Positions 1 through 64,000 of a DNA stretch of 64,000 nt are shown one piece after another. The stretch spans positions 1-64,000 of the forward strand of contig CAZDZV010000003.1 in the NCBI GenBank assembly GCA_964510025.1, written 5' to 3'. Each line of letters begins with the position of its first letter. Positions within the stretch are counted from its first letter, which is position 1. Below the pieces are notes generated by a model that was not told the DNA's origin, searched no databases, and saw only the letters and a program-made list of their open reading frames with translations. The stretch is from an uncultured Methanosarcinales archaeon (GTDB taxonomy: Archaea; Nanobdellota; Nanobdellia; Woesearchaeales; DATDXC01). The position numbers and the translations under genes were made by a program.

Positions 1-68
1 CTTAATGCCGGAAATCTATCCCGTACAGCCTTGCTAATCCTGCAAATTGGCCACTCCGGCACTCTCTC
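1..68 (-). tRNA. 5' part of an intron-containing tRNA, probably class II (Leu-like); runs off the left window edge; 22-nt D-loop intron at 25..46
   Basis: Minus strand reads GAGAGAG-TG-CCGGAGTGGCCAA[intron]ACGG-G-ATAGA-TT. Removing 46..25 gives a normal Leu/Ser-type D arm. The junctions form a bulge-helix-bulge (GGCC/GGCT helix, AAT and GTA bulges). A TTTAAA box lies about 25 nt upstream. Confidence 0.75.
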
Positions 69-106
69 ATAACATGATGAAAATTCAGAGGCATTTAAAA
101 AACTTA

Positions 107-457
107 TCAAGAAATAGAGTCAAGTTTTGATTCGATCTCCTTAATCTCTGCCTTGAGCTTGTCCAGCTCTGTAAGCTCCTTTTTCTCCTTTATCACCTGT
201 TTGGGCTTCTTTCTTCTGGGAGATTTCATCTCAGATGGCAGCAATGATTTAAGCTTGGATACAGAAGACGAAATATCCTTGATATTTGACTTTAATTCCT
301 CTATCTGTTTCTGCCTCTGCTCAGTCTGCCTGCTGAACTTTTCATGACCCTTTAGAATTTCCAGTATTCCTTTGGAGCTTTCCAGTATCTCCTTTCTCAG
401 CTCATCAGATCCTGATACGTTTACAAAAAAAAGTGATTTTTTTTCCTTTTTTCCCAT
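107..457 (-). CDS. hypothetical coiled-coil protein
   Basis: ORF 107..478; likely start MGKKEKK at 457, right after the upstream stop; Lys/Glu-rich heptads. Confidence 0.75.
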   Translation of the reverse strand: MGKKEKKSLFFVNVSGSDELRKEILESSKGILEILKGHEKFSRQTEQRQKQIEELKSNIKDISSSVSKLKSLLPSEMKSPRRKKPKQVIKEKKELTELDKLKAEIKEIESKLDSIS

Positions 458-458
458 T

Positions 459-683
459 TTATACAGATTCAGGCTCAAGAAGCGTATTGTCTATCTTCTC
501 TATCCTCTCTTCTACTTCTGCAATCTTAGCGTTCCAATCAGCAAATTCTTCATCCTCTTTCCTTTTTGCGTCAGTTATCTTAGATAACGTGTCCTTTGCC
601 TCTTTTATCTTCTGCTTTATTGAATGGATCGTATCCATCACGTTTCTGTACTGATCGATCTTTACAAAAACCTTTGCTTCCAT
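459..683 (-). CDS. hypothetical small helical-hairpin protein
   Basis: ATG at 683 preceded by SD-like GGGTGA; starts MEAKVFVKIDQY; coiled-coil pattern. Confidence 0.8.
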   Translation of the reverse strand: MEAKVFVKIDQYRNVMDTIHSIKQKIKEAKDTLSKITDAKRKEDEEFADWNAKIAEVEERIEKIDNTLLEPESV

Positions 684-687
684 AAAA

Positions 688-1203
688 TCACCCTTCAAAC
701 AAGACTTTGTCTATATATTTTAATTTCTGCTGAACATAATTCAGGTTGCTTTTCAGCTTCCCATACATGCTTGTCTCCTCTTTTTCTTCCCAGTTAACCT
801 CTAATAGGTTTTTCTCAAAGCTTTTAAGGCTTGTCTTTATGCTGTCGATGTCATAGTTAATAGCCTTGAAAGTGTCTATCATTATAAACGGTTCCGGATG
901 TATAACCTGTTTTTTCTCCTCTGGCTTGGATTCTACTACTGGCTTCTGAACTTTTGGGGTTTCCTGAAATTTGGGTATTGGTTCGATATCAGCGAAAGTC
1001 TGCGGCCTTATATCTGGAATTTTGTAGGATTCAGAATGCATAGCCTTTGGAGCAGGGATCGGCGCAGCAATAGGTTTTTCAGGATGCTGCTCTTTTTTTG
1101 GAGCTTGAGGAATATTCTTTAGCTGTGGAGGCGGGATAGGAGGAACATCTAGCTCATCATCATCAGAACTGGTTTTTTTCTTAAATCTAGCTAAAAAAGA
1201 CAA
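688..1203 (-). CDS. hypothetical protein, Pro-rich disordered N-terminus plus C-terminal coiled coil
   Basis: TTG start after GAGGGTGG; C-terminal part resembles the two downstream ORFs. Confidence 0.75.
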   Translation of the reverse strand: MSFLARFKKKTSSDDDELDVPPIPPPQLKNIPQAPKKEQHPEKPIAAPIPAPKAMHSESYKIPDIRPQTFADIEPIPKFQETPKVQKPVVESKPEEKKQVIHPEPFIMIDTFKAINYDIDSIKTSLKSFEKNLLEVNWEEKEETSMYGKLKSNLNYVQQKLKYIDKVLFEG

Positions 1204-1314
1204 TCTACCACCCTCAGGTTTTAAAAATATTTACACTATTAAAATCTTTTGGAGCACTTTTAAATAGTAATTGTGGGCTGCGAAGAAAAATTTATATATG
1301 TGCTTGGGGATTAG

Positions 1315-2076
1315 ATGCACATGGATGACATATTCAAAGGGGACAGCAAAATTGACAGCAGCGAAAAACAGGAGTCTTTTAAATCTGCGCTGAGCCATCT
1401 GGGAAGGGGCATAAAGCTGCTGTTTTTCAGCAAGTTCAGCATAAACCTTTTTCTGCTGATAATAATCATGATTCTCTCAGCTAGTTTCAGCTACTGGGCA
1501 AAGCCGCAATATGTTGAAGCAGCTGATAACTGTACAGAAGCTGAACCCTGTCCTGAATGTCCTGAATGCGAACCATGCGCCCGGACCAACTGCAGCGATT
1601 GCCCTGAGAGGAATATCGTGGAGTATGTCTATCGGTACATATGCCCGAAAGGAGGGATCGTCAACAGCAGCGAGGATTGCATACAGCTTGTTCCTGATAC
1701 AGAGCCGGAATATACGAGCACCTCTAATGGAGTTTCAATCTCCCTGGATTCAATTGAATACGAGCTTGATAATGGCACCGTGAAAATAAGAAAGATCAAT
1801 TATACTGTGATAAACCAGGGAAGGGAGGAAATCCTGCCTGAAATTGGATTAAAAGTCTATGATAAATACACAACTGAAATCAAGCAGGGGCATTTCATCA
1901 GGACCTTCATCATCAGTAAATTGCTGGAGCCCGGAGACTGGATAAAAAGGTCAGAAAATGTCATTGTAGACTACGATCTTTCTGAGGGAACAGTGAGACT
2001 GGAGCTGATTGACAGCCTTCCCGATCCAGATGAACTGATAACTGTTGTTTACAGAAGATTTGATTTTTCTGAGTAA
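1315..2076 (+). CDS. membrane-anchored protein with Cys-rich linker and beta-rich extracellular domain
   Basis: One TM helix, then CPECPECEPC...CSDC; TATA-like TTTATATA upstream. Confidence 0.75.
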   Translation: MHMDDIFKGDSKIDSSEKQESFKSALSHLGRGIKLLFFSKFSINLFLLIIIMILSASFSYWAKPQYVEAADNCTEAEPCPECPECEPCARTNCSDCPERNIVEYVYRYICPKGGIVNSSEDCIQLVPDTEPEYTSTSNGVSISLDSIEYELDNGTVKIRKINYTVINQGREEILPEIGLKVYDKYTTEIKQGHFIRTFIISKLLEPGDWIKRSENVIVDYDLSEGTVRLELIDSLPDPDELITVVYRRFDFSE

Positions 2077-2107
2077 GTTTTAAATATTAAAATAGCATTT
2101 TAGGACT

Positions 2108-3934
2108 TTGGGGGTTATTTTGAGGCATATTTTGGGTATTCTAGTCCTTGTACTTTTATCTAGCAATACCTTTGGCGTAATCAGGATTAATGAGATAATG
2201 TATAACCCGGAAGGCAACGACAATAACAAGGAATTTGTAGAGATATTCTCTGATGAAAAAATAAATCTCTCGGATTTTTTGATAGGGGACACCAGCTCCA
2301 ATGACACCTTGCAGAAACTGAAGAACGGCAGCAAACATTATTACCTGATAGTGGAGGAGGAATTCAACATTTCAGGCATAGTCTCATCAGCCTATTCCGC
2401 TGGCACCACCATCGGCAATGGACTAAACACAGATGACTCTGTCTATCTGTACTACAACAACAGCATAGTGGATAATGTATCTTATACTGATAGCTGTGAA
2501 AGCGGGTATTCCCTAGAATATCATAACGGCAGCTTTTGCTGCAGCTTATACAGGGGGGGCACGCCAGGAAAAGCCAACAGCAACAGAAAGATCGACTATA
2601 GCGGGATTGTGATCACGGAATTCTATCCAGACCCACCAGGCGACGACAACACCCCTATGCCTGGAGGAGAGTTCATTGAACTGTACAACAGCGGATCAAA
2701 TTCGAGCGACCTGTCAAGTCTGTATCTTCAGGACTCGTCCAACCACAGAATCTATATCTCTGACACCACAACACTGAACGGAACAAGGATAAATCCTGAA
2801 GGATATCTTGCAGTATATACAAACGGCTTTTCTGGATTCCTGAATAACGAGGATATGGATGAGATAAGGCTTTTTGACCCAGAGGGCAATCTGATCGACA
2901 GAGTTGCATATGGCGGCTCCACAGAGGGGCTATCCTGGTCTAAAGTAAACAGCATCTGGCAACTTCGCCTTCCAAGCCCATCTGAAAAAAATCCTGCAGA
3001 AGAGGTCGGCATGGAATCTGCTTTCAGAATCGAAGCTGTCGAGAACCTTGGTTCAGACAACAAGGCTGAATTTGGGGATATCATAAAAGCCAGAATCAGC
3101 ATATACAAAGGAAATACGAGCAAACAAAGTATAAAAGCCTATATTGAAAATGACGAAACAAGGATAACAAAGACAACCAAAGCAACGCTGTATGACAATT
3201 TCCGCAACTATACACTGACACTTCCGCTGCAGATATACTCCAACTGCAAAGGCAAGTATGGAGAAGGGGAATACTACGTCAGGGTAGGCTGGACATCTTC
3301 CTCAGCAGCTGAGGATTCCTATAAGATAGATGTTGAGGGAATAAATCTGGATAACTGCGACAAGATATATGTTGAAAGGAAGCCAAGAAAAGGAACGCTT
3401 AAGCACAGCCTTCTGGAATGCCCGAAGAACGTAAGAATAGGGGAGGAATTTTGCCTACAGGTAGAGCTTATAAATAATGATGGCATTGACCATTATGTCG
3501 ACCTGTCCAGCTATGTGTACAGGGGGCCAAAATGCTACAGCGGCGACAGAGAGCTGAACAAGAAACAGGTACTCGTAAGGTCAGGAGAAACGAGCAGATT
3601 CGAGCTTAGCAACACAGTCGATGAGGCAGAGCCAGGCGAATACAATATTAAGGTCAAGATAAAGAGAGATGACCAGAAGACTGAAAAATCCGTAACCGAG
3701 AAGATCATGCTCTTGGCAGCACAGGAAAGGACTGAACAAGTGCCAATGGGCGTGGCATCCACTGAGGAAGAAGAAGTGATCAAAGCAGAACTTGCAGAAA
3801 AGCTAGAGCATGTTCCTGAGCTCAGGATGGTCTATGAATCTTCTAATTTTAAATCAAAGAAGATGATACCATATTTTCTGATTACCGTACTTACTTTTTT
3901 GACAATATTTCTGGTTGTCAACAAAAAGATATGA
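2108..3934 (+). CDS. surface protein with two lamin-tail-like (LTD) domains and a C-terminal membrane anchor
   Basis: Signal peptide; INEIMYNP..EFVEI and ITEFYPDP..EFIELYN repeats; GTPG motif; C-terminal TM followed by NKK. The start could be TTG at 2120. Confidence 0.85.
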   Translation: MGVILRHILGILVLVLLSSNTFGVIRINEIMYNPEGNDNNKEFVEIFSDEKINLSDFLIGDTSSNDTLQKLKNGSKHYYLIVEEEFNISGIVSSAYSAGTTIGNGLNTDDSVYLYYNNSIVDNVSYTDSCESGYSLEYHNGSFCCSLYRGGTPGKANSNRKIDYSGIVITEFYPDPPGDDNTPMPGGEFIELYNSGSNSSDLSSLYLQDSSNHRIYISDTTTLNGTRINPEGYLAVYTNGFSGFLNNEDMDEIRLFDPEGNLIDRVAYGGSTEGLSWSKVNSIWQLRLPSPSEKNPAEEVGMESAFRIEAVENLGSDNKAEFGDIIKARISIYKGNTSKQSIKAYIENDETRITKTTKATLYDNFRNYTLTLPLQIYSNCKGKYGEGEYYVRVGWTSSSAAEDSYKIDVEGINLDNCDKIYVERKPRKGTLKHSLLECPKNVRIGEEFCLQVELINNDGIDHYVDLSSYVYRGPKCYSGDRELNKKQVLVRSGETSRFELSNTVDEAEPGEYNIKVKIKRDDQKTEKSVTEKIMLLAAQERTEQVPMGVASTEEEEVIKAELAEKLEHVPELRMVYESSNFKSKKMIPYFLITVLTFLTIFLVVNKKI

Positions 3935-3976
3935 ATTTCCAAAACTTTTTAAATAAAATTTGATTCTTATTCGGCT

Positions 3977-4543
3977 ATGGAGAAAAATTATATCCGTTTT
4001 AAAACAATAATAGAGGTTCTCGGGAAACCAAAGGAGCATGTAGAGCAGGCCCTCAAAGGCTATCTGAGCCAGATCAAGGATGATTCTTCACTTATGGTCG
4101 TGAGCGAAAGCATGGCAGAGGCGAAACAACAAGATAATATGTTCACCATCTTCGCAGAGCTGGAGATGGTCGTAAAAAACCTGCCAACCCTTGCGAGTTT
4201 CTGCTTTGATTATATGCCCTCTTCTGTAGAGATTATAAAGCCGGAAAAACTAGACATTAAGAACAACCAGCTATCAAATTTTTTTAATGATCTACAGGCT
4301 AAGCTGCACAATGTTGACCTGATTGCCAAAAGGCTGAAAAATGAGAACGATTTCCTGAAAAAAAATCTAAAAACCTCACTAAAAAACGTCATCTTGGTTG
4401 TAATTGCGACAAAAAAGGAAATAAGCAAGGATGAGCTATCCGGACTTGCAGGCATCGAGCTTAGCGAGATAGATACATTCTTACAGGAACTTCTAAAGGA
4501 GGGAAAGATTAAAAAAGAGGATTCCCTATATAGACTCAGGTAA
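3977..4543 (+). CDS. conserved archaeal hypothetical protein with C-terminal winged helix
   Basis: IIEVLGKPKEHVE N-terminus, MPSSVEI motif, coiled coil, wHTH-like tail; co-transcribed with scpB. Confidence 0.8.
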   Translation: MEKNYIRFKTIIEVLGKPKEHVEQALKGYLSQIKDDSSLMVVSESMAEAKQQDNMFTIFAELEMVVKNLPTLASFCFDYMPSSVEIIKPEKLDIKNNQLSNFFNDLQAKLHNVDLIAKRLKNENDFLKKNLKTSLKNVILVVIATKKEISKDELSGLAGIELSEIDTFLQELLKEGKIKKEDSLYRLR

Positions 4544-4545
4544 AG

Positions 4546-5553
4546 ATGGAAGAGCTAAAAAAGAAGGTAGAGGCCTTATTATTCTCTTCAGCCAGAAGCA
4601 TGAGCTTAGAAGAACTGACCCGGCTCTGCCGGGCAGGTGAAGAAGAAATAAGAAGGATATTGGAGGAACTGCAGAAAGAATACTCTGAAAAGGCATCAAG
4701 CCTAGCTGTTGTGCAGGATAGAGATATGTGGAAGCTTACCACGAAGGAAGAATACCTAAACCTTGTTAAGAATATCGTTACAAAAACTGAACTGTCCAAA
4801 ACGCTCATGGAGACGCTGGCTGTTGTCGCATTCAAGTATCCTATGAAGCAGTCAGACCTCATAAAAATAAGGACCAATAAGGCCTATGACCACCTGAAAG
4901 AGCTTGAGGAACTAGGCTACATAACCAGACAAAAATACGGAAGAACAAAACTAATAAAGCTTTCTCAGAAATTTTTTGACTATTTCAGCCTTCCGCCAGA
5001 TAAGCTAAAGGAACAGTTCAAGGACTTTGAGGATCTGGCCGTAGCTATAGAAAAAAAAGAAAATGAAATCAAGGAAATAAAGAAGGAGCAAAAAAAGAAA
5101 GCAGCAGAAGTGGACCTGGTAAAGGACGATGGGGAAAAGGTCAAGCTTGAAATTTTTGATGATGCTGTAGAGCAGAAAAATGAAGAACCAATCCAAAAAA
5201 TAGAGCCCTACAGCGAAACCCTTGGAGACCTAGAGGTTGTTGATGAAGCTAAGATAAAGGCAAAAAAAATAAAGAAGACGGAAACTAAGGAGGACAAGCC
5301 CGAAGAGCCTATCCGGGTGGACAATGACGTTGATGAGAAGGTAGAGAAGAGGGTGAATGAGATCCTTGGGCTTCAGCTATCAGAGGCTGAACCAGAGGTT
5401 TCTCCTGTTGACCAGAAGGTAGAAGAATGGCTACATCCAAAAGAAGAGAAACCAGAGCCACTGCACCAAATCGATGAATCCAAATGGGGGCAGAGCTCTG
5501 AGAAAAAAGACATCCTGTACAAGAAGGATACAAAAGAGGGTAAGGTCCAGTGA
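4546..5553 (+). CDS. scpB: SMC-Scp complex subunit ScpB with long charged C-terminal tail
   Basis: VEALLFS, ELSKTLMETLAVVAFKYP, YDHLKEL..LGYI and FFDYF motifs. Confidence 0.93.
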   Translation: MEELKKKVEALLFSSARSMSLEELTRLCRAGEEEIRRILEELQKEYSEKASSLAVVQDRDMWKLTTKEEYLNLVKNIVTKTELSKTLMETLAVVAFKYPMKQSDLIKIRTNKAYDHLKELEELGYITRQKYGRTKLIKLSQKFFDYFSLPPDKLKEQFKDFEDLAVAIEKKENEIKEIKKEQKKKAAEVDLVKDDGEKVKLEIFDDAVEQKNEEPIQKIEPYSETLGDLEVVDEAKIKAKKIKKTETKEDKPEEPIRVDNDVDEKVEKRVNEILGLQLSEAEPEVSPVDQKVEEWLHPKEEKPEPLHQIDESKWGQSSEKKDILYKKDTKEGKVQ

Positions 5554-5702
5554 TATTCCTAGTCAAGTGTCCAAGGTGCAAAAAGAATATGAAGTACCAC
5601 ACAAACACTACTGTTTTAGCCCAGAAGAGGAAGAAATGCGTATATTGCGGAAGGAGTTTTCAGGTCAAGGATAATATAATCAAACGGGCAGCTAAATTCT
5701 AA
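5550..5702 (+). CDS. small zinc-ribbon protein (DUF1922-like), absent from the ORF track
   Basis: GTG overlaps the scpB stop (GTGA); MIFLVKCPRCKKNMKYHTNTTVLAQKRKKCVYCGRSFQVKDNIIKRAAKF has two CxxC motifs. Confidence 0.8.
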   Translation: MIFLVKCPRCKKNMKYHTNTTVLAQKRKKCVYCGRSFQVKDNIIKRAAKF

Positions 5703-5805
5703 AATTTTGCTTTTGTAGCCCCTAAAAACGAAAAATTTTACCCAAAGATTTATAAATAGATAAGGATTATTTTAGGACAGAACAATCTAAAATTCTCGAC
5801 TCAAA

Positions 5806-8238
5806 ATGGAAGAGCATAAACAAGATAAGCCAGCGGTACAGGAGCGGATTTTCCCCAGAGAGATAGAAGATGAGATGAAGCAGAGCTATGTAGACTATGC
5901 TATGTCGGTAATTGTAGGCAGAGCACTGCCTGATGCCCGTGATGGGCTGAAGCCTGTGCATAGAAGAATCCTGTTCGCAATGAATGATCTTGGCATGTTC
6001 CACAACAGGCCTTACAAGAAATCAGCAAGGATCGTAGGGGAAACACTTGGTAAATACCACCCCCATGGTGATTCTGCCGTATATGACAGCATTGTCAGAA
6101 TGACGCAGCCCTTTTCCTTAAGATACCCTCTAATCGACGGCCAGGGAAACTGGGGTTCGATTGACGGAGATAGCGCAGCAGCTATGAGGTACACAGAGTG
6201 CAGGCTCAAGAAAATTGCTGAAGAGATGCTGAAGGATCTGGATAAGAATACTGTAAAATATTCAGATAACTTTGATGGCAGCCTCAAGGAACCCACTGTA
6301 CTGCCATCCATGATACCTAATCTGCTGGTGAATGGAAGCTCAGGGATAGCGGTCGGTATGGCGACCAACATACCACCCCATAATATGGGCGAGATCGTTG
6401 ACGGGGCCATAGCGCAGATTGATAACCCTGATATCTCTCTAAATGAACTTATGAGCTATGTTGCAGGTCCAGATTTCCCTACAGGCGGCCTGATATGCGG
6501 CAGGAACGGCATCATAAATGCTTATTCTACAGGCAGAGGGAGCATAACTGTCAGAGCCAAAATAGAAGAGGATGAAGAGCGCCTGGTTGTGAAGGAAATA
6601 CCGTATATGGTTAACAAGGCAGAGGCAATAAAGGAGATTGCAGACCTTGTGAAGAACAAAAAGATAAGGGGCATAAGCGATATACGGGATGAATCTGACA
6701 GGGAAGGGATGAGGGTAGTTATCCAGCTGAAAAGAGACGCTAACAGGCAGGTAGTACTTAATCAGCTGTATAAGCATACCAGGCTGCAGAACACCTTTGG
6801 AGCAATAATGCTGGCGCTAGTTGACAATGAGCCACATGTATTAAACCTCAAGCAGCTGATACAGAATTTTATCAATTTCAGGAAGGAAGTCATTGTAAAC
6901 AGGACCAGATTTGAGCTGGCAAAGGCTGAGGAAAGAGCCCATATCCTTGCAGGGCTGATAATTGCGCTCAACAATATAGACGATATTATAAGGCTGATCC
7001 GGAAGAGCAATTCCACAAACGAGGCTCTAGAGAGCCTGATGAACCAGTTTGAGATCGATAAAATACAGGGTCAGGCCATACTGGATATGAAGCTTCAAAG
7101 GCTGACCTCACTGGAGCAGAATAAGATAAAAAGTGAGAGAGAGGAGCTGCTGAAGCTTATTGAAGAACTTCAGTCGATCCTGTCTTCTGAAGACAAGGTT
7201 TTTGGCATCATAAAGAAGGAGCTTGCTGAAATGAAGGACAGATATGGCGATGAAAGAAGAAGCGAAATCATCGACATGGAAACTACAGAACTCAATATGG
7301 AGGACCTTATCAAGCCGGGAGAGATGGTCATAACTGTTACACATTCAGGTTATATCAAGAGGCTGCCTGTTGATACCTACCGCAAGCAGAGGAGAGGCGG
7401 CAAGGGTGTGGTTGCAGCAGGCACAAGAGAGGAAGATTTTGTGGAAAGCGTGTTTATAGCCAACACACACTCTTATATCTTATTTTTTACAGACAAGGGA
7501 AAAGTGCACTGGCTTAAGGTCTACTATATCCCGGAAGGAAGCAGACAAGCGAGAGGCCAGGCAATCGTGAATATGCTGAAGCTGGATAAAGACGAAAAGA
7601 TAACGACCTATGTTCCGGTCAGAGAGTTTGATGACAAACACAATATAATCATGGTCACCAAAAAAGGCATTATAAAGAAGGTTAATCTTCAGCAATTCAG
7701 CAATCCAAGACAAAGCGGCATAATCGCCGTTAACCTTAACAACGGAGATGAGCTAATAAGGGCTGCACTGACGGACGGAACCAAGCAGATCATACTAGCA
7801 ACAAGGAACGGTAATGCCCTTCGTTTCGAGGAAGACAAGGTGAGAGAGACGGGAAGGACCGCTAAAGGGGTGAGGGGCATAAACCTTCGTGCGGATGATG
7901 AGGTCATAGGCATGGTCGTTGCAGATGACAAAAAGACGTTATTCACTGCTACTGAAAACGGCTACGGAAAAAGATCAATGATATCCGAATACAGGTTAAC
8001 CAACAGGGGCGGGGTAGGCGTAAGGAATATAATATGCAGCGAAAGAAACGGCAAGGTCGTTTCTATAAAGTCTGTAGAAGATAGCGATGATCTTATTTTT
8101 ATCAGCAAAAAAGGCATAATTATAAGGACAGCTGCAAAAGGGATATCGGTGATCGGCAGGAATACCCAGGGTGTAAGGATAATGAAGCTGGCAGATGGGG
8201 ATAAGCTGGTCGCTACTGCAAAGGTTACTAACGAATAG
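5806..8238 (+). CDS. gyrA: DNA gyrase subunit A
   Basis: [23 protein letters not shown], catalytic AAMRY, GyrA-box QRRGGKG, C-terminal pinwheel repeats. Confidence 0.98.
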
Positions 8239-8274
8239 ATATATTTTTAAAATTGCTTAGCAAACCAATACCTT

Positions 8275-9357
8275 ATGAAAGGACTAGCGATCTGCTGCAG
8301 GGGCATAGAGGATATCTGTGCCCTGGATATAAAGGAACTTATAAACTCTGAAGCATCCATAAAAGAAGGATGTGTTGTTTTTCCTGTCAAAGACTCTGAG
8401 GAGCTTTGTTTACTGACATATAGGTCGCAATGCTGTGAGAGAATACTATCCCTTATTGGGGAGTGCAATCAGCCCAGTGACCTGAGAAAGCTCTGTGAAA
8501 AGCTGGATTTTTCCCAATGGCGCGGAAAAAGCTTCAGGGTCAGCTCTAAAATTATCGACAACGAGATAAGCAGCGAAGAGCTTAACAGCGAGGTTGGCTC
8601 ATACATTGAAGGGAAGGTAGATCTAGAAAATCCTGATGTAATCTATTTCGTGTATGTTGTTGGAGACCAATGCTATCTGGGTGTGGATTTCGGCGGAATG
8701 TGGCTGCAGAAAAGAGCCTATAGGATCTTCCACCATAGATCTTCCCTAAGATCAACCATCGCATATGCTTTGGTAAGATTATCCAACTACAAATGCGGGG
8801 ATAGGATTCTTGACTGCTTTATGGGCAACGGCACAATCCCGATAGAGGCTGGATTATTTAGCCTAAAATTTCCTGTAAATTATTTCAGAAAGGAAAGATT
8901 CGCTTTTCTTAAGCTGGGGATCAAGGCAGATGTCCTTAAGGATATGAATATCGACATTATCAGACAGGAGATTTACGGCAGCGATAAGGAATGGCTTTCT
9001 GTAAACAGCGCAAAAAAGAATGCCAAGATCGCAGGCATCAATAAAGCATTATCATTCTCAAGACTAGAAGTCGAATGGCTGGACACAAAATTTGATAAGG
9101 GATCTGTAAATCGGATCGTCACACATCCCCCCAGACTGTCGAAAAACAAGAACGGCAAGGATATCGTCAAGATCTATAATGAATTTTTCTATCAGGCTAA
9201 GTTTATACTGGATAAGGATGGAACCATTGCACTGGTCAGCAATCAGACCGCAGATCTTAAGAAATCTGCTGAGAAAAATGATTTCAGGGCTGAGATAGAA
9301 AGAGAGGTATGGTCTGGAAAAGAAAAGCTGAAGATAATTGTCTTTAAAAATGCTTAG
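8275..9357 (+). CDS. THUMP-domain tRNA/RNA methyltransferase (Trm14-like)
   Basis: GKVDLENPD, KRAYRIFHHRSSL, LDCFMGNGTIPIE; THPP in place of NPPY. Confidence 0.85.
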   Translation: MKGLAICCRGIEDICALDIKELINSEASIKEGCVVFPVKDSEELCLLTYRSQCCERILSLIGECNQPSDLRKLCEKLDFSQWRGKSFRVSSKIIDNEISSEELNSEVGSYIEGKVDLENPDVIYFVYVVGDQCYLGVDFGGMWLQKRAYRIFHHRSSLRSTIAYALVRLSNYKCGDRILDCFMGNGTIPIEAGLFSLKFPVNYFRKERFAFLKLGIKADVLKDMNIDIIRQEIYGSDKEWLSVNSAKKNAKIAGINKALSFSRLEVEWLDTKFDKGSVNRIVTHPPRLSKNKNGKDIVKIYNEFFYQAKFILDKDGTIALVSNQTADLKKSAEKNDFRAEIEREVWSGKEKLKIIVFKNA

Positions 9358-9799
9358 CACGAAAAAGATTTATCAAATTTTTCTGGCGCTGGTTGTAATA
9401 TGGTGCTTTTTAATTATCATTGCCACGATTTTTGACAATATGCTAGCATATGATTTCTTTTCAAGGATATGCCACCAAAAGCCAGACAGGACCATATCCA
9501 TATTGGGAAAAAAGATGCCTGTATGCGCAAGATGCTTTGGCATATATTCTGGATTTCTTCTTGGGACTTCCCTTTACCCCTTTCTGAAGGAGCCTCCAAA
9601 AAAATGGCTACTTATTTTAGCCATACCTCTAGCACTTGATGGCATTACGCAGCTAGCTGGCCTACGAGAGAGCAATAACACATTAAGGCTAGCTACAGGG
9701 ATTATGCTGGGCTCTGTACTGCCTTTCTACATAATCCCAGGTCTTATTGATTTTGTAGAAAAATATATAAACAGAAGAAGCCCAGGAGAGAAACGGTGA
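9350..9799 (+). CDS. DUF2085-family membrane protein
   Basis: ICHQKPDR, PVCARCFGIY, LDGITQ..RESNN.LR.ATG. Confidence 0.88.
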   Translation: MLSTKKIYQIFLALVVIWCFLIIIATIFDNMLAYDFFSRICHQKPDRTISILGKKMPVCARCFGIYSGFLLGTSLYPFLKEPPKKWLLILAIPLALDGITQLAGLRESNNTLRLATGIMLGSVLPFYIIPGLIDFVEKYINRRSPGEKR

Positions 9800-9803
9800 G
9801 AAG

Positions 9804-10220
9804 ATGGATGATATGCTTAAGTCGGTTTTGCTTGCAGGTCTTATCATTGGGGTGTTATCAGGTATACCCATAATAAATATAGGGTGCTGCCTCTGGGTTA
9901 TCGGAGGCGGCATATTAGCTGTATTTTTGCTTAATAAATTCAGCGGAAAGAAGGCTGATAAAGGCAAGGGGGCTATGGTCGGGCTGATCAGCGGCTTGGT
10001 AGGGGCAGCGATAGCAAGCACACTTGGGGCGATATTCAGCATCTTATTCAAGACAGCACTCCTGAGCTTCCTTTCAACAATGGGCCAGCCTGTGGAAGCT
10101 CTTCAAGGTGGAGTAACTGCTGTCGGCCTGATAATCAGCCTTATCTTTAACCTGGTAATATTCGGCCTGTTCGGGCTTCTAGGCGGCATCCTTGGCGCAG
10201 TGATCCTTGAGAAAAAATGA
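9804..10220 (+). CDS. Gly-rich small membrane protein (DUF5518-like)
   Basis: Four hydrophobic Gly-rich segments; GCCLW motif. Confidence 0.75.
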   Translation: MDDMLKSVLLAGLIIGVLSGIPIINIGCCLWVIGGGILAVFLLNKFSGKKADKGKGAMVGLISGLVGAAIASTLGAIFSILFKTALLSFLSTMGQPVEALQGGVTAVGLIISLIFNLVIFGLFGLLGGILGAVILEKK

Positions 10221-10501
10221 AGTTTTTGCTACAAGAAAACGTTACCATCTCACCACAGACTATAGAGAGGATCGGAAGTATGCTGAGCGTTTTCGGGGTG
10301 TTGATAGTGGTGCTTTTTGTCCTTGCCTTTGTTGCCGCAATAATAAGCCTGGTATTCTGGGTGCTGATGCTTATAGACTGCGCAAAGAGGAAATTCAAGA
10401 ATGATAATGATAAGGTAATATGGATACTCATCATCGTGTTCTTGCACTGGATAGGGGCACTGGTATATTACTTTGCAGTGAAGAGGCAGGATAGGCTATG
10501 A
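10217..10501 (+). CDS. PLDc_N-domain small membrane protein
   Basis: WVLMLIDC.KR...KVIWILII...IGALVYYF. Confidence 0.85.
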   Translation: MKFLLQENVTISPQTIERIGSMLSVFGVLIVVLFVLAFVAAIISLVFWVLMLIDCAKRKFKNDNDKVIWILIIVFLHWIGALVYYFAVKRQDRL

Positions 10502-10662
10502 AAAGAAAAAAATTTCCAACGTTTGCTGTTATAGTGTTAGTGCTGGCTTTGATATGGCTTCTAAATGAATTAGGGGTCTTGATTATGGAAATTCCATGGT
10601 TTCCGCTGATATTGATCATAGTAGCTGTAGGATGGATTGTAAATCATTACAGCAGCAGATAG
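10498..10662 (+). CDS. 54-aa two-TM membrane protein, absent from the ORF track
   Basis: ATGA overlap with the upstream stop; MKRKKFPTFAVIVLVLALIWLLNELGVLIMEIPWFPLILIIVAVGWIVNHYSSR. Confidence 0.75.
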   Translation: MKRKKFPTFAVIVLVLALIWLLNELGVLIMEIPWFPLILIIVAVGWIVNHYSSR

Positions 10663-10702
10663 CACCAAAACCTTTAAAAATGCATATATACTTCTTTGGT
10701 AT

Positions 10703-11050
10703 GTAGGGTTAGCACTTAGCTTACGGTCAAACCGAGGAAAGTCCACCCACTGAGGCCTTCGGGATTGGTTAAACTCCGATTCCGGGGCGGAGCAGCCACT
10801 TGCGAGAGCAAGATGCAGCAATGTGTGGCAACGTTACAGAAACGAGACCACCTTGCAGGAGGATGAAAGCATCGAAGCTCCTGGCGACAGGAGGGAGATA
10901 ACATGCAGACGTTCTGCAGGGAAAGGATGAAACGAACAGCCCTGGCTTGTGCAAGTTCACGAGAACGCTTAGTTAAATGCTAAGACAGAGCATCGGTGGC
11001 TGAAAAATGTCCATTTTGGCTCTGACAGAAGGTGGCTTATCTAACCCTAT
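10703..11050 (+). ncRNA. rnpB: RNase P RNA
   Basis: P1 TAGGGTTAG/CTAACCCTA; CR-I GAGGAAAGTCC (10734); CR-II ACAGAAA (10836); CR-III GATGAAACG (10926); CR-V ACAGAAGGTGGCTTA (11025); TTTAAA promoter before and T-tract after. Confidence 0.93.
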
Positions 11051-11064
11051 ATTTTTTTTACAAA

Positions 11065-11241
11065 ATGGCACAAGGAAAAGTACAAATGCCCTCTGGCATG
11101 GGGGGACTGGTAAGGTATTTCGATGAATACAAGAGCAAGATAGAGTTTAAGCCAGGCCATATAGTTACCTTGTGCATCATAGTAATCATTATCATGGTCT
11201 TACTATATTCTTTCGGAGCGAGGATGTTGGGATTAGCATGA
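11065..11241 (+). CDS. secG: preprotein translocase subunit Sec61beta
   Basis: MPSGMGGLVRYFDE..SKI...P followed by one TM. Confidence 0.93.
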   Translation: MAQGKVQMPSGMGGLVRYFDEYKSKIEFKPGHIVTLCIIVIIIMVLLYSFGARMLGLA

Positions 11242-11573
11242 TACCCGGAATGAATCCTAAGATGATGAAGCAGGCCATGAAGAGGATGGGCATCAAGCAG
11301 CAGGAGATAGACGCAACTGAAGTCATCATAAGGACAGCAGACAAAGAGCTTATGATAAGGAATCCGCAGGTTTCTAAGATAGACATGATGGGCCAGGCAA
11401 CCTATCAGGTAGTGGGCGAGGCTGAAGAAAGAGAGATCTCTTCCGAGCCGGAGATCAATGAAGAGGACATAAAGACAGTCATGGAGCAGACTGATGCAGA
11501 CAGGGAAAAGGCAACAAAAGCTATCGAGGAAAACAACGGAGACCTGGCTGCCGCCATATTATCGCTAAAATAA
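11238..11573 (+). CDS. nac: nascent polypeptide-associated complex protein
   Basis: MIPGMNPKMMKQAMKRMGI, EVII, YQVVG, UBA-like GDLAAAILSL. Confidence 0.95.
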   Translation: MIPGMNPKMMKQAMKRMGIKQQEIDATEVIIRTADKELMIRNPQVSKIDMMGQATYQVVGEAEEREISSEPEINEEDIKTVMEQTDADREKATKAIEENNGDLAAAILSLK

Positions 11574-11609
11574 TAAAGTTTATTAATTTCTTTTCTATTC
11601 TAGGCAGCT

Positions 11610-12095
11610 ATGGAGAAATTTCAGGAACTGAGACAGAAAGCAGAGAAAAGGCTTAAGACAGCTGACCATATGCTGACAATGACCTATCCTTTTGTCCAGG
11701 ATCCAAAGCTGCTTATGGCTGTTGTGGAAAACCTGTTTCTGGCCCTAGCCAACGCCATGGGATCTGTCCTGTATTATGAGCGGCTCTTCAAGCGCATACC
11801 GCCTTTCCAGGATACATTTATCTCAAAATTTAACATGTTCAAGGAAAAATGCAGTCCCAAGTATAAAATAGACGCCCAATATCTGCAGCTTATAATGGAG
11901 ATCAGGGATATAATAGTAGAGCATAAAAAGAGTCCTGTGGAATTTTCAAAGAAGGACAGATTCATAATATGCTCGGATGATTACAAAATGAAATCAGTCA
12001 CAGTGAGCCAGCTGAAAGATTATATAAAAAAAACAAAGTTATTTATAACTGAAGTGCATAATATATGCAGTAAGGATGAATCAATATTTAAGTGA
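11610..12095 (+). CDS. hypothetical helical protein, possibly HEPN-like
   Basis: All-helical; ADHML.MTYP N-terminus; RDIIVEH (Rx5H). Confidence 0.75.
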   Translation: MEKFQELRQKAEKRLKTADHMLTMTYPFVQDPKLLMAVVENLFLALANAMGSVLYYERLFKRIPPFQDTFISKFNMFKEKCSPKYKIDAQYLQLIMEIRDIIVEHKKSPVEFSKKDRFIICSDDYKMKSVTVSQLKDYIKKTKLFITEVHNICSKDESIFK

Positions 12096-12540
12096 TGCAG
12101 TTGAAGAGATCAAGCGGGTAGACCATCTGGTCACTGTTAGCCTGAGCTATACAAGGACTGTTGATGTGATCAAGTCCGTCATCAACAGGATGATAAGCAC
12201 ATTTGACTGCCTAATATCTGCCCTGTTGTCGCATCTGAAAGAGAAAGATACAATAGATGAGTATCCGCTGAGCCCTGCAGTCAGGACAGGCATTCTTCGA
12301 AAGCATTTCAAGGACAACAAAGACATAAATGAGCTACTGGACTTCTATCTTCTGCTTAGAAAGATAATAAGGTCCGAATATGAAAAGCAGAGAGAGTTCA
12401 GGCGGCATGTCACAATGATAGCACATCTGGATGACGGCGAAACCATTGAGGTTACTATCGATCTATTGAAAGAATATTTCGAAAAAATAAAAAACAGCTT
12501 CAAGCTTGTTAAGGAGAAGGTCAGCGACGATGAATGTTGA
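12076..12540 (+). CDS. hypothetical helical protein, distant paralog of the upstream ORF
   Basis: EIKRVDHLVTVSL.YTRT resembles RLKTADHMLTMTY; REFRRH motif. Confidence 0.75.
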   Translation: MNQYLSDAVEEIKRVDHLVTVSLSYTRTVDVIKSVINRMISTFDCLISALLSHLKEKDTIDEYPLSPAVRTGILRKHFKDNKDINELLDFYLLLRKIIRSEYEKQREFRRHVTMIAHLDDGETIEVTIDLLKEYFEKIKNSFKLVKEKVSDDEC

Positions 12541-13039
12541 ACTGTACAACAAGCTTCGACAGAAAGACTGGAAAAGATCTGAAATCAACAAGGCGCTTAA
12601 GATATTTGGTAAAGCTGAATCCAGCAAGGCGGAAAGAATAAAGAAGCTGGATGCGGCCATATACTGGTTTGTTCTGATAATCACTATTTTCGGCAACCTG
12701 GTTATCTCGATAGCGCTGGTGCCTTTTTTGCTTGAGTTCAGCAACCTGTTTCTCTATATGATAATAACGTTGTTTGCACTGATGTTCGGGGCCCTTTTCG
12801 ACCTGCTGCTGAGAGATATCGAGTCACTGGAGCAGAAACACATATTTATTGCAGGGCTGTTCATACCCTCTTTGGCAGCCGTGAATATATTTTACATCAC
12901 CAGCTTCTCCAACTATGTTGCTGTCAAACTCGGATTAGAGAATATCCATAACCCCTTTTTCGTATCTGTTATCTATGTTATCGCTTTTGTGCTGCCATAT
13001 CTCGTTTACAAAATAGTGAACAAAGAGCCTTTCTATTAA
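12530..13039 (+). CDS. hypothetical membrane protein (about 5 TM)
   Basis: Basic N-terminus then several hydrophobic helices. Confidence 0.75.
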   Translation: MNVELYNKLRQKDWKRSEINKALKIFGKAESSKAERIKKLDAAIYWFVLIITIFGNLVISIALVPFLLEFSNLFLYMIITLFALMFGALFDLLLRDIESLEQKHIFIAGLFIPSLAAVNIFYITSFSNYVAVKLGLENIHNPFFVSVIYVIAFVLPYLVYKIVNKEPFY

Positions 13040-13044
13040 GAAAG

Positions 13045-13118
13045 GGTGGCCAGCGGGATTTGAACCCGCGCCAGGAGATCCACAGTCTCCTATGCTAGCC
13101 AAGCTACACTATAGCCAC
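13045..13118 (-). tRNA. tRNA-His(GTG)
   Basis: Full cloverleaf: GTGGCTA/TGGCCAC acceptor, GGAGA-CT-GTG-GA-TCTCC anticodon arm, GCGGG-TTCAAAT-CCCGC T arm, C73. G-1 is encoded at 13119; CCA is not encoded. Confidence 0.97.
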
Positions 13119-13156
13119 CATATGTTTCAGAATTTCAAAATGACTTATAAATCTTA

Positions 13157-13852
13157 CTAGAAAATGTTCTTTTTCTGAATCGTCTCAATTCCCCTTTCAC
13201 TTATCCTAAACAATAGGTTCCTGCCTTCGCTAATTGACCTGTGCTTCCGCAATACAAAGGCCCTCAAGCCTTTCTTGAAGTTCTTAAGTTCAATGAGACA
13301 TTTGCTTCCGTATTTGAGAATATCCCCTCCTACCATCTTAACATTGCATTTGTTTTCAAAATCAGCATACACCTGGTTTGTCAACAGGATAGGTATGTTC
13401 TTCTTTCTTGCTATCTCATTGAGGTAGGCTATCTGCTTGCCCAACTCCCTATTGATGTCATATATATTATCGCTTTTCCCTAGTTCCAGCCTATAAAGCA
13501 TCGATATCGTATCTATCACCACCAAACCAACCTTGTTGTCAATCACCTTTCTCAGCTTATCAAAGGCATCTTTCTGTTCCCTGAATGTGGTGGGCCTAAA
13601 GAAGATCATCTGCTGCAGAACATCACTAAAAGCTCCAGTAAGCTGCTGGAGCCTTTCCAGAGAAAAGCCGCCTTCAGTGTCAACAAATATCACTTTTTTC
13701 TTGCTCAGGGCAGTATGGATTGATGTCAGAAGGCAGAATAGTGTTTTTCCTGAACCTGCAGGACCATAGATAGTTGTGACAATATCCTTATCATAGCCTC
13801 CTTTAAGAAGACGATCAAGGTCTTTTGATCCAGTGGTTATCTTGTTGGCCAT
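13157..13852 (-). CDS. radB: DNA repair and recombination protein RadB
   Basis: YGPAGSGKT Walker A, DTEGGFS.ERL.Q, TNQVY, KHR motif. Confidence 0.95.
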   Translation of the reverse strand: MANKITTGSKDLDRLLKGGYDKDIVTTIYGPAGSGKTLFCLLTSIHTALSKKKVIFVDTEGGFSLERLQQLTGAFSDVLQQMIFFRPTTFREQKDAFDKLRKVIDNKVGLVVIDTISMLYRLELGKSDNIYDINRELGKQIAYLNEIARKKNIPILLTNQVYADFENKCNVKMVGGDILKYGSKCLIELKNFKKGLRAFVLRKHRSISEGRNLLFRISERGIETIQKKNIF

Positions 13853-13926
13853 ATATCCTGGTACTCCAGAGAAGTTTTAAAATGTTTGCAAAACTTTAAA
13901 TAATTAGCAAGCTGCACCCAAGGATT

Positions 13927-15210
13927 ATGAACATTTTGCTTACAGGCCTGTTGTGGATGACATACATCCTGTCGCTGTATATCACTGTGTACTGGCTTAT
14001 AGTATTTTTTACAGGCAAAAAAAACCTGGGCTTTGACCATAAGACCAGCACCAAGCTGGCCAGGTTCCCCTATGTATCTGTCTTGATCCCTGCATTCAAC
14101 GAGGAAAATACCATAATACCTGTAATTAAGTCAGTTCTAAACCTGGATTATCCAAAAAATAAACTGGAGATTATTGCAATAAATGACGGCAGCACTGACA
14201 GCACCAAAGACCGCATCATTAGCTTCATGCAGAAAAACAAGGCACATAACATCAAGCTCATCGACCATAGGAACCAGGGAAAGGCCGCTTCCCTAAACAC
14301 GGCGCTCAAGATAGCTAAGGGAGAGTTCTTTGCATGCCTGGATGCAGATTCTTTCGTTGATAGAAAGACACTTAGAAAAATGCTGAAAACTTATGAGCAA
14401 GGCAACGAGAATTTAGCTATCGTCACCCCTGCCATGAAGGTGAAATCCCCAAAAACCTTTCTGCAGAAGATTCAATGGCTGGAATACCTTGTTTCATTAT
14501 TTATCGCCAGGCTAATGAGCCACCTGGACTGCATCTATGTGGCGCCTGGCCCATTTTCCCTGTACCGGACCAAGACAATCAAGAAGCTTGGGGGTTTTGA
14601 TACTGATAATATCACAGAGGACCAGGAAATAGCCTACAGGGTACAGAAACACCACTATAAAATCAAGCAGTGCTATGATGGCTACGTTTACACTATAGCG
14701 CCCAAGGATGCCAGGGGCCTTTACAAACAGAGAAACAGATGGCTTAAGGGAGGGGTATTGAACATCATGAAATACAGAGGGATGATGCTGAACAAAGAGT
14801 ACGGTGATTTTGGGCTGATGCAAATGAGCATCAATACAATCATATTCTTTGTCAGCCTGGCTACCTTGTTTTTTTTCGGCCTCTATTTCCTTAAGCCTTT
14901 GTACGAATTCATCAGGAATCTCTATCTGGTTAATTTTGATATAAGACCTTTCATAAGCGACTTTCTTACCTTCAAGTTCGAATTTTTGGGCTTGGATATT
15001 GAAAAAATGATCATCCTCTATCTTTTGCTGCTCATATCATTCAGCGTGATATATCTAGCGCATAAGAACGCCCATGAGAAGTTCTACAAGAGGAACATCT
15101 TTGTGCTGCTTGGATATTTCTTGGTTTACTATGTGGGGCTTTCCTTCATCATCCTTGTTGTTTTCTTTGAACTACTTCTAGAAAAGAAGCATAAATGGAC
15201 TTTTAGTTAA
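13927..15210 (+). CDS. processive GT2 glycosyltransferase (cellulose/PNAG synthase-like)
   Basis: IPAFNEE, NDGSTD, GKAASLN, DAD, TED and QRNRW motifs; N- and C-terminal TMs. Confidence 0.92.
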   Translation: MNILLTGLLWMTYILSLYITVYWLIVFFTGKKNLGFDHKTSTKLARFPYVSVLIPAFNEENTIIPVIKSVLNLDYPKNKLEIIAINDGSTDSTKDRIISFMQKNKAHNIKLIDHRNQGKAASLNTALKIAKGEFFACLDADSFVDRKTLRKMLKTYEQGNENLAIVTPAMKVKSPKTFLQKIQWLEYLVSLFIARLMSHLDCIYVAPGPFSLYRTKTIKKLGGFDTDNITEDQEIAYRVQKHHYKIKQCYDGYVYTIAPKDARGLYKQRNRWLKGGVLNIMKYRGMMLNKEYGDFGLMQMSINTIIFFVSLATLFFFGLYFLKPLYEFIRNLYLVNFDIRPFISDFLTFKFEFLGLDIEKMIILYLLLLISFSVIYLAHKNAHEKFYKRNIFVLLGYFLVYYVGLSFIILVVFFELLLEKKHKWTFS

Positions 15211-15242
15211 ATTTAAATATCATCTTAGTATCTGACTTCAGA

Positions 15243-15938
15243 ATGGGAACCGAAAGGAAAATCAGCAAAGATAAGTATGTCTTGGCGTTTGTTCTGACTT
15301 CCATCATCTTTGTGCTGGGGCTTAGTATAGGGCTGGTGTTTGACAATCTACGCCTCAAATGGACGGAAAGCGAGAGCAGGCAGCAGGAAGTTGACTATCT
15401 CAGCCTTCAGTTCCAATATCTTTACCTGACAACCCTCAGCGACAAAAATGCAAGCTGCTCTGTGCTGAATACAGCCCTGCAGAGCGCTATCAATGACCTG
15501 GGGGAGTCTTTGCAGACATTCACAAGGTATCAAGATGAGACGAAGATGAACAAGAAGGAATATGAGCTAGCAGGCCGCACATACCTTCTGGATAACCTGA
15601 AATACTGGCTTTTTGCCAGAAAGACCAAGGAGGAATGTGATCTAGACGTAGTTACGATCCTCTACTTCTATTCCAGAGACAACTGCCCAATCTGCCCTAA
15701 TCAGGGAGTTATACTCACATATTTCAAGAAAGTGTTTGGCGATAAGCTGCTGATATTCCCTATAGATGTGGACTATGAGGAAAATGAGCCTATAATCACA
15801 ATCCTGAAGAACCAATATGAAATAGTCAGCTACCCGACACTGGTTATCGAGAACAAGAAGTACGAAGGCGTTGTGGGAAACGAGCAGCTACGGGAAATAG
15901 TATGCACAGCTTTTAAGGATGAAGAAGAGAATTGCTAA
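15243..15938 (+). CDS. membrane-anchored protein with C-terminal thioredoxin-like domain
   Basis: N-terminal TM; ILYFYS..CPICPNQG; YPTLVI. Confidence 0.8.
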   Translation: MGTERKISKDKYVLAFVLTSIIFVLGLSIGLVFDNLRLKWTESESRQQEVDYLSLQFQYLYLTTLSDKNASCSVLNTALQSAINDLGESLQTFTRYQDETKMNKKEYELAGRTYLLDNLKYWLFARKTKEECDLDVVTILYFYSRDNCPICPNQGVILTYFKKVFGDKLLIFPIDVDYEENEPIITILKNQYEIVSYPTLVIENKKYEGVVGNEQLREIVCTAFKDEEENC

Positions 15939-17394
15939 ATTCCTGAAGGATGACTATGTTATCGTAATATTAGCACTAATTTTTTTTGTCATAAAGGCGC
16001 TATACCTAACAAAGGTCCATACCATAATATGGGATGAGGCTGTATATCTGGGGCTTGGGAAATATCTCTATTCTTTCGGTAAACTGGGGTTTTGGGAGAT
16101 AATCAGGCCGATAGGGCTTCCGTTGATCCTGGGCGCTTACTGGAAGCTTGGACTTGACTATATCTTCTTTTCTGAGCTGACCATCATATTGTTCTCAACA
16201 GCGGCAATCATATTAACATACCTAATAGGCAAGAAACTATTCAATAAGAGAGTAGGAATAATAGCGGCTTTTCTACTTGCACTAACCTCTGTTTTTTTCC
16301 TTTACACAAACTATATCCTCACAGGGATACCTTCAGCTTCTTTCATCTTGCTTGGGGTATATATCTATCTTGTGAAAGCAAATAAGTTCCTTTCTGGGCT
16401 TTTCTGCGGCATCGGGGCCCTGTTTAGGTTTCCAAATATGGTTGTACTTTCTGCTGTAGGGCTCACCCTCCTGGTAATTGCAATAAAGCAAAGCAACCTA
16501 TGGGAGCCTGCAAAGAAGGGAGCTATATTTTTCCTCGGTTTTCTGGCAGCACATATACCGTATTTTATATTCAATTTTTTTATTTATAATCGGGAAACAT
16601 CTAAGATATACCATGCTGTATTCCGTCCTTGGATATTGGCATTTTCCCACCAGTATAACCCTGCAGAGAGCATAGCAGCCACTAATTTTGGACTATTTCT
16701 TTACAATATCTTCTATTACCTGATACAACTACTAAAGGAAAATACCCTTCTTATCTTTTTAATTCCTGGCCTTGCATATATTTTTCGAAAAAAGTTGCAT
16801 GAAAATGAGGGAATCCTGCTTATTCTGAGCACTTTTTTTGTTTATCTGATATATTTTACATATATATCTAACAAGCAAACAAGATTTATGCTGGTCTTCC
16901 TTCCGTATGCTTGTCTGATCGCAGCGTTTGGATTCTACAGGCTTTTTACTATAAGCAAGAAAGACAGAATAAAGGTGCTACTGGTGATATTTGTAATAAT
17001 CTCAATCATAGGCGTGGGTTCGAGGAACATTAACTATTATGACTGGAGACTAAAGGAGGAACTGCCGATTAGCAGGGATTACTATAAATTTTTTGCAGAC
17101 AGAACAGTGGAAGGGCCGATACTTACCACCGACCCTGTGCCAGTAGCCTATGTAGATGCGAAATTTATACCGTTCTATTTTTCTGTAGATCTAGGCAAAC
17201 AGATTTATGAGGAAAATATCAACAGCTCATTTGCTATCATCTACAGCCCGGAATCATTTTACTGTGAAGATGAAGAATGCGAGGACAGGCTGCACCAGTT
17301 TTCAAAAAAGATAAGGGAAGAGAACAGGATCATATTTTCAGATATATACGGTGAAAGGGCATATTATATCTATTTGAATACTGATTTCAAATAA
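15919..17394 (+). CDS. GT-C glycosyltransferase (PMT_2/GT39-like)
   Basis: WDEAVY after the first TM; IRP; many TMs; K..RF.L motif. Confidence 0.85.
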   Translation: MKKRIAKFLKDDYVIVILALIFFVIKALYLTKVHTIIWDEAVYLGLGKYLYSFGKLGFWEIIRPIGLPLILGAYWKLGLDYIFFSELTIILFSTAAIILTYLIGKKLFNKRVGIIAAFLLALTSVFFLYTNYILTGIPSASFILLGVYIYLVKANKFLSGLFCGIGALFRFPNMVVLSAVGLTLLVIAIKQSNLWEPAKKGAIFFLGFLAAHIPYFIFNFFIYNRETSKIYHAVFRPWILAFSHQYNPAESIAATNFGLFLYNIFYYLIQLLKENTLLIFLIPGLAYIFRKKLHENEGILLILSTFFVYLIYFTYISNKQTRFMLVFLPYACLIAAFGFYRLFTISKKDRIKVLLVIFVIISIIGVGSRNINYYDWRLKEELPISRDYYKFFADRTVEGPILTTDPVPVAYVDAKFIPFYFSVDLGKQIYEENINSSFAIIYSPESFYCEDEECEDRLHQFSKKIREENRIIFSDIYGERAYYIYLNTDFK

Positions 17395-18041
17395 CAAATA
17401 ATCTGTCTTTTTCCTATTTTTGATGCACCGAGGCTCCTCTGCCCAAACCTATACATAACTTCTGAGATTTTAGGATTCCGAGAATACTTCAGAAGATCGA
17501 ACAAAACCTTATAGCCGCATTTTTCAAATTTTGCCTCATGATGTTTTAAAACTTCTTTGAAAAAAGCTGTCTTTACACCAAAGAAACCAGAAACAGGATC
17601 CGCGACACGGATCCCATTCAGCATCAGCCTAATCCGGCCCAAAATCGTAGCGGTTTTTGATATTATCCTCCTTTTCATCGTCCAGTTTCTTATCCTTGTT
17701 CTTGTTCCGATAACTATGTCATGGTCCTTCAGCCTGTCTGCTATCTCTCCGATTTTTTCAACAGGATGCTGTAGGTCTGCATCGATTACAACAATATTCT
17801 TTGTCTTTACCAATTTTGCAGCATGTATGACTGAAGCAGTAAGCCCCTTGGTTTTTTCCTTTTTTCTGTCAATGAATCTCACACTTTTGATCTTCTTGGC
17901 AATCTTTTTAGTGCTGTCTTCACTTCCGTCATCAACGACGAGTATTCTTACCTTGCTGTAATTTTTTTTTATCAAACCGATAATCTTAGAAATGTTTCTC
18001 TCTTCATTCAGTGTAGGGATTATCACTGTTGTATCATTCAT
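17370..18041 (-). CDS. dolichol/polyprenol-phosphate glycosyltransferase (DPM1-like GT2)
   Basis: IPTLNE, VDDGSED, DADLQHP, DPVSGFF, GYKVL, R..GASK. Confidence 0.92.
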   Translation of the reverse strand: MNDTTVIIPTLNEERNISKIIGLIKKNYSKVRILVVDDGSEDSTKKIAKKIKSVRFIDRKKEKTKGLTASVIHAAKLVKTKNIVVIDADLQHPVEKIGEIADRLKDHDIVIGTRTRIRNWTMKRRIISKTATILGRIRLMLNGIRVADPVSGFFGVKTAFFKEVLKHHEAKFEKCGYKVLFDLLKYSRNPKISEVMYRFGQRSLGASKIGKRQIICYLKSVFK

Positions 18042-18478
18042 TTTATCTTAATAAAATCCCCAATAGTAAAACCTTCATCTTTTTGCGAAGAGCTTTGCTT
18101 ATGGGTCTCCTCATGCTGCTCTATAAGCTTAATCCCTAATCTCTTTTCCAGCTTTCTTGCCAGGTTCAGGCTGGGCTTGTATCTGCCTGTCTCTATGTTA
18201 TGCAGCAAAGAGACCTTTTCATTTATCATCTTTGCAAAGTCCTCCTGCTTTATGCTCAAGGATTCTCTTTTTTTCTTGATAATTTCTGCAAAATCATCTA
18301 CAATCACAAAGAGAATCTCTTTTTTCTGGATTTCCTTTTTCTTTGCAGGAGGTTTCTCAGGCCTGATCTCTTTCAGAATTTTGCCATATCTGGAGCAGTT
18401 TTTACATACTGTCAACAGGGAACCCTCTATCTCTGCCTTAAACATCTGGCCTTCAGAACCACACATATCACATATGAT
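18038..18478 (-). CDS. mbf1: archaeal multiprotein bridging factor aMBF1; start uncertain, probably non-ATG
   Basis: CDMCG...VCKNC zinc ribbon plus Cro-like HTH (KQEDFAK..NEK...IETG) and TIGDF tail. The first Cys lies upstream of the ATG at 18466. Confidence 0.9.
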   Translation of the reverse strand: MICDMCGSEGQMFKAEIEGSLLTVCKNCSRYGKILKEIRPEKPPAKKKEIQKKEILFVIVDDFAEIIKKKRESLSIKQEDFAKMINEKVSLLHNIETGRYKPSLNLARKLEKRLGIKLIEQHEETHKQSSSQKDEGFTIGDFIKIK

Positions 18479-18519
18479 TTCAATCCCCGCACTATAGAAT
18501 TTTTTTTAGTTTATAAATC

Positions 18520-18927
18520 TTATTGGATTTTCAATAGCTCAACCATTATTTTCCTGCTGTCTCTGGGTCCGTCCCATTCAGTGACGAAGATGTTCTGCCA
18601 TGTACCCAGCATTAGTCTGCTGCTCCTTATCGGGATAGACTTGCTCACACCCGTAAGGGTAGATTTAATATGGGCAGCTGCATTATTGTCTATTGCATCA
18701 TGCAGATAGTTGTCATGCTCTGGCACTATCTTATTCACAGCCTTGATTATGTCTTTTGTGATATTTGGATCAGCATTCTCGTTTATTGTAATGCCTCCTG
18801 TGGCATGCGGAACATACAGAACGCAGATTCCTTTTTGGATATTTGATTTTTTGACTATTTCTTCTACCTCATCTGTAATATCAATAAGCTGATGCTTGTG
18901 TGAGGTTGAGATGGTAACTGTTGGCAT
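18520..18927 (-). CDS. yjbQ: YjbQ family (secondary thiamine-phosphate synthase) protein
   Basis: DIT, PHATGGITINE, NAAAHIKS, LGTWQ, EWDGPR. Confidence 0.93.
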   Translation of the reverse strand: MPTVTISTSHKHQLIDITDEVEEIVKKSNIQKGICVLYVPHATGGITINENADPNITKDIIKAVNKIVPEHDNYLHDAIDNNAAAHIKSTLTGVSKSIPIRSSRLMLGTWQNIFVTEWDGPRDSRKIMVELLKIQ

Positions 18928-19005
18928 GTGGTATGGATCTGCTATAGATATAAAAGATTTTTGTTAGTTAAGTTTATAAGTGATAGTTTATTTATCTACT
19001 ATAAA

Positions 19006-19488
19006 ATGACAAAAATACAATATATTCCTTATGGGGTCTGGAACACCAGGCGCAGCCGGGGGACAGGCATGGAGCGCAACGAGGTAGGGTCTGGATTGCT
19101 AATCATTTGTAAGGAGACAGATGAAGCTTTCTTAGTAAAACGTAGCTATGCCGGTCAATACTGGACCCTTCCAGGAGGCAAGATGAAGCGGACAGCAAGT
19201 GGAGACTGGGATGATCCGCTAGCCTCTGCTGTTAAACAAGGATTTGAAGAATTACGAGTGTTGCCTGTCGGACGGGTTAGGGCTGATCCATTTTATATAG
19301 AAGATAAAGCAAAGGGTAGATGTTATCATGTATTTGCTTTGGAGGTAAACGAACCAGAAAGAATGAACTATTCTCCGAGACCAAATTGGGAAATCGGCGG
19401 CCATAGGTGGTTCAGCTCAAGACAACTGGGGGCAAGAAGGGATATATATCCTGGCCTTAAACCAGTTATTATAGAAGCGTTGAAATAA
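19006..19488 (+). CDS. NUDIX-fold protein with a degenerate Nudix box
   Basis: GLLI..FLVKRS..WTLPGG...PLASAVKQGFEEL, NWE...RWF, YPGL; TTTATAA promoter at about 18973. Confidence 0.75.
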   Translation: MTKIQYIPYGVWNTRRSRGTGMERNEVGSGLLIICKETDEAFLVKRSYAGQYWTLPGGKMKRTASGDWDDPLASAVKQGFEELRVLPVGRVRADPFYIEDKAKGRCYHVFALEVNEPERMNYSPRPNWEIGGHRWFSSRQLGARRDIYPGLKPVIIEALK

Positions 19489-19489
19489 T

Positions 19490-20455
19490 CTATTTAGCAT
19501 GCGCACTTCCTCTTTCTAACCAATAGTTAATACCTGGTGAGCTTGTTTGTACAGACTCTGGTGTCTGGTTTGTAAGCTGTGCGATCCTCTGATATGCAGT
19601 CTGGACCATCGTATTGTCTGTCCTAAGGAGTTGTTTAACCAGGTCTATTAGTTCGGCCTCATCCACCGTCTCAGTAAAACATCGATTTCCTTCTCTTTCT
19701 GCCATATAAGCGCCGCTCATCGTATTCATAGCACACCTCTTTGCCCTTTCAACAATAGTAAGTCCTGCTGGAGTTATCTGAGTTACTTTCCAGGTCCCTC
19801 CCACAGCTCTGTTTTTTCTAGCATTCATATAAGCGTTTGACAGATAAAAAGTGCATGGAGCTAACTCTAAACCTGTAAAATCTCTTTTCAAAGAATCTAG
19901 ATATTCTTCTGCCAATTCTTTTCCATCACCCATTGCAATATAATGGTAGTCAGTTCCTATTCTCCGTATGCATCTTTCTTCCGGAACATAGAGAATAATC
20001 CCCCTTGTGAATTCCCCCATTTTTTTGTCAAAAAAAACATAAGTTAGAATAGGGTAATCCCCAGGGGATAGTTCACCAACTTGAGAATGCACCTGGCTGA
20101 AAGCCTCTTTAACACCCCTTTCTATGAAGTCATCCAACGAAGCTGAACCTGCTGTCTCATAGACAGGATGTGAAGTGAAATCTCGATTGTTGTCTGGATT
20201 AGAGTGAGTGAGGTCATTCAAGGCATCAATCCAGTTTAGCGCAAACAAAGGCTTTAAACCAGCTTCCATATACCTTGTAAGAGCCTTAGGTTGAGGACTT
20301 TCTACAAAAGCTAAACTGCCATGGAAGTCGGGTGCCCTATAATTGAAAAGTTTGTTGATTCTAGTAGCATCAGTCACTCTTTCCCGAAGTTCAATCCTTC
20401 GATCAACGCCGGCAATAGCTCCACCCCTATATACAGCTACAATATTAATAGACAT
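19490..20455 (-). CDS. divergent proteasome-beta-like Ntn-hydrolase-fold protein (Ser1)
   Basis: After Met removal S1, D17, R19 and K34 match proteasome beta T1/D17/R19/K33; YIAMGDG matches the GSG motif; AVGG...VTQITPAG matches SGG...V.VIT..G. Confidence 0.65.
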   Translation of the reverse strand: MSINIVAVYRGGAIAGVDRRIELRERVTDATRINKLFNYRAPDFHGSLAFVESPQPKALTRYMEAGLKPLFALNWIDALNDLTHSNPDNNRDFTSHPVYETAGSASLDDFIERGVKEAFSQVHSQVGELSPGDYPILTYVFFDKKMGEFTRGIILYVPEERCIRRIGTDYHYIAMGDGKELAEEYLDSLKRDFTGLELAPCTFYLSNAYMNARKNRAVGGTWKVTQITPAGLTIVERAKRCAMNTMSGAYMAEREGNRCFTETVDEAELIDLVKQLLRTDNTMVQTAYQRIAQLTNQTPESVQTSSPGINYWLERGSAHAK

Positions 20456-20506
20456 AACCCTCTAGAATTCTAATTATGTTTAAAAATGTTTCTATTAATC
20501 ACCACT

Positions 20507-21100
20507 TTATAGTGGCATATCTTTTATGACAGTATTCCCTTTGACCTGCACCACTATATCTTCGACACCTTGTCTGTGGCCAGCCCCAGCTGCCATCTTT
20601 AGCTCATGTACTGCCTCTGTAGCCCACCTATGGGCAACTGCCAGGGCGTTTAAATACGCTGCGTCAACTGGATGACCTTCATCCAACTGGGTAAAAACAT
20701 ACCTTAGTACTTCATCCTCTGAGGGTACATAGATCCTATTGCTTGTATCTGATGTCCTAACCATAGCGCCAGGAACAGAGGCAGCCAACTCTTGCAAAGC
20801 CTTGGTGCCTCGCTGACCGAACCTATTGGGGAAAGCCAGATCCGCTATATTAAAGTGTCCAGTTAAGTAGTGATGTTCCTCTCCAGCTGGTTCTAGCCTT
20901 CTAACTCCAGGATGTTGGCTTGGAAATTCAATAAGAATTGGGTATGATCCATGTTGGGCTGCTTTTAATACAGCTCTTTCTGCACAATAATCAGGGCTAA
21001 ATCCCACCATGATATCTCTTGGAGAGTATCTGCCGGTATTATCCACCTGTCCACAGACATATGCGCTATTGGAACCGTGGTATAATTGTATCCTAACCAC
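20507..21100 (-). CDS. hypothetical protein, ADP-ribosyltransferase-like
   Basis: N-terminal LYHGS, then VGFSPD..A..A, PILIEF and EEHHY, a spacing typical of HYE-type ART folds; GTG start. Confidence 0.5.
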   Translation of the reverse strand: MVRIQLYHGSNSAYVCGQVDNTGRYSPRDIMVGFSPDYCAERAVLKAAQHGSYPILIEFPSQHPGVRRLEPAGEEHHYLTGHFNIADLAFPNRFGQRGTKALQELAASVPGAMVRTSDTSNRIYVPSEDEVLRYVFTQLDEGHPVDAAYLNALAVAHRWATEAVHELKMAAGAGHRQGVEDIVVQVKGNTVIKDMPL

Positions 21101-21175
21101 CTTTAATTATAATTTATATAAATTATAAATTATATTACTGTATTTTCTTAATCATATATAAGTTTTTTTGTCAAA

Positions 21176-21224
21176 ATTAGTAATATTTATAAAAAATGAC
21201 TAATTAATAATAGAAATGACTAAT
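21176..21224. promoter_or_regulatory. three 9-bp boxes at 20-bp spacing around the TATA box of the ACT regulator gene
   Basis: ATTAGTAAT (21176, inverted), ATGACTAAT (21196), ATGACTAAT (21216); TTTATAAA lies between the first two. Confidence 0.5.
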
Positions 21225-21866
21225 ATAACACAGGATGTTCGTGATTTTCTCAATAAAAATCCTTTTATTGTAAAAGGGCTTGATTCTAAGATAACCAATA
21301 TCAGGGCATTGTCATCCTATATTCTAAAGGAATCAGGCATCAATGCATCTTTGCATGCTGTAATGTCTGCTGTCAGAAGGTTTGAAAAGGAACAAGAATC
21401 TAGCGAGAAGCCAGATGTCGATGCTGTTTTTCAGGATTCTAAGATCTCGACAAAGTCAAGGCTGCTTATGATCACAGTGCAGAGGCACTTCAATGTTCTT
21501 AAGAATATACTCCCGGATATCCTTGACAGCATACATGTATCAAAAGGGGATGTTTTGAGGATAGTTGAGGGAAGGGAGTCTATGAAGTTTGTCATCGACC
21601 ATTCCAAGAAAAAAGAGGTTATAAGGCTGATACCCAAGGATGAGATAGTAGAAGTCCAGGAAAACCTGGGAGAAATCAATATCCACCTGTCTGATAGGTA
21701 CGGAGATATGCCCGGGCTTATCTCACCCATCATGAATGAACTTGCCGTAAACAACATCAACATAAACGAGGTTATCGGATGCATGCCTGAGCTTATACTT
21801 ATCGTGAAGGAAGATGATATATCACAGGCACATGATGCCCTGCTTAGATTTTTTTATACAAAATAA
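21216..21866 (+). CDS. HTH plus ACT-domain regulatory protein
   Basis: N-terminal NIRALSSYI...HAVMSAVRR; C-terminal ACT PGLIS.I..ELA.NNINI.EV. Confidence 0.82.
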   Translation: MTNITQDVRDFLNKNPFIVKGLDSKITNIRALSSYILKESGINASLHAVMSAVRRFEKEQESSEKPDVDAVFQDSKISTKSRLLMITVQRHFNVLKNILPDILDSIHVSKGDVLRIVEGRESMKFVIDHSKKKEVIRLIPKDEIVEVQENLGEINIHLSDRYGDMPGLISPIMNELAVNNININEVIGCMPELILIVKEDDISQAHDALLRFFYTK

Positions 21867-21926
21867 CTTTGATGCTATTCAAAATTATGGGAATGTTTTT
21901 AAAAAGACAATATATCCTATAGGAAC

Positions 21927-22496
21927 ATGGCAAAAGAAAAGTTTGTCCTGGTGAGTCTGCAGGAAAACAAGGCCAAGGAGTTAGCTCAGGTGATCTCAAA
22001 TGAAAGCTGCAGGAAGATCCTGGATTATCTGGCAGACAAGGATGCCACAGAATCTGAGCTTGCTGAGAAGCTGAATATACCTATCAGCACGGTCCACTAC
22101 AACCTCAAGCATCTTGTGGATGGCGGCCTGGTCAGTGTTGAGGAATTCCATTATTCCAAAAAAGGAAAGGAGGTCAACCATTATAAGCTGGCCAACAAGT
22201 ATATAATAATAGCCCCAAAAACCACTTATGGAATAAAAGAGAAGTTGAGGTCTATCCTGCCTGTCGGCCTACTAGCCTTGGCTGGAGCAGGAGCTATCCA
22301 CCTTTATAACCAGAATATTACAAAGGCTACGCCAGAGCAAGTCATGAGAGCAGCTGCACCTATGATGGAGAAAGCTAACGCTCTTGGTCTAGCTACAGAG
22401 GCAGTAAAGCCGAACTACGCTGCCTGGTTCCTATACGGCTGTCTTTTTGTAATCCTTTTGATAGTCATTTTTGAACTGCTTAAAAAGAATAAATAG
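21927..22496 (+). CDS. ArsR-family wHTH transcription regulator with two C-terminal TM helices
   Basis: KELAQVISNESCRKILDYL, TESELA..L.IPISTVHYNL..L..GGLV, SKKG.EV..Y; two hydrophobic segments. Confidence 0.88.
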   Translation: MAKEKFVLVSLQENKAKELAQVISNESCRKILDYLADKDATESELAEKLNIPISTVHYNLKHLVDGGLVSVEEFHYSKKGKEVNHYKLANKYIIIAPKTTYGIKEKLRSILPVGLLALAGAGAIHLYNQNITKATPEQVMRAAAPMMEKANALGLATEAVKPNYAAWFLYGCLFVILLIVIFELLKKNK

Positions 22497-22504
22497 ACGG
22501 ATAC

Positions 22505-23143
22505 ATGAAAATGAAACAAATAATCTTTTATATGGTTTTTGTTCTAGCGCTAGCTGGCTGCCAACGGATCTCAGATGACAAGCTCAGCTATACTGTTGGA
22601 GGATGTAATGAGGATAACTGGATAAGGGCCAAAGGTGAGCCCCAATTTCAGGTGGATATTGGCGATAGCATTTCCATCAAGCAGAAGCAGCCATATGTCT
22701 GCTGCGCAGAAATAAAGGTACATTATGAGGTTGAAGACAGCACAGTGAATATATATGAAGATAATGAAGGGGAGATATGCAAGTGCATGTGCAGCTATGA
22801 TATAGATATCCAAATAAATGAGCCAGATATCGATAGAGTCAAGGTCTACGGAATAAAATACGAAGGCTATGAATATGAGCTGCTATATGATTCTAAGAAC
22901 CTAGATATGGCGGCTGAATGCAGCAATGCTGATGATTGCGTAAGGGGAGGCTGTTCCGGGACGGTCTGCCAGGCAAAAACAGCTGAGCCGACATTTACAA
23001 CATGCGAATACGAGCCCCAATTCGAATGCTACACCATGATAGAATGCGGCTGCGTACAAGGTCAATGCCAGTGGCAAAAGACAGAAGAATTCAATTCCTG
23101 CGTAAAGGAAAAGTCTTCTGAACCAACGCCGACAGTCGGCTGA
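22505..23143 (+). CDS. lipoprotein with eight-cysteine-cluster domain
   Basis: Lipobox LAGC; CC and CxC in the first domain; C..DC..GGCSG.VC...TTCEY...C....CGC..G.C.W. Confidence 0.85.
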   Translation: MKMKQIIFYMVFVLALAGCQRISDDKLSYTVGGCNEDNWIRAKGEPQFQVDIGDSISIKQKQPYVCCAEIKVHYEVEDSTVNIYEDNEGEICKCMCSYDIDIQINEPDIDRVKVYGIKYEGYEYELLYDSKNLDMAAECSNADDCVRGGCSGTVCQAKTAEPTFTTCEYEPQFECYTMIECGCVQGQCQWQKTEEFNSCVKEKSSEPTPTVG

Positions 23144-23177
23144 ATTGGCAAGATTTTTAAATTTAAGATATTTCTGA

Positions 23178-23684
23178 ATGCCTATGGCAGCCATTATCGT
23201 AACAGGCTCTGTAGGCACCGGAAAAACTACACTCAGCAAGAAGCTTGCAAAACAATTAGGTTTTAGATATATAGATGTAAACATGCTCATCAAGGAACAA
23301 AGGCTTGCAAGCGGCTACGACAAAAAAAGAAGGTGTAAGATAATTGACATTAAGAAACTGAACAAAGAGCTTATCAAGCTGCTGAAAAATGATGTGGTGG
23401 TGGATTCTCACCTTAGCCATTACCTGCCCTCAAAACATGTTGATTTATGCATTGTCACGAAATGCAAGATAAAAGAGCTGCACAAGAGGCTTAAGAAGAG
23501 AAGATATCCAAAAGAAAAAATAAGGGAGAACCTGGACTGTGAGATATTCGATGTCTGCTTAACAGAAGCTATGCAATACAGCCATAATATATTTGTTATA
23601 GATACAACAAAAGGATTAAATACAGATAAAATTTCAAAACAGCTGGAGGAGAGGCTAGATGAATCCGCAGGCAGAAGAACTTAA
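23178..23684 (+). CDS. adenylate kinase AK6/Fap7 family
   Basis: TGSVGTGKTT, DSHLSH, RL.KR.Y..KI.EN..CEI. Confidence 0.92.
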   Translation: MPMAAIIVTGSVGTGKTTLSKKLAKQLGFRYIDVNMLIKEQRLASGYDKKRRCKIIDIKKLNKELIKLLKNDVVVDSHLSHYLPSKHVDLCIVTKCKIKELHKRLKKRRYPKEKIRENLDCEIFDVCLTEAMQYSHNIFVIDTTKGLNTDKISKQLEERLDESAGRRT

Positions 23685-24939
23685 TGAAATCATAAAGCAA
23701 AGCAATCCGGCTATATATGAGCTTCTTGCTGAGAAGGGAAGAAACATATTTTTTCCCAAGAAGGGGATATTGAGCCAGGCAGGTGCTGCAAAAGGAAAAA
23801 AGATAAATGCCACTATAGGGATCGCTCTAGAGGAAGACGGAAGCCCGATGAGGCTCAAAAGCATTGCGAAAAAGATCAAACTGGAGCCAGGAGAAGTCTT
23901 TCCATATGCTCCCAGCTACGGCAAGCCTGAACTAAGGAATAAATGGAAAGAAATGATCTTTGATAAGAATCCGGGCTTAAAGGGCAAGCAGGTAAGCCTT
24001 CCGGTTGTTACAAATGCGCTTACACATGGATTAAGCATGCTCGGTTACCTGTTCGTCAACCAAGGTGATACCATAATCCTGCCAGATAAATTTTGGGGCA
24101 ACTACAAACTTATATTCATCAATGGACATGGTGCAAAACTGGATAGCTTTGATACATTTAAGGGCCAAGGATTTAATGTGGAGGGTCTGAAGGAAAAACT
24201 TGATACAGAAACCGGTAAGAAGATAATACTCCTAAATTTTCCAAATAATCCGACAGGATATACCCCACTGGAAACGGAAGTGCCGGAAATAAAGAAAATA
24301 ATACTGGAAGCTGCTCAGAAAGGCAATAAGATTCTGGTCATTATTGATGATGCGTATTTTGGCCTTGTATACAGAAAAAATGTCTATAAGGAGTCTATCT
24401 TCTCTGAACTGGCAGATCTGCATGAAAATGTCTTAGCAGTCAAGGTAGATGGCGCCACCAAAGAAGACTATGTCTGGGGGTTAAGGGTAGGCTTCCTGAC
24501 CTTTGGCATTAAAGGAGGTACAGAAGAGTCGTATAAGGCCCTGGAAAGCAAGGCAGCAGGCGCTATCAGGGGCAACATATCTAATGATTCGCATCTTAGC
24601 CAGAGCCTAGTATACCATGCTTTTGGCGAGCCAAGATACCAAAGTGAAAAAAAGAAGAAATATGATATTCTGAAAAAAAGATATAAAGAGGTCGAGAGAA
24701 TTTTGAAGGAGCATAAGGAATACAGGGATGAGTTTTTGCCTTTGCCGCATAATTCCGGATATTTTATGTGTATCCAGCCAGTGAAGGATGCAGAAAAGAT
24801 AAGGCAAATACTGCTGGAAAAATATGACACCGGCGTGATTGCTGCCGGAGGCTTAATCAGGGTAGCCTTCTCTTCTGTTCCCAAGCAACAGCTCGCGGAG
24901 CTTTATGAGAATATATACAGGGCCTGTAAATGCATATAG
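23659..24939 (+). CDS. class I/II PLP-dependent aminotransferase (bacterial aspartate-aminotransferase-like)
   Basis: NATIG, NFPNNPTGYTP, DDAYFGL, DGATKE..WGLRVG. Confidence 0.92.
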   Translation: MNPQAEELNEIIKQSNPAIYELLAEKGRNIFFPKKGILSQAGAAKGKKINATIGIALEEDGSPMRLKSIAKKIKLEPGEVFPYAPSYGKPELRNKWKEMIFDKNPGLKGKQVSLPVVTNALTHGLSMLGYLFVNQGDTIILPDKFWGNYKLIFINGHGAKLDSFDTFKGQGFNVEGLKEKLDTETGKKIILLNFPNNPTGYTPLETEVPEIKKIILEAAQKGNKILVIIDDAYFGLVYRKNVYKESIFSELADLHENVLAVKVDGATKEDYVWGLRVGFLTFGIKGGTEESYKALESKAAGAIRGNISNDSHLSQSLVYHAFGEPRYQSEKKKKYDILKKRYKEVERILKEHKEYRDEFLPLPHNSGYFMCIQPVKDAEKIRQILLEKYDTGVIAAGGLIRVAFSSVPKQQLAELYENIYRACKCI

Positions 24940-25023
24940 GGACAGATTTCTTCAAATAGTTATTATTGCAACAGAATTTTTTTAAATAAACAATAGGCTT
25001 CTATTCAGAAACGGAGGGTAAAA

Positions 25024-26871
25024 ATGGACAAAATAGACGAGAAGAACATGGCTAAACTTAGAGCCCTGAATAACCCAAAGGTTATAGATATTGTTGAAAA
25101 ATATATCAAGCACTGCAAGCCTGCGAAAGTAACTGTCATAACAGATTCCAAGGAAGATATCGATTATGTCAGGCAATTATCCATAAAACTCGGAGAAGAA
25201 TCAAAACTTGCCATGGATGGACACACAATCCATTACGACGGTTATTACGACCAGGCAAGAGACAAGGAAAACACAAAAGTACTGCTTCCGGAAGGGAAAA
25301 AGGTAAGCAGTTTCATAAAAACAGAAGAAAGGGAAAAGGGACTGAAAGAAGTGCTGGGCTTCCTAGAAGGGGCTATGGAAGGAAAGGAGATGCTCATATG
25401 CTTTTTCTGTCTAGGCCCGAACAACTCAAGATTCTCTATTCCGGCACTGCAGCTTACAGATTCCACGTATGTTGCTCACAGCGAGACAATCCTCTACAGG
25501 CCGGGATACCGGGAGTTCATGAAATTGAACGGTTCAGATAAGTTCTTCTATTTTGTGCATTCAGCCGGAGAGCTTGATGACAGAAACAACACCAAAAATA
25601 TAGAGAAAAGAAGAGTATATATCGACCTTCAGGAAAACAGAGTCTTTACTGTGAATAACCAATATGCCGGGAACAGCGTCGGACTTAAGAAGCTGGCACT
25701 GAGGCTTGCTATCAACAAAGCCCATAAAGAGGACTGGTTATGCGAACATATGTTTGTCATGGGAGTCAGACCGGAAGGAAAGAACAGGGTGACTTATTTT
25801 ACAGGGGCCTATCCTTCTGCATGCGGGAAAACCTCTACAGCCATGATACCGGGGCAGTCCATAATAGGGGATGACATCGCCTATATAAAAGAGGGCGAAG
25901 ACGGCCAGGCTTATGCAGTGAACGTAGAGCAGGGGATCTTCGGGATAATAAAGGACGTAAATTCTGATGATGATCCCATAATCTACAGGGCGCTGACCAC
26001 ACCTAGGGAACTGATATTCTCCAATGTCCTTGTCGTAGATGGAAAGCCTTACTGGCTGGGGATGGGCAAGGAGCTGCCTGACAAGGGGGTAAATTTTGCA
26101 GGAGAGTGGCACAAAGGCATGAAAGGTCCGGATGGCAATGAGATTCCTGCTGCCCATAAAAATGCCAGATACACAATAAGAATCAATGAGCTTGATAATG
26201 CTGATCCCAAAGCTGATGATCCGGACGGAGTGCCTATTGGCGGTTTCATCTACGGTGGCAGGGATTCAGATACAACTGTCCCTGTTTTTGAGTCGCTTTC
26301 CTGGTCTCATGGAGTATATGTCGGATCCATTGTAGAGTCAGAGACAACCGCTGCAACATTGGGCGAAGCAGGGGTGAGAAAGCACAATCCGATGGCAAAT
26401 CTGGATTTTTTGGTGGTCCCATTAGGACTCTACATAAAGAACCATCTTGCATTTGGCGATGACCTTGATAAGCCACCAAAGGTATTCCATACAAACTATT
26501 TTCTTAAAGAGGACGGGAAATACCTCAACGGCATGCTTGATAAGAAAGTATGGCTGCTCTGGATGGATGGCAGAGTCAACAGCGAATTTGATGCCATCGA
26601 AACGCCTACTGGATTTATTCCGAAATTTGAAGATCTAAAAAGGCTTTTCAAAGAACTGCTTGACAAAGAGTATACCAAAGAAGACTACGAGAAGCAGTTC
26701 TCCATAAGGGTCGGGAAGCTGTTGGGCAAGCTGGAGAGGATGAAAGGCGTTTTCGAAGCAGAGGATGATATACCTGAAACCTTTAACAAGCATCTGAAGC
26801 AGGAAGAGGCACGGCTGAAGGAAGCTATGGAGAAGCATGGCGAGATGATTAGCCCTTTTGATTTGGAGTAA
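25024..26871 (+). CDS. pckG: phosphoenolpyruvate carboxykinase (GTP)
   Basis: YAGNS.G.KK, WL.EHM, AYPSACGKTSTAM, GDDIAY, AHKNARY, GGRD. Confidence 0.96.
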   Translation: MDKIDEKNMAKLRALNNPKVIDIVEKYIKHCKPAKVTVITDSKEDIDYVRQLSIKLGEESKLAMDGHTIHYDGYYDQARDKENTKVLLPEGKKVSSFIKTEEREKGLKEVLGFLEGAMEGKEMLICFFCLGPNNSRFSIPALQLTDSTYVAHSETILYRPGYREFMKLNGSDKFFYFVHSAGELDDRNNTKNIEKRRVYIDLQENRVFTVNNQYAGNSVGLKKLALRLAINKAHKEDWLCEHMFVMGVRPEGKNRVTYFTGAYPSACGKTSTAMIPGQSIIGDDIAYIKEGEDGQAYAVNVEQGIFGIIKDVNSDDDPIIYRALTTPRELIFSNVLVVDGKPYWLGMGKELPDKGVNFAGEWHKGMKGPDGNEIPAAHKNARYTIRINELDNADPKADDPDGVPIGGFIYGGRDSDTTVPVFESLSWSHGVYVGSIVESETTAATLGEAGVRKHNPMANLDFLVVPLGLYIKNHLAFGDDLDKPPKVFHTNYFLKEDGKYLNGMLDKKVWLLWMDGRVNSEFDAIETPTGFIPKFEDLKRLFKELLDKEYTKEDYEKQFSIRVGKLLGKLERMKGVFEAEDDIPETFNKHLKQEEARLKEAMEKHGEMISPFDLE

Positions 26872-26902
26872 ATTTATATATCCTTTCTATTTTTTTGTGT
26901 TT

Positions 26903-28003
26903 ATGAAGAAAAGCCTGTCTGGTCTAGAGATTATGTATATACTCAAAGAGCTGGGCATAGTTGAAGGTTCTAGAATAGATAAAATATACCACCCAGACAA
27001 AAAGACCCTGCTTCTGCAGTTCCATGTAACCGGCAAGGGCAAGCATATATTGAAGATTATTGCAGGAAAGTTTATCTTTTTCACAGAAAGCAAGCAGGAC
27101 CAAGAAGAGCCGTCTGGATTTTGCATGTTCCTGAGAAAACATATGGGGAACACACGGCTGAGATCCATTACGCAGCTTGAATCTGAGAGGATAGTCAGGC
27201 TGGAATTCGAGGGTAAGGAGAAGAATGTCACATTGATCGCGGAACTGTTTGGCCAAGGCAACATATTGCTGCTGGAAAAAGGGATTATCCTTTCAGGAGT
27301 TGACTATCAGAAATTCAAAGACAGAGAGATAAGACCGAATGTCAGGTATGAGTATCCCAGGCAGCCTATAAATATCTTCAATCTGGAGAGGAAAACAGCA
27401 GAAGCTATCCTTCGAAATTCAGAAATGGAGAGCTTGGTCAAAAGTCTTGCTATAGAGTTCGGTTTTGGGGGGCTATACGCAGAAGAGATCTGCCTCAAGG
27501 CTGGGGTAGACAAAAATGAAAAACCAGGAAATGTTCAGACTGAAAAAATATTGGGGACCATCAGGGTACTTCTAGACAAGGAGACAGAGGCAGGTATTGT
27601 CTACAAAGGAGAGGCTTTTGATGCAGTTCCATTCAAGCTGGATGTCTATAAAAACCTGGAGTTTAGGCGCTTCCCGAGCTTCAGCAAGGCAATCGACCAC
27701 TTCCTTGAAATACACAGGGAAACTAGGAAAACACCCAAAGAGATAAGGATAGAGAAAGTAATGAACATAATAAGGAACCAGGAAAATAAGATAGAGGAGC
27801 TTAAAGAAAAAGAGATCAAGGAAAGGGATAAAGCTGAGGCAATATACCAAAACTACAAGACTGTCGATGAGATCCTAACAGAGATAAAAAGAGCATCCAA
27901 AAAATATTCATGGAACGAAATCAAGAAAAAACTAAAAGGACATAAGATAATAAAGTCAGTGAACACAAAAGATAAAAAAATCGTAGTCAGTCTTCAGGAA
28001 TAA
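26903..28003 (+). CDS. NFACT/Rqc2 (RqcH) N-terminal portion only
   Basis: RIDKIY, PSGFCMFLRK, Q...ERIV, LIAELF.QGN.LL, GGLYAEEIC; ends after the coiled coil with no NFACT-R domain. Confidence 0.85.
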   Translation: MKKSLSGLEIMYILKELGIVEGSRIDKIYHPDKKTLLLQFHVTGKGKHILKIIAGKFIFFTESKQDQEEPSGFCMFLRKHMGNTRLRSITQLESERIVRLEFEGKEKNVTLIAELFGQGNILLLEKGIILSGVDYQKFKDREIRPNVRYEYPRQPINIFNLERKTAEAILRNSEMESLVKSLAIEFGFGGLYAEEICLKAGVDKNEKPGNVQTEKILGTIRVLLDKETEAGIVYKGEAFDAVPFKLDVYKNLEFRRFPSFSKAIDHFLEIHRETRKTPKEIRIEKVMNIIRNQENKIEELKEKEIKERDKAEAIYQNYKTVDEILTEIKRASKKYSWNEIKKKLKGHKIIKSVNTKDKKIVVSLQE

Positions 28004-28829
28004 TCAGTTTCTGCCGCATTATATAATATATTGAAGCCAGTATCAAGAGTCCACCAAGGATAAAGTTTACGGTCAGGGTTTCGCCTAAGAATACCACACC
28101 CCACAGATTTGAAAGCACAACAGTTGTTAAGGAGATTGTGCTTCCCTTTGAGGCTGTGCAAAATTTGTACGCATAGGTCATGGTAATCTGGCCAGCTATG
28201 GAGAAAAATGCCATCAAGCAGAGTAGGAGAAAAAGGCCAAAGGAAGGCATTTTGAAATTAGATGCCGCCACAGGGCTAACCAACAATGTGCCGAATATAC
28301 CCAATGAGTAGAGTATTATCCAGGAATTATCGGTTTTTCTGGCCTGCTTTATGTATACAATTGCAAACCCAGCTGCTATACCCCCTATTATGCCAAGGAT
28401 ATCCCCTGTAAAAAATTCACCTATATCAACCCCAGTGACAACGATCAGCCCTATTATCGCTATGACCAAAGCAAACAGCGTATTTTTGCCTATCCTTTCC
28501 TTTAGCATAAAATGAGACAGGATAGTTGCAGATATCGGGAATGTATAGGTGAGCAGAACTGCCCTTCCAAGGGGTATGTAAGAAAAGGAGACAAAGTAGA
28601 GTGTCATGGCGATTCCACCAAATATCCCCCTTAAGATAAGCGCTTTCCTGTTGACTATTCTGATTTTTACTCTCTTCACTAAAATTAAAAATGATATAAA
28701 CAAGAAAGTCATCAGAAAACGGTAAAAAACAACAACAGAGCCATGCAAAGAACCTGTGGCCATTTTTGCAAGCAAAGCCATGAAGCTGTAGAAAACAGTG
28801 CTTATGAACATGATAAATGCTCCGTTCAT
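27987..28829 (-). CDS. DMT/EamA-family transporter
   Basis: Ten TMs in two EamA repeats; LKER and LGE motifs. Confidence 0.9.
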   Translation of the reverse strand: MNGAFIMFISTVFYSFMALLAKMATGSLHGSVVVFYRFLMTFLFISFLILVKRVKIRIVNRKALILRGIFGGIAMTLYFVSFSYIPLGRAVLLTYTFPISATILSHFMLKERIGKNTLFALVIAIIGLIVVTGVDIGEFFTGDILGIIGGIAAGFAIVYIKQARKTDNSWIILYSLGIFGTLLVSPVAASNFKMPSFGLFLLLCLMAFFSIAGQITMTYAYKFCTASKGSTISLTTVVLSNLWGVVFLGETLTVNFILGGLLILASIYYIMRQKLIIPED

Positions 28830-28901
28830 TCGCAAATCAGGATTGCCAGGAGTATTTAAATATTTACAGTAAAGTTTTTAAATAAAATCCTATTCTTATC
28901 A

Positions 28902-29016
28902 GCTGGACGGTCATAGGGGCCTGGTCCTACCTGTTCCCATTTCGAACACAGAAGTCAAGCAGGTCTCCGTTTCTGGCTGTACTGCCTTATGCGGGAAACC
29001 AGAAAAGCTGTCCGCC
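28902..29016 (+). rRNA. rrf: 5S rRNA, stand-alone
   Basis: GGACGG/CTGTCC helix I; CCTGTTCCCATTTCGAACACAGAAGTCAAG signature; TTTCTGG/CCAGAAA helix V; own TTTAAATA promoter and T-tract terminator. Confidence 0.93.
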
Positions 29017-29061
29017 TTTTTTCATAATCTTTTTAAAGAAAGCAGCTTTCTTTTTGATTCT

Positions 29062-30363
29062 ATGAAAATAACAGTTATAGGCACTGGTTATGTAGGCCTG
29101 GTAGTGGGAACATGTATGGCTGATATGGGTAATGATGTTATATGTGTTGATGTTGATGATTCTAAGATAAGCAAACTTAAGAAAGGCATACCTACGATAT
29201 ATGAGATTGGATTAGAGGAGCTGCTGAAAAAGAATATCGGGGAAAACAGAATATCCTTCACAGATGATATCAGGTCAGGTATACAAAAATCTGACGTCAT
29301 CTTTCTGGCGGTAGGCACTCCGTCGCTTGAGGATGGAAATGCAGACCTGTCTTATATAGAAGATGCAGCAAGGGAAATTGCAAGGCATATCAACGGCTAT
29401 AAGGTTGTCGCTACAAAAAGCACAGTGCCGGTTGGAACAGGAAAGAGGATAAAGAAGATTATCAAGCAGCAAAACAGAGATGCCGACTTCGATGTCGTCT
29501 CCAATCCTGAATTTCTTAGGGAAGGCAAGGCTATCAAGGATTTTATGAATCCATACCGGATTATTATCGGATCGGATTCTGAGAAGGCAAAGCGGATCAT
29601 GCTGTCCATCTACAAAAGCATGGAGAGAGTAGGAAGACCGATTCTTATAACTAATCTGGAGACTGCTGAACTTATCAAATATGCGAGCAATGCAATGCTA
29701 GCCACAAGAATATCTTTTATGAACCAATTAAGCTGCCTTTGTGAAGCAGTAGGTGCAGATATTAAGACAGTCGCGATAGGCCTCGGCCAGGATCCACGAA
29801 TAGGGCCAAGGTTTCTGCAAGCAGGTGTGGGGTACGGGGGCAGCTGTTTCCCTAAGGATGTAAAAGCGCTTAAGGCCCGTTTGCAGGAAGAAGGATGCTG
29901 TTCTGAACTGCTTGAAGCGGTAGAAAACATAAACAGCAGGCAGAAACTTGTAGCAGTAGAGAAACTTAAAAAAATAATTCCTGACCTGCACAACAAGAAG
30001 GTTGCCGTATGGGGCATAGCTTTCAAGCCAAACACGGACGATATTCGAGAAGCGCCTTCTGTAGTGATAATAAAAGAGCTGCAAAAGTCCGGAGTTAAAA
30101 TAAAGGCGTTCGATCCAATTGCTGCCAAAGAGTCAAAAAAGATACTGAAAAATATTGAATATGCTGAGAATCCTTATGATGTAGTAAAGGGTTGCGATGC
30201 CCTGATTATCGTAACTGAGTGGAATGAATTCAGGGATTTAGATAAAGAAAAGGTAAGGAAGCTTATGCGACAACCTATAATCATCGATGGGCGGAACATC
30301 TATGAACCTGATGATATGGGGGGCTTTAACTACCATGGGATCGGAAGGGGGTGTGACAAATAA
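29062..30363 (+). CDS. ugd: UDP-glucose/GDP-mannose 6-dehydrogenase
   Basis: GTGYVG, KSTVPVGT, SNPEFLREG, GYGGSCFPKD, FKPNTDDIRE. Confidence 0.95.
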   Translation: MKITVIGTGYVGLVVGTCMADMGNDVICVDVDDSKISKLKKGIPTIYEIGLEELLKKNIGENRISFTDDIRSGIQKSDVIFLAVGTPSLEDGNADLSYIEDAAREIARHINGYKVVATKSTVPVGTGKRIKKIIKQQNRDADFDVVSNPEFLREGKAIKDFMNPYRIIIGSDSEKAKRIMLSIYKSMERVGRPILITNLETAELIKYASNAMLATRISFMNQLSCLCEAVGADIKTVAIGLGQDPRIGPRFLQAGVGYGGSCFPKDVKALKARLQEEGCCSELLEAVENINSRQKLVAVEKLKKIIPDLHNKKVAVWGIAFKPNTDDIREAPSVVIIKELQKSGVKIKAFDPIAAKESKKILKNIEYAENPYDVVKGCDALIIVTEWNEFRDLDKEKVRKLMRQPIIIDGRNIYEPDDMGGFNYHGIGRGCDK

Positions 30364-31094
30364 AAGCGATTATTTTGGCAGCAGGATATGCAACAAGACT
30401 TTACCCATTGACCCTGGACCGTCCCAAGCCACTGCTGGAAGTGGCAGGCAAACCAATAGTTGAGCACATAGTCAGAAAGATAGAAGAGATTGATGAAATC
30501 GACAGAATATATATCGTTACCAACAATAAGTTTTTCAGTCATTTTTGTGAATGGAAGAGTGGATTTGAATCAGATAAAATCATAGAGGTAGTGAACGATA
30601 ATACGAAATCCAATGAGGATCGCTTAGGCTCATTAGGCGATATAAAGTATGCTATAAGACAGAAAAATATTGATGACGATATAGTTGTAGTTGCTGGAGA
30701 CAACTTATTTGAATTTGCCTTAAAGGGCATTCATGATATGTTCAAAGAAAAAGGCACCACGATAGTGGCCTTATATGATGTGCAGGATAAGGAACTGGCC
30801 AAGCAATACGGGATCGTACAGATCAATGATGAAAATAAGATGATAGATTTTGCTGAAAAGCCAGCCAAACCCAAATCAACTTTATCCTCTACCGGCATAT
30901 ATTTTTATCCAAAAAATGTCATCAACTATCTGATGGATTATGGGAGTGCTGGAGAAAACACTGATAAGGCAGGCAATTTTTTAGAGTGGCTGTACAGGAG
31001 AGAGGATGTATATTGCTTTGTTTCTGATAAAAAGTGGTTTGACATAGGTTCTAGAGAGCAGCTGGAAAAAGCAAAAAAAGAATTTAGAGCCTGA
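30360..31094 (+). CDS. sugar-1-phosphate nucleotidyltransferase; probable ATA start
   Basis: In frame from ATA at 30360 it reads (M)KAIILAAGYATRLYPLT..PKPLL; GDN, EKP, WFDIG. Confidence 0.9.
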   Translation: MKAIILAAGYATRLYPLTLDRPKPLLEVAGKPIVEHIVRKIEEIDEIDRIYIVTNNKFFSHFCEWKSGFESDKIIEVVNDNTKSNEDRLGSLGDIKYAIRQKNIDDDIVVVAGDNLFEFALKGIHDMFKEKGTTIVALYDVQDKELAKQYGIVQINDENKMIDFAEKPAKPKSTLSSTGIYFYPKNVINYLMDYGSAGENTDKAGNFLEWLYRREDVYCFVSDKKWFDIGSREQLEKAKKEFRA

Positions 31095-31103
31095 TTAATC
31101 ATT

Positions 31104-31129
31104 AAAAAGCCTTACATATACGGCTTTTT
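31104..31129 (+). terminator. hairpin/T-tract after the ugd operon
   Basis: AAAAAGCC-N10-GGCTTTTT. Confidence 0.5.
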
Positions 31130-31149
31130 GTTCTAAACTTTTGGAAATA

Positions 31150-31190
31150 TTTAAATATAATTTACTAGTATTACTAGTAAAAATGGTGAT
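31150..31190 (+). promoter_or_regulatory. TATA box, perfect 21-bp palindromic operator and SD upstream of the glutamine kinase fusion
   Basis: TTTAAATA (31150), TTTACTAGTA-T-TACTAGTAAA (31161-31181), GGTGAT (31185). Confidence 0.7.
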
Positions 31191-31195
31191 TTGAA

Positions 31196-34156
31196 ATGAA
31201 GATGGTTGTCTGGAAGAATAAATCAAATAATCAACTATGCGCAACGATCCCAAGTTCATCAGACATTAAGGAAGGAGATGTGGTTGAGATAGAAAAATCT
31301 TCGATCAGGAAAATTGCTTATAGCGGAGTTGTTGGTGACTTATTCCATTATGGGCATTTGCGATCGATACAGTATGCCAACTCTATATCTGATTACAATA
31401 TCTGCGGTGTCTTTACAGACAAAGCTGTTGAGGAATACAGGGTCAAGCCTATTGCCAACCTAAAAGAGAGGAAAGCTATCTATTCCGGACTTAAGTGTGT
31501 TGATAGGGTCATGGTGCAGCACAGCAGGGATCCTACTGATAACCTCAAAAGGATTCATGATGAATTCCCAGATGCAGAGATAATCTTGATACATGGCACA
31601 GATCTAAATTATGTTCACGGTTCTGAATATATCAAAAGCATAGGTGGGAGGATTGTGCAGCACCCTTACTATGGGAGGCTTTCGACATTCAAGATCATAA
31701 ATAAAATCATAGAAAACAGGGACAAATTCAAGGACCTGACTGATTTTGCATCACTGATACAGGGAAAGGCAAAAATTGACCCGGAGTATGAGCGGGGCAA
31801 CAAGACCATAATCTCAACAAAAGCAGAGACCCTTAAGGCTTTGAAGCCACTGCTGAAAAAATCTAGGATTGAAAATATACTGTCTTTCACAGTGTCAGAC
31901 TGGAAGAACAGGAAAGAGAAGATAATCAAGGGTATACAACAGAAATTCAGCGGCAAAATTATAGTAAGAAGCTCTGCAATCAATGAAGATAGCCTTGAGA
32001 CATCCATGGCAGGATGTTTTAAGAGCGTACTGGATGTAAATCCAGGTGATATGAAGCAAACTGAAAAAGCGATAAGAGAGGTTATCAATTCCTATAGAAG
32101 CCAGGTTTCAGAAAGTTCTTTCAACCAAGTTCTTGTGCAAGAACAAACTACAGATATTGCTATGAGTGGAGTAGCCTTTACAAGAACACTGGAAAGCAAC
32201 GCGCCTTATTACGTGATAAATTATGATGATTCAACAGGAAAGACAGACACTGTCACAAAGGGCATAGCAAACAAGACAATCAAGATATCCAGGTTTGCCA
32301 AGCAGATGCCTGAAAATATGAAAAAGATCCTGGAAGCAATAAAAGAAATCGAGGAAAAAATACCCAACATCGGGCTGGACATTGAGTTTGCCATAAATAA
32401 AAAAGGAGAGGTAATCATATTCCAGGCAAGACCCCTGGCTGGCAGCATACATGATGATGAAAAAGATGCTGAAATAGCAGGCAGAATCTCCTCGCTCAAG
32501 GCGAGGTTCCAGGAGCTTTCACGCAGAAAGAAGCATCTATGTGGAGATGAGAGCATTTTTGCTGATATGCCTGACTGGAATCCTGCTGAGATTATAGGAG
32601 ATAATCCAAACAGACTGGATTTTTCACTTTATGATTATATAATAACCGACAGCGCATGGCATAAAGCCAGATCATCGCAAGATTATTACAATGTTGATCC
32701 AGCGAAATTGGTTATACTTTTCGGAAACAAGCCATATATTGACGTAAGAAACAGTTTCAATTCCTTTACACCTAATTCAATTTCTCAGTTTCTCAGGGAA
32801 AAGCTGGTCTGCTTTTATTGCAACAAACTTAAGAAAAATCCTCAACTTCAGGATAAGGTCGAATTTGATATAGTATACAGCTGCTATGAGCTCGGTTTTG
32901 ATGAAAGAGCAAAAGAGTTGACGGAGGCAGGCTTTAGCAAACAGGATATCCACAAAATAAGGAACTCGCTGGTAGACCTAACAAACAACCTGGTCATGAA
33001 CTCAAAAGCCACCATAAGGAAAGACCTGGATTCACTTAAGGAAATGGAAGACAATCGAAAAAAAATATTCAACAAATACCCAGACGATGTTGTAGGGCTT
33101 CTCAACAATGCCAAATCGCTCCTTGATGACTGCAGAGACAAGGGCACAGTGCAATTTTCGCGGCTGGCTAGGCTAGCGTTCATTGGAAAAATATTGCTAC
33201 GGAGCCTCGTTAAGAAAGGGATTATCTCCAACCAAGCGTATGATGATTTCATGAATTCCATCAAAACAGTTGCTTCAGAGATAAATGAGCATTTCAGATT
33301 AATGACAGCAGGCGCCATGAGCAGAGAGGATTTCCTGAAAAGATACGCCCATCTGAGGCCAGGAACCTATGATATCACCAGCCAAAGGTATGATGCAAAT
33401 CCTGATCTTCTAAAGGCAATTAATTCAAAACATCTGGAGACAAAACAGATGCCTTTTGTTCTAGCTGGAGAAAAAAAGATAGATTCTATACTTAAGAAAG
33501 AGGGACTGAAATTCAATTCTTCTGAACTGTTTGAGTTTATAAGAGAAGCTCTGGAATCCAGGGAATACGCTAAATTCGAATTCACCAAAAATCTGAGCGA
33601 TGCCATCGAGCTTATAGCTTCAGCAGGAGAGAAGATGGGTTTTACAAGAAAGGAGCTTTCATTACTAGACATAGATGACCTGTTCTTTAGCAATATAACT
33701 AACAGAGATGAGCTCACCAGATATTGGCAGGGCCAGATAAACAAGAGAATGAAAGAGAGGGAAATAAACAACAGGCTGGTGCTGCCCCCAATTATCTTTT
33801 CAGATGAAGATTTTGACGTAATAAACTACTATCAGCCAAAACCAAATTATATCACACAAAAAAAGGTCAGAGCCGAGTTTGTCAGTCCAGAAGATATTTC
33901 ACGAATTGAAGGGAGGATAGTGCTGATAGAAAACGGTGATCCTGGATATGACTGGATATTTACAAGAAAGCCTGCAGGGCTGATAACTAAATACGGAGGG
34001 GTGGCTTCACATATGGCAATACGCTGCGCTGAGTTTGGGATACCGGCAGCTATCGGCTGCGGAGTACTGTTTGACCAACTTAAGAATTCAGATGGCGCTG
34101 TACTGGACTGCCACATGAAAAAAATAAATATGATAAAAGGTGATCTCAAGTGTTAG
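31196..34156 (+). CDS. fusion: AbrB-like domain + HxGH cytidylyltransferase + L-glutamine kinase (Cj1418-like, PEP-utilising/ATP-grasp)
   Basis: VWKNKSNNQLCATIP..DIKEGDVVEI; GDLFHYGH; TKAETL, IVRSSA..ED...SMAG, DIEFA, FQARP, MPDWNPAEIIG, HLRPGTYDI, DPGYDWIF; phospho-His motif GGVASHMAIRCAEFGIPAAIGCG. Confidence 0.88.
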   Translation: MKMVVWKNKSNNQLCATIPSSSDIKEGDVVEIEKSSIRKIAYSGVVGDLFHYGHLRSIQYANSISDYNICGVFTDKAVEEYRVKPIANLKERKAIYSGLKCVDRVMVQHSRDPTDNLKRIHDEFPDAEIILIHGTDLNYVHGSEYIKSIGGRIVQHPYYGRLSTFKIINKIIENRDKFKDLTDFASLIQGKAKIDPEYERGNKTIISTKAETLKALKPLLKKSRIENILSFTVSDWKNRKEKIIKGIQQKFSGKIIVRSSAINEDSLETSMAGCFKSVLDVNPGDMKQTEKAIREVINSYRSQVSESSFNQVLVQEQTTDIAMSGVAFTRTLESNAPYYVINYDDSTGKTDTVTKGIANKTIKISRFAKQMPENMKKILEAIKEIEEKIPNIGLDIEFAINKKGEVIIFQARPLAGSIHDDEKDAEIAGRISSLKARFQELSRRKKHLCGDESIFADMPDWNPAEIIGDNPNRLDFSLYDYIITDSAWHKARSSQDYYNVDPAKLVILFGNKPYIDVRNSFNSFTPNSISQFLREKLVCFYCNKLKKNPQLQDKVEFDIVYSCYELGFDERAKELTEAGFSKQDIHKIRNSLVDLTNNLVMNSKATIRKDLDSLKEMEDNRKKIFNKYPDDVVGLLNNAKSLLDDCRDKGTVQFSRLARLAFIGKILLRSLVKKGIISNQAYDDFMNSIKTVASEINEHFRLMTAGAMSREDFLKRYAHLRPGTYDITSQRYDANPDLLKAINSKHLETKQMPFVLAGEKKIDSILKKEGLKFNSSELFEFIREALESREYAKFEFTKNLSDAIELIASAGEKMGFTRKELSLLDIDDLFFSNITNRDELTRYWQGQINKRMKEREINNRLVLPPIIFSDEDFDVINYYQPKPNYITQKKVRAEFVSPEDISRIEGRIVLIENGDPGYDWIFTRKPAGLITKYGGVASHMAIRCAEFGIPAAIGCGVLFDQLKNSDGAVLDCHMKKINMIKGDLKC

Positions 34157-34806
34157 CAGCTATAAGCCAGAGAAATGATGTAAACAAGCATGGAGCCTCC
34201 TATGATAATCTAGAGGTAAATTATGTCAATTATTTTGAAAAATTTGGGATAAAGAGCATCCTAATTCCCAACTGTACAGATGATGTAGCAGGCTATATCA
34301 ATAAGCTACCCATCAGGGCAGTCATACTTACCGGCGGGAATGATATCGATCCAAGCCTGTTTGGAGCCAAATCCATGACAGGTCTTTCTGTTTCCAGGCA
34401 AAGAGATAAGACAGAGAGAGAATTATTACAAATAGCAACTAAAAAGAGAATTCCGGTTCTAGGCATATGCAGGGGCATGCAGTTTATGAACATTTTCTTT
34501 GGCGGCAAATTACGATTTGTCAAGGGGCATGTTGTGGAGAAACATAGTGTGGGCCTGACTGAGCCCGCATTAGAAGGAAAGATAAGCGTGAATTCTTATC
34601 ATAAATTAGGCATAACCTATGATGATCTGTGCAGAGATTTTAGAGCATTTGCTCAGTCTGATGACGGCATAATTGAAGGCATCTGTCATAAATCTTTACC
34701 CATAGCCGGCCTGCAATGGCATCCCGAAAGAAAATGCCCTAACAATGCAGTCAATGATAGGATAATGAAAGCCTTTGTTCAAAATAAGCTGTTCTGGAAA
34801 AAATGA
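34150..34806 (+). CDS. class I glutamine amidotransferase-like hydrolase (Cj1417-like gamma-glutamyl-CDP-amidate hydrolase)
   Basis: LTGGND, RD..E, GICRGMQ (catalytic Cys), VNSYH, QWHPE; overlaps the kinase stop. Confidence 0.88.
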   Translation: MLAAISQRNDVNKHGASYDNLEVNYVNYFEKFGIKSILIPNCTDDVAGYINKLPIRAVILTGGNDIDPSLFGAKSMTGLSVSRQRDKTERELLQIATKKRIPVLGICRGMQFMNIFFGGKLRFVKGHVVEKHSVGLTEPALEGKISVNSYHKLGITYDDLCRDFRAFAQSDDGIIEGICHKSLPIAGLQWHPERKCPNNAVNDRIMKAFVQNKLFWKK

Positions 34807-35597
34807 AGGCAATCATCTTAGCTGCGGGTATGGGGACAAGGCTGGGCAAATATACAAAAGACCTCCCAAAATGCATGCTTGAATTTGCCGGAAAGAGCCT
34901 TTTACAGCACCAGGTGGATGCACTAAAGGCTGCAGGTATCAATGATATAATCATTGTAAGGGGCTACAAGGCAGATAAAATTCAGATTCCTGGTGCAAGA
35001 TATTATTTGAATGAGCGATATGCAACCACAAATATGGTGGAAACGCTCTTTAAAGCAGAGCCTGAGATGGATGATGAAATCCTGGTCTGCTATGCTGATA
35101 TTATATATGAAGAAAAGGTTATAAAGAGGATATTGGCATCAGAAGCAGATATCGGGGTTGTAGTGGATATAGATTACTGGGATTACTGGAATAGGAGGCT
35201 TGATAATCCAGAAGAAGACACTGAAAGCCTTCTGGTTAGAGGGGGCAGGATCGTTGAACTAGGGGATACAAAATGCACTATGGATAAGGCTAAGGCCAGG
35301 TATGTCGGACTCATTAAATTTTCAAAAAAAGGAGTGGCAGCCTTAAAGCAGGTCTATCACTACAATAAGAAAAAATATTTTGATAGTGATGAGACCTGGC
35401 AAAGATCAAAATCATTCAAAAAAGCATATATGACATGTATGCTTCAAGCATTGATTGATGCAGGATATAAGGTGGAGCCTATCGAGATCAGCCACGGATG
35501 GCTTGAATTCGATACTGTTAAAGACTATGAGCTTTATGAGAAATGGCTGAAGGAGGGCACTCTGCATCAGTTCTTCTTAGTGAATAAATTTAAATAA
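34803..35597 (+). CDS. LicC/Cj1416-like cytidylyltransferase (putative CTP:phosphoglutamine cytidylyltransferase)
   Basis: MKAIILAAGMGTRL..YT.DLPKC, GY, N..Y.TTNM..TL, YADI, W.EFDT..DY. Confidence 0.87.
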   Translation: MKAIILAAGMGTRLGKYTKDLPKCMLEFAGKSLLQHQVDALKAAGINDIIIVRGYKADKIQIPGARYYLNERYATTNMVETLFKAEPEMDDEILVCYADIIYEEKVIKRILASEADIGVVVDIDYWDYWNRRLDNPEEDTESLLVRGGRIVELGDTKCTMDKAKARYVGLIKFSKKGVAALKQVYHYNKKKYFDSDETWQRSKSFKKAYMTCMLQALIDAGYKVEPIEISHGWLEFDTVKDYELYEKWLKEGTLHQFFLVNKFK

Positions 35598-35612
35598 CCC
35601 GCAATAAACCGA

Positions 35613-36512
35613 ATGATAATGATAGAGAATCTTGCTGTTATGATCTTCGGAAAGGATAACTATTATGGTCTGAATATCATTAACTCTCTAATTAAGAACA
35701 ATATGCCACCAAGAGCAATTCTTGTAGAAAAAAGGGTGCCCCTTAAAAAGAGAGCATTACATAATTATGTTCAGCTTTTTAGAAAAAAAGGACTGAAGGC
35801 GTGCATAAGGAGACTATTCAGGAGAGTCAGTGATATTCTGGTTATGCTGGGATTTCAAGAGAGCTGGGAATCCTACAATACATATAAGAAGGCTGAAAAG
35901 GATTTGAAAAATTTTAACCATGGTCTAAAATTTGAGGATTTTGATTTTAAGAAATACGGCATAGAGATAATATACTGCGGCAACAATTCTCAAGAAGCAA
36001 TAGACTATATAAATAAAAACAATATCGAAATAGTCATCGGAGCACCCAAAATAGTCTCAGGAAGAACTCTTGAGCTGTCAAAGGCTAAATTTGTCAATTC
36101 TCATCCAGGTTATCTCCCTTTTTTTCGGGGGAAAAATTCTGAAATATGGAGCGCTTACTACTTTATGAATCCGGGCGCAACCCTGCATTTTATGGATGCA
36201 GGTGTCGATACAGGGCCTATAATCGACAGAACATTCTATCCTTTTAAGGAATATGATAGTTGGGGGACCATCAGGCTGAAAGGAAAAGACAGATGCATAG
36301 ATTTGTACCTGAAACATATAAATAGCCTGTGCAAGGGGCAAATCAGGTGGGAAGATACTGCCAAACAGGATCGAGCTGTCGGAAAGATGACATCAGGCAT
36401 CAATATAAGAGAATATATCATTGCACGACAAAATCTTAAATCGATAAAAAGGATAATAAGAAAGCGGAGAGCATTAGGGATCAGGAATCCAGGAATGCTT
36501 ACGCCCAATTAA
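35613..36512 (+). CDS. N10-formyl-THF-dependent formyltransferase
   Basis: NSHPGYLPFFRG and GATLHFMDAGVDTGPI. Confidence 0.85.
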   Translation: MIMIENLAVMIFGKDNYYGLNIINSLIKNNMPPRAILVEKRVPLKKRALHNYVQLFRKKGLKACIRRLFRRVSDILVMLGFQESWESYNTYKKAEKDLKNFNHGLKFEDFDFKKYGIEIIYCGNNSQEAIDYINKNNIEIVIGAPKIVSGRTLELSKAKFVNSHPGYLPFFRGKNSEIWSAYYFMNPGATLHFMDAGVDTGPIIDRTFYPFKEYDSWGTIRLKGKDRCIDLYLKHINSLCKGQIRWEDTAKQDRAVGKMTSGINIREYIIARQNLKSIKRIIRKRRALGIRNPGMLTPN

Positions 36513-36513
36513 G

Positions 36514-37434
36514 CTATTTCTGCGCCAAAAAAATCACACAATTGCTTATTTTATGGATGCCAGGAAGCTTTTTCCTATCATCCATTTTCTGAAGGTAGAT
36601 ATCCAGCTTTTTGGCCATTTTGGGTGCCAGAGTTTTTATGGTTAGTGATAGGTAACCAGCGCCGCCTGATCTTACTATCTTCAATCCGCTTTTTTCGATC
36701 AACCTTTTCAATCTTGAAAAAGAATATGCATTCTTTTTCACTAAGCCCCGTTTCTTGTGTGCACTTAGTTTTTGGTATTTTCTTTTCATGGTCTTTGAAA
36801 AAACAGCTCCAATCTTGGTTACAGCCAACCCCATATAAATAAACCATGTATCCTGCCATCTTAATTCATATCTGCTGTTTGTCAAAATATATACCAGATT
36901 TCTAGGCCACTTCTGCGGGGCATCCAGGCTGCTTATGCCATACATATTTCTTTGAGATATAATGAAATAACCGCCAGGCCTGAGTACCCTTTTCACTTCT
37001 TTAAGGCATCTCATGGGATATTGCAGGTAGTGAAGGAATCCCAATCCAATAACACAATCAAAACTATTATCCTGAAAATCTAGCTTTTCTGCATTACCTA
37101 TCAAGAACCGGAATTTAGCCTTGTTCGATCTTTTTTTAACTCTTTTACAGTTTTGTACTGCTAATCCATGCAGGTCTTCGGATATGTCAATTCCTGTTAT
37201 GTTGAAGCCCCTTCTATAGATCTTCGCAGAAGTAACTCCAGCACCGTAGCCAAGCTCCAGTATCTTGGATCCCTTGCCTAAGTTTAGATCATCAAGGTAT
37301 TCTAAGGCTTTTTGCTCCCTTTCCTGCAACCTGATTCCCAGAAATGTGTCTTCTTTGTAGTAGTCAGCCCACCTTTTATAGTTCTTATCCTGATTCCATT
37401 TCTTTTTGACCTGATTAAGTTGATCGTATTTCAT
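36514..37434 (-). CDS. class I SAM-dependent methyltransferase
   Basis: ILELGYGAG, GIDIS, GNAEKL.F.DNSFD, RVLRPGG. Confidence 0.92.
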   Translation of the reverse strand: MKYDQLNQVKKKWNQDKNYKRWADYYKEDTFLGIRLQEREQKALEYLDDLNLGKGSKILELGYGAGVTSAKIYRRGFNITGIDISEDLHGLAVQNCKRVKKRSNKAKFRFLIGNAEKLDFQDNSFDCVIGLGFLHYLQYPMRCLKEVKRVLRPGGYFIISQRNMYGISSLDAPQKWPRNLVYILTNSRYELRWQDTWFIYMGLAVTKIGAVFSKTMKRKYQKLSAHKKRGLVKKNAYSFSRLKRLIEKSGLKIVRSGGAGYLSLTIKTLAPKMAKKLDIYLQKMDDRKKLPGIHKISNCVIFLAQK

Positions 37435-38366
37435 TCTGGCTTTTTTAAAAGAAAGACTATTGCATTGCCAAATTTATAAATTCCTGGGATGCTCCTTTGG
37501 TCATTGGCTTTCTGCAGCTTTCTGTCTAATTTTCCTGCTAATTTTCTTGACAATTTAGCAAGGCTTTTGGAGTAGAATCCTGCACCATCAAACCGTAATA
37601 TCTTAAAGCCGGCTTTTTTCGATAGCCTGCTGAGATCTTGAAAAGAGAATGCCCTTTTCTTAATAGGATTCTCCCTAAGCATAATAAGCCTTTTTCTGTA
37701 TCTTTTTATAGGTTTTGAAAAAGGGGATAGGGCTGACGTAATCCAAATTGCAGGATGCAGCAAAAAGGTACCTGTCCAGCTAAGTTCATATTCAGATCCA
37801 ATGAAAAGAAAAATAAGGGCGCGAACAATCTTCAAAGGACTGTCAATGCAGCCAACTCCATATTTCTTGTTGTTCTGGGTCAAGATGAAATAGCCGCCCG
37901 GCTTCAAGACCCTCTTGGCTTCTTTCATGCATGCAAGGGGATCCTGAAGATAATGCAGAACCCCAAGCTCCAAAACGCAATCGAAACTATTGTCCTTAAT
38001 ATCCAGGTTTTCCACATTTCCAACCTTGAAGTGAAATTTTGCGTCTGTCTTTATGTTTTTGCAGTTTTTTGTTGCCAAATTCTTGAATTCTTGTGAGATA
38101 TCTATGCCTGTTATATCAAGGCCCCTTCTCAGCACTTCCATCGCCGTAGTACCTGCACCATAACCCAGTTCCAGAACCTTAGCATGCCTTTTGAGGTTCA
38201 GGCTATCCAAGAATTTCAGGACTCTCGATTCCCTTATACGGAACCTGATGCCCTGATAATCATAATAGACTTCGCAACCTTTTTTGTAGTACTCTAATGT
38301 TCTTTTGACTTCCTCAGGACTATTCCACTTATTCTTCACATATTTAAGATGAATATCCTGATTCAT
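37431..38366 (-). CDS. class I SAM-dependent methyltransferase, paralog of the neighbour
   Basis: VLELGYGAG, GIDIS, DNSFDCV, RVLKPGG; aligns over its full length with 36514..37434. Confidence 0.92.
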   Translation of the reverse strand: MNQDIHLKYVKNKWNSPEEVKRTLEYYKKGCEVYYDYQGIRFRIRESRVLKFLDSLNLKRHAKVLELGYGAGTTAMEVLRRGLDITGIDISQEFKNLATKNCKNIKTDAKFHFKVGNVENLDIKDNSFDCVLELGVLHYLQDPLACMKEAKRVLKPGGYFILTQNNKKYGVGCIDSPLKIVRALIFLFIGSEYELSWTGTFLLHPAIWITSALSPFSKPIKRYRKRLIMLRENPIKKRAFSFQDLSRLSKKAGFKILRFDGAGFYSKSLAKLSRKLAGKLDRKLQKANDQRSIPGIYKFGNAIVFLLKKPE

Positions 38367-38445
38367 TGTTGATAGTTTTCAATCTTGCTTTAAAAGTTTT
38401 TCGTTCAGAGTTAACTTTATAAATGGGCGCTTATTATTTGGGGTC

Positions 38446-38943
38446 ATGGGGAAATTAATCTGGATTACAGGTCTGGCAGGTTCCGGAAAAACCACCATCG
38501 CCAGAAAGCTCTATTCAAAATTAAAGGAAAAAATGCAATGCGTAGTCCATTTTGACGGAGACGATGTGAGGCATATTCTAGGAGACGTCTATGGCCACAA
38601 CATAAAGGACAGGATAACTACAGCGTATATCTACTCCAGGCTATGCAGTTTTCTGACAAGCCAGGGAATAACAGTTATCATGAGCACTATCTCATTGTTT
38701 CATGAGATTCAGGATTATAATTCAAAAAATAATGAAGAATATTATGAAATATTGCTGGATGTTTCTAAAGATGAGCTGTTAAGGAGAAATCAGAAGAAGC
38801 TGTATACACATGTCAGGAAAAATGTGATGGGTATGGACCTGAAACCTGAATTTCCCAAAGAGCCTGCTCTGATTCTGCCAAACAACAACATAAATGAGCT
38901 GGAAGAAAATATAAAAAGGATAACTGAACTGATCCTAAAATGA
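38446..38943 (+). CDS. APS-kinase-like kinase (Cj1415-like cytidine diphosphoramidate 3'-kinase)
   Basis: WITGLAGSGKTTIA, DGDDVR, STISLF, RRNQK.LY, NVMGMD. Confidence 0.85.
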   Translation: MGKLIWITGLAGSGKTTIARKLYSKLKEKMQCVVHFDGDDVRHILGDVYGHNIKDRITTAYIYSRLCSFLTSQGITVIMSTISLFHEIQDYNSKNNEEYYEILLDVSKDELLRRNQKKLYTHVRKNVMGMDLKPEFPKEPALILPNNNINELEENIKRITELILK

Positions 38944-39761
38944 TCCCCAAAATCAGATCTGTCTTTTATGCGATCCGCCTCTACGGACTCAGAAGCTTCC
39001 TATACAACGCTGTCTCTATTCTCACAAGCGATTTTATCGTGGTGTCATTCCAGAAAAGCGGGAAGACCAAGTTAAGAGTGATGATAGCAAAAGCACTATC
39101 TCTGAAGTATAACATCAAGAATATAAAGCTGGATCTGCAGCAGATGACCTGGTTCAGGCCAATACCTAACATCCTGATTTCACATGGAGGAAGCACCAAA
39201 GACAACAATAGGCTGAATATAGGTGAAATCTTCAAGAATAAGAAGATAATATATCTTGTCAGAGATCCAAGAGATATCGTGGTCTCTTTGTTTCATGGTT
39301 CAAGGACAAGGGATAAGGTCTACAGCGGAAATGATATCTCAAAATTCATAAGGGACCCTAACTGCGGTTTTTCCAAAATACTGGAATTCTTGAATGACCG
39401 GGCGAGTGAGATGAAAACAAGAAAAAAACCTCACATACTTGTTAAATTTGAAAACCTCAAGAAAGACCCTGGAAAAGAGCTAAAGAGGGTTCTTGATTTT
39501 GTCGGAATATCTGTTTCCGAAGATATCATACACAAGGCTGTAGAATACGGCTCCTTCAGTCACATGAGAAAGATGGAGATGAACGAAGAGATAAAGGACT
39601 ATAGGATGCTGCCTGGAGATAAAAAGGACCCAAATTCATACCGAACAAGAAAGGGAAAAGTGGGCAGTCATAGAGAAGAGCTGAATCCGGAAGATATCGC
39701 TTATGTAAATAATGAGATGAAGAATAAGCTAGACCCGCTATTTGGATATAAGCCAGATTAA
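38940..39761 (+). CDS. sulfotransferase-fold protein
   Basis: 5'-PSB loop SFQKSGKT, 3'-phosphate motif YLVRDPRDIVVS, KFENL, RKGKVG; ATGA-coupled to the kinase. Confidence 0.88.
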   Translation: MIPKIRSVFYAIRLYGLRSFLYNAVSILTSDFIVVSFQKSGKTKLRVMIAKALSLKYNIKNIKLDLQQMTWFRPIPNILISHGGSTKDNNRLNIGEIFKNKKIIYLVRDPRDIVVSLFHGSRTRDKVYSGNDISKFIRDPNCGFSKILEFLNDRASEMKTRKKPHILVKFENLKKDPGKELKRVLDFVGISVSEDIIHKAVEYGSFSHMRKMEMNEEIKDYRMLPGDKKDPNSYRTRKGKVGSHREELNPEDIAYVNNEMKNKLDPLFGYKPD

Positions 39762-41203
39762 GATTTCAGGAATTTTCTAGGACTTAGCGATGAAAAGGCA
39801 ATTTCCAAATCTTCTTTGGTTATTTCTTTGATTACTATAAGAACAAACAGATATACCAAGACAAGCAGAATAAAGTATCCGATAAACATGATTCCGGAGC
39901 TATATAAAAATCTGGATAGGATGTATATTATTGCTGTAGCAAGCGTAATTCTCGCAAGCGATACAGGGCTGATGAGGGTTTTAAATCTGGTCAGTACATA
40001 AACAGAAGCAAGAAGGAAACCAAAGATAGCAGCGGCCAAAGTAGCGATCGCTGCCCCCCTAAGAGCCAGCAGCGGAACTAGAATAATATTCAGGATTAAA
40101 CATACTGCCAATGACAGCGATGCAAAAATAAACGTCAACATAGGCTTATTTGCGCCTGCAACAAATGAACATAATATCATGAATATAGAAAAAAATGTGA
40201 ATGCAAACACCAGTATGCTCATCACAGGAGCAGCTTTCATAAATTCAGATGAGTAGAGCAGATTCATTATCTGGGTGGAATAGCTGCTTATAAGAACTGT
40301 AACCGGAAATAAAATTAGAACAGTGTACCTTAGGGCCTGGTTGATATATTTTTTTGTGAGCTTATAGTCCCTTTTTGCCACAGATGCAGAGATTGATGGC
40401 AGCATAGTCATAGGAAGTGCTGTAAATACAGATAGTGTTATCCTTGAAAGGGTGTTTGCTGCTGTATAATACCCGGTCAATATGTCCTGCTGCAAGATCC
40501 TTTTAACTGCCAACAAACCCAGGTCATTTGTGGTTATAGTCACAGCATAGAAAAGCGTCAGGGGAAGGGCAAATTTCAGCAAAGTGAGCTTATTGAATTT
40601 ATGATCACTTTTTTTTATTTTAGTGAATCTTAATACAACCATACATGCTATCAAAGGAGCTAATATGTATGCTGCTATAGCTCCAAAAAGACCAAAACCA
40701 AGGTAGACCAACAGGAAAGCAAATATAACCTTAAAGATGGAATGAACTGTCTCAGAAATCGCCTGGTTTTTGAACTGTCTTATGCCATTGAGATAACCTT
40801 TTGAGTAAATACCATAAATGCCTAAAGGAAGTACAATAAATGCAGACAACCTTATAAGTCCTGCAAGCGATGGATCCCTGAACAGATGCGCTATGTTCTC
40901 TGAAAAAAACAGATAAATGGACAGACAGATTCCTATCAAAATAAGCTGCAATTCCGCACCTGCTTTTAGGACTGCATCTGCCCTTGTCCTGTTTTCAGAT
41001 ATGAATTTAGTTACAGCTCTTGGAACTCCTGTTAAAAAAAAGGTTTTTGTGATCAATACCAATGACAGAATGAATCCCAGATCCCCATAAATCTCCACAC
41101 CCAGCATGCGGGCAAGACCTATATGGATCAAATACCCAGAAAGCATTATGGTCAGCTGGGCTACCATAAGGTAGACTGTGCCTCTTGCCACTACATTCTT
41201 CAT
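39758..41203 (-). CDS. oligosaccharide flippase (Wzx/MOP family)
   Basis: About 14 TMs; LARMLG.E.YG, G.Y.AA, LN.IL.P...L.GAAIAT. Confidence 0.9.
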   Translation of the reverse strand: MKNVVARGTVYLMVAQLTIMLSGYLIHIGLARMLGVEIYGDLGFILSLVLITKTFFLTGVPRAVTKFISENRTRADAVLKAGAELQLILIGICLSIYLFFSENIAHLFRDPSLAGLIRLSAFIVLPLGIYGIYSKGYLNGIRQFKNQAISETVHSIFKVIFAFLLVYLGFGLFGAIAAYILAPLIACMVVLRFTKIKKSDHKFNKLTLLKFALPLTLFYAVTITTNDLGLLAVKRILQQDILTGYYTAANTLSRITLSVFTALPMTMLPSISASVAKRDYKLTKKYINQALRYTVLILFPVTVLISSYSTQIMNLLYSSEFMKAAPVMSILVFAFTFFSIFMILCSFVAGANKPMLTFIFASLSLAVCLILNIILVPLLALRGAAIATLAAAIFGFLLASVYVLTRFKTLISPVSLARITLATAIIYILSRFLYSSGIMFIGYFILLVLVYLFVLIVIKEITKEDLEIAFSSLSPRKFLKS

Positions 41204-41907
41204 TCTAACCTATGGTTCCAGACTAGCTGTCCAACCGCTTTCCTGGACAATTCCAGGACAAAAAAGGCTGTATAAACCATCAGGGTATATTCAGAAAAGC
41301 CCAACAATACGCCCAGAAACATCAGGTTGAACGGATACTCCAGCCTAAACAGTTCAAAAATAAAATAGAGAAAATCATTTTGGCTCTTGAGCTCTGAACC
41401 TTTTAAGGATTTTTCTATTCTTAGCCTTTGCTTATCAGGGTACCAAAGCGGATTCAGTGTGATTGCCTTATTCAGCAGAAAGGCAACAGCACTAACAATA
41501 CCAAGCATTATAAATAATAAATTACCGGTGGAATTATAAAGGCCAAGGCCGAAACAAACCAGAAGAAACGGATCAGCTACATAATGGCCGAGCCTATCCA
41601 AATAGACACCATTCAGGGAGAACTGGTTCTTATATCTGGCAACAATTCCATCAGCGCAGTCAATGATGAACATCGACTGGAACACCAAAAGTGCAACAAG
41701 GGTTATGATATAGTCTCCGGCAAGCAGAAAAAAGGCAGAGACTATCTGCACAAGGATCCAGAGCACAGTAATCTGATTTGGCGTAAGGTTAATATAAAGG
41801 AATAATCTAGCAGGATAGTATGCAAGATAGTCAACAACAGGATAAATCAGGCCTCTTCTCTTGCTTTTTGTCCTTTTCCTTAATTGCCCTATGGTCGGTA
41901 TTTTCAT
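41200..41907 (-). CDS. CDP-alcohol phosphotransferase family protein
   Basis: TPNQIT and DCADGIVARYKNQFSLNGVYLD signature. Confidence 0.9.
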   Translation of the reverse strand: MKIPTIGQLRKRTKSKRRGLIYPVVDYLAYYPARLFLYINLTPNQITVLWILVQIVSAFFLLAGDYIITLVALLVFQSMFIIDCADGIVARYKNQFSLNGVYLDRLGHYVADPFLLVCFGLGLYNSTGNLLFIMLGIVSAVAFLLNKAITLNPLWYPDKQRLRIEKSLKGSELKSQNDFLYFIFELFRLEYPFNLMFLGVLLGFSEYTLMVYTAFFVLELSRKAVGQLVWNHRLE

Positions 41908-42785
41908 TTCTTTTCCATATCAGCCAAGAGACCAAAAAAAATTATCTGTATGCCTACCATTATCAACAGCACACTCAATATAGCAGATCCCAGGTGACGC
42001 ATCCTCCCAGTTATCAGGAACAAGTAAACAAGCCATAAACCAATTATAAACCCAGGAATCAGGAACAATGTTCCCATAGTGCCGAAAAATTTTAACGGCT
42101 CGTAGTCTCTATATGTTCTGAGTATGTTGATCCATGCTTTTATTGCGTAGTCAAAAGGATTACTGATAAGCCTGCTTTTGCCAGGTCTTTTTGCAAAATA
42201 TATGGGTATTTCCTTTATCTTAAATTTCTGCTTCACTGCACGGATTATCTGTTCCTGGGTATATGTATGTGTCGATCTCAGGTAAATTTCTTCAGCCACC
42301 GTACGGGTGAATGCTCTGAAGCCAGTCTGGGCATCTGTGATCTTCAGACCTACAATGCTGGATATCACCTTTGAGAAAGCCAGATTACCAAGACGTTTGA
42401 TAGCCGGCATATGCTCAATCTTTCCTTTGAATCTGGATCCCAAAACCAGATCATAGCCGTCCTCTATAGATGTGATTAGCTTAGGTATATCGCTGGCCAG
42501 ATACTGTCCATCTGCATCTGTGTGGATGATAACATCAGGATTATGCTCGAGGCATTTTTCAATTTCTGTCCTAAAGGTCTCAGCCAGCCCATAATTCTTT
42601 GGATGCGAATATACTGCTGCTCCTTTTGATTTAGCAATTTCAGCTGTCTTATCCTTGCTTCCATCATCTACAATAATCACCTCATAACTGTAGCCTGAAG
42701 CAGCCATAACTTCCTTTATATTGTCAATTACTTTTCCTACTGTCTTTTCCTCGTTATATGCCGGGATTGTAATTACTACCTTCAT
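41904..42785 (-). CDS. GT2 glycosyltransferase with C-terminal TMs
   Basis: IPAYNEE, VDDGSKD, DADGQY, GSRF, DAQTGFRAF. Confidence 0.92.
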   Translation of the reverse strand: MKVVITIPAYNEEKTVGKVIDNIKEVMAASGYSYEVIIVDDGSKDKTAEIAKSKGAAVYSHPKNYGLAETFRTEIEKCLEHNPDVIIHTDADGQYLASDIPKLITSIEDGYDLVLGSRFKGKIEHMPAIKRLGNLAFSKVISSIVGLKITDAQTGFRAFTRTVAEEIYLRSTHTYTQEQIIRAVKQKFKIKEIPIYFAKRPGKSRLISNPFDYAIKAWINILRTYRDYEPLKFFGTMGTLFLIPGFIIGLWLVYLFLITGRMRHLGSAILSVLLIMVGIQIIFFGLLADMEKK

Positions 42786-42813
42786 TTTATAACAGTGTGA
42801 TTTATTTGCCCAT

Positions 42814-43587
42814 TTAAAAACTTTTGCCTGAAGCCTTGCTCACGATTAATTCCATCTTCGGATTTAACCTGAGAAAATAAAGAAGTCTTATGAGCGGAGA
42901 TAATAGTCTATATTTTTTTGCCATCCTCTCCATCCCTATATCCCTGTATCTAAGATTATTCTTTTTAAGGATTTTATAGATGTAAGGTGCTTTTACGAAG
43001 TTCAGATGCTGTACATATCTGTCTTTTCTTCCAAATATGATGAGATTCAGCTTATTAATTACCCTATTTTTTATAGGTATCCAGGGTATCCCGTAATGCC
43101 TCTCATAGGGGACCATGTAGTTAGGAACCCTTAGGTAGATTATTCCCCCTTTTTTTGTGACTCTTTTCATCTCGACAACAGTTTTTTCGATATTATCTAC
43201 ATGCTCCAGCACAGAATTGCAGACCACTATATCAAAGAAATTATCTTTAAAAGGGTTTTTTTCCCCATATCCCTGCTTTATTGTGCATTTCTTATATCCA
43301 AAAAGCAGCTTAGCTATCATTATCCTTTCTGGATTAGGCTCTAAACCATAGCATTTCGCCCCCTTTAGGTATGCTTCAAACAAGGGGCCGCCCCAGCCAC
43401 ACCCAACATCAAGTAGCTTCTTATCCTTCAAAGAAACGACCCTACTTAACTTGGATATTACATCTTTTCCGATCTTTCTGTTTATCCTATCCCTTATCCG
43501 CCTCTTGTAGTCCTTGGTTAAGCCTAACTCAGAAATGTACATATCTTTGAGGTTATGTGTGATCTCTGCGATATACTTACTATTCAT
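42814..43587 (-). CDS. class I SAM-dependent methyltransferase
   Basis: LLDVGCGWG, FDIV..NSVLEHV, RVTKKGG. Confidence 0.9.
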   Translation of the reverse strand: MNSKYIAEITHNLKDMYISELGLTKDYKRRIRDRINRKIGKDVISKLSRVVSLKDKKLLDVGCGWGGPLFEAYLKGAKCYGLEPNPERIMIAKLLFGYKKCTIKQGYGEKNPFKDNFFDIVVCNSVLEHVDNIEKTVVEMKRVTKKGGIIYLRVPNYMVPYERHYGIPWIPIKNRVINKLNLIIFGRKDRYVQHLNFVKAPYIYKILKKNNLRYRDIGMERMAKKYRLLSPLIRLLYFLRLNPKMELIVSKASGKSF

Positions 43588-43596
43588 GATTTTTCC

Positions 43597-44565
43597 TCAA
43601 GATATTTTAGAAGATGCTTCGAGCCTATGGGCTATTTTCAGAACATCCAGCGCTGCTTCCCCACTTATTGGGGAAGGTTTGTCAGATTCTACGCACCCGA
43701 TGAACGCTTCTATTTCAGCCAGCAAAGGCTCCTTTTTGTCTATATTAATCACAAGCTCTTTGCCTTCTGATACACTGTCGAATGATTCTGGCTGCTTGTT
43801 ATACGATGGATTCTCATAAAATTTCAGGTCTTGGGTTAGGTAATCTGCCTTAAACATACCCTTTTCCCCAAACACAGATATCTCCCTAATTTTTTTGGGT
43901 GATAGATAGTTAATATTCAGTGTAGCGAGCACATCATTCTCATAAACCATAAGGGAAGTAAGCGAATCCTCGAATTTGGGATGCAGCTTCTGCTGTGTTT
44001 CTGCATGTATCCTCTTTACATTGGAATTGATAAGATAGTTGATAATATCTATATCATGGACAGAAAGATCGATAATTACCCCAACATCTGCTATCCTGCT
44101 AGGAAAGGGCCCAATCCTCTGAACGTCTATTTTGTATATTGTCCCTAATTCGTTTTTTTCCATCCTCTTCTTTAGCTCTATAATGGCAGGATTAAACCTT
44201 TCGATGTGGCCTATCATTAACTTGACAGGCTTGCTGTTCGCTGCATTGATGATATCTTCTGCTTTTTTCTCGTTTATTGCAATAGGTTTTTCCAGAAGAA
44301 TGTGGATACCTCTATCCATGAAGGCAACAGCAACATCTCTATGCATCTTGGTCGGCACAACTATGCTAGCAATATCGATATCTTCTTTATCCAGCAATTC
44401 ATGATAATCGGTATAATATTTTGCATTAAACTTCTTGGCTACGGCCTTTGCTGTTCGCTCCTTGGTATCGCATACTGCAACCAAGTCAACCCCCCCTAAT
44501 TGGCTGTATATCCTAGCATGATTGATACCCATGAGGCCTACTCCAACAACGACGGCTTTTAACAT
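43597..44565 (-). CDS. Gfo/Idh/MocA oxidoreductase (WbpB-like UDP-GlcNAcA 3-dehydrogenase)
   Basis: GVGLMG.NHAR, VPT..H, EKPIA, GHIERFNPA, DL.VHDID. Confidence 0.9.
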   Translation of the reverse strand: MLKAVVVGVGLMGINHARIYSQLGGVDLVAVCDTKERTAKAVAKKFNAKYYTDYHELLDKEDIDIASIVVPTKMHRDVAVAFMDRGIHILLEKPIAINEKKAEDIINAANSKPVKLMIGHIERFNPAIIELKKRMEKNELGTIYKIDVQRIGPFPSRIADVGVIIDLSVHDIDIINYLINSNVKRIHAETQQKLHPKFEDSLTSLMVYENDVLATLNINYLSPKKIREISVFGEKGMFKADYLTQDLKFYENPSYNKQPESFDSVSEGKELVINIDKKEPLLAEIEAFIGCVESDKPSPISGEAALDVLKIAHRLEASSKIS

Positions 44566-45647
44566 TTTTTTATGATACCTATAATCTTTTCTATCGATGG
44601 CCTGTCTACACCCGGATGAACTGGTATGCTTAGGACCTTTTTGGACATTTCTTCGGCAACCGGGAAATCACCTTTTTTATATCCGAATCTTCTGTAGAAA
44701 TGCGCTAGATGCAGGGGCTGAGGATAATAAATATTTGCGCCTATGCCATTGTCCCTCAGCCTTTCTAGAAGCTGGTCTCTGCTCAGTTTATATCCATCTA
44801 CCTTAATGGTGTACTGATGAAAGACATGCCTATTCCCCCTCCTAACGTGTGGGACTATAATCCCCTTGATCTCATCCAGCCCTTCTGAAAGCAACTTTGC
44901 ATTTTCAATCCTTCTACTATTCAGCATATCGATTTTCTTCAGCTGCACTAACCCAATAGCTGCCTGGATATCTGTTGCCCTATAGTTGTAACCCAGATCA
45001 ACATAGTCGTATCTACCGGCCTGGCCATGGTTGATGAATCTTCTTGCCTTATCAGCTGCATCATCATCGTCAGTAGTTATCATCCCACCTTCACCGCTCA
45101 CAAGATTCTTTGTAGCGTAAAGACTGAAGGCACTTACATTCCCAAATGTGCCTGCCTTTTTTCCATCTGATTCTGCGCCTACTGATTGGCATGCATCCTC
45201 AACAATCTTTAGGTTGTTTTCTTGCGCCAACTTTTTTATTTGCCTGTAGTCATATATCTGGCCATATAAATCTACAGGGACTATAGCTCTTGTTTTATCT
45301 GTAACGGCCTTTTCCACAGAAACCGGATCAATATTAAAAGTGTCTGGCCTGATATCTGCAAAAACAGGAGCGGCTCCCTGCATCAGTATGGTGCTAGCTC
45401 CAGCAACAAAGGTAAAAGCACTTGTTATAACTTCATCTCCTTTATTAATACCCATAGAATTCAGACAGGTATGCAAAGCAGTTGTTCCGCTGCTGGTCAT
45501 AATGGCATGCTTTGACTGACAGAAACTGGCAAACCTTTCCTCAAACTCCGATGTTACCCTTCCTTGCGTGAGCATCCCCGATTCTAGTACTTTTACTACA
45601 GCATTTATCTCTTCTTTTCCTATCTGAGGCTTGGCAATCGGTATCAT
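44559..45647 (-). CDS. DegT/DnrJ aminotransferase (WbpE-like)
   Basis: SSGTTALH, EDACQ, FSLYATKN..SGEGG, GYNYR. Confidence 0.93.
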   Translation of the reverse strand: MIPIAKPQIGKEEINAVVKVLESGMLTQGRVTSEFEERFASFCQSKHAIMTSSGTTALHTCLNSMGINKGDEVITSAFTFVAGASTILMQGAAPVFADIRPDTFNIDPVSVEKAVTDKTRAIVPVDLYGQIYDYRQIKKLAQENNLKIVEDACQSVGAESDGKKAGTFGNVSAFSLYATKNLVSGEGGMITTDDDDAADKARRFINHGQAGRYDYVDLGYNYRATDIQAAIGLVQLKKIDMLNSRRIENAKLLSEGLDEIKGIIVPHVRRGNRHVFHQYTIKVDGYKLSRDQLLERLRDNGIGANIYYPQPLHLAHFYRRFGYKKGDFPVAEEMSKKVLSIPVHPGVDRPSIEKIIGIIKKC

Positions 45648-46342
45648 AGGCTACTATACCTTTTTTTGTATTCTTTGAAAGCTTCCATTAATTTGGACTC
45701 CTGCTCTGGAGGCACTGCCTTGAAATAGCTCCCTTCAGCCACAGGCTTAAAGTCTCTTTTTCCTTTTTTCAACAGATCCAGCGACTTCAGCATAAGCTCC
45801 TGTTCTTTGTCCTGGATCCTCAGGAATATATCTACTAGGGTATCATCCGGAAAGACATCTATATCTTCCTTCATTACAAGCCTTCCTTTGTCTATCTCCT
45901 CACTTATCAGATGGCATGATACTCCTTGTTTGATGCCCTTGAGGATGGCCCATTTTAGGTTGTCCAGCCCCCTATTAAACGGAAGCAATCCAGGATGCAT
46001 ATTCAGTATGCCAATCTGGAAGCACTCTATCGTCTCTTTCTTCAGTATCCTCGCCCCAAGAATCACCCCTAAGTCTAAGGCATAATCCCTGATCAGGTCG
46101 TGACATGCTTTGCTGTTATGGGCAACCACATGATAAGGTATTCCCAGTTTTTGGGCAATCTTCCTTGGATGGGTGTAGTGCAGGCCTTTTGGCGATACGC
46201 GTATCTTTGACTGATAAAAATTTAGCTTGACCTTATCAGCAGCCAATATGCATTCAGGCATATGGCCATTAAGGAAGAGATTAATGAGACCTTCCTGTGT
46301 TTTTTTATGTTCAAAGTTATAAGCGAAAATACCTATTTTCAT
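45644..46342 (-). CDS. sugar N-formyltransferase
   Basis: NMHPGLLPFNRGLD, GVSCHLI..EIDKG. Confidence 0.85.
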   Translation of the reverse strand: MKIGIFAYNFEHKKTQEGLINLFLNGHMPECILAADKVKLNFYQSKIRVSPKGLHYTHPRKIAQKLGIPYHVVAHNSKACHDLIRDYALDLGVILGARILKKETIECFQIGILNMHPGLLPFNRGLDNLKWAILKGIKQGVSCHLISEEIDKGRLVMKEDIDVFPDDTLVDIFLRIQDKEQELMLKSLDLLKKGKRDFKPVAEGSYFKAVPPEQESKLMEAFKEYKKRYSSL

Positions 46343-47412
46343 TTTAAGGCCTTTATTATCTGCTGTGATGCATTTTTTTCATAAGGAAACCTGATGGCCT
46401 TTATTCTCTTGAGCAGATTATCGTCTTTAACAAGTTGTCTAGTTTTTCTTAAGATCCTGGCCTTATTTGCTCCAACTAAAAAATTTTTTCCTGCGTCCAC
46501 CAGTCTCATCCATTCACTATCTTCCCTAGGTATCAGACACGGCTTGTTGAAAACCAGAGTTTCTTCCTGGATACCCCCTGAATCGCTCATGATGAACCTG
46601 GCAGCCGACATCAGCTTTAGGAAATCGATATAACCCAGGGGTTTTATCAATTTTATTTTTTTCGACACCCTTATTTTATTTTTTCTGATCGTTCTAAGGG
46701 TCCTGGGATGGATAGGAAAGACAATATCTATCTCATCTGTGAGTATATTGAGAGCACTTATAATGCTTTCAAGCCTCTTTCTATCATCTGTGTTCCCAGC
46801 CCTGTGCAATGTAACTAGAACAAACCTGTCTTTTCTTAGGCCCAATCTACTGAGTATGTCTGATCTGCTGAGGAACTGCCTGTTTCTCAAACAGGCCTCG
46901 AAAACAGTGCTCCCTACCAGATGTACCTTCTTTCGGGGTATACCTTCTTTGATAAGAATGTCATAAGCCTTTCTGTCAGGAGCAAAAAGAATGTCTGATA
47001 TGTTGTCAACAATTATTCTGTTGATCTCTTCTGGCATCTGCCTGTTGAATGACCGGCATCCTGCTTCTACATGCGCTACCCTTATGTGGAGCTTTGAAGC
47101 AGCTAAAGCACCAGCAAGAACACTATTAGTATCACCAAGGACAAGTACAATATCCGGAAGCTCTTTTAGCAGTATATGTTCAATGCGATCCAGCATTATC
47201 GCTGTCTGCCTTCCCTGCCTGCATGAGCCTACCTCCAGATTATAGTCCGGCCTTTTGAGCTTCAACTCTTCAAAGAAAAGAGAGTCCATCTCAAAATCAT
47301 AGTGCTGGCCGGTGTGTATTAAGATATGATCAAACTTTTTGGGGAGCTTGGTAAGCAAGGGAGATAATTTAATAATCTCGGGCCTTGTTCCCAGAACAGT
47401 TGCTATCTTCAT
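46339..47412 (-). CDS. wecB: non-hydrolysing UDP-GlcNAc 2-epimerase family (WecB/WbpI-like)
   Basis: GTRPEIIK, HTGQHYD, GDTNS, HVEAG.RS, PEEINR, TLHR, DSGGIQEE. Confidence 0.93.
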   Translation of the reverse strand: MKIATVLGTRPEIIKLSPLLTKLPKKFDHILIHTGQHYDFEMDSLFFEELKLKRPDYNLEVGSCRQGRQTAIMLDRIEHILLKELPDIVLVLGDTNSVLAGALAASKLHIRVAHVEAGCRSFNRQMPEEINRIIVDNISDILFAPDRKAYDILIKEGIPRKKVHLVGSTVFEACLRNRQFLSRSDILSRLGLRKDRFVLVTLHRAGNTDDRKRLESIISALNILTDEIDIVFPIHPRTLRTIRKNKIRVSKKIKLIKPLGYIDFLKLMSAARFIMSDSGGIQEETLVFNKPCLIPREDSEWMRLVDAGKNFLVGANKARILRKTRQLVKDDNLLKRIKAIRFPYEKNASQQIIKALK

Positions 47413-47414
47413 GT

Positions 47415-48128
47415 TTATACCTTTAATCTGAACAATCTTATAAATATTATCTTAATTATGAATCTCGTATGGCTGAATATTACCTTCAGCAGCCTTATAT
47501 TGGATCGCCCGTATTTTCTAGCATGCAATGTTGTAGGGTATTCCTTTATCTTGTAGCCCTTGAGTATGGCATATACCAGTATTTCTGCACAGCAAAGAAA
47601 GTCATCTGATCTGAACCTTATATCCTCTATCACCTTTCTTCTATAGGCCCTAAAAATAGCAGTATAGGTATAAAGGTCAGCATTCATGATAACCGAATAA
47701 ATCTTTGAGATTGCCTTGCTTAGAAACAGCCGATAGCCAGCAACGTTCTCTACCTTTCCTTTTGGATGGTAGGGGGAGGCGCTTACTATATCTGTGCTGG
47801 GATCCAGCAGCCTTAAGAGATTTACAATCTCAATGGGGGGATAAGTACAATCACTGTCTATAGGTACGATGACATCCCCAGTGGACGCCTTAAACCCGGT
47901 CCTTAAGGCAGCCCCGAGATTCCTGTTTTTATCATGTCTCAGGATCTTGATATTTTTTCTGTTTTCATAAAACTTTTTTAGAAGTTTGTAGGTATTATCT
48001 TCAGAACCATCATCAATGAAGATAATCTCATAACTGTGTAGCAACCTCTCTGCCTTTTTGAGCTGTCTTACAAGAAAAGGGACCCCTTCCTCCTCATTGT
48101 AGCATGGTACAATAATCGATATTTTCAT
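47415..48128 (-). CDS. GT2 glycosyltransferase
   Basis: VPCYNEE, DDGSED, LGAALRTG, DSDCTY, ASPY. Confidence 0.9.
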   Translation of the reverse strand: MKISIIVPCYNEEEGVPFLVRQLKKAERLLHSYEIIFIDDGSEDNTYKLLKKFYENRKNIKILRHDKNRNLGAALRTGFKASTGDVIVPIDSDCTYPPIEIVNLLRLLDPSTDIVSASPYHPKGKVENVAGYRLFLSKAISKIYSVIMNADLYTYTAIFRAYRRKVIEDIRFRSDDFLCCAEILVYAILKGYKIKEYPTTLHARKYGRSNIRLLKVIFSHTRFIIKIIFIRLFRLKV

Positions 48129-48168
48129 TGTCTTATCAAACTACGCCCATTTTATAAATATTGCTGTT

Positions 48169-49215
48169 TTAAACAAACTGCTTGATCACAAAAGGGCTTA
48201 ATTTCTGTATCAATGTGGCAGGTAATTTGCTCCAGATAGACTCTAAAAACCTGAACCTAGTGGTATTCACAGAAGGAACCTGCCGGGCCGTGTTTAGATA
48301 AAAGTTAGATGGTATCTCTACCATTTCATCAGCCCATCTCTCCTTGAAATTATATAAGCCCCCGTCATTTGCAAATTTCGTTGCTCCTCCAAAATTAAAA
48401 ATAGAGTAATTATTCTCGCATCCATACTTTATAGCCTCCCAAAAAAGGGCATGATAGGGCTGCATCCTCAGAACTGACTTATCATATTTGACACCGGCAT
48501 ACCAGTATCTTATCTTTTTATTATAGCAAAGAAGCCAGATAGCAGCTACAGGCATACCATCTAATTCTGATATATAGATCCTGGTCAAATCTTTGAAACT
48601 TGCAAGGATATCGTTAAACATGCTGTAAGGGTAGGCAGGGACCCCGCGAAACTTCCTGGTACTTAGGAAAAGCCTGAAAAAATCATCCAGCTCTTTTTGG
48701 GAGTTGCCCTGCCTTACAGAAAGACCGCTCTTCTGGGATTTCTTAATCCCCCATCTTACGCTGCTTTTTGGCAGCCTGGCCCAGACATCACTGGGATCTT
48801 CAGAGAGCTTAAGGTAGAAATTGGTTACAGGTTTTTTAACTATAAACTTCTTAATAGGGGTCTTGCCCCTTATTTCAAGATAACCTGCATTTCTTTGTAC
48901 AGTGAGTGTCTTAGCATGCTCAACAATTTCAGCTGTAGCCGCGTCTTCTTCTGACAACGGCCCGGTTGAGACAGCATATGGTGTAGAGACTATCCTCCTG
49001 CCAAAGAGAAGACTGTCTGCTTCAAACAATGGCAGGATCGACTTGATTTCTTCCTGCCTGTTCCTGGCAACAAGGTAGAAAGGTCTGAAGCCAAAATTTT
49101 TTCTTACTATCTCCTTCCATTCGATAGTGTGCTCTATAATATAATCCTTATCTTTCAGAAAATTTCTGTAGTCTTCTTCATCCTGTTGTTCCAAGATTCT
49201 TATGTCATATACCAT
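48169..49215 (-). CDS. FemAB-like GNAT protein
   Basis: H..EW, S.PY..GPL, YLEIRG, VR..I.K..K.GL, FNFGG, GLYNFKERW. Confidence 0.85.
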   Translation of the reverse strand: MVYDIRILEQQDEEDYRNFLKDKDYIIEHTIEWKEIVRKNFGFRPFYLVARNRQEEIKSILPLFEADSLLFGRRIVSTPYAVSTGPLSEEDAATAEIVEHAKTLTVQRNAGYLEIRGKTPIKKFIVKKPVTNFYLKLSEDPSDVWARLPKSSVRWGIKKSQKSGLSVRQGNSQKELDDFFRLFLSTRKFRGVPAYPYSMFNDILASFKDLTRIYISELDGMPVAAIWLLCYNKKIRYWYAGVKYDKSVLRMQPYHALFWEAIKYGCENNYSIFNFGGATKFANDGGLYNFKERWADEMVEIPSNFYLNTARQVPSVNTTRFRFLESIWSKLPATLIQKLSPFVIKQFV

Positions 49216-50092
49216 TTTTATCCAGCAACTTTTTGGTTTGCATTATCTTATAATCTTTTGCAATGCTCTTAATTATATATTCACAGATTCTTTTTCTTTT
49301 TGCATACCTGGTTTTTTGCGCAGCAGGAAGGCCCCTAATATCATCAGACAGATCTATCGCATGGAAAGTGTAATTTATCGGTATCTTATTCCTTTTCACA
49401 AGCGAGTAGCCGAACCTAAAAAGGCTTAATCCAGCCATGTAAACAAATACTGTCTGGAAGGGGAACCTGAATACAGGTATGACTGTTGAGGGAACCTCAA
49501 TAAGTCTGAAGTTTCCCTGCTTCCATATCGAATCAGGCGAGGGGCGGTATGGCCTGTTTGGCGCAAATCCCCAGACCATCTTTGGCCCGTGTGTCCTTAT
49601 TTTAAAACTTATCAAGCCATTTATCAGCTGCAGAGGGGGGTAAAAAAAGCTTGGCAGAACAGAAGAATCATAGCTGTAACCTAGCTCTTTTATTATCCGC
49701 AAAGCAGACTCATCCATATCATAACCAGGCGCCTTGAAGCCCACTGGTTTTTTCCCAGAAATCTTCTGGATTAGACTATCTGCTTTTTGTACCTCTAATA
49801 CTTTCTGGCTATGCGTTAGGTTTCTAAATCCAAAAGCATGGCTATATGAATGACTTGCTATTTCATGGCCTTTTTGCACTATCTTTTTTACAAGATTTCT
49901 TTTTTTAGCTATTTCCAAGTCTTTAGCTATTACAAAAAAGGTGGCTTTAATGTTGTATTCATCGAAAAGTTCAATAAATCTCGGTATAGCACTATAAAAT
50001 ATCGGATCCTCAGCTATCTCAGCCCTTTTTCCATAGTACCCCAGTACTGTCCATAATCCGTCTAAGTCAACCTGCACCGTACCTTTCAGCAT
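49205..50092 (-). CDS. polysaccharide deacetylase (CE4/NodB-like)
   Basis: VDLD, ATFFV, GHEIASHSYSH, GFKAPG, YDSS, FH..D. Confidence 0.9.
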   Translation of the reverse strand: MLKGTVQVDLDGLWTVLGYYGKRAEIAEDPIFYSAIPRFIELFDEYNIKATFFVIAKDLEIAKKRNLVKKIVQKGHEIASHSYSHAFGFRNLTHSQKVLEVQKADSLIQKISGKKPVGFKAPGYDMDESALRIIKELGYSYDSSVLPSFFYPPLQLINGLISFKIRTHGPKMVWGFAPNRPYRPSPDSIWKQGNFRLIEVPSTVIPVFRFPFQTVFVYMAGLSLFRFGYSLVKRNKIPINYTFHAIDLSDDIRGLPAAQKTRYAKRKRICEYIIKSIAKDYKIMQTKKLLDKNGI

Positions 50093-50133
50093 TATTTCGC
50101 TTAATCTAGCAGGTTATATAAATTTTTTGAGAA

Positions 50134-51555
50134 TCAAGGAAGATTATCCTTTACCATCAGATTATAGAATATCTTAAGGCAATTCCTGTAAACATAAAAA
50201 CTCTTTGGCCAGGTAATGAGTTTCTTCAGGGACATGAGCATAAAACTGGGCCTTGAGTAAAATTCCTTATAGCATTTCTTGGCAAATGCTTCCACCTCTT
50301 TTGGGTCTACTTCGCAGGTCCTTAAGGTGTTTTGGCGGTGGAGAGAATATTTTGACCAGTCATCGTCCTGGACTATCCACTTTTTGCTGATGGCTGTCTG
50401 ATACAGCTCGGTGCCTGGAAAGGGAGTAGTTACATAGAATTCTGCCAGATGGGGATTTATTTTTTTTGCGAAATCCAGAGTCTCCTGCATGGTTTCTTTC
50501 GTATCTCCCGGCAACCCCAACATAAAGCTGCAATTTGTTATTATTCCGGATTTCTTTGTAAGCTTGATTACTTTCTCGACCTCTTCCAGAGTGATGCCTT
50601 TCTTGATATTGTCAAGGATTTTCTGGCTTCCGCTCTCTACGCCATAAAATATGAAAAAGCAGCCAGCTTTTCTCATTGCCTTGAGCATCTCCATGTCAAC
50701 CCTAGTCACCCTTGCATAACAGGTCCATCGTATTTTGAGTTCTGCCAACGCGCTGCAGATTTTTAGCAGCCTGGGCTTGCTGCAAGTAAAAGTATCATCT
50801 ACAAACATTATCTGCTGTATGGCATACTTGTCTTTCAGAAATCTAAGCTCTTTTATGATGTTCTCTGCACTTCTCATTCTGAGATATTTCCAGAAATGGC
50901 CAGAAGCGCAATAGGTGCACTTTTTTGTGCAACCTCTTGCCGTGACTACAGTTGTGAATCTTTCTCCCTTTATGCCAGACTGCAGAATCGGTCCGGGCTG
51001 GTATCTGTGCCTAGGCAGAAGATCTCTTGCAGGAAAAGGCAAAGAATCAAGATTTCTTATCATATCTCTTTCTCCTGTCCTCACAATCCGGCCGTCTGCC
51101 CGATAGGCAATTCCCTTTATACTGCTCCAGTCCCTATTGTTCTTGAACTCTTCAGTTATCTCTAATAGGGTATATTCTCCTTCACCAATTACTGCGATAT
51201 CAATATTCTCAATGGACTTCAGGGTCTGTTCAGGCAGGCTTGATACATGCACTCCACCGGCTATGATAAGATTGTCTTCAGTCTTTATTTTGGCAGCCAC
51301 TGCTTTCATGAGCGGCATAGTTATTGTGGTTGCAGTCAATCCAACGATATCTGCCTTGCTCTGTTTTATTTCTTGTATGGTCTTTTCAGTAGTATAGTTA
51401 AGGGCGTTAGAGTCAAGCACATCGACCTCAATGTTGTATTGCCTCAGGAAGGAGGCGATATATGCGATTCCCAGTGGGGGATTTATATCTGCGCTTTCTT
51501 CCCTACCGCCAAAAGCTGCCGAAAGATACGGTAAATTTACAAGCAGGACTTTCAA
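50134..51555 (-). CDS. cobalamin-binding radical SAM protein
   Basis: PPLGIAYIAS, GGVH.S, GEGE, LPFPARDL, RGCTKKCTYC, DDTF, GVESG. Confidence 0.93.
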   Translation of the reverse strand: MKVLLVNLPYLSAAFGGREESADINPPLGIAYIASFLRQYNIEVDVLDSNALNYTTEKTIQEIKQSKADIVGLTATTITMPLMKAVAAKIKTEDNLIIAGGVHVSSLPEQTLKSIENIDIAVIGEGEYTLLEITEEFKNNRDWSSIKGIAYRADGRIVRTGERDMIRNLDSLPFPARDLLPRHRYQPGPILQSGIKGERFTTVVTARGCTKKCTYCASGHFWKYLRMRSAENIIKELRFLKDKYAIQQIMFVDDTFTCSKPRLLKICSALAELKIRWTCYARVTRVDMEMLKAMRKAGCFFIFYGVESGSQKILDNIKKGITLEEVEKVIKLTKKSGIITNCSFMLGLPGDTKETMQETLDFAKKINPHLAEFYVTTPFPGTELYQTAISKKWIVQDDDWSKYSLHRQNTLRTCEVDPKEVEAFAKKCYKEFYSRPSFMLMSLKKLITWPKSFYVYRNCLKIFYNLMVKDNLP

Positions 51556-51651
51556 TTTCTTACCCTCTGGATTAGTACTTTTACCGACTTTAAAAAGCTT
51601 TCTTTGAATGTTGCAAAAGCTTTAAATAACCAGCAAAAAATCTTTGAACCT

Positions 51652-53052
51652 ATGAGAAAACAGGTTTTTTTGCTAGTAGTAATAATTGTATTGGGATTTT
51701 CCTTACGACTTTATGATATTGGTAGAGAAAGCCTGTGGCTGGATGAAATCGCCTCTGTAAAGATAGCTGAATCCGGCAAATCTGATTTTGGGAGCCCCCC
51801 AATTTACTACCGTTTTCTCGGAATATGGATGAATTTTTTCGGCGATTCCTCAGCGGCTATCAGATTCCCTTCCTTTATATTCAGTCTCTGTTCAGTTATT
51901 CTTGTGTATCTCCTCGGAAAAGAAATTTTTAATGAGAAGATTGCCTTATTAGCTACATTTTTCATGGCAATTTCAATGTTCCAAGTGGTGTATGCCCAAG
52001 AAGCCAGGGCATATAGCCTTCTCTTATTCTTGTCCTTAAGTTCTGCCTTATTTTTCATGAGGATAATCTCAAAAAGACGCAGTCTTTCCGACTATGTACT
52101 GTATTCAACCACCATCATTATTGCAAATTATGTGCATTTTCTTGCGCTTTTTTTGATAATAATCTTTAATCTTGTTTTTTTAGTGAAGGCAAATAAGAAA
52201 GAGAGCCGCAGATGGTGGATTTCTCAGGCAATGATAATCCTGGCGATAGTGCCACTTCTGGCCAAATTATTGCAGGTAGTGATAAAGGTTATTTATCTGG
52301 ATTTCAGGGATATTTTTTATCTCCTTGGCATCAGCCATGCTTTATATTATGTTGCATCCAGCCTGGCTTTTCTGTTTTTATTACTGGTCCTGTTTAAGTT
52401 TGGCAATTTCTTATCCAAGAACCGAAAAAAGGTTAAAACAGGGCTGATAAGGTTTTTCTCTGAAAGACTATCGAAGAGAAATTCTTTTGCTGTGTTTATA
52501 ATCCTATTCATACTTTCTATAATCTACCTTCTATCTGTAAAATATCTCGCATCACCTTACAGGATGTTCCTTTTTAGATATTGCCTTTTTCTAACTCCAA
52601 TTTACTACCTATCATCTGCTTTTTTAATATACAGTATCGGGCACAAGAGATTCAGGGGGGCCCTCATAATACTGGCTGTAATAACGTCAATTTTCAGTTT
52701 GTCTTATTTTTATCTGGCCACAACAAAAGAAGAATGGGATAATGCGGCAACCTACCTTCTTGATGCAGATACAGGTGATCTTATACTGGTAGATGCAGGC
52801 TATATGAAGGTTGCACTTGCTTATTATTATAAAAAAGAGGTTAAGATAGCACCTTTGGTATCTACAATTGACCAATCAGCCATGCTGCGTAATATCAGCA
52901 GCACAATCGATTCAGCAGAAAAGCTGTGGCTTGTACAGTCACATAACTGGAAAACCAAGGACTTTTATAATAGTTATCTGAATAAGAAATATACTCTTTT
53001 GTCAGCTAAGCATTTCAAGGATATTGTTATTTATACCTATAAATCATCTTAG
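51652..53052 (+). CDS. GT-C glycosyltransferase (PMT_2/GT39-like)
   Basis: LRLY.I..ESLWLDE, PPIYY, R.PS, YAQEARAYSL. Confidence 0.87.
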   Translation: MRKQVFLLVVIIVLGFSLRLYDIGRESLWLDEIASVKIAESGKSDFGSPPIYYRFLGIWMNFFGDSSAAIRFPSFIFSLCSVILVYLLGKEIFNEKIALLATFFMAISMFQVVYAQEARAYSLLLFLSLSSALFFMRIISKRRSLSDYVLYSTTIIIANYVHFLALFLIIIFNLVFLVKANKKESRRWWISQAMIILAIVPLLAKLLQVVIKVIYLDFRDIFYLLGISHALYYVASSLAFLFLLLVLFKFGNFLSKNRKKVKTGLIRFFSERLSKRNSFAVFIILFILSIIYLLSVKYLASPYRMFLFRYCLFLTPIYYLSSAFLIYSIGHKRFRGALIILAVITSIFSLSYFYLATTKEEWDNAATYLLDADTGDLILVDAGYMKVALAYYYKKEVKIAPLVSTIDQSAMLRNISSTIDSAEKLWLVQSHNWKTKDFYNSYLNKKYTLLSAKHFKDIVIYTYKSS

Positions 53053-53087
53053 AAACCTTTAAATATGTTCCAGTGCAACCGAATTCT

Positions 53088-55184
53088 ATGAGCATAATTA
53101 CCATAGTGCTGTTTTTCCTTTATCTTTGGGGGTTCGGATTTACAGCCAGCAGATTTGTTCAGAGTGCTGAGAATTTTCTGGAAAGGAACCTTATGAGACT
53201 AGGTATCGGCCTGGGGATATTTCCTATTTTGGCTATCATACTTAATTTCTTTCATATACCGCTTGACTGGCGGATATTCTTGCTGCTATCCATGGGCTGG
53301 CCAGCATTCATACTGTCAAAAAGAATAACCAGAATAAAGATACCAAAACTCAGCATAAAGAGGTCAGATATATACATCATAGCAGTCTTAGCGCTTTTTA
53401 TTATCACTTTTTTTGTCTATGCAAGGGGAGCGTTTATCTATCCTTATCTTGAGAACCAGGATCCTTGGGGGCACACAGTCGGAGCTAAGTATGTTGCTAT
53501 CGAGAAAAATGCATATGATCCCTCAATTCAGGATGAGCCCGGCAAGATAAAGAGCGTACTTGCGTATATAGAGCCATACCCTCCTGCTTATGATGTACTG
53601 ATGGGCGTGCTACACCAGACAACAGAATCTATCAACTGGACCATGAAGTTCTTCAACGCACTTCTTATCTCTCTAGGGATTGTATTTTTTTATTTTTTCG
53701 CCAAACAACTCATAGGGGACAGAAACAAAGCTCTGTTTTCCACATTTGTCTTTGCCATGCTACCATGTTACCTCAGCCATTTCATATGGGCCCATGCCCT
53801 TGTCATTACAATTTTCTTTCCTTTGATGTATGCTCTTGAGAGGATGAAGGTTGACAAAAGATGGAAATTCATTGCTGCAGCAATATTTGCCAGTGTATGG
53901 GTCAGCCAGAATCTTTCACAGCCATTGAAATTAAGCATTCTTATTCTTATATATTTTATTGCTGGGTCAATAGTCTATAAAAAATTGCAAAAAGAAGTTG
54001 TCTTTGCGGCTGCAGCAGGATTCTTGCTTTCCTTGTTTTGGTGGGGAGCCATGATATTTCGGCATGGCTTTGCTTCCTTCATGGCAGATTATGGCGCTTC
54101 AGTAGAGAATGGCTCCGCGGTATCCAGTATAGGCATTATCCCCAGGATAGGCAATATCTTAGCTAACCTTTTTAATCCGGGCGGATCTGCATCTAGGCCG
54201 TACCTTTTCCATGATTTTTTCGTAGCTAAGCCGACAAATATGATAAATAATCCAATCGGAATAGGTATTTTTGTCTCAATAATTGCGTTGGTTGGAGTCG
54301 CTTATGTCCTGTATAAGCAAAGATCATCTCTTGTTCAGCCTAAGAATTTCTGGCTATGCCTTACTATGCTATGGCTTATATATACTTTCCTTGGCGTAAA
54401 TGGAGAAACTTTCAACATATATATCGCCAGAGGGGCATTTAGGGTGTGGATGCTGCTCGCCATCCCTGTTGCACTAATCTGCAGCGAGGGAATTGAATTC
54501 CTTTACCGCTATAGAGATAGGCTATACGTATGGATCGGCCTGCTAGTGGCACTGATCATGTCCATGAATTATGCAGACGATGTTGGTGGGGAATTTCCGC
54601 TGAAAGGGATGTTCTACACAGTCTCTCTGATAATAGTATTTATCAACATTGCTATCCAATCTATCAATACTTTCGGAAAAAATAGGCTAAAAATATCCAG
54701 ATTTTCTATGCTTTCTGTGGTTTTTATTTTTTTTACAGGTATATTATTGACATCAGGCTATCAAAAATACAGCGTTAATACAGCTATCTGGCCAACAGAG
54801 GGATCTTTTTCAGGCGGGCTACCTTCAGAACCATTTGAATATGCTCAATGGTTTAACAGCCTCCCAACAGGCACAAAGGTTTTCTTATACACTCCTAAAG
54901 ACAATATCCCCATAGGATTGGATGCCTTCAGCTGCTACTGGTGCCCGGATATTATCAGATTCCGAGAGGACATCCTATCAAGGAATGTTACAGAACTATA
55001 CTCATTCCTAAAAAGAAAGGACTATCAATACTTTGTATTGGGAAGAATGGATTACAGATATTTGGCTGTTGATAATGAAACCACACGACTTTTAAACCAG
55101 AGGACAAATGAGATTCTTTCTTCTGGGCTATTCAGACCCGTGCATCAGGTTGAGAATGTAATGATAGCCTTAAGAGTGCTATGA
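53088..55184 (+). CDS. large multi-TM protein, probable GT-C glycosyltransferase
   Basis: DPWGH and YPPAY motifs after the N-terminal TMs; many TMs; soluble C-terminal domain. Confidence 0.72.
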   Translation: MSIITIVLFFLYLWGFGFTASRFVQSAENFLERNLMRLGIGLGIFPILAIILNFFHIPLDWRIFLLLSMGWPAFILSKRITRIKIPKLSIKRSDIYIIAVLALFIITFFVYARGAFIYPYLENQDPWGHTVGAKYVAIEKNAYDPSIQDEPGKIKSVLAYIEPYPPAYDVLMGVLHQTTESINWTMKFFNALLISLGIVFFYFFAKQLIGDRNKALFSTFVFAMLPCYLSHFIWAHALVITIFFPLMYALERMKVDKRWKFIAAAIFASVWVSQNLSQPLKLSILILIYFIAGSIVYKKLQKEVVFAAAAGFLLSLFWWGAMIFRHGFASFMADYGASVENGSAVSSIGIIPRIGNILANLFNPGGSASRPYLFHDFFVAKPTNMINNPIGIGIFVSIIALVGVAYVLYKQRSSLVQPKNFWLCLTMLWLIYTFLGVNGETFNIYIARGAFRVWMLLAIPVALICSEGIEFLYRYRDRLYVWIGLLVALIMSMNYADDVGGEFPLKGMFYTVSLIIVFINIAIQSINTFGKNRLKISRFSMLSVVFIFFTGILLTSGYQKYSVNTAIWPTEGSFSGGLPSEPFEYAQWFNSLPTGTKVFLYTPKDNIPIGLDAFSCYWCPDIIRFREDILSRNVTELYSFLKRKDYQYFVLGRMDYRYLAVDNETTRLLNQRTNEILSSGLFRPVHQVENVMIALRVL

Positions 55185-55430
55185 TTCGAACCTGCAAACA
55201 TATTCGTCATCAATCATTACCATGTCGCCACCTGAACCCATGCAGCAGTTGTTCTTGGTTCTGAATTTTGTGCACCATGCTTCATGTCTGGTGCAGATCC
55301 TTTCCATGCATCGATCGTAGCCCTCTTGCCCGATATTAGTTATTGCCCCTATACTCAGGATGATACAGCTAATCATGCCCAGATATATCAGTATAAGCAA
55401 TGTCAGCTGCAATTTATTTAGATTTTTCAT
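55179..55430 (-). CDS. small Cys-rich membrane-anchored protein
   Basis: One TM, then six Cys (C...C....WC....NCC...C); overlaps the upstream stop. Confidence 0.65.
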   Translation of the reverse strand: MKNLNKLQLTLLILIYLGMISCIILSIGAITNIGQEGYDRCMERICTRHEAWCTKFRTKNNCCMGSGGDMVMIDDEYVCRFES

Positions 55431-56091
55431 TTTTTATTATCACGTACTCTATCAATCCTAGCTTCCGTAAAACAGGAACCTTATAAAAAACTTTGTTTAT
55501 ATGGTGGATAACAGGCACCTTGACGGGCAATAATAACCTATATCCTTTCTCGACAATCCTAAAATTATTTTCCCTTAATATTGAAAAAAGCTTCTTCGCA
55601 GTTATCCTGTTGTGGGGCCCTTCCGGCATCTTTAATCCAAGCTTCTCCGCCAACATCAACAAAGGCTCCCATTTGGGATTAGCCATAGAGATAATTATCT
55701 TTGTTTTATCTTCCGTGACCTTTTTGAGATTTTTTATCGCAAGACCTACATCGCTTAGATGCTCGATAACATCCGCCATTATTACATATTCAAACTTTTT
55801 ACTAAGGCTGAGTTTTTCAGCAGGCATTACCATAAAATGGACGTCCGATTTTCTTTTTTTTGCTATCTTTATCATGTCACCGCTTACATCTATCCCTACA
55901 CCTCTATCAGGCTGCAGACTAATTATCAGGCTGCCTGTTCCGCAACCTATTTCGAGAATCTGTTTTTTTGGAGGGACTATTTGACTGTAGAGTTTTTTTA
56001 GGCTAGAATAGTAATATTCATTCTTTTTTTTATAGAAATCATAGTCCTTAGCTATATTATCGAAATGCTCGGTAATATTATTATCTACCAT
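55414..56091 (-). CDS. class I SAM-dependent methyltransferase
   Basis: ILEIGCGTG, GVGIDVS, DVIEHL. Confidence 0.88.
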   Translation of the reverse strand: MVDNNITEHFDNIAKDYDFYKKKNEYYYSSLKKLYSQIVPPKKQILEIGCGTGSLIISLQPDRGVGIDVSGDMIKIAKKRKSDVHFMVMPAEKLSLSKKFEYVIMADVIEHLSDVGLAIKNLKKVTEDKTKIIISMANPKWEPLLMLAEKLGLKMPEGPHNRITAKKLFSILRENNFRIVEKGYRLLLPVKVPVIHHINKVFYKVPVLRKLGLIEYVIIKNEKSK

Positions 56092-56092
56092 A

Positions 56093-57487
56093 TTATGTAA
56101 ATTTGATCTTCCTCATAGCAAAAAAGCACATCTTTATCAGAAGCCATCCATGCGAAAATCTCCGTATATTGGTGTCTCCGTAGGTCCTTTCCTGATATCT
56201 TATGGGAACTTCAACTATCTTGAGATCCATTTTAGAGGCTCCAAGCAACAGGTCAAAATCTCCGAAAGGATCAAAATCTCCAAAATATGACCTGTTCTTC
56301 TTCAGAATATTGTAATTCCTCTTAGATATAACCTTTGTGCCGCATAGGGTGTCCTTAATCCTCTGGCCTAAGAGCCAGGAAAAAATCACGCTGAACATCT
56401 TATTGCCTAGAAGGTTCAGACCACGCATAGCCTGTTTTTTCATGGGATATACAAGCCTGCTTCCGTTTATGAACTCGCCCTTATTTGATACAATAGCGTC
56501 ATAGAACTTGTGCAAGTCTTTTGCCGGAACCGTCATGTCTGCGTCATAGATCATCAGGATATCCCCCCTAGCCATCTCAAAACCCTTTCTAACAGCGTCT
56601 CCCTTCCCTTTTCCATCTTGTCTCGCAAACTTAATATCTGGGAATAAGCCAGCTATTCTTTTTATTTCCTCCCATGTATCGTCCTTAGAGCCGCCCTCTA
56701 TGAAGATTATTTCTGTTTTCAAGCCTAATTTCGGCAGGCTTTTCACTATCTTCTCGATATTACCCTCCTCATTCCTGGCAGCAACAATGATTGAGACTTC
56801 TTTTTCCTTTCGGGGCTCTAAATTCACCGGCCTTGCAATGATATAATGAACTAGGCAAAGATGCCTTATCAATGGAAGATTTGCAAGATATTTGTTAGCC
56901 AGGCCTGATACCAAGGGAATGTTTTTTGGCACCAAAATCTTTTCTCCATTTTTTACAATCTCAAAATCTTCAAGATTAAGCAGACCCTGAATATCGCTGA
57001 TATTCAGCCAATTTGTGAACGGCTGCCCCATCTTCAGGTGCATTCTTTCAGTTAATCTTAATAGCGGCTCCCACAAGTAATTATAGGCGGTTATTATTAT
57101 TCTGGTATTGTTTGTGCAGTTTTGTCTGAGGTTATGCAGCACCTGCTGGATATCTTGAAAATAACCTATTGTGTCTGTTATCACAATATAATCAAATTTT
57201 TCCTCTAGCCTGTAGTCAGCTGCAGCAGATTCAATAAATCTGAGATGAGGGTACTTCTTGCTGGCAATATCGATCATCTGTCCACTAAAGTCTATTCCCA
57301 CACCTCTGGAAGGCTGCAAGGCATTCAACAGAAATCCAGTTCCACACCCTATCTCAAGGACAGAGCTTTTTTTTGGGATATGGAATCCAATCAGTTCAGC
57401 AATTTTTTTGTTATAATACAGATTTCTCTTGATCCACCTATCCCTTTCATGTGCTTTTTTGTTGAAAAATTCCTTTAGCCTATCCAT
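56093..57487 (-). CDS. methyltransferase-GT2 fusion protein
   Basis: VLEIGCGTG, then ARNEEGNI, EGGSKD, GKGDAVRKGF, DADMTV, DTLCGTK, DPFGDFDLL; start MDRLKEFF. Confidence 0.9.
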   Translation of the reverse strand: MDRLKEFFNKKAHERDRWIKRNLYYNKKIAELIGFHIPKKSSVLEIGCGTGFLLNALQPSRGVGIDFSGQMIDIASKKYPHLRFIESAAADYRLEEKFDYIVITDTIGYFQDIQQVLHNLRQNCTNNTRIIITAYNYLWEPLLRLTERMHLKMGQPFTNWLNISDIQGLLNLEDFEIVKNGEKILVPKNIPLVSGLANKYLANLPLIRHLCLVHYIIARPVNLEPRKEKEVSIIVAARNEEGNIEKIVKSLPKLGLKTEIIFIEGGSKDDTWEEIKRIAGLFPDIKFARQDGKGKGDAVRKGFEMARGDILMIYDADMTVPAKDLHKFYDAIVSNKGEFINGSRLVYPMKKQAMRGLNLLGNKMFSVIFSWLLGQRIKDTLCGTKVISKRNYNILKKNRSYFGDFDPFGDFDLLLGASKMDLKIVEVPIRYQERTYGDTNIRRFSHGWLLIKMCFFAMRKIKFT

Positions 57488-58403
57488 TTTCCAAGAACCA
57501 TTTATGTGTTTTTTTAATTCCTTCCTGCAACGTTGTCTTGTGTTTCCATCCCAGTCCGTGTATTTTTGAGACATCAAGGAGTTTTTGGGGAGTGCCGTCT
57601 GGTTTAGATGGGTCCCATTCTATCTGTCCTCTGAATCCAACAGTCTTGGCGATCAGCTCTGCAAGCTGCCTTATTGTTATATCTTCTCCTGTCCCGACGT
57701 TTACAAATTCCCCTATTTCACTATAATCATATTTCTGCATCAAAAATATGACAGCTTCTGCCAAATCCCCGACATAAAGAAATTCTCTCCTAGGCTTACC
57801 TGTGCCCCACAGAAACACCTTGTCTTTTGCTTCAGAGAACTTTCTTATCATAGCTGGCATGGCATGGCCTGTCTTCAGATCAAAGTTGTCATAAGGCCCA
57901 TATAAATTTGTAGGCATGACCGAAATAAAATTTGTCTTATATTGCTGGTTATAGAATCTGCACATCTTTATTGCCGCTATCTTGGCCATGGCATATGCCT
58001 CATTTGTAGGCTCAAGTTTTCCTGTTAAAAGATGTTCTTCTCTCATGGGTTGTGGGGCAAATTTCGGATATATGCAGGATGAACCCAGATTCAGCAGCTT
58101 CCTGACGCCATGCTTGTAGCTCGCATGAATTACATTAGCAGAGATCATCAGATTATTGTAAATAAATTCAGCTGGATATGAGGAATTTGCCAAAATACCT
58201 CCCACCTGGGCAGCTGCCAGAAAAACATAGTCTGGCTTATGTGTCCTGAAAAAATCTTCCACTTGTTTCTGGTTTGCAAGGTCAAGTTCAGCATGTTTCT
58301 TGAGAATCAGATCACTATACCCTAGCTGTTTAAGCTTGGCAAGGATAGCACTGCCAACAAGGCCCCTGTGCCCTGCCACATAAATCTTTGAATCCAATTC
58401 CAT
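57480..58403 (-). CDS. fcl: GDP-L-fucose synthase
   Basis: AGHRGLVGSA, AAA.VGGI.AN, GSSCIYP, YA.AK, MPTNLYGP, WGTG.PRREF. Confidence 0.96.
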   Translation of the reverse strand: MELDSKIYVAGHRGLVGSAILAKLKQLGYSDLILKKHAELDLANQKQVEDFFRTHKPDYVFLAAAQVGGILANSSYPAEFIYNNLMISANVIHASYKHGVRKLLNLGSSCIYPKFAPQPMREEHLLTGKLEPTNEAYAMAKIAAIKMCRFYNQQYKTNFISVMPTNLYGPYDNFDLKTGHAMPAMIRKFSEAKDKVFLWGTGKPRREFLYVGDLAEAVIFLMQKYDYSEIGEFVNVGTGEDITIRQLAELIAKTVGFRGQIEWDPSKPDGTPQKLLDVSKIHGLGWKHKTTLQEGIKKTHKWFLENG

Positions 58404-58406
58404 TTT

Positions 58407-59444
58407 TTAGAGAACATCCATCTCGGCCATATCCGCATCTACCATCAGTTTAACAAGGTCCTTAAACTTAACCTTTGGCTTCCATTTAAGCTTTTCCTTT
58501 GCTTTTTTCGGGCTGCCAAGCAAATAATCAACTTCAGCGGGCCTGAAATATTTCGGATCAATTCTCACAATGGGCTTACCTGTATCTAAATCTATATATT
58601 CTTCTTCACTGTCTTTCTTGCCGTTAGATTCTATATTAAAACCAGCATATCTGAATGCTTCTTCAAGAAATTCCCTTACAGTATGGCTTTCACCTGTAGC
58701 TATAATGAAGTCATCCGGCTTTTCCTGCTGAAGCATCATCCAGACCGCTTCCACATAATCTCCAGCGAATCCCCAGTCCCGCTTAGCTTCAAGATTGCCT
58801 AGATACAGGATACCCTGCTGTCTGGCCTTTATGGATGCAATAGCCCTTGTAATCTTTCTGGTTACGAATGTCTCCCCCCTTCTTGGTGACTCATGGTTGA
58901 AAAGTATCCCGTTGCAGGCAAAGATATCATAACTTTCCCTGTAGTTAACAGTGGCCCAATAAGCAAATACCTTGCTGCACCCATACGGCGATCTTGGGTG
59001 GAAAGGTGTCGATTCTGTCTGCGGACTCTCGGTTGCTTTCCCAAACATCTCACTGCTGGCTGCCTGGTAGAATCTTATCTCTTTTTTTATGGTTTTGATA
59101 GCTTCCAAAATGCGCAGTGTTCCAAGAGCATCCACATTTGCTGTGTACAAAGGAACCTCAAAGCTCACTTTGACATGGCTCTGAGCTCCAAAATTATAAA
59201 CTTCATCAGGCCTTATATCATTTATTATCTTATTGACATTGGAGGAATCTGTCAAGTCACCATAAACCAAGTGGAGCCGATTATCTTTATCGTGCGGATC
59301 TTTGTAGATGTGGTCAATCCTTCCTGTATTGAAAGAGCTTGACCTTCGTATGATACCATAGACCTCGTATTCCTTGCGGAGCAGAAGCTCTGCTAGATAG
59401 GAACCGTCCTGGCCAGTAATTCCTGTGATCAAAGCCCTTTTCAT
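58407..59444 (-). CDS. gmd: GDP-mannose 4,6-dehydratase
   Basis: [41 protein letters not shown]. Confidence 0.97.
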
Positions 59445-59551
59445 GAAAAACCCCCAAATCTCTGGGATAAATTAGCCTATTTAAATGTTTTTATTTTATA
59501 CAACAACCTTTTGTAGCAACTTTTATATACCATAAATAAACCACTGATTTC

Positions 59552-61243
59552 ATGCATATGTTAAAAAATGAAAAAAAGGTTTTTTTTATCTTTTTAACGG
59601 CAATCCTAGCGTGCGGTGTCTTTTTAAGGCTTACTAATTTTACAGCAGAGGGATATTCTCATGATGCATTGAAGACCTTAAGCGAAGGGCTAGCTTATTT
59701 CTATGATTATCCCGGAGATCCATCCGGTATCCAGGCCTATCCTCCTTTAGGAAACATAATCATGGCTTCTACCTGCCTCATGTCAGGCGAGGATTTTTCA
59801 GGCGTGGAAAAAGTACCCCATTATTTTTATCCTGCTATGTGGGAATATGTTGCAAGAAGCACCTATAATGCGATAGCTGAGTGCCATTTCGCTGTAAGGT
59901 TCTTCAGCATAGCCAGCCTGTTCATATTTGCTTTCTTATGTATGCTTCTATTCGACAGATTCCTAAGCCTGATACCTATCACCATATATACACTCGCACC
60001 ATATATCCTGCACTGGAGCAGGGTAGTCCATCATGAGGCTATACAATGGCCTTTGACATTCCTAGGTCTTATATTTCTTTACAAGGGCTATGCCTGCCCG
60101 GATAAAAAAAGGGAATTCAGATTTTTTCTCATTGGTTTTTTTATTCTCGCGCTTACTACATCTGTAAAATGGACCACCGGCGTATATGTTGTCCTAGCTT
60201 TCTTTCTGTACCTGCAAAAGAACTTCGGTGTGTTTGCCAGGAATATTGAAAAGATAAGGGAGAACAAGAAATTCTTATTGCTGAAAAGCGCCATTGGTGT
60301 AATCAAGAATTCAGTTGTCTATGGCATAGTCACATATTTGGGAGTAACGCTTGTATTCAAATTCAATATTTTCAATCTGCTGAGGACATATGGATACTGG
60401 CAGATGCGTTATGGGGAATATGGTGGCTTCAGCTTAAGCATTAGCAGGATAATACAGAATTTATTTGCGATGTTTCTTTATGTGCTCTCTCCAGTGGAGG
60501 CTTTGCTGATTCCTCTTGTGGTGGTCTTTCTTGTAATAATAATAAGAAAAGCAGCCAGAAAAGAACTGAGATTATCGGCAAAACACAGGTTTATTCTTGC
60601 ATTGTTTTTAGTCTATTTCTTCACAATGACACAGGAGCTTGTAGGCAGCGAAGAAATATTTCGGACAATACTTTTCTATATCCCCTTTTTCATCCTATTT
60701 GGCATTTGCATTGACTTCTTTATACGGAAATATTTGCCCAGGCATAAAAGTCTTTTAAGGTACGTTTCAGCAACAGTTTTTCTTATTGCGTACCTTGTCA
60801 TCAACGCCAATAACTTTGTCCCATATTCTTTGGCATACAGAAATCCTGTGATGGTACCTTTAACCCCCGTTGTGCTTGGACATGAAGGGACAAAAGACCT
60901 GCATCTGGGAGCAATGCTGGAAATAGTCGAATATGACCAGATCAGAAAGGATATCGATGCTTTGAATATGTCAGAAAATGAGACAATTTGGGGGGAAAGG
61001 CAGATAATGGTCAGGGTGGACGAAAGGTATCCTGATTATGTAATGAGGCAGCAGCTGAAGCAGGAATATGGCAGAGAGCCCACACTGAAGGAAAGGATAA
61101 ACCTAAATATAAATCCGTTAGGTAGAAAATACAGGTATATGCTGGTAACCGAGCCTGATATGGTTGAAGGAATAAATGCGACCCTTTTGAAAACATATTC
61201 GGTTCAGGGCAGGCCCTACTTTTATCTATATGAAGTACAATGA
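59552..61243 (+). CDS. GT-C-like multi-TM glycosyltransferase
   Basis: LRL...SHD, YPPLG, many TMs, SVKW motif. Confidence 0.72.
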   Translation: MHMLKNEKKVFFIFLTAILACGVFLRLTNFTAEGYSHDALKTLSEGLAYFYDYPGDPSGIQAYPPLGNIIMASTCLMSGEDFSGVEKVPHYFYPAMWEYVARSTYNAIAECHFAVRFFSIASLFIFAFLCMLLFDRFLSLIPITIYTLAPYILHWSRVVHHEAIQWPLTFLGLIFLYKGYACPDKKREFRFFLIGFFILALTTSVKWTTGVYVVLAFFLYLQKNFGVFARNIEKIRENKKFLLLKSAIGVIKNSVVYGIVTYLGVTLVFKFNIFNLLRTYGYWQMRYGEYGGFSLSISRIIQNLFAMFLYVLSPVEALLIPLVVVFLVIIIRKAARKELRLSAKHRFILALFLVYFFTMTQELVGSEEIFRTILFYIPFFILFGICIDFFIRKYLPRHKSLLRYVSATVFLIAYLVINANNFVPYSLAYRNPVMVPLTPVVLGHEGTKDLHLGAMLEIVEYDQIRKDIDALNMSENETIWGERQIMVRVDERYPDYVMRQQLKQEYGREPTLKERINLNINPLGRKYRYMLVTEPDMVEGINATLLKTYSVQGRPYFYLYEVQ

Positions 61244-62094
61244 AGGCTTCGATTATTATAATATTCAATGAGATCAGGAAAGAGCTATTTCCGTTGCTTA
61301 AGGAGATAAGAGAGCAGATTGATGAAACGCGGGATTTTGAGATTGTGCTGGTGCATGAATCAAACAAAAGACTAAGGCCACTGAGTGAGTTTAAAGGTGC
61401 AAAATACATAAACATTCCAGAAGCCAGAGGCTTCGCTTATAACAGAAACAAGGGGCTGGAGCAATCCAGTGGCGACATAATCATATTTATTGATGATGAC
61501 TGCTATCCAGCTAGGGGTTGGCTCAGAAATTTGGTTAAACCTTTTGCTAACCAGACTATTTCAGCGGTTATGGGAAATGTTAAAGTCAAGAAATCCGGGT
61601 ATCTGGGAGACTGCATATCTGAGCTTGGGTTTCCGGCCGGAGCCAATGCGGGCTTTAACAGAATATGGAGAGTTGATAAGAAAGGACTTACCAATCATCT
61701 TTCAACCTGCAATTCCGCAATCAGAAGACACGTGTTTGGGCAGATTGGAAGATTCAATGAGAGGTTGGTGTATGGGGCAGAAGATGCAGAGTTATCCCAC
61801 AGGATGGTCAAAGCAGGCCTATTAATCAAATATAATCCTGATGCCCTTGCTTACCACAAGCCAAGAAAAGATCTGGCCTCTTTCATAAGATGGCAGCTTA
61901 GAAGGGGGAGGGCAAATTTTTATTTCAGACAGGAAGTAGGCGATATTGGAGACTTTATGAGACTGAGATTATGGTCAAGCTGGAACATCATAAAGAAGAA
62001 TATATCTAGCATGAAGATTTTTGGGGTGGCATTCCTGCTTTTTTTGAGCTTTTTTTTACAGCAGATTGGCTATCTTTCAGAAAAGACAAAATGA
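61240..62094 (+). CDS. GT2 glycosyltransferase
   Basis: GFAYNRNKG, FIDDD, GAED.EL..R, QLRRG. Confidence 0.88.
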   Translation: MKASIIIIFNEIRKELFPLLKEIREQIDETRDFEIVLVHESNKRLRPLSEFKGAKYINIPEARGFAYNRNKGLEQSSGDIIIFIDDDCYPARGWLRNLVKPFANQTISAVMGNVKVKKSGYLGDCISELGFPAGANAGFNRIWRVDKKGLTNHLSTCNSAIRRHVFGQIGRFNERLVYGAEDAELSHRMVKAGLLIKYNPDALAYHKPRKDLASFIRWQLRRGRANFYFRQEVGDIGDFMRLRLWSSWNIIKKNISSMKIFGVAFLLFLSFFLQQIGYLSEKTK

Positions 62095-63077
62095 GATATA
62101 GCAAAATAATAAACTATTTTTTGCTGGCTTTAGGATTAATCGTACTAGTCCTGTTTGTCAGGTCCCTGGATTTCCATTCTGTAATTGATGGACTTAAATC
62201 GGCAGGCTTCAAGGTAGTATTTATCGTATTCTTACTGATGCTCTTAGATGTCTGGCTTAAGGCGCTCAGATGGAAGGTCTTAGTAAAGACAATCACGGGC
62301 AAGACCATCGGGCTCTGGTTTTCTTTTCTATCGATCTTTGCAGGAGTCTCTTCGGCAAGCCTATTTCCGGGCAGGAATGAGATTACAAAGCCATTAATGC
62401 TAAGGAAGACCTACGGCGCAAGCTTATCCAAGACAATCCCCACAGCTCTTATCGAGAAGGTTCTTGATTTTATGGGTTTATTGTTCGGATTCTTTTTGGC
62501 ACTCATATTCGTTCAAAGCTCTGATTACAATCAATACATAATCCCTTTTTTGTCTTTAGCTGCCCTATTGGTTCTTTTTCTCTTCGTATTTCCTAGAAAG
62601 CTATGTAAGCTAGTTTCTATAATCATCAAGAAATTACCTCTTTCTGTGAAACTGAGGAAAAAGGCTACCCATGTAAATATCCAGGCATTTGAATGTTTCG
62701 ATGTACTCAGAAAAAAACAGACTTCGCTTATCTTTTTTATCCTGTCTATACTTCCGGTCTTTGTTGAGATTTTGAAGATATATTATATCTTCTTGGCTTT
62801 TGGGCTGCCTATCTCATTCTTGGCTGCAACTATCGGCTATGTAGGAAGCCTTCTCATAGGTGTTATAACAATGATCCCTGGAGGGGTAGGTGTTACTGAA
62901 TTTTCAGCTGCAGCCATAATAAAGACACTGTATGACAGCTACGATCTGAACAAGATAAAGTCAATCATATTTGTAGACCGCATAATCTCTTATTATTTCA
63001 TACTTGTTGCAGGCGGGTTTATTCTGCTTTTTTACGAGAAGATGCTGAAGAAAACTAAAAAAGTAGAATTTAAATAG
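62091..63077 (+). CDS. lysylphosphatidylglycerol-synthase-TM / UPF0104 flippase-like protein
   Basis: LRWK.L, PG, IEKVLD, PGGVGVTE, DRIISY. Confidence 0.88.
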   Translation: MRYSKIINYFLLALGLIVLVLFVRSLDFHSVIDGLKSAGFKVVFIVFLLMLLDVWLKALRWKVLVKTITGKTIGLWFSFLSIFAGVSSASLFPGRNEITKPLMLRKTYGASLSKTIPTALIEKVLDFMGLLFGFFLALIFVQSSDYNQYIIPFLSLAALLVLFLFVFPRKLCKLVSIIIKKLPLSVKLRKKATHVNIQAFECFDVLRKKQTSLIFFILSILPVFVEILKIYYIFLAFGLPISFLAATIGYVGSLLIGVITMIPGGVGVTEFSAAAIIKTLYDSYDLNKIKSIIFVDRIISYYFILVAGGFILLFYEKMLKKTKKVEFK

Positions 63078-63100
63078 TACGGTATATCTACAGAATCATC

Positions 63101-63460
63101 ATGAACAGAAAAATAGTCAATAAGATATGGGGCTATGAGGAATGGATCGTCAATAGGGATTATTGCGGGAAGAGGCTGGTCCTTAAAAAAGGTTACAGGT
63201 GCTCGATACATCTTCATAAGAATAAAGATGAAACATTTTATGTTACGAAAGGCAAAGTGCTTATTGAACTGAATAACGAAAAAAAGATATTAACCCCGGG
63301 AGATTCCATATTGGTTAAACCGGGAATGAAGCACAGGTTTACCGGGCTGGATGACAGTGAAATAATAGAATTTTCAACACATCATGAGGATTCCGATTCA
63401 TATAGGGAGGAGAAATCAGGCAAGGTTGACTTGTCAAAAATTGAGCTGCCAGGTGATTAA
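63101..63460 (+). CDS. cupin-domain protein (sugar isomerase-like)
   Basis: KIWGYEEWI, SIHLH..KDETFYV, HRF, EFST.H...DSYR. Confidence 0.87.
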   Translation: MNRKIVNKIWGYEEWIVNRDYCGKRLVLKKGYRCSIHLHKNKDETFYVTKGKVLIELNNEKKILTPGDSILVKPGMKHRFTGLDDSEIIEFSTHHEDSDSYREEKSGKVDLSKIELPGD

Positions 63461-64000
63461 ATGAAACATATTTTAGAAAAGCTGGGAAAAACCAGCATCC
63501 TAGTGATAGGAGATATAATGCTGGACAAGTATATATGGGGCAATGTTTCACGAATAAGCCAGGAGGCCCCTGTGCCAATAGTGGATGTTCATGACGAGTA
63601 TCACTCCCCCGGTGGGGCAGCTAACACAGCCAATAATATTGCTTCTCTGGGAGGCAACTGCTATCTTATGGGAATTATCGGAAATGATCAAGCGGCCAAA
63701 ATACTGATGAAGGAGATTAGCAAAACAAAAATAGATACCAGCAATATCATTATGGAGGATAACTATAAAACAACAAGAAAAGTAAGAATAATAGGAAATA
63801 ACCATCAGCTCTTAAGAATCGACTATGAATCAAAGGAGTATATCAGCAGGAAGCTCGAGCAAAAGTTTGTATCCCTTATGAAAAATGCAATAAAGCAAGT
63901 GGATGCTGTCATAATATCGGATTATGCAAAAGGGATGATAACAAAGACCTTAATGGACAGGGTAAGGGTCCTGGCTGGCAAGAAGATAATAATAGTCGAT
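63461..64000 (+). CDS. rfaE1: D-glycero-D-manno-heptose-7-phosphate kinase (HldE/RfaE domain I); 3' partial, absent from the ORF track
   Basis: MKHILEKLGKTSILVIGDIMLDKYIWGNVSRISQEAPVP, GGAANTANN, HQLLRIDYE, SDYAKG. Confidence 0.92.
   Translation, partial: MKHILEKLGKTSILVIGDIMLDKYIWGNVSRISQEAPVPIVDVHDEYHSPGGAANTANNIASLGGNCYLMGIIGNDQAAKILMKEISKTKIDTSNIIMEDNYKTTRKVRIIGNNHQLLRIDYESKEYISRKLEQKFVSLMKNAIKQVDAVIISDYAKGMITKTLMDRVRVLAGKKIIIVD

Follow-up and report, generated by a model that had tools for sequence, protein, structure and literature searches.

A surface-glycan gene cluster of an uncultured archaeon that likely carries four genes for the P-N donor known from the Campylobacter capsule

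The window analysed in the present study, a stretch of 64,000 nucleotides from an uncultured archaeon, contains an overlapping trio of plus-strand genes encoding a glutamine-kinase-family fusion protein of 986 aa (31196..34156; NF004508 (PRK05849), PF01467/PF01326/PF00391), a class I glutamine amidotransferase-like hydrolase of 218 aa (34150..34806; PF07722/PF00117, with Cys (GICRG) and His-Pro-Glu motifs) and a LicC-type cytidylyltransferase of 264 aa (34803..35597; PF12804; best PDB match LicC 1jyk, E 1.5e-14). The first two genes overlap by 7 bases and the last two by 4 bases; both the overlaps and the three families named in the original prediction were confirmed. A formyltransferase-like gene on the same strand, probably for sugar N-formylation (35613..36512; PF00551, E 7.5e-9), separates the trio from two paralogous class I SAM methyltransferases (36514..37434 and 37431..38366; both PF08241), which are 46% identical to each other, lie on the minus strand and converge on the trio. 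A divergent intergenic region of 79 bases follows (38367..38445), in which a TATA-like box was read by eye about 22 bases before each start. The APS-kinase-fold kinase (38446..38943, plus strand; NF004041 (PRK05541)) then opens a separate divergent unit together with a gene for a 273-aa protein of the cytosolic sulfotransferase fold (38940..39761, plus strand; PF00685), the start of which overlaps the stop of the intact kinase frame (ATGA). The methyltransferases and the kinase noted downstream of the trio in the original prediction are present, but not in the arrangement described. The sulfotransferase-fold gene, which lies within the region originally described, had been left unnamed. Contigs from two sequencing runs match the kinase-sulfotransferase stretch with zero differing letters, and these runs are possibly the source of the window itself. 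On the minus strand, a Wzx/AglR-type flippase (39758..41203; PF01943) and a CDP-alcohol phosphotransferase (41200..41907; PF01066, with His for the last motif Asp) complete the locus, and GT2 genes and the flippase adjoin it, as had been described. The same contig also carries aglB (C3:87332-90754), where a glycan region of about 60 kb ends; with two flippases in this region, the acceptor is not necessarily the N-glycan.

The 986-aa protein matched PRK05849 over residues 202-980 with 856 bits against a cut-off of 501, other models giving 17-61 bits. We take PRK05849 to be the family of Cj1418 (L-glutamine kinase), and the JGI label 'glutamine kinase' was carried by 4 of 120 homologues among the matches listed. 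The identities that would have contradicted the original prediction, namely PEP synthase (46.7 bits, cut-off 740), PPDK (29.5, cut-off 456) and rifampin phosphotransferase (17.5, cut-off 999), were rejected, all scoring far below the model cut-offs. The protein consists of a short N-terminal piece of about 35 aa, missing from about half of the relatives, an HxGH cytidylyltransferase domain (~38-171), an ATP-grasp domain, a central domain and a His-swivel domain with His939. Residues H51, G53, H54 and S938-H939-M940 are kept in 97-100% of 104 fused homologues, and the key positions of VRSS 257-260, QARP 410-413 and the SHMAIR swivel motif of His939 in 95-100% of these rows. In the glutamine-kinase tree, the window protein groups with fused archaeal proteins whose genomes are without the 3'-kinase of this locus. 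The best PDB match of the cytidylyltransferase domain, which the original prediction had also left unnamed, was 5x3d, presumably a Fom1 domain. The Fom1-type fusions of phosphonate pathways likewise carry an N-terminal HxGH cytidylyltransferase on the first pathway enzyme, but there the partner is a P-C-forming mutase, whereas here it belongs to a P-N-forming kinase family; the extra domain may serve to channel phosphoglutamine, or it may activate another small phosphate. In a separate observation, one genome (G171) has a cytidylyltransferase-PEP mutase fusion beside an orthologue of the sulfotransferase-fold gene.

The 218-aa hydrolase is likely a gamma-glutamyl-CDP-amidate hydrolase. Its best NCBIfam family was NF045546, which led the next family by 45 bits but, at 104.9 bits, stayed below the cut-off of 250; none of the 10 further trio hydrolases examined reached this cut-off either (75-168 bits). 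Membership of this Cj1417 equivalog family is not claimed, and a similar function is still considered likely. The 264-aa protein is likely a CTP:phosphoglutamine cytidylyltransferase resembling Cj1416, the fold being observed and the substrate suggested by linkage; the NCBIfam output gave no specific model for this type, and the protein is 50-68% identical to its partners in 11 related loci and 42% in a partial twelfth. The survey of other genomes bore out the grouping: of 14 others that pass the glutamine-kinase family cut-off, 12 have the three genes side by side, and therefore the arrangement is not due to chance. These trios nearly always sit among glycan genes. Orthology to the Campylobacter enzymes was judged solely by scores on NCBIfam models, by labels that JGI had assigned automatically and by gene order.

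The small kinase is likely a cytidine diphosphoramidate 3'-kinase, an activity suggested by its clade. Its best model was PRK05541 (172 bits, against a cut-off of 127 that is weak on its own, true CysC proteins also passing it), which we take to be the family of Cj1415 (cytidine diphosphoramidate kinase). In the tree, it joined kinases embedded in phosphoramidate cassettes, apart from CysC, with support of 100/99 on both branches, consistent with its original assignment to the Cj1415 type. The identity of a true APS kinase (CysC) was rejected: the protein fell below the cut-offs of TIGR00455 (84 vs 139 bits) and PRK03846 (64 vs 163 bits), it differs from 14 of 14 true CysC rows in having STISL in place of ISP and no Asn in the 'NIRR' stretch, and its nearest relatives come from cassettes that lack ATP sulfurylase. 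A cysD-cysN-cysC set is encoded on another contig of the genome (C26), so that the small kinase is not needed for PAPS; the CysC encoded there scores 285 bits on PRK03846 and is 30% identical to the small kinase. The JGI label 'cytidine diphosphoramidate kinase' was found on 7 of 120 homologues among the matches listed. In 27 metagenomic loci of at least 8 kb, found by kinase alignment alone and including several near-duplicates, a glutamine kinase was present in 25, a sulfotransferase-fold gene in 14 (9 by Pfam and 5 by a custom profile) and ATP sulfurylase in none. Fifteen further trio- or kinase-bearing relatives all lack this 3'-kinase, which makes the locus a mosaic.

The sulfotransferase-fold protein is a candidate phosphoramidyl transferase. 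Its model is confident (pLDDT 94), the best Foldseek matches being SULT1 enzymes (TM-score ~0.6), and it keeps Lys39 (the PSB Lys), Arg108 and Ser116 (RxxxDxxxS) and RKG 237-239, so that both phosphate-binding motifs are retained. Like the PAPS-dependent cytosolic-type sulfotransferases (PF00685; SULT1 fold) with CysC, the window pair thus combines this fold, the catalytic Lys, the 3'-phosphate Arg/Ser and RKG with kinase-transferase coupling; unlike them, the coupled kinase is not CysC and Lys44 replaces the adenine-stacking Trp, which is kept in 88 of 89 homologues with a residue at this position. Lys44 aligns with Trp53 of SULT1A1, which stacks on the PAPS adenine, and in SULT4A1 the loss of this Trp goes with the loss of PAP binding (PMC1847840); hence the protein may be dead, and the replacement reflects either a donor switch or decay. 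Trp154Arg is a second radical change, and 5 of 47 conserved columns are altered in total (range in 31 relatives, 0-11). Proteins 37-61% identical occur in 9 other genomes, mostly with PAPS genes; in four (G127, G111, G241 and G208), ATP sulfurylase and CysC adjoin the orthologue, and the orthologue in G127, 61% identical with PAPS genes beside it, has the Trp. The family is also found without the trio, and identity to the sulfotransferase folds adjoining other 3'-kinases, some of which keep the Trp, is only 16-24%.

The original prediction found no gene like Cj1421/Cj1422. A DUF2972 (PF11186) search of this genome (98% complete) gave no match, although the control genomes gave none either, and no Pfam match to it was obtained among 30 locus proteins; however, two transferase candidates had been overlooked, the sulfotransferase-fold protein and the CDP-alcohol phosphotransferase, which lies 1.4 kb beyond the region described and is the sole gene of its type found in the genome. 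We tentatively rank the former first by a narrow margin, since its gene is coupled to that of the kinase and the 3'-phospho donor resembles PAPS in layout; the latter, using the unphosphorylated donor, is possible and about as likely. In the accessible parts of the MeOPN literature, the transfer step is described via knockouts only and the 3'-phospho compound is called the 'likely donor'.

The locus is best read, as originally predicted, as supplying a P-N donor for a surface glycan. Herein we propose that glutamine, ATP and CTP are likely converted by its enzymes into cytidine diphosphoramidate, and probably further into the 3'-phosphate, for use on an AglB-type glycan. The chemistry is that outlined in the available text of PMC11800397 and PMC6429109. 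The 986-aa protein would phosphorylate the Gln amide through His939, as its family and motif suggest, the LicC-type enzyme would add CMP, the amidohydrolase would free glutamate, and the kinase, acquired from a different cassette lineage, would add the 3'-phosphate. A candidate transferase would then hand the phosphoramidate, probably unmethylated, to a sugar of the AglB-type glycan. We consider this explanation, with 3'-phosphorylation as its likely penultimate step, reasonably probable as a whole. A point against it is that, as far as the consulted part of PMC3907429 reports, 4 of 13 Campylobacter strains carrying cj1416-1418 orthologues showed no MeOPN. More speculatively, a PAPS sulfotransferase may have switched donor once the 3'-kinase had been inserted directly upstream, losing its Trp, and may now use 3'-phospho-CDP-amidate to place an amidophosphoryl group on an N-glycan of the archaeon, which we regard as rather unlikely.

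The methylated Campylobacter end product, in contrast, is unsupported by anything found here. The window methyltransferases are encoded on the strand opposite the trio and do not belong to the family that accompanies the cassettes. They had been equated with Cj1419/Cj1420, an equivalence that the analysis does not support: they share only 22-24% identity, over about 100 residues, with the ~250-aa family flanking cassette 3'-kinases (called Cj1419/Cj1420-like from position and size), no member of which was found in the genome. According to the accessible portion of a 2025 paper, Cj1419 and Cj1420 are without assigned function (PMC11800397). A full O-methyl phosphoramidate pathway, in which one adjacent methyltransferase acts as an analogue rather than an orthologue, would fit the position of these genes between the trio and the kinase and the divergent promoter region that they have in common with the latter; among 401 genomes, the sole other close homologue of the first paralogue likewise comes from a trio locus, that of G127, where it adjoins the sulfotransferase orthologue. 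However, 19 of the 27 kinase loci carry the other family, the window methyltransferases are absent from 11 of 12 other trio genomes, and the region has several other methyltransferases for sugars. As far as the consulted part of PMC3907429 reports, an unmethylated phosphoramidate occurs in Xanthomonas and Shewanella LPS. We consider methylation improbable.

A more serious competitor, though still doubtful, is that the locus serves two modifications, the trio feeding unphosphorylated CDP-amidate to the CDP-alcohol phosphotransferase while the sulfotransferase sulfates the glycan with PAPS from cysDNC or is a decaying relic; the 3'-kinase would then be either a stranded import or the partner of a transferase not yet recognised. 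Of 13 related archaeal trio loci, 7 have a CDP-alcohol transferase and 1 more a TagF-like one, and 7 of 8 trio-linked ones have His for the last motif Asp, whereas the 3'-kinase clade is in none of those genomes tested; the two radical Trp changes and the PAPS genes beside the orthologues point the same way. However, glycan loci that lack the trio have such transferases as well, and the intact, overlapping kinase frame, the retained phosphate-binding motifs and a number of changes within the relatives' range also argue against this reading. The pairing of the same sulfotransferase family with true CysC and ATP sulfurylase in four genomes could instead mean that the kinase is a cassette-type xenologue now using APS, replacing the cysC of similar loci to supply PAPS to its neighbour; with a true CysC already encoded, CysC motifs absent and its nearest relatives in cassettes without ATP sulfurylase, this is quite unlikely. 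Least probable by our estimate is N-sulfation of the phosphoramidate (P-NH-SO3) to give a sulfo-phosphoramidate glycan, as in the sulfodiaminophosphinyl group of phaseolotoxin, for which the available section of a review links the PPDK-like N-P enzyme PhtL with the sulfotransferase-like PhtA (PMC11278893). ATP sulfurylase genes are found in 5 of 13 related archaeal trio loci, but sulfation and the trio may co-occur merely as marks of glycan-rich loci, the sulfotransferase family occurs without the trio, and the window copy is without the adenine-stacking Trp.

The four enzyme folds are shared with Cj1418/Cj1417/Cj1416/Cj1415 of C. jejuni, as are the overlap of kinase, hydrolase and cytidylyltransferase in one unit, a cassette-clade 3'-kinase nearby and the glycan setting, so far as the accessible text of PMC11800397, PMC3907429 and PMC6429109 describes that pathway. 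The C. jejuni genes serve a Kps capsule, whereas the window lies in an archaeal AglB-type region, has an HxGH cytidylyltransferase fused to the kinase and keeps the 3'-kinase in a separate divergent unit; it also has methyltransferases of another family and, with no DUF2972 transferase found, sulfotransferase-fold and CDP-alcohol transferase genes instead. That the modification was known only from bacterial glycans needs a caveat: genes 308-311 of the Cobalt Borg (10.1101/2024.11.05.622173) were described from structure as a Cj1418/1417/1416-like cluster in a glycoconjugate region of this archaeal element. That cluster is extrachromosomal and linked to a PEP-mutase fusion, and the available part of the report mentions no 3'-kinase or transferase.

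If the proposed transfer is true, the sulfotransferase fold would here serve as a phosphoramidyl transferase, while close orthologues (61% identity) remain sulfotransferases; the window protein, a small, soluble candidate, and its near-isogenic counterpart in G127 bear on the change from sulfate to phosphoramidate. In Campylobacter, P-N decorations serve as a phage receptor. Such sugar decorations are documented for a few bacteria and affect serum resistance in Campylobacter, according to the portion of PMC3907429 consulted. With a chromosomal pathway placed in an N-glycosylation region of an archaeon, P-N chemistry would extend to archaeal cells and, if the proposed transfer holds, the product would be the first P-N-decorated glycan from such a cell.

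In the present study, the phosphoramidate-type locus was examined in a genome of 1.70 Mb that is 98% complete and of which the window represents C3:1-64000. The named close homologues of the window's proteins belong to Woesearchaeota and other Nanoarchaeota, which identifies the host as a DPANN archaeon. The genes for the 986-aa protein (31196-34156), a class I hydrolase (34150-34806) and a LicC-like enzyme (34803-35597) lie on the plus strand, the second overlapping both of its neighbours, and a formyltransferase-like gene follows this trio directly on the same strand. Two methyltransferase genes occupy 36514-38366 on the minus strand, and a divergent gap of 79 bases separates them from the gene for a small APS-kinase-like protein (the small kinase; 38446-38943, plus strand), which shares an ATGA with a sulfotransferase-fold gene (38940-39761, plus strand). 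On the 3' side of the latter, a flippase, a CDP-alcohol phosphotransferase and a GT2 gene follow in this order on the minus strand. The gene list of the original prediction was correct. Its view of the organisation gives way to three transcription units, and its inventory lacked the sulfotransferase-fold gene, the CDP-alcohol transferase and the extra N-terminal domain of the 986-aa protein. Contigs from sequencing runs X1 and X2, which are possibly the window's own source, span the small kinase and sulfotransferase-fold genes with zero letter differences; a joint in one X3 contig, omitting 35704-38371, has just 21 letters on one flank and was disregarded. The trio locus opens a glycan region of roughly 60 kb, which is closed by aglB and includes numerous glycosyltransferases and sugar-nucleotide enzymes besides two flippases. 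The aglB gene, outside the window (C3:87332-90754; L245:9333-12755, minus strand), encodes STT3 of 1140 aa with an FKBP-type prolyl isomerase domain at the C-terminus (PF00254, E 8e-20). Elsewhere in the window, 18928-21100 holds a NUDIX gene along with two Pfam-less ORFs of 321 and 197 aa, whose amino-acid style differs from that of their neighbours and possibly marks a small foreign insert.

The 986-aa protein scored 856 bits against NF004508/PRK05849 (cut-off 501) over residues 202-980; the PEP synthase, PPDK and rifamycin phosphotransferase models gave 47, 30 and 18 bits, respectively, and these family scores rule out PEP synthase, PPDK and rifampin phosphotransferase, the identities against which a glutamine kinase had initially been set. 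PRK05849 is presumably the Cj1418 family, a link supported by the JGI label 'glutamine kinase' on 4 of the 120 best homologues listed. His939 is invariant across 104 fused homologues, and residues ~38-171 form an HxGH cytidylyltransferase (top solved-structure match, 5x3d) whose H51, G53 and H54 are retained in 97-100% of the same homologues. The top family of the hydrolase was gamma-glutamyl-CDP-amidate hydrolase, at 105 bits and below the cut-off of 250; this cut-off looks narrow, because all 10 of the other trio hydrolases examined also fall under it. The best match of the third gene was LicC. The trio is common in this archaeal lineage: 15 of 401 phylum genomes, the present one included, passed the glutamine-kinase cut-off, and the complete trio is clustered in 12 of the other 14, the remaining two being represented by a 2.5-kb contig and by the C-terminal part alone. 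The same trio occurs on bacterial plasmids at 30-36% identity (14 records, 8 regions viewed). A search of the named genomes' contigs with poorly conserved peptides returned a single, irrelevant locus, and an Atlas look-up gave generic names only.

Several other genes were observed around related trios. Two Pfam-less families, with motifs that by eye resemble those of histidine phosphatases, lie mostly antisense between hydrolase and cytidylyltransferase in 7 of 12 related loci (L041:8805-9674, L036:7457-8320, L034:6470-7456, L037:11878-12864, L032:11248-12054, L038:12474-14286 and L035:12061-13116), and none was found in the present genome. HIT-family proteins hydrolyse nucleoside phosphoramidates, and their genes were located within or beside 5 of the 12 loci (L031, L032, L033, L038 and L042). 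ATP sulfurylase fused to a pyruvate-kinase-barrel domain is encoded at L037:683-2947 and L041:10630-12876, in sulfation genes adjoining the trio. In the related genome G241, L181:2814-6374 encodes a protein of 1186 aa that shares the N-terminal cytidylyltransferase but has its His-swivel ahead of the ATP-grasp; the gene adjoins LicC-like, hydrolase, sulfotransferase and cysQ-cysD-cysN-cysC genes, and its product is a permuted or different kinase within the same module. In addition, an unannotated 9.5-kb record filed as phage (L089, MT837632.1), whose DNA may be bacterial, encodes a glutamine kinase-hydrolase fusion of 1011 aa.

All the sequence evidence favours the small kinase being a diphosphoramidate kinase. 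A true APS kinase was rejected on family scores, on the tree and on the genome's own CysC; the notion of a genome devoid of ATP sulfurylase was wrong, as a Sat-type gene is absent but a separate cysD-cysN-cysC is present on contig C26. The small kinase shares 30% identity with this CysC and 37-44% with the kinases of bacterial trio cassettes. In a 51-row tree, six cassette kinases joined it in a group of 15 rows (100/99), and all 15 CysC-labelled rows were on a separate branch (100/99). The JGI label 'cytidine diphosphoramidate kinase' was attached to 7 of its 120 listed homologues. The PRK05541 cut-off was too loose as a marker, with 11 of 401 genomes passing, mostly on true CysC. A scan using the small-kinase alignment alone gave 79 metagenomic loci, and neighbours were tallied in the 27 of at least 8 kb, several of them near-duplicates, the 52 shorter ones being excluded: glutamine kinase was present in 25, a particular 250-aa methyltransferase in 19, a sulfotransferase-fold gene in 14 (9 via Pfam and 5 via our own profile from Pfam-verified members), a CysQ-like phosphatase in 7 and ATP sulfurylase in none. 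Two proteins, P0316 and P0325, carry an APS-kinase-like domain N-terminal to a cytidylyltransferase-glutamine kinase fusion; this domain shares 30-38% identity with true CysC rows and shows the motif of neither clade.

Moreover, the small kinase appears to have been imported separately, and without the methyltransferase usually next after it, because its clade is absent from 15 other genomes (the 14 over the cut-off and G241) and the window glutamine kinase groups elsewhere, with fused archaeal proteins (support 100, FastTree) and outside the stand-alone kinases accompanying the small kinase's nearest relatives. True CysC only, at 88-103 bits, was detected in 5 of these 15 genomes and no match at E 1e-12 in 10, compared with 270 bits for the window kinase. 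Kinase matches in the 60 nearest relatives reached at most 116 bits, and a search of 240 sister-order genomes, run without a positive control, found none of the clade at E 1e-35. Fisher tests on genome counts were set aside, as related genomes are not independent.

A search of the genome without a positive control found no DUF2972 gene, and two proteins of the locus are candidate transferases. The sulfotransferase-fold protein (model pLDDT 94; top fold matches, SULT1 enzymes) could use the 3'-phosphorylated donor, since this donor has a PAPS-like layout, in which a nucleoside phosphorylated at the 3' position bears a transferable anion on its 5'-phosphate. An argument for this role is Lys44, which aligns with the SULT PSB-loop Trp and replaces a residue that is Trp in 88 of 89 homologue rows occupied there (94 rows, with five gaps and one Gly, some near-identical). 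This Trp is described as stacking on the PAPS adenine, and its loss in SULT4A1 as accompanying lost PAP binding (PMC1847840). An assembly error behind Trp44Lys is not supported, the read-run contigs agreeing with the window. Lys39, Arg108, Ser116 and RKG are retained, and 5 of 47 conserved columns in a dereplicated set are changed, which lies inside the range of 0-11 seen in 31 relatives; Trp154Arg is unique to the window protein and Tyr170Phe is shared with two relatives. A switch of donor fits, and so does functional loss. Some sulfotransferase-folds beside other 3'-kinases retain the Trp, and therefore its loss is not necessary for a cytosine donor. Arguing against the transferase role, orthologues occur in 9 other genomes (37-61% identity), 4 of them adjoining ATP sulfurylase and CysC, and identity to the proteins beside other 3'-kinases is just 16-24%. 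A rival scheme, with its basis in PMC11278893, would have a sulfotransferase add sulfate to the phosphoramidate nitrogen (P-NH-SO3).

The second candidate, the CDP-alcohol phosphotransferase, could take CDP-amidate directly, which would account for the absent 3'-kinase in most archaeal trios. Of 13 related archaeal trio loci, 7 contain such a gene, and His replaces the last motif Asp in 7 of 8 trio-linked members; however, it is also encountered without the trio. No second copy was found in the genome. Three further sulfotransferase-family genes (C6:40624-41145, C2:97830-98294 and C9:26408-26917) could use PAPS from cysDNC, and viral contigs carried distant sulfotransferases only (at most 31% identity). 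Sulfotransferase motif definitions and uncharacterised sulfotransferases in Woesearchaeota are covered in PMC11625862.

The near-complete MeOPN system of the original prediction was not borne out; the locus is real, but a variant of the known pathway. MeOPN-type methylation is unsupported, because the two minus-strand methyltransferases, METHYLTRANSFERASES, show 22-24% identity over ~100 residues to the cassette methyltransferase family, no closer match to that family was found in the genome, and Cj1419 and Cj1420 appear without an assigned function in PMC11800397. The cassette 250-aa family is 'Cj1419-like' by position and size only. The sole close homologue of paralogue 1 among 401 genomes is in the relative G127, adjoining the sulfotransferase orthologue; this methyltransferase homologue (L041:13410-14270) contains a single in-frame TGA.

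Herein, we infer a four-step route modelled on C. jejuni chemistry (PMC11800397, PMC6429109), in which Gln would be converted to phosphoglutamine, CDP-glutamine, CDP-amidate and the 3'-phosphate of CDP-amidate. The locus very probably yields a nucleoside diphosphoramidate, and the 3'-kinase step is likely to occur; on balance, we favour the whole statement that CDP-amidate is made and 3'-phosphorylated and that the group would be passed, probably unmethylated, to a sugar of an AglB-type glycan. The distribution of the pathway genes in Campylobacter has been reported, together with phosphoramidates of Xanthomonas and Shewanella that carry no methyl group (PMC3907429), and the PPDK-like kinase TalE has been shown to create an N-P bond with a different substrate (PMC6482885). 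For a chromosomal archaeal pathway or a sulfotransferase-fold phosphoramidate transferase, our literature search, which took in few subscription papers, returned only the Cobalt-Borg preprint (10.1101/2024.11.05.622173), where an archaeal element is reported to carry clustered genes resembling Cj1418, Cj1417 and Cj1416; a prior description elsewhere is possible. What distinguishes the present locus is the coupling of an apparently imported 3'-kinase to a sulfotransferase with an altered cofactor pocket, for which a close unaltered orthologue serves as a control.
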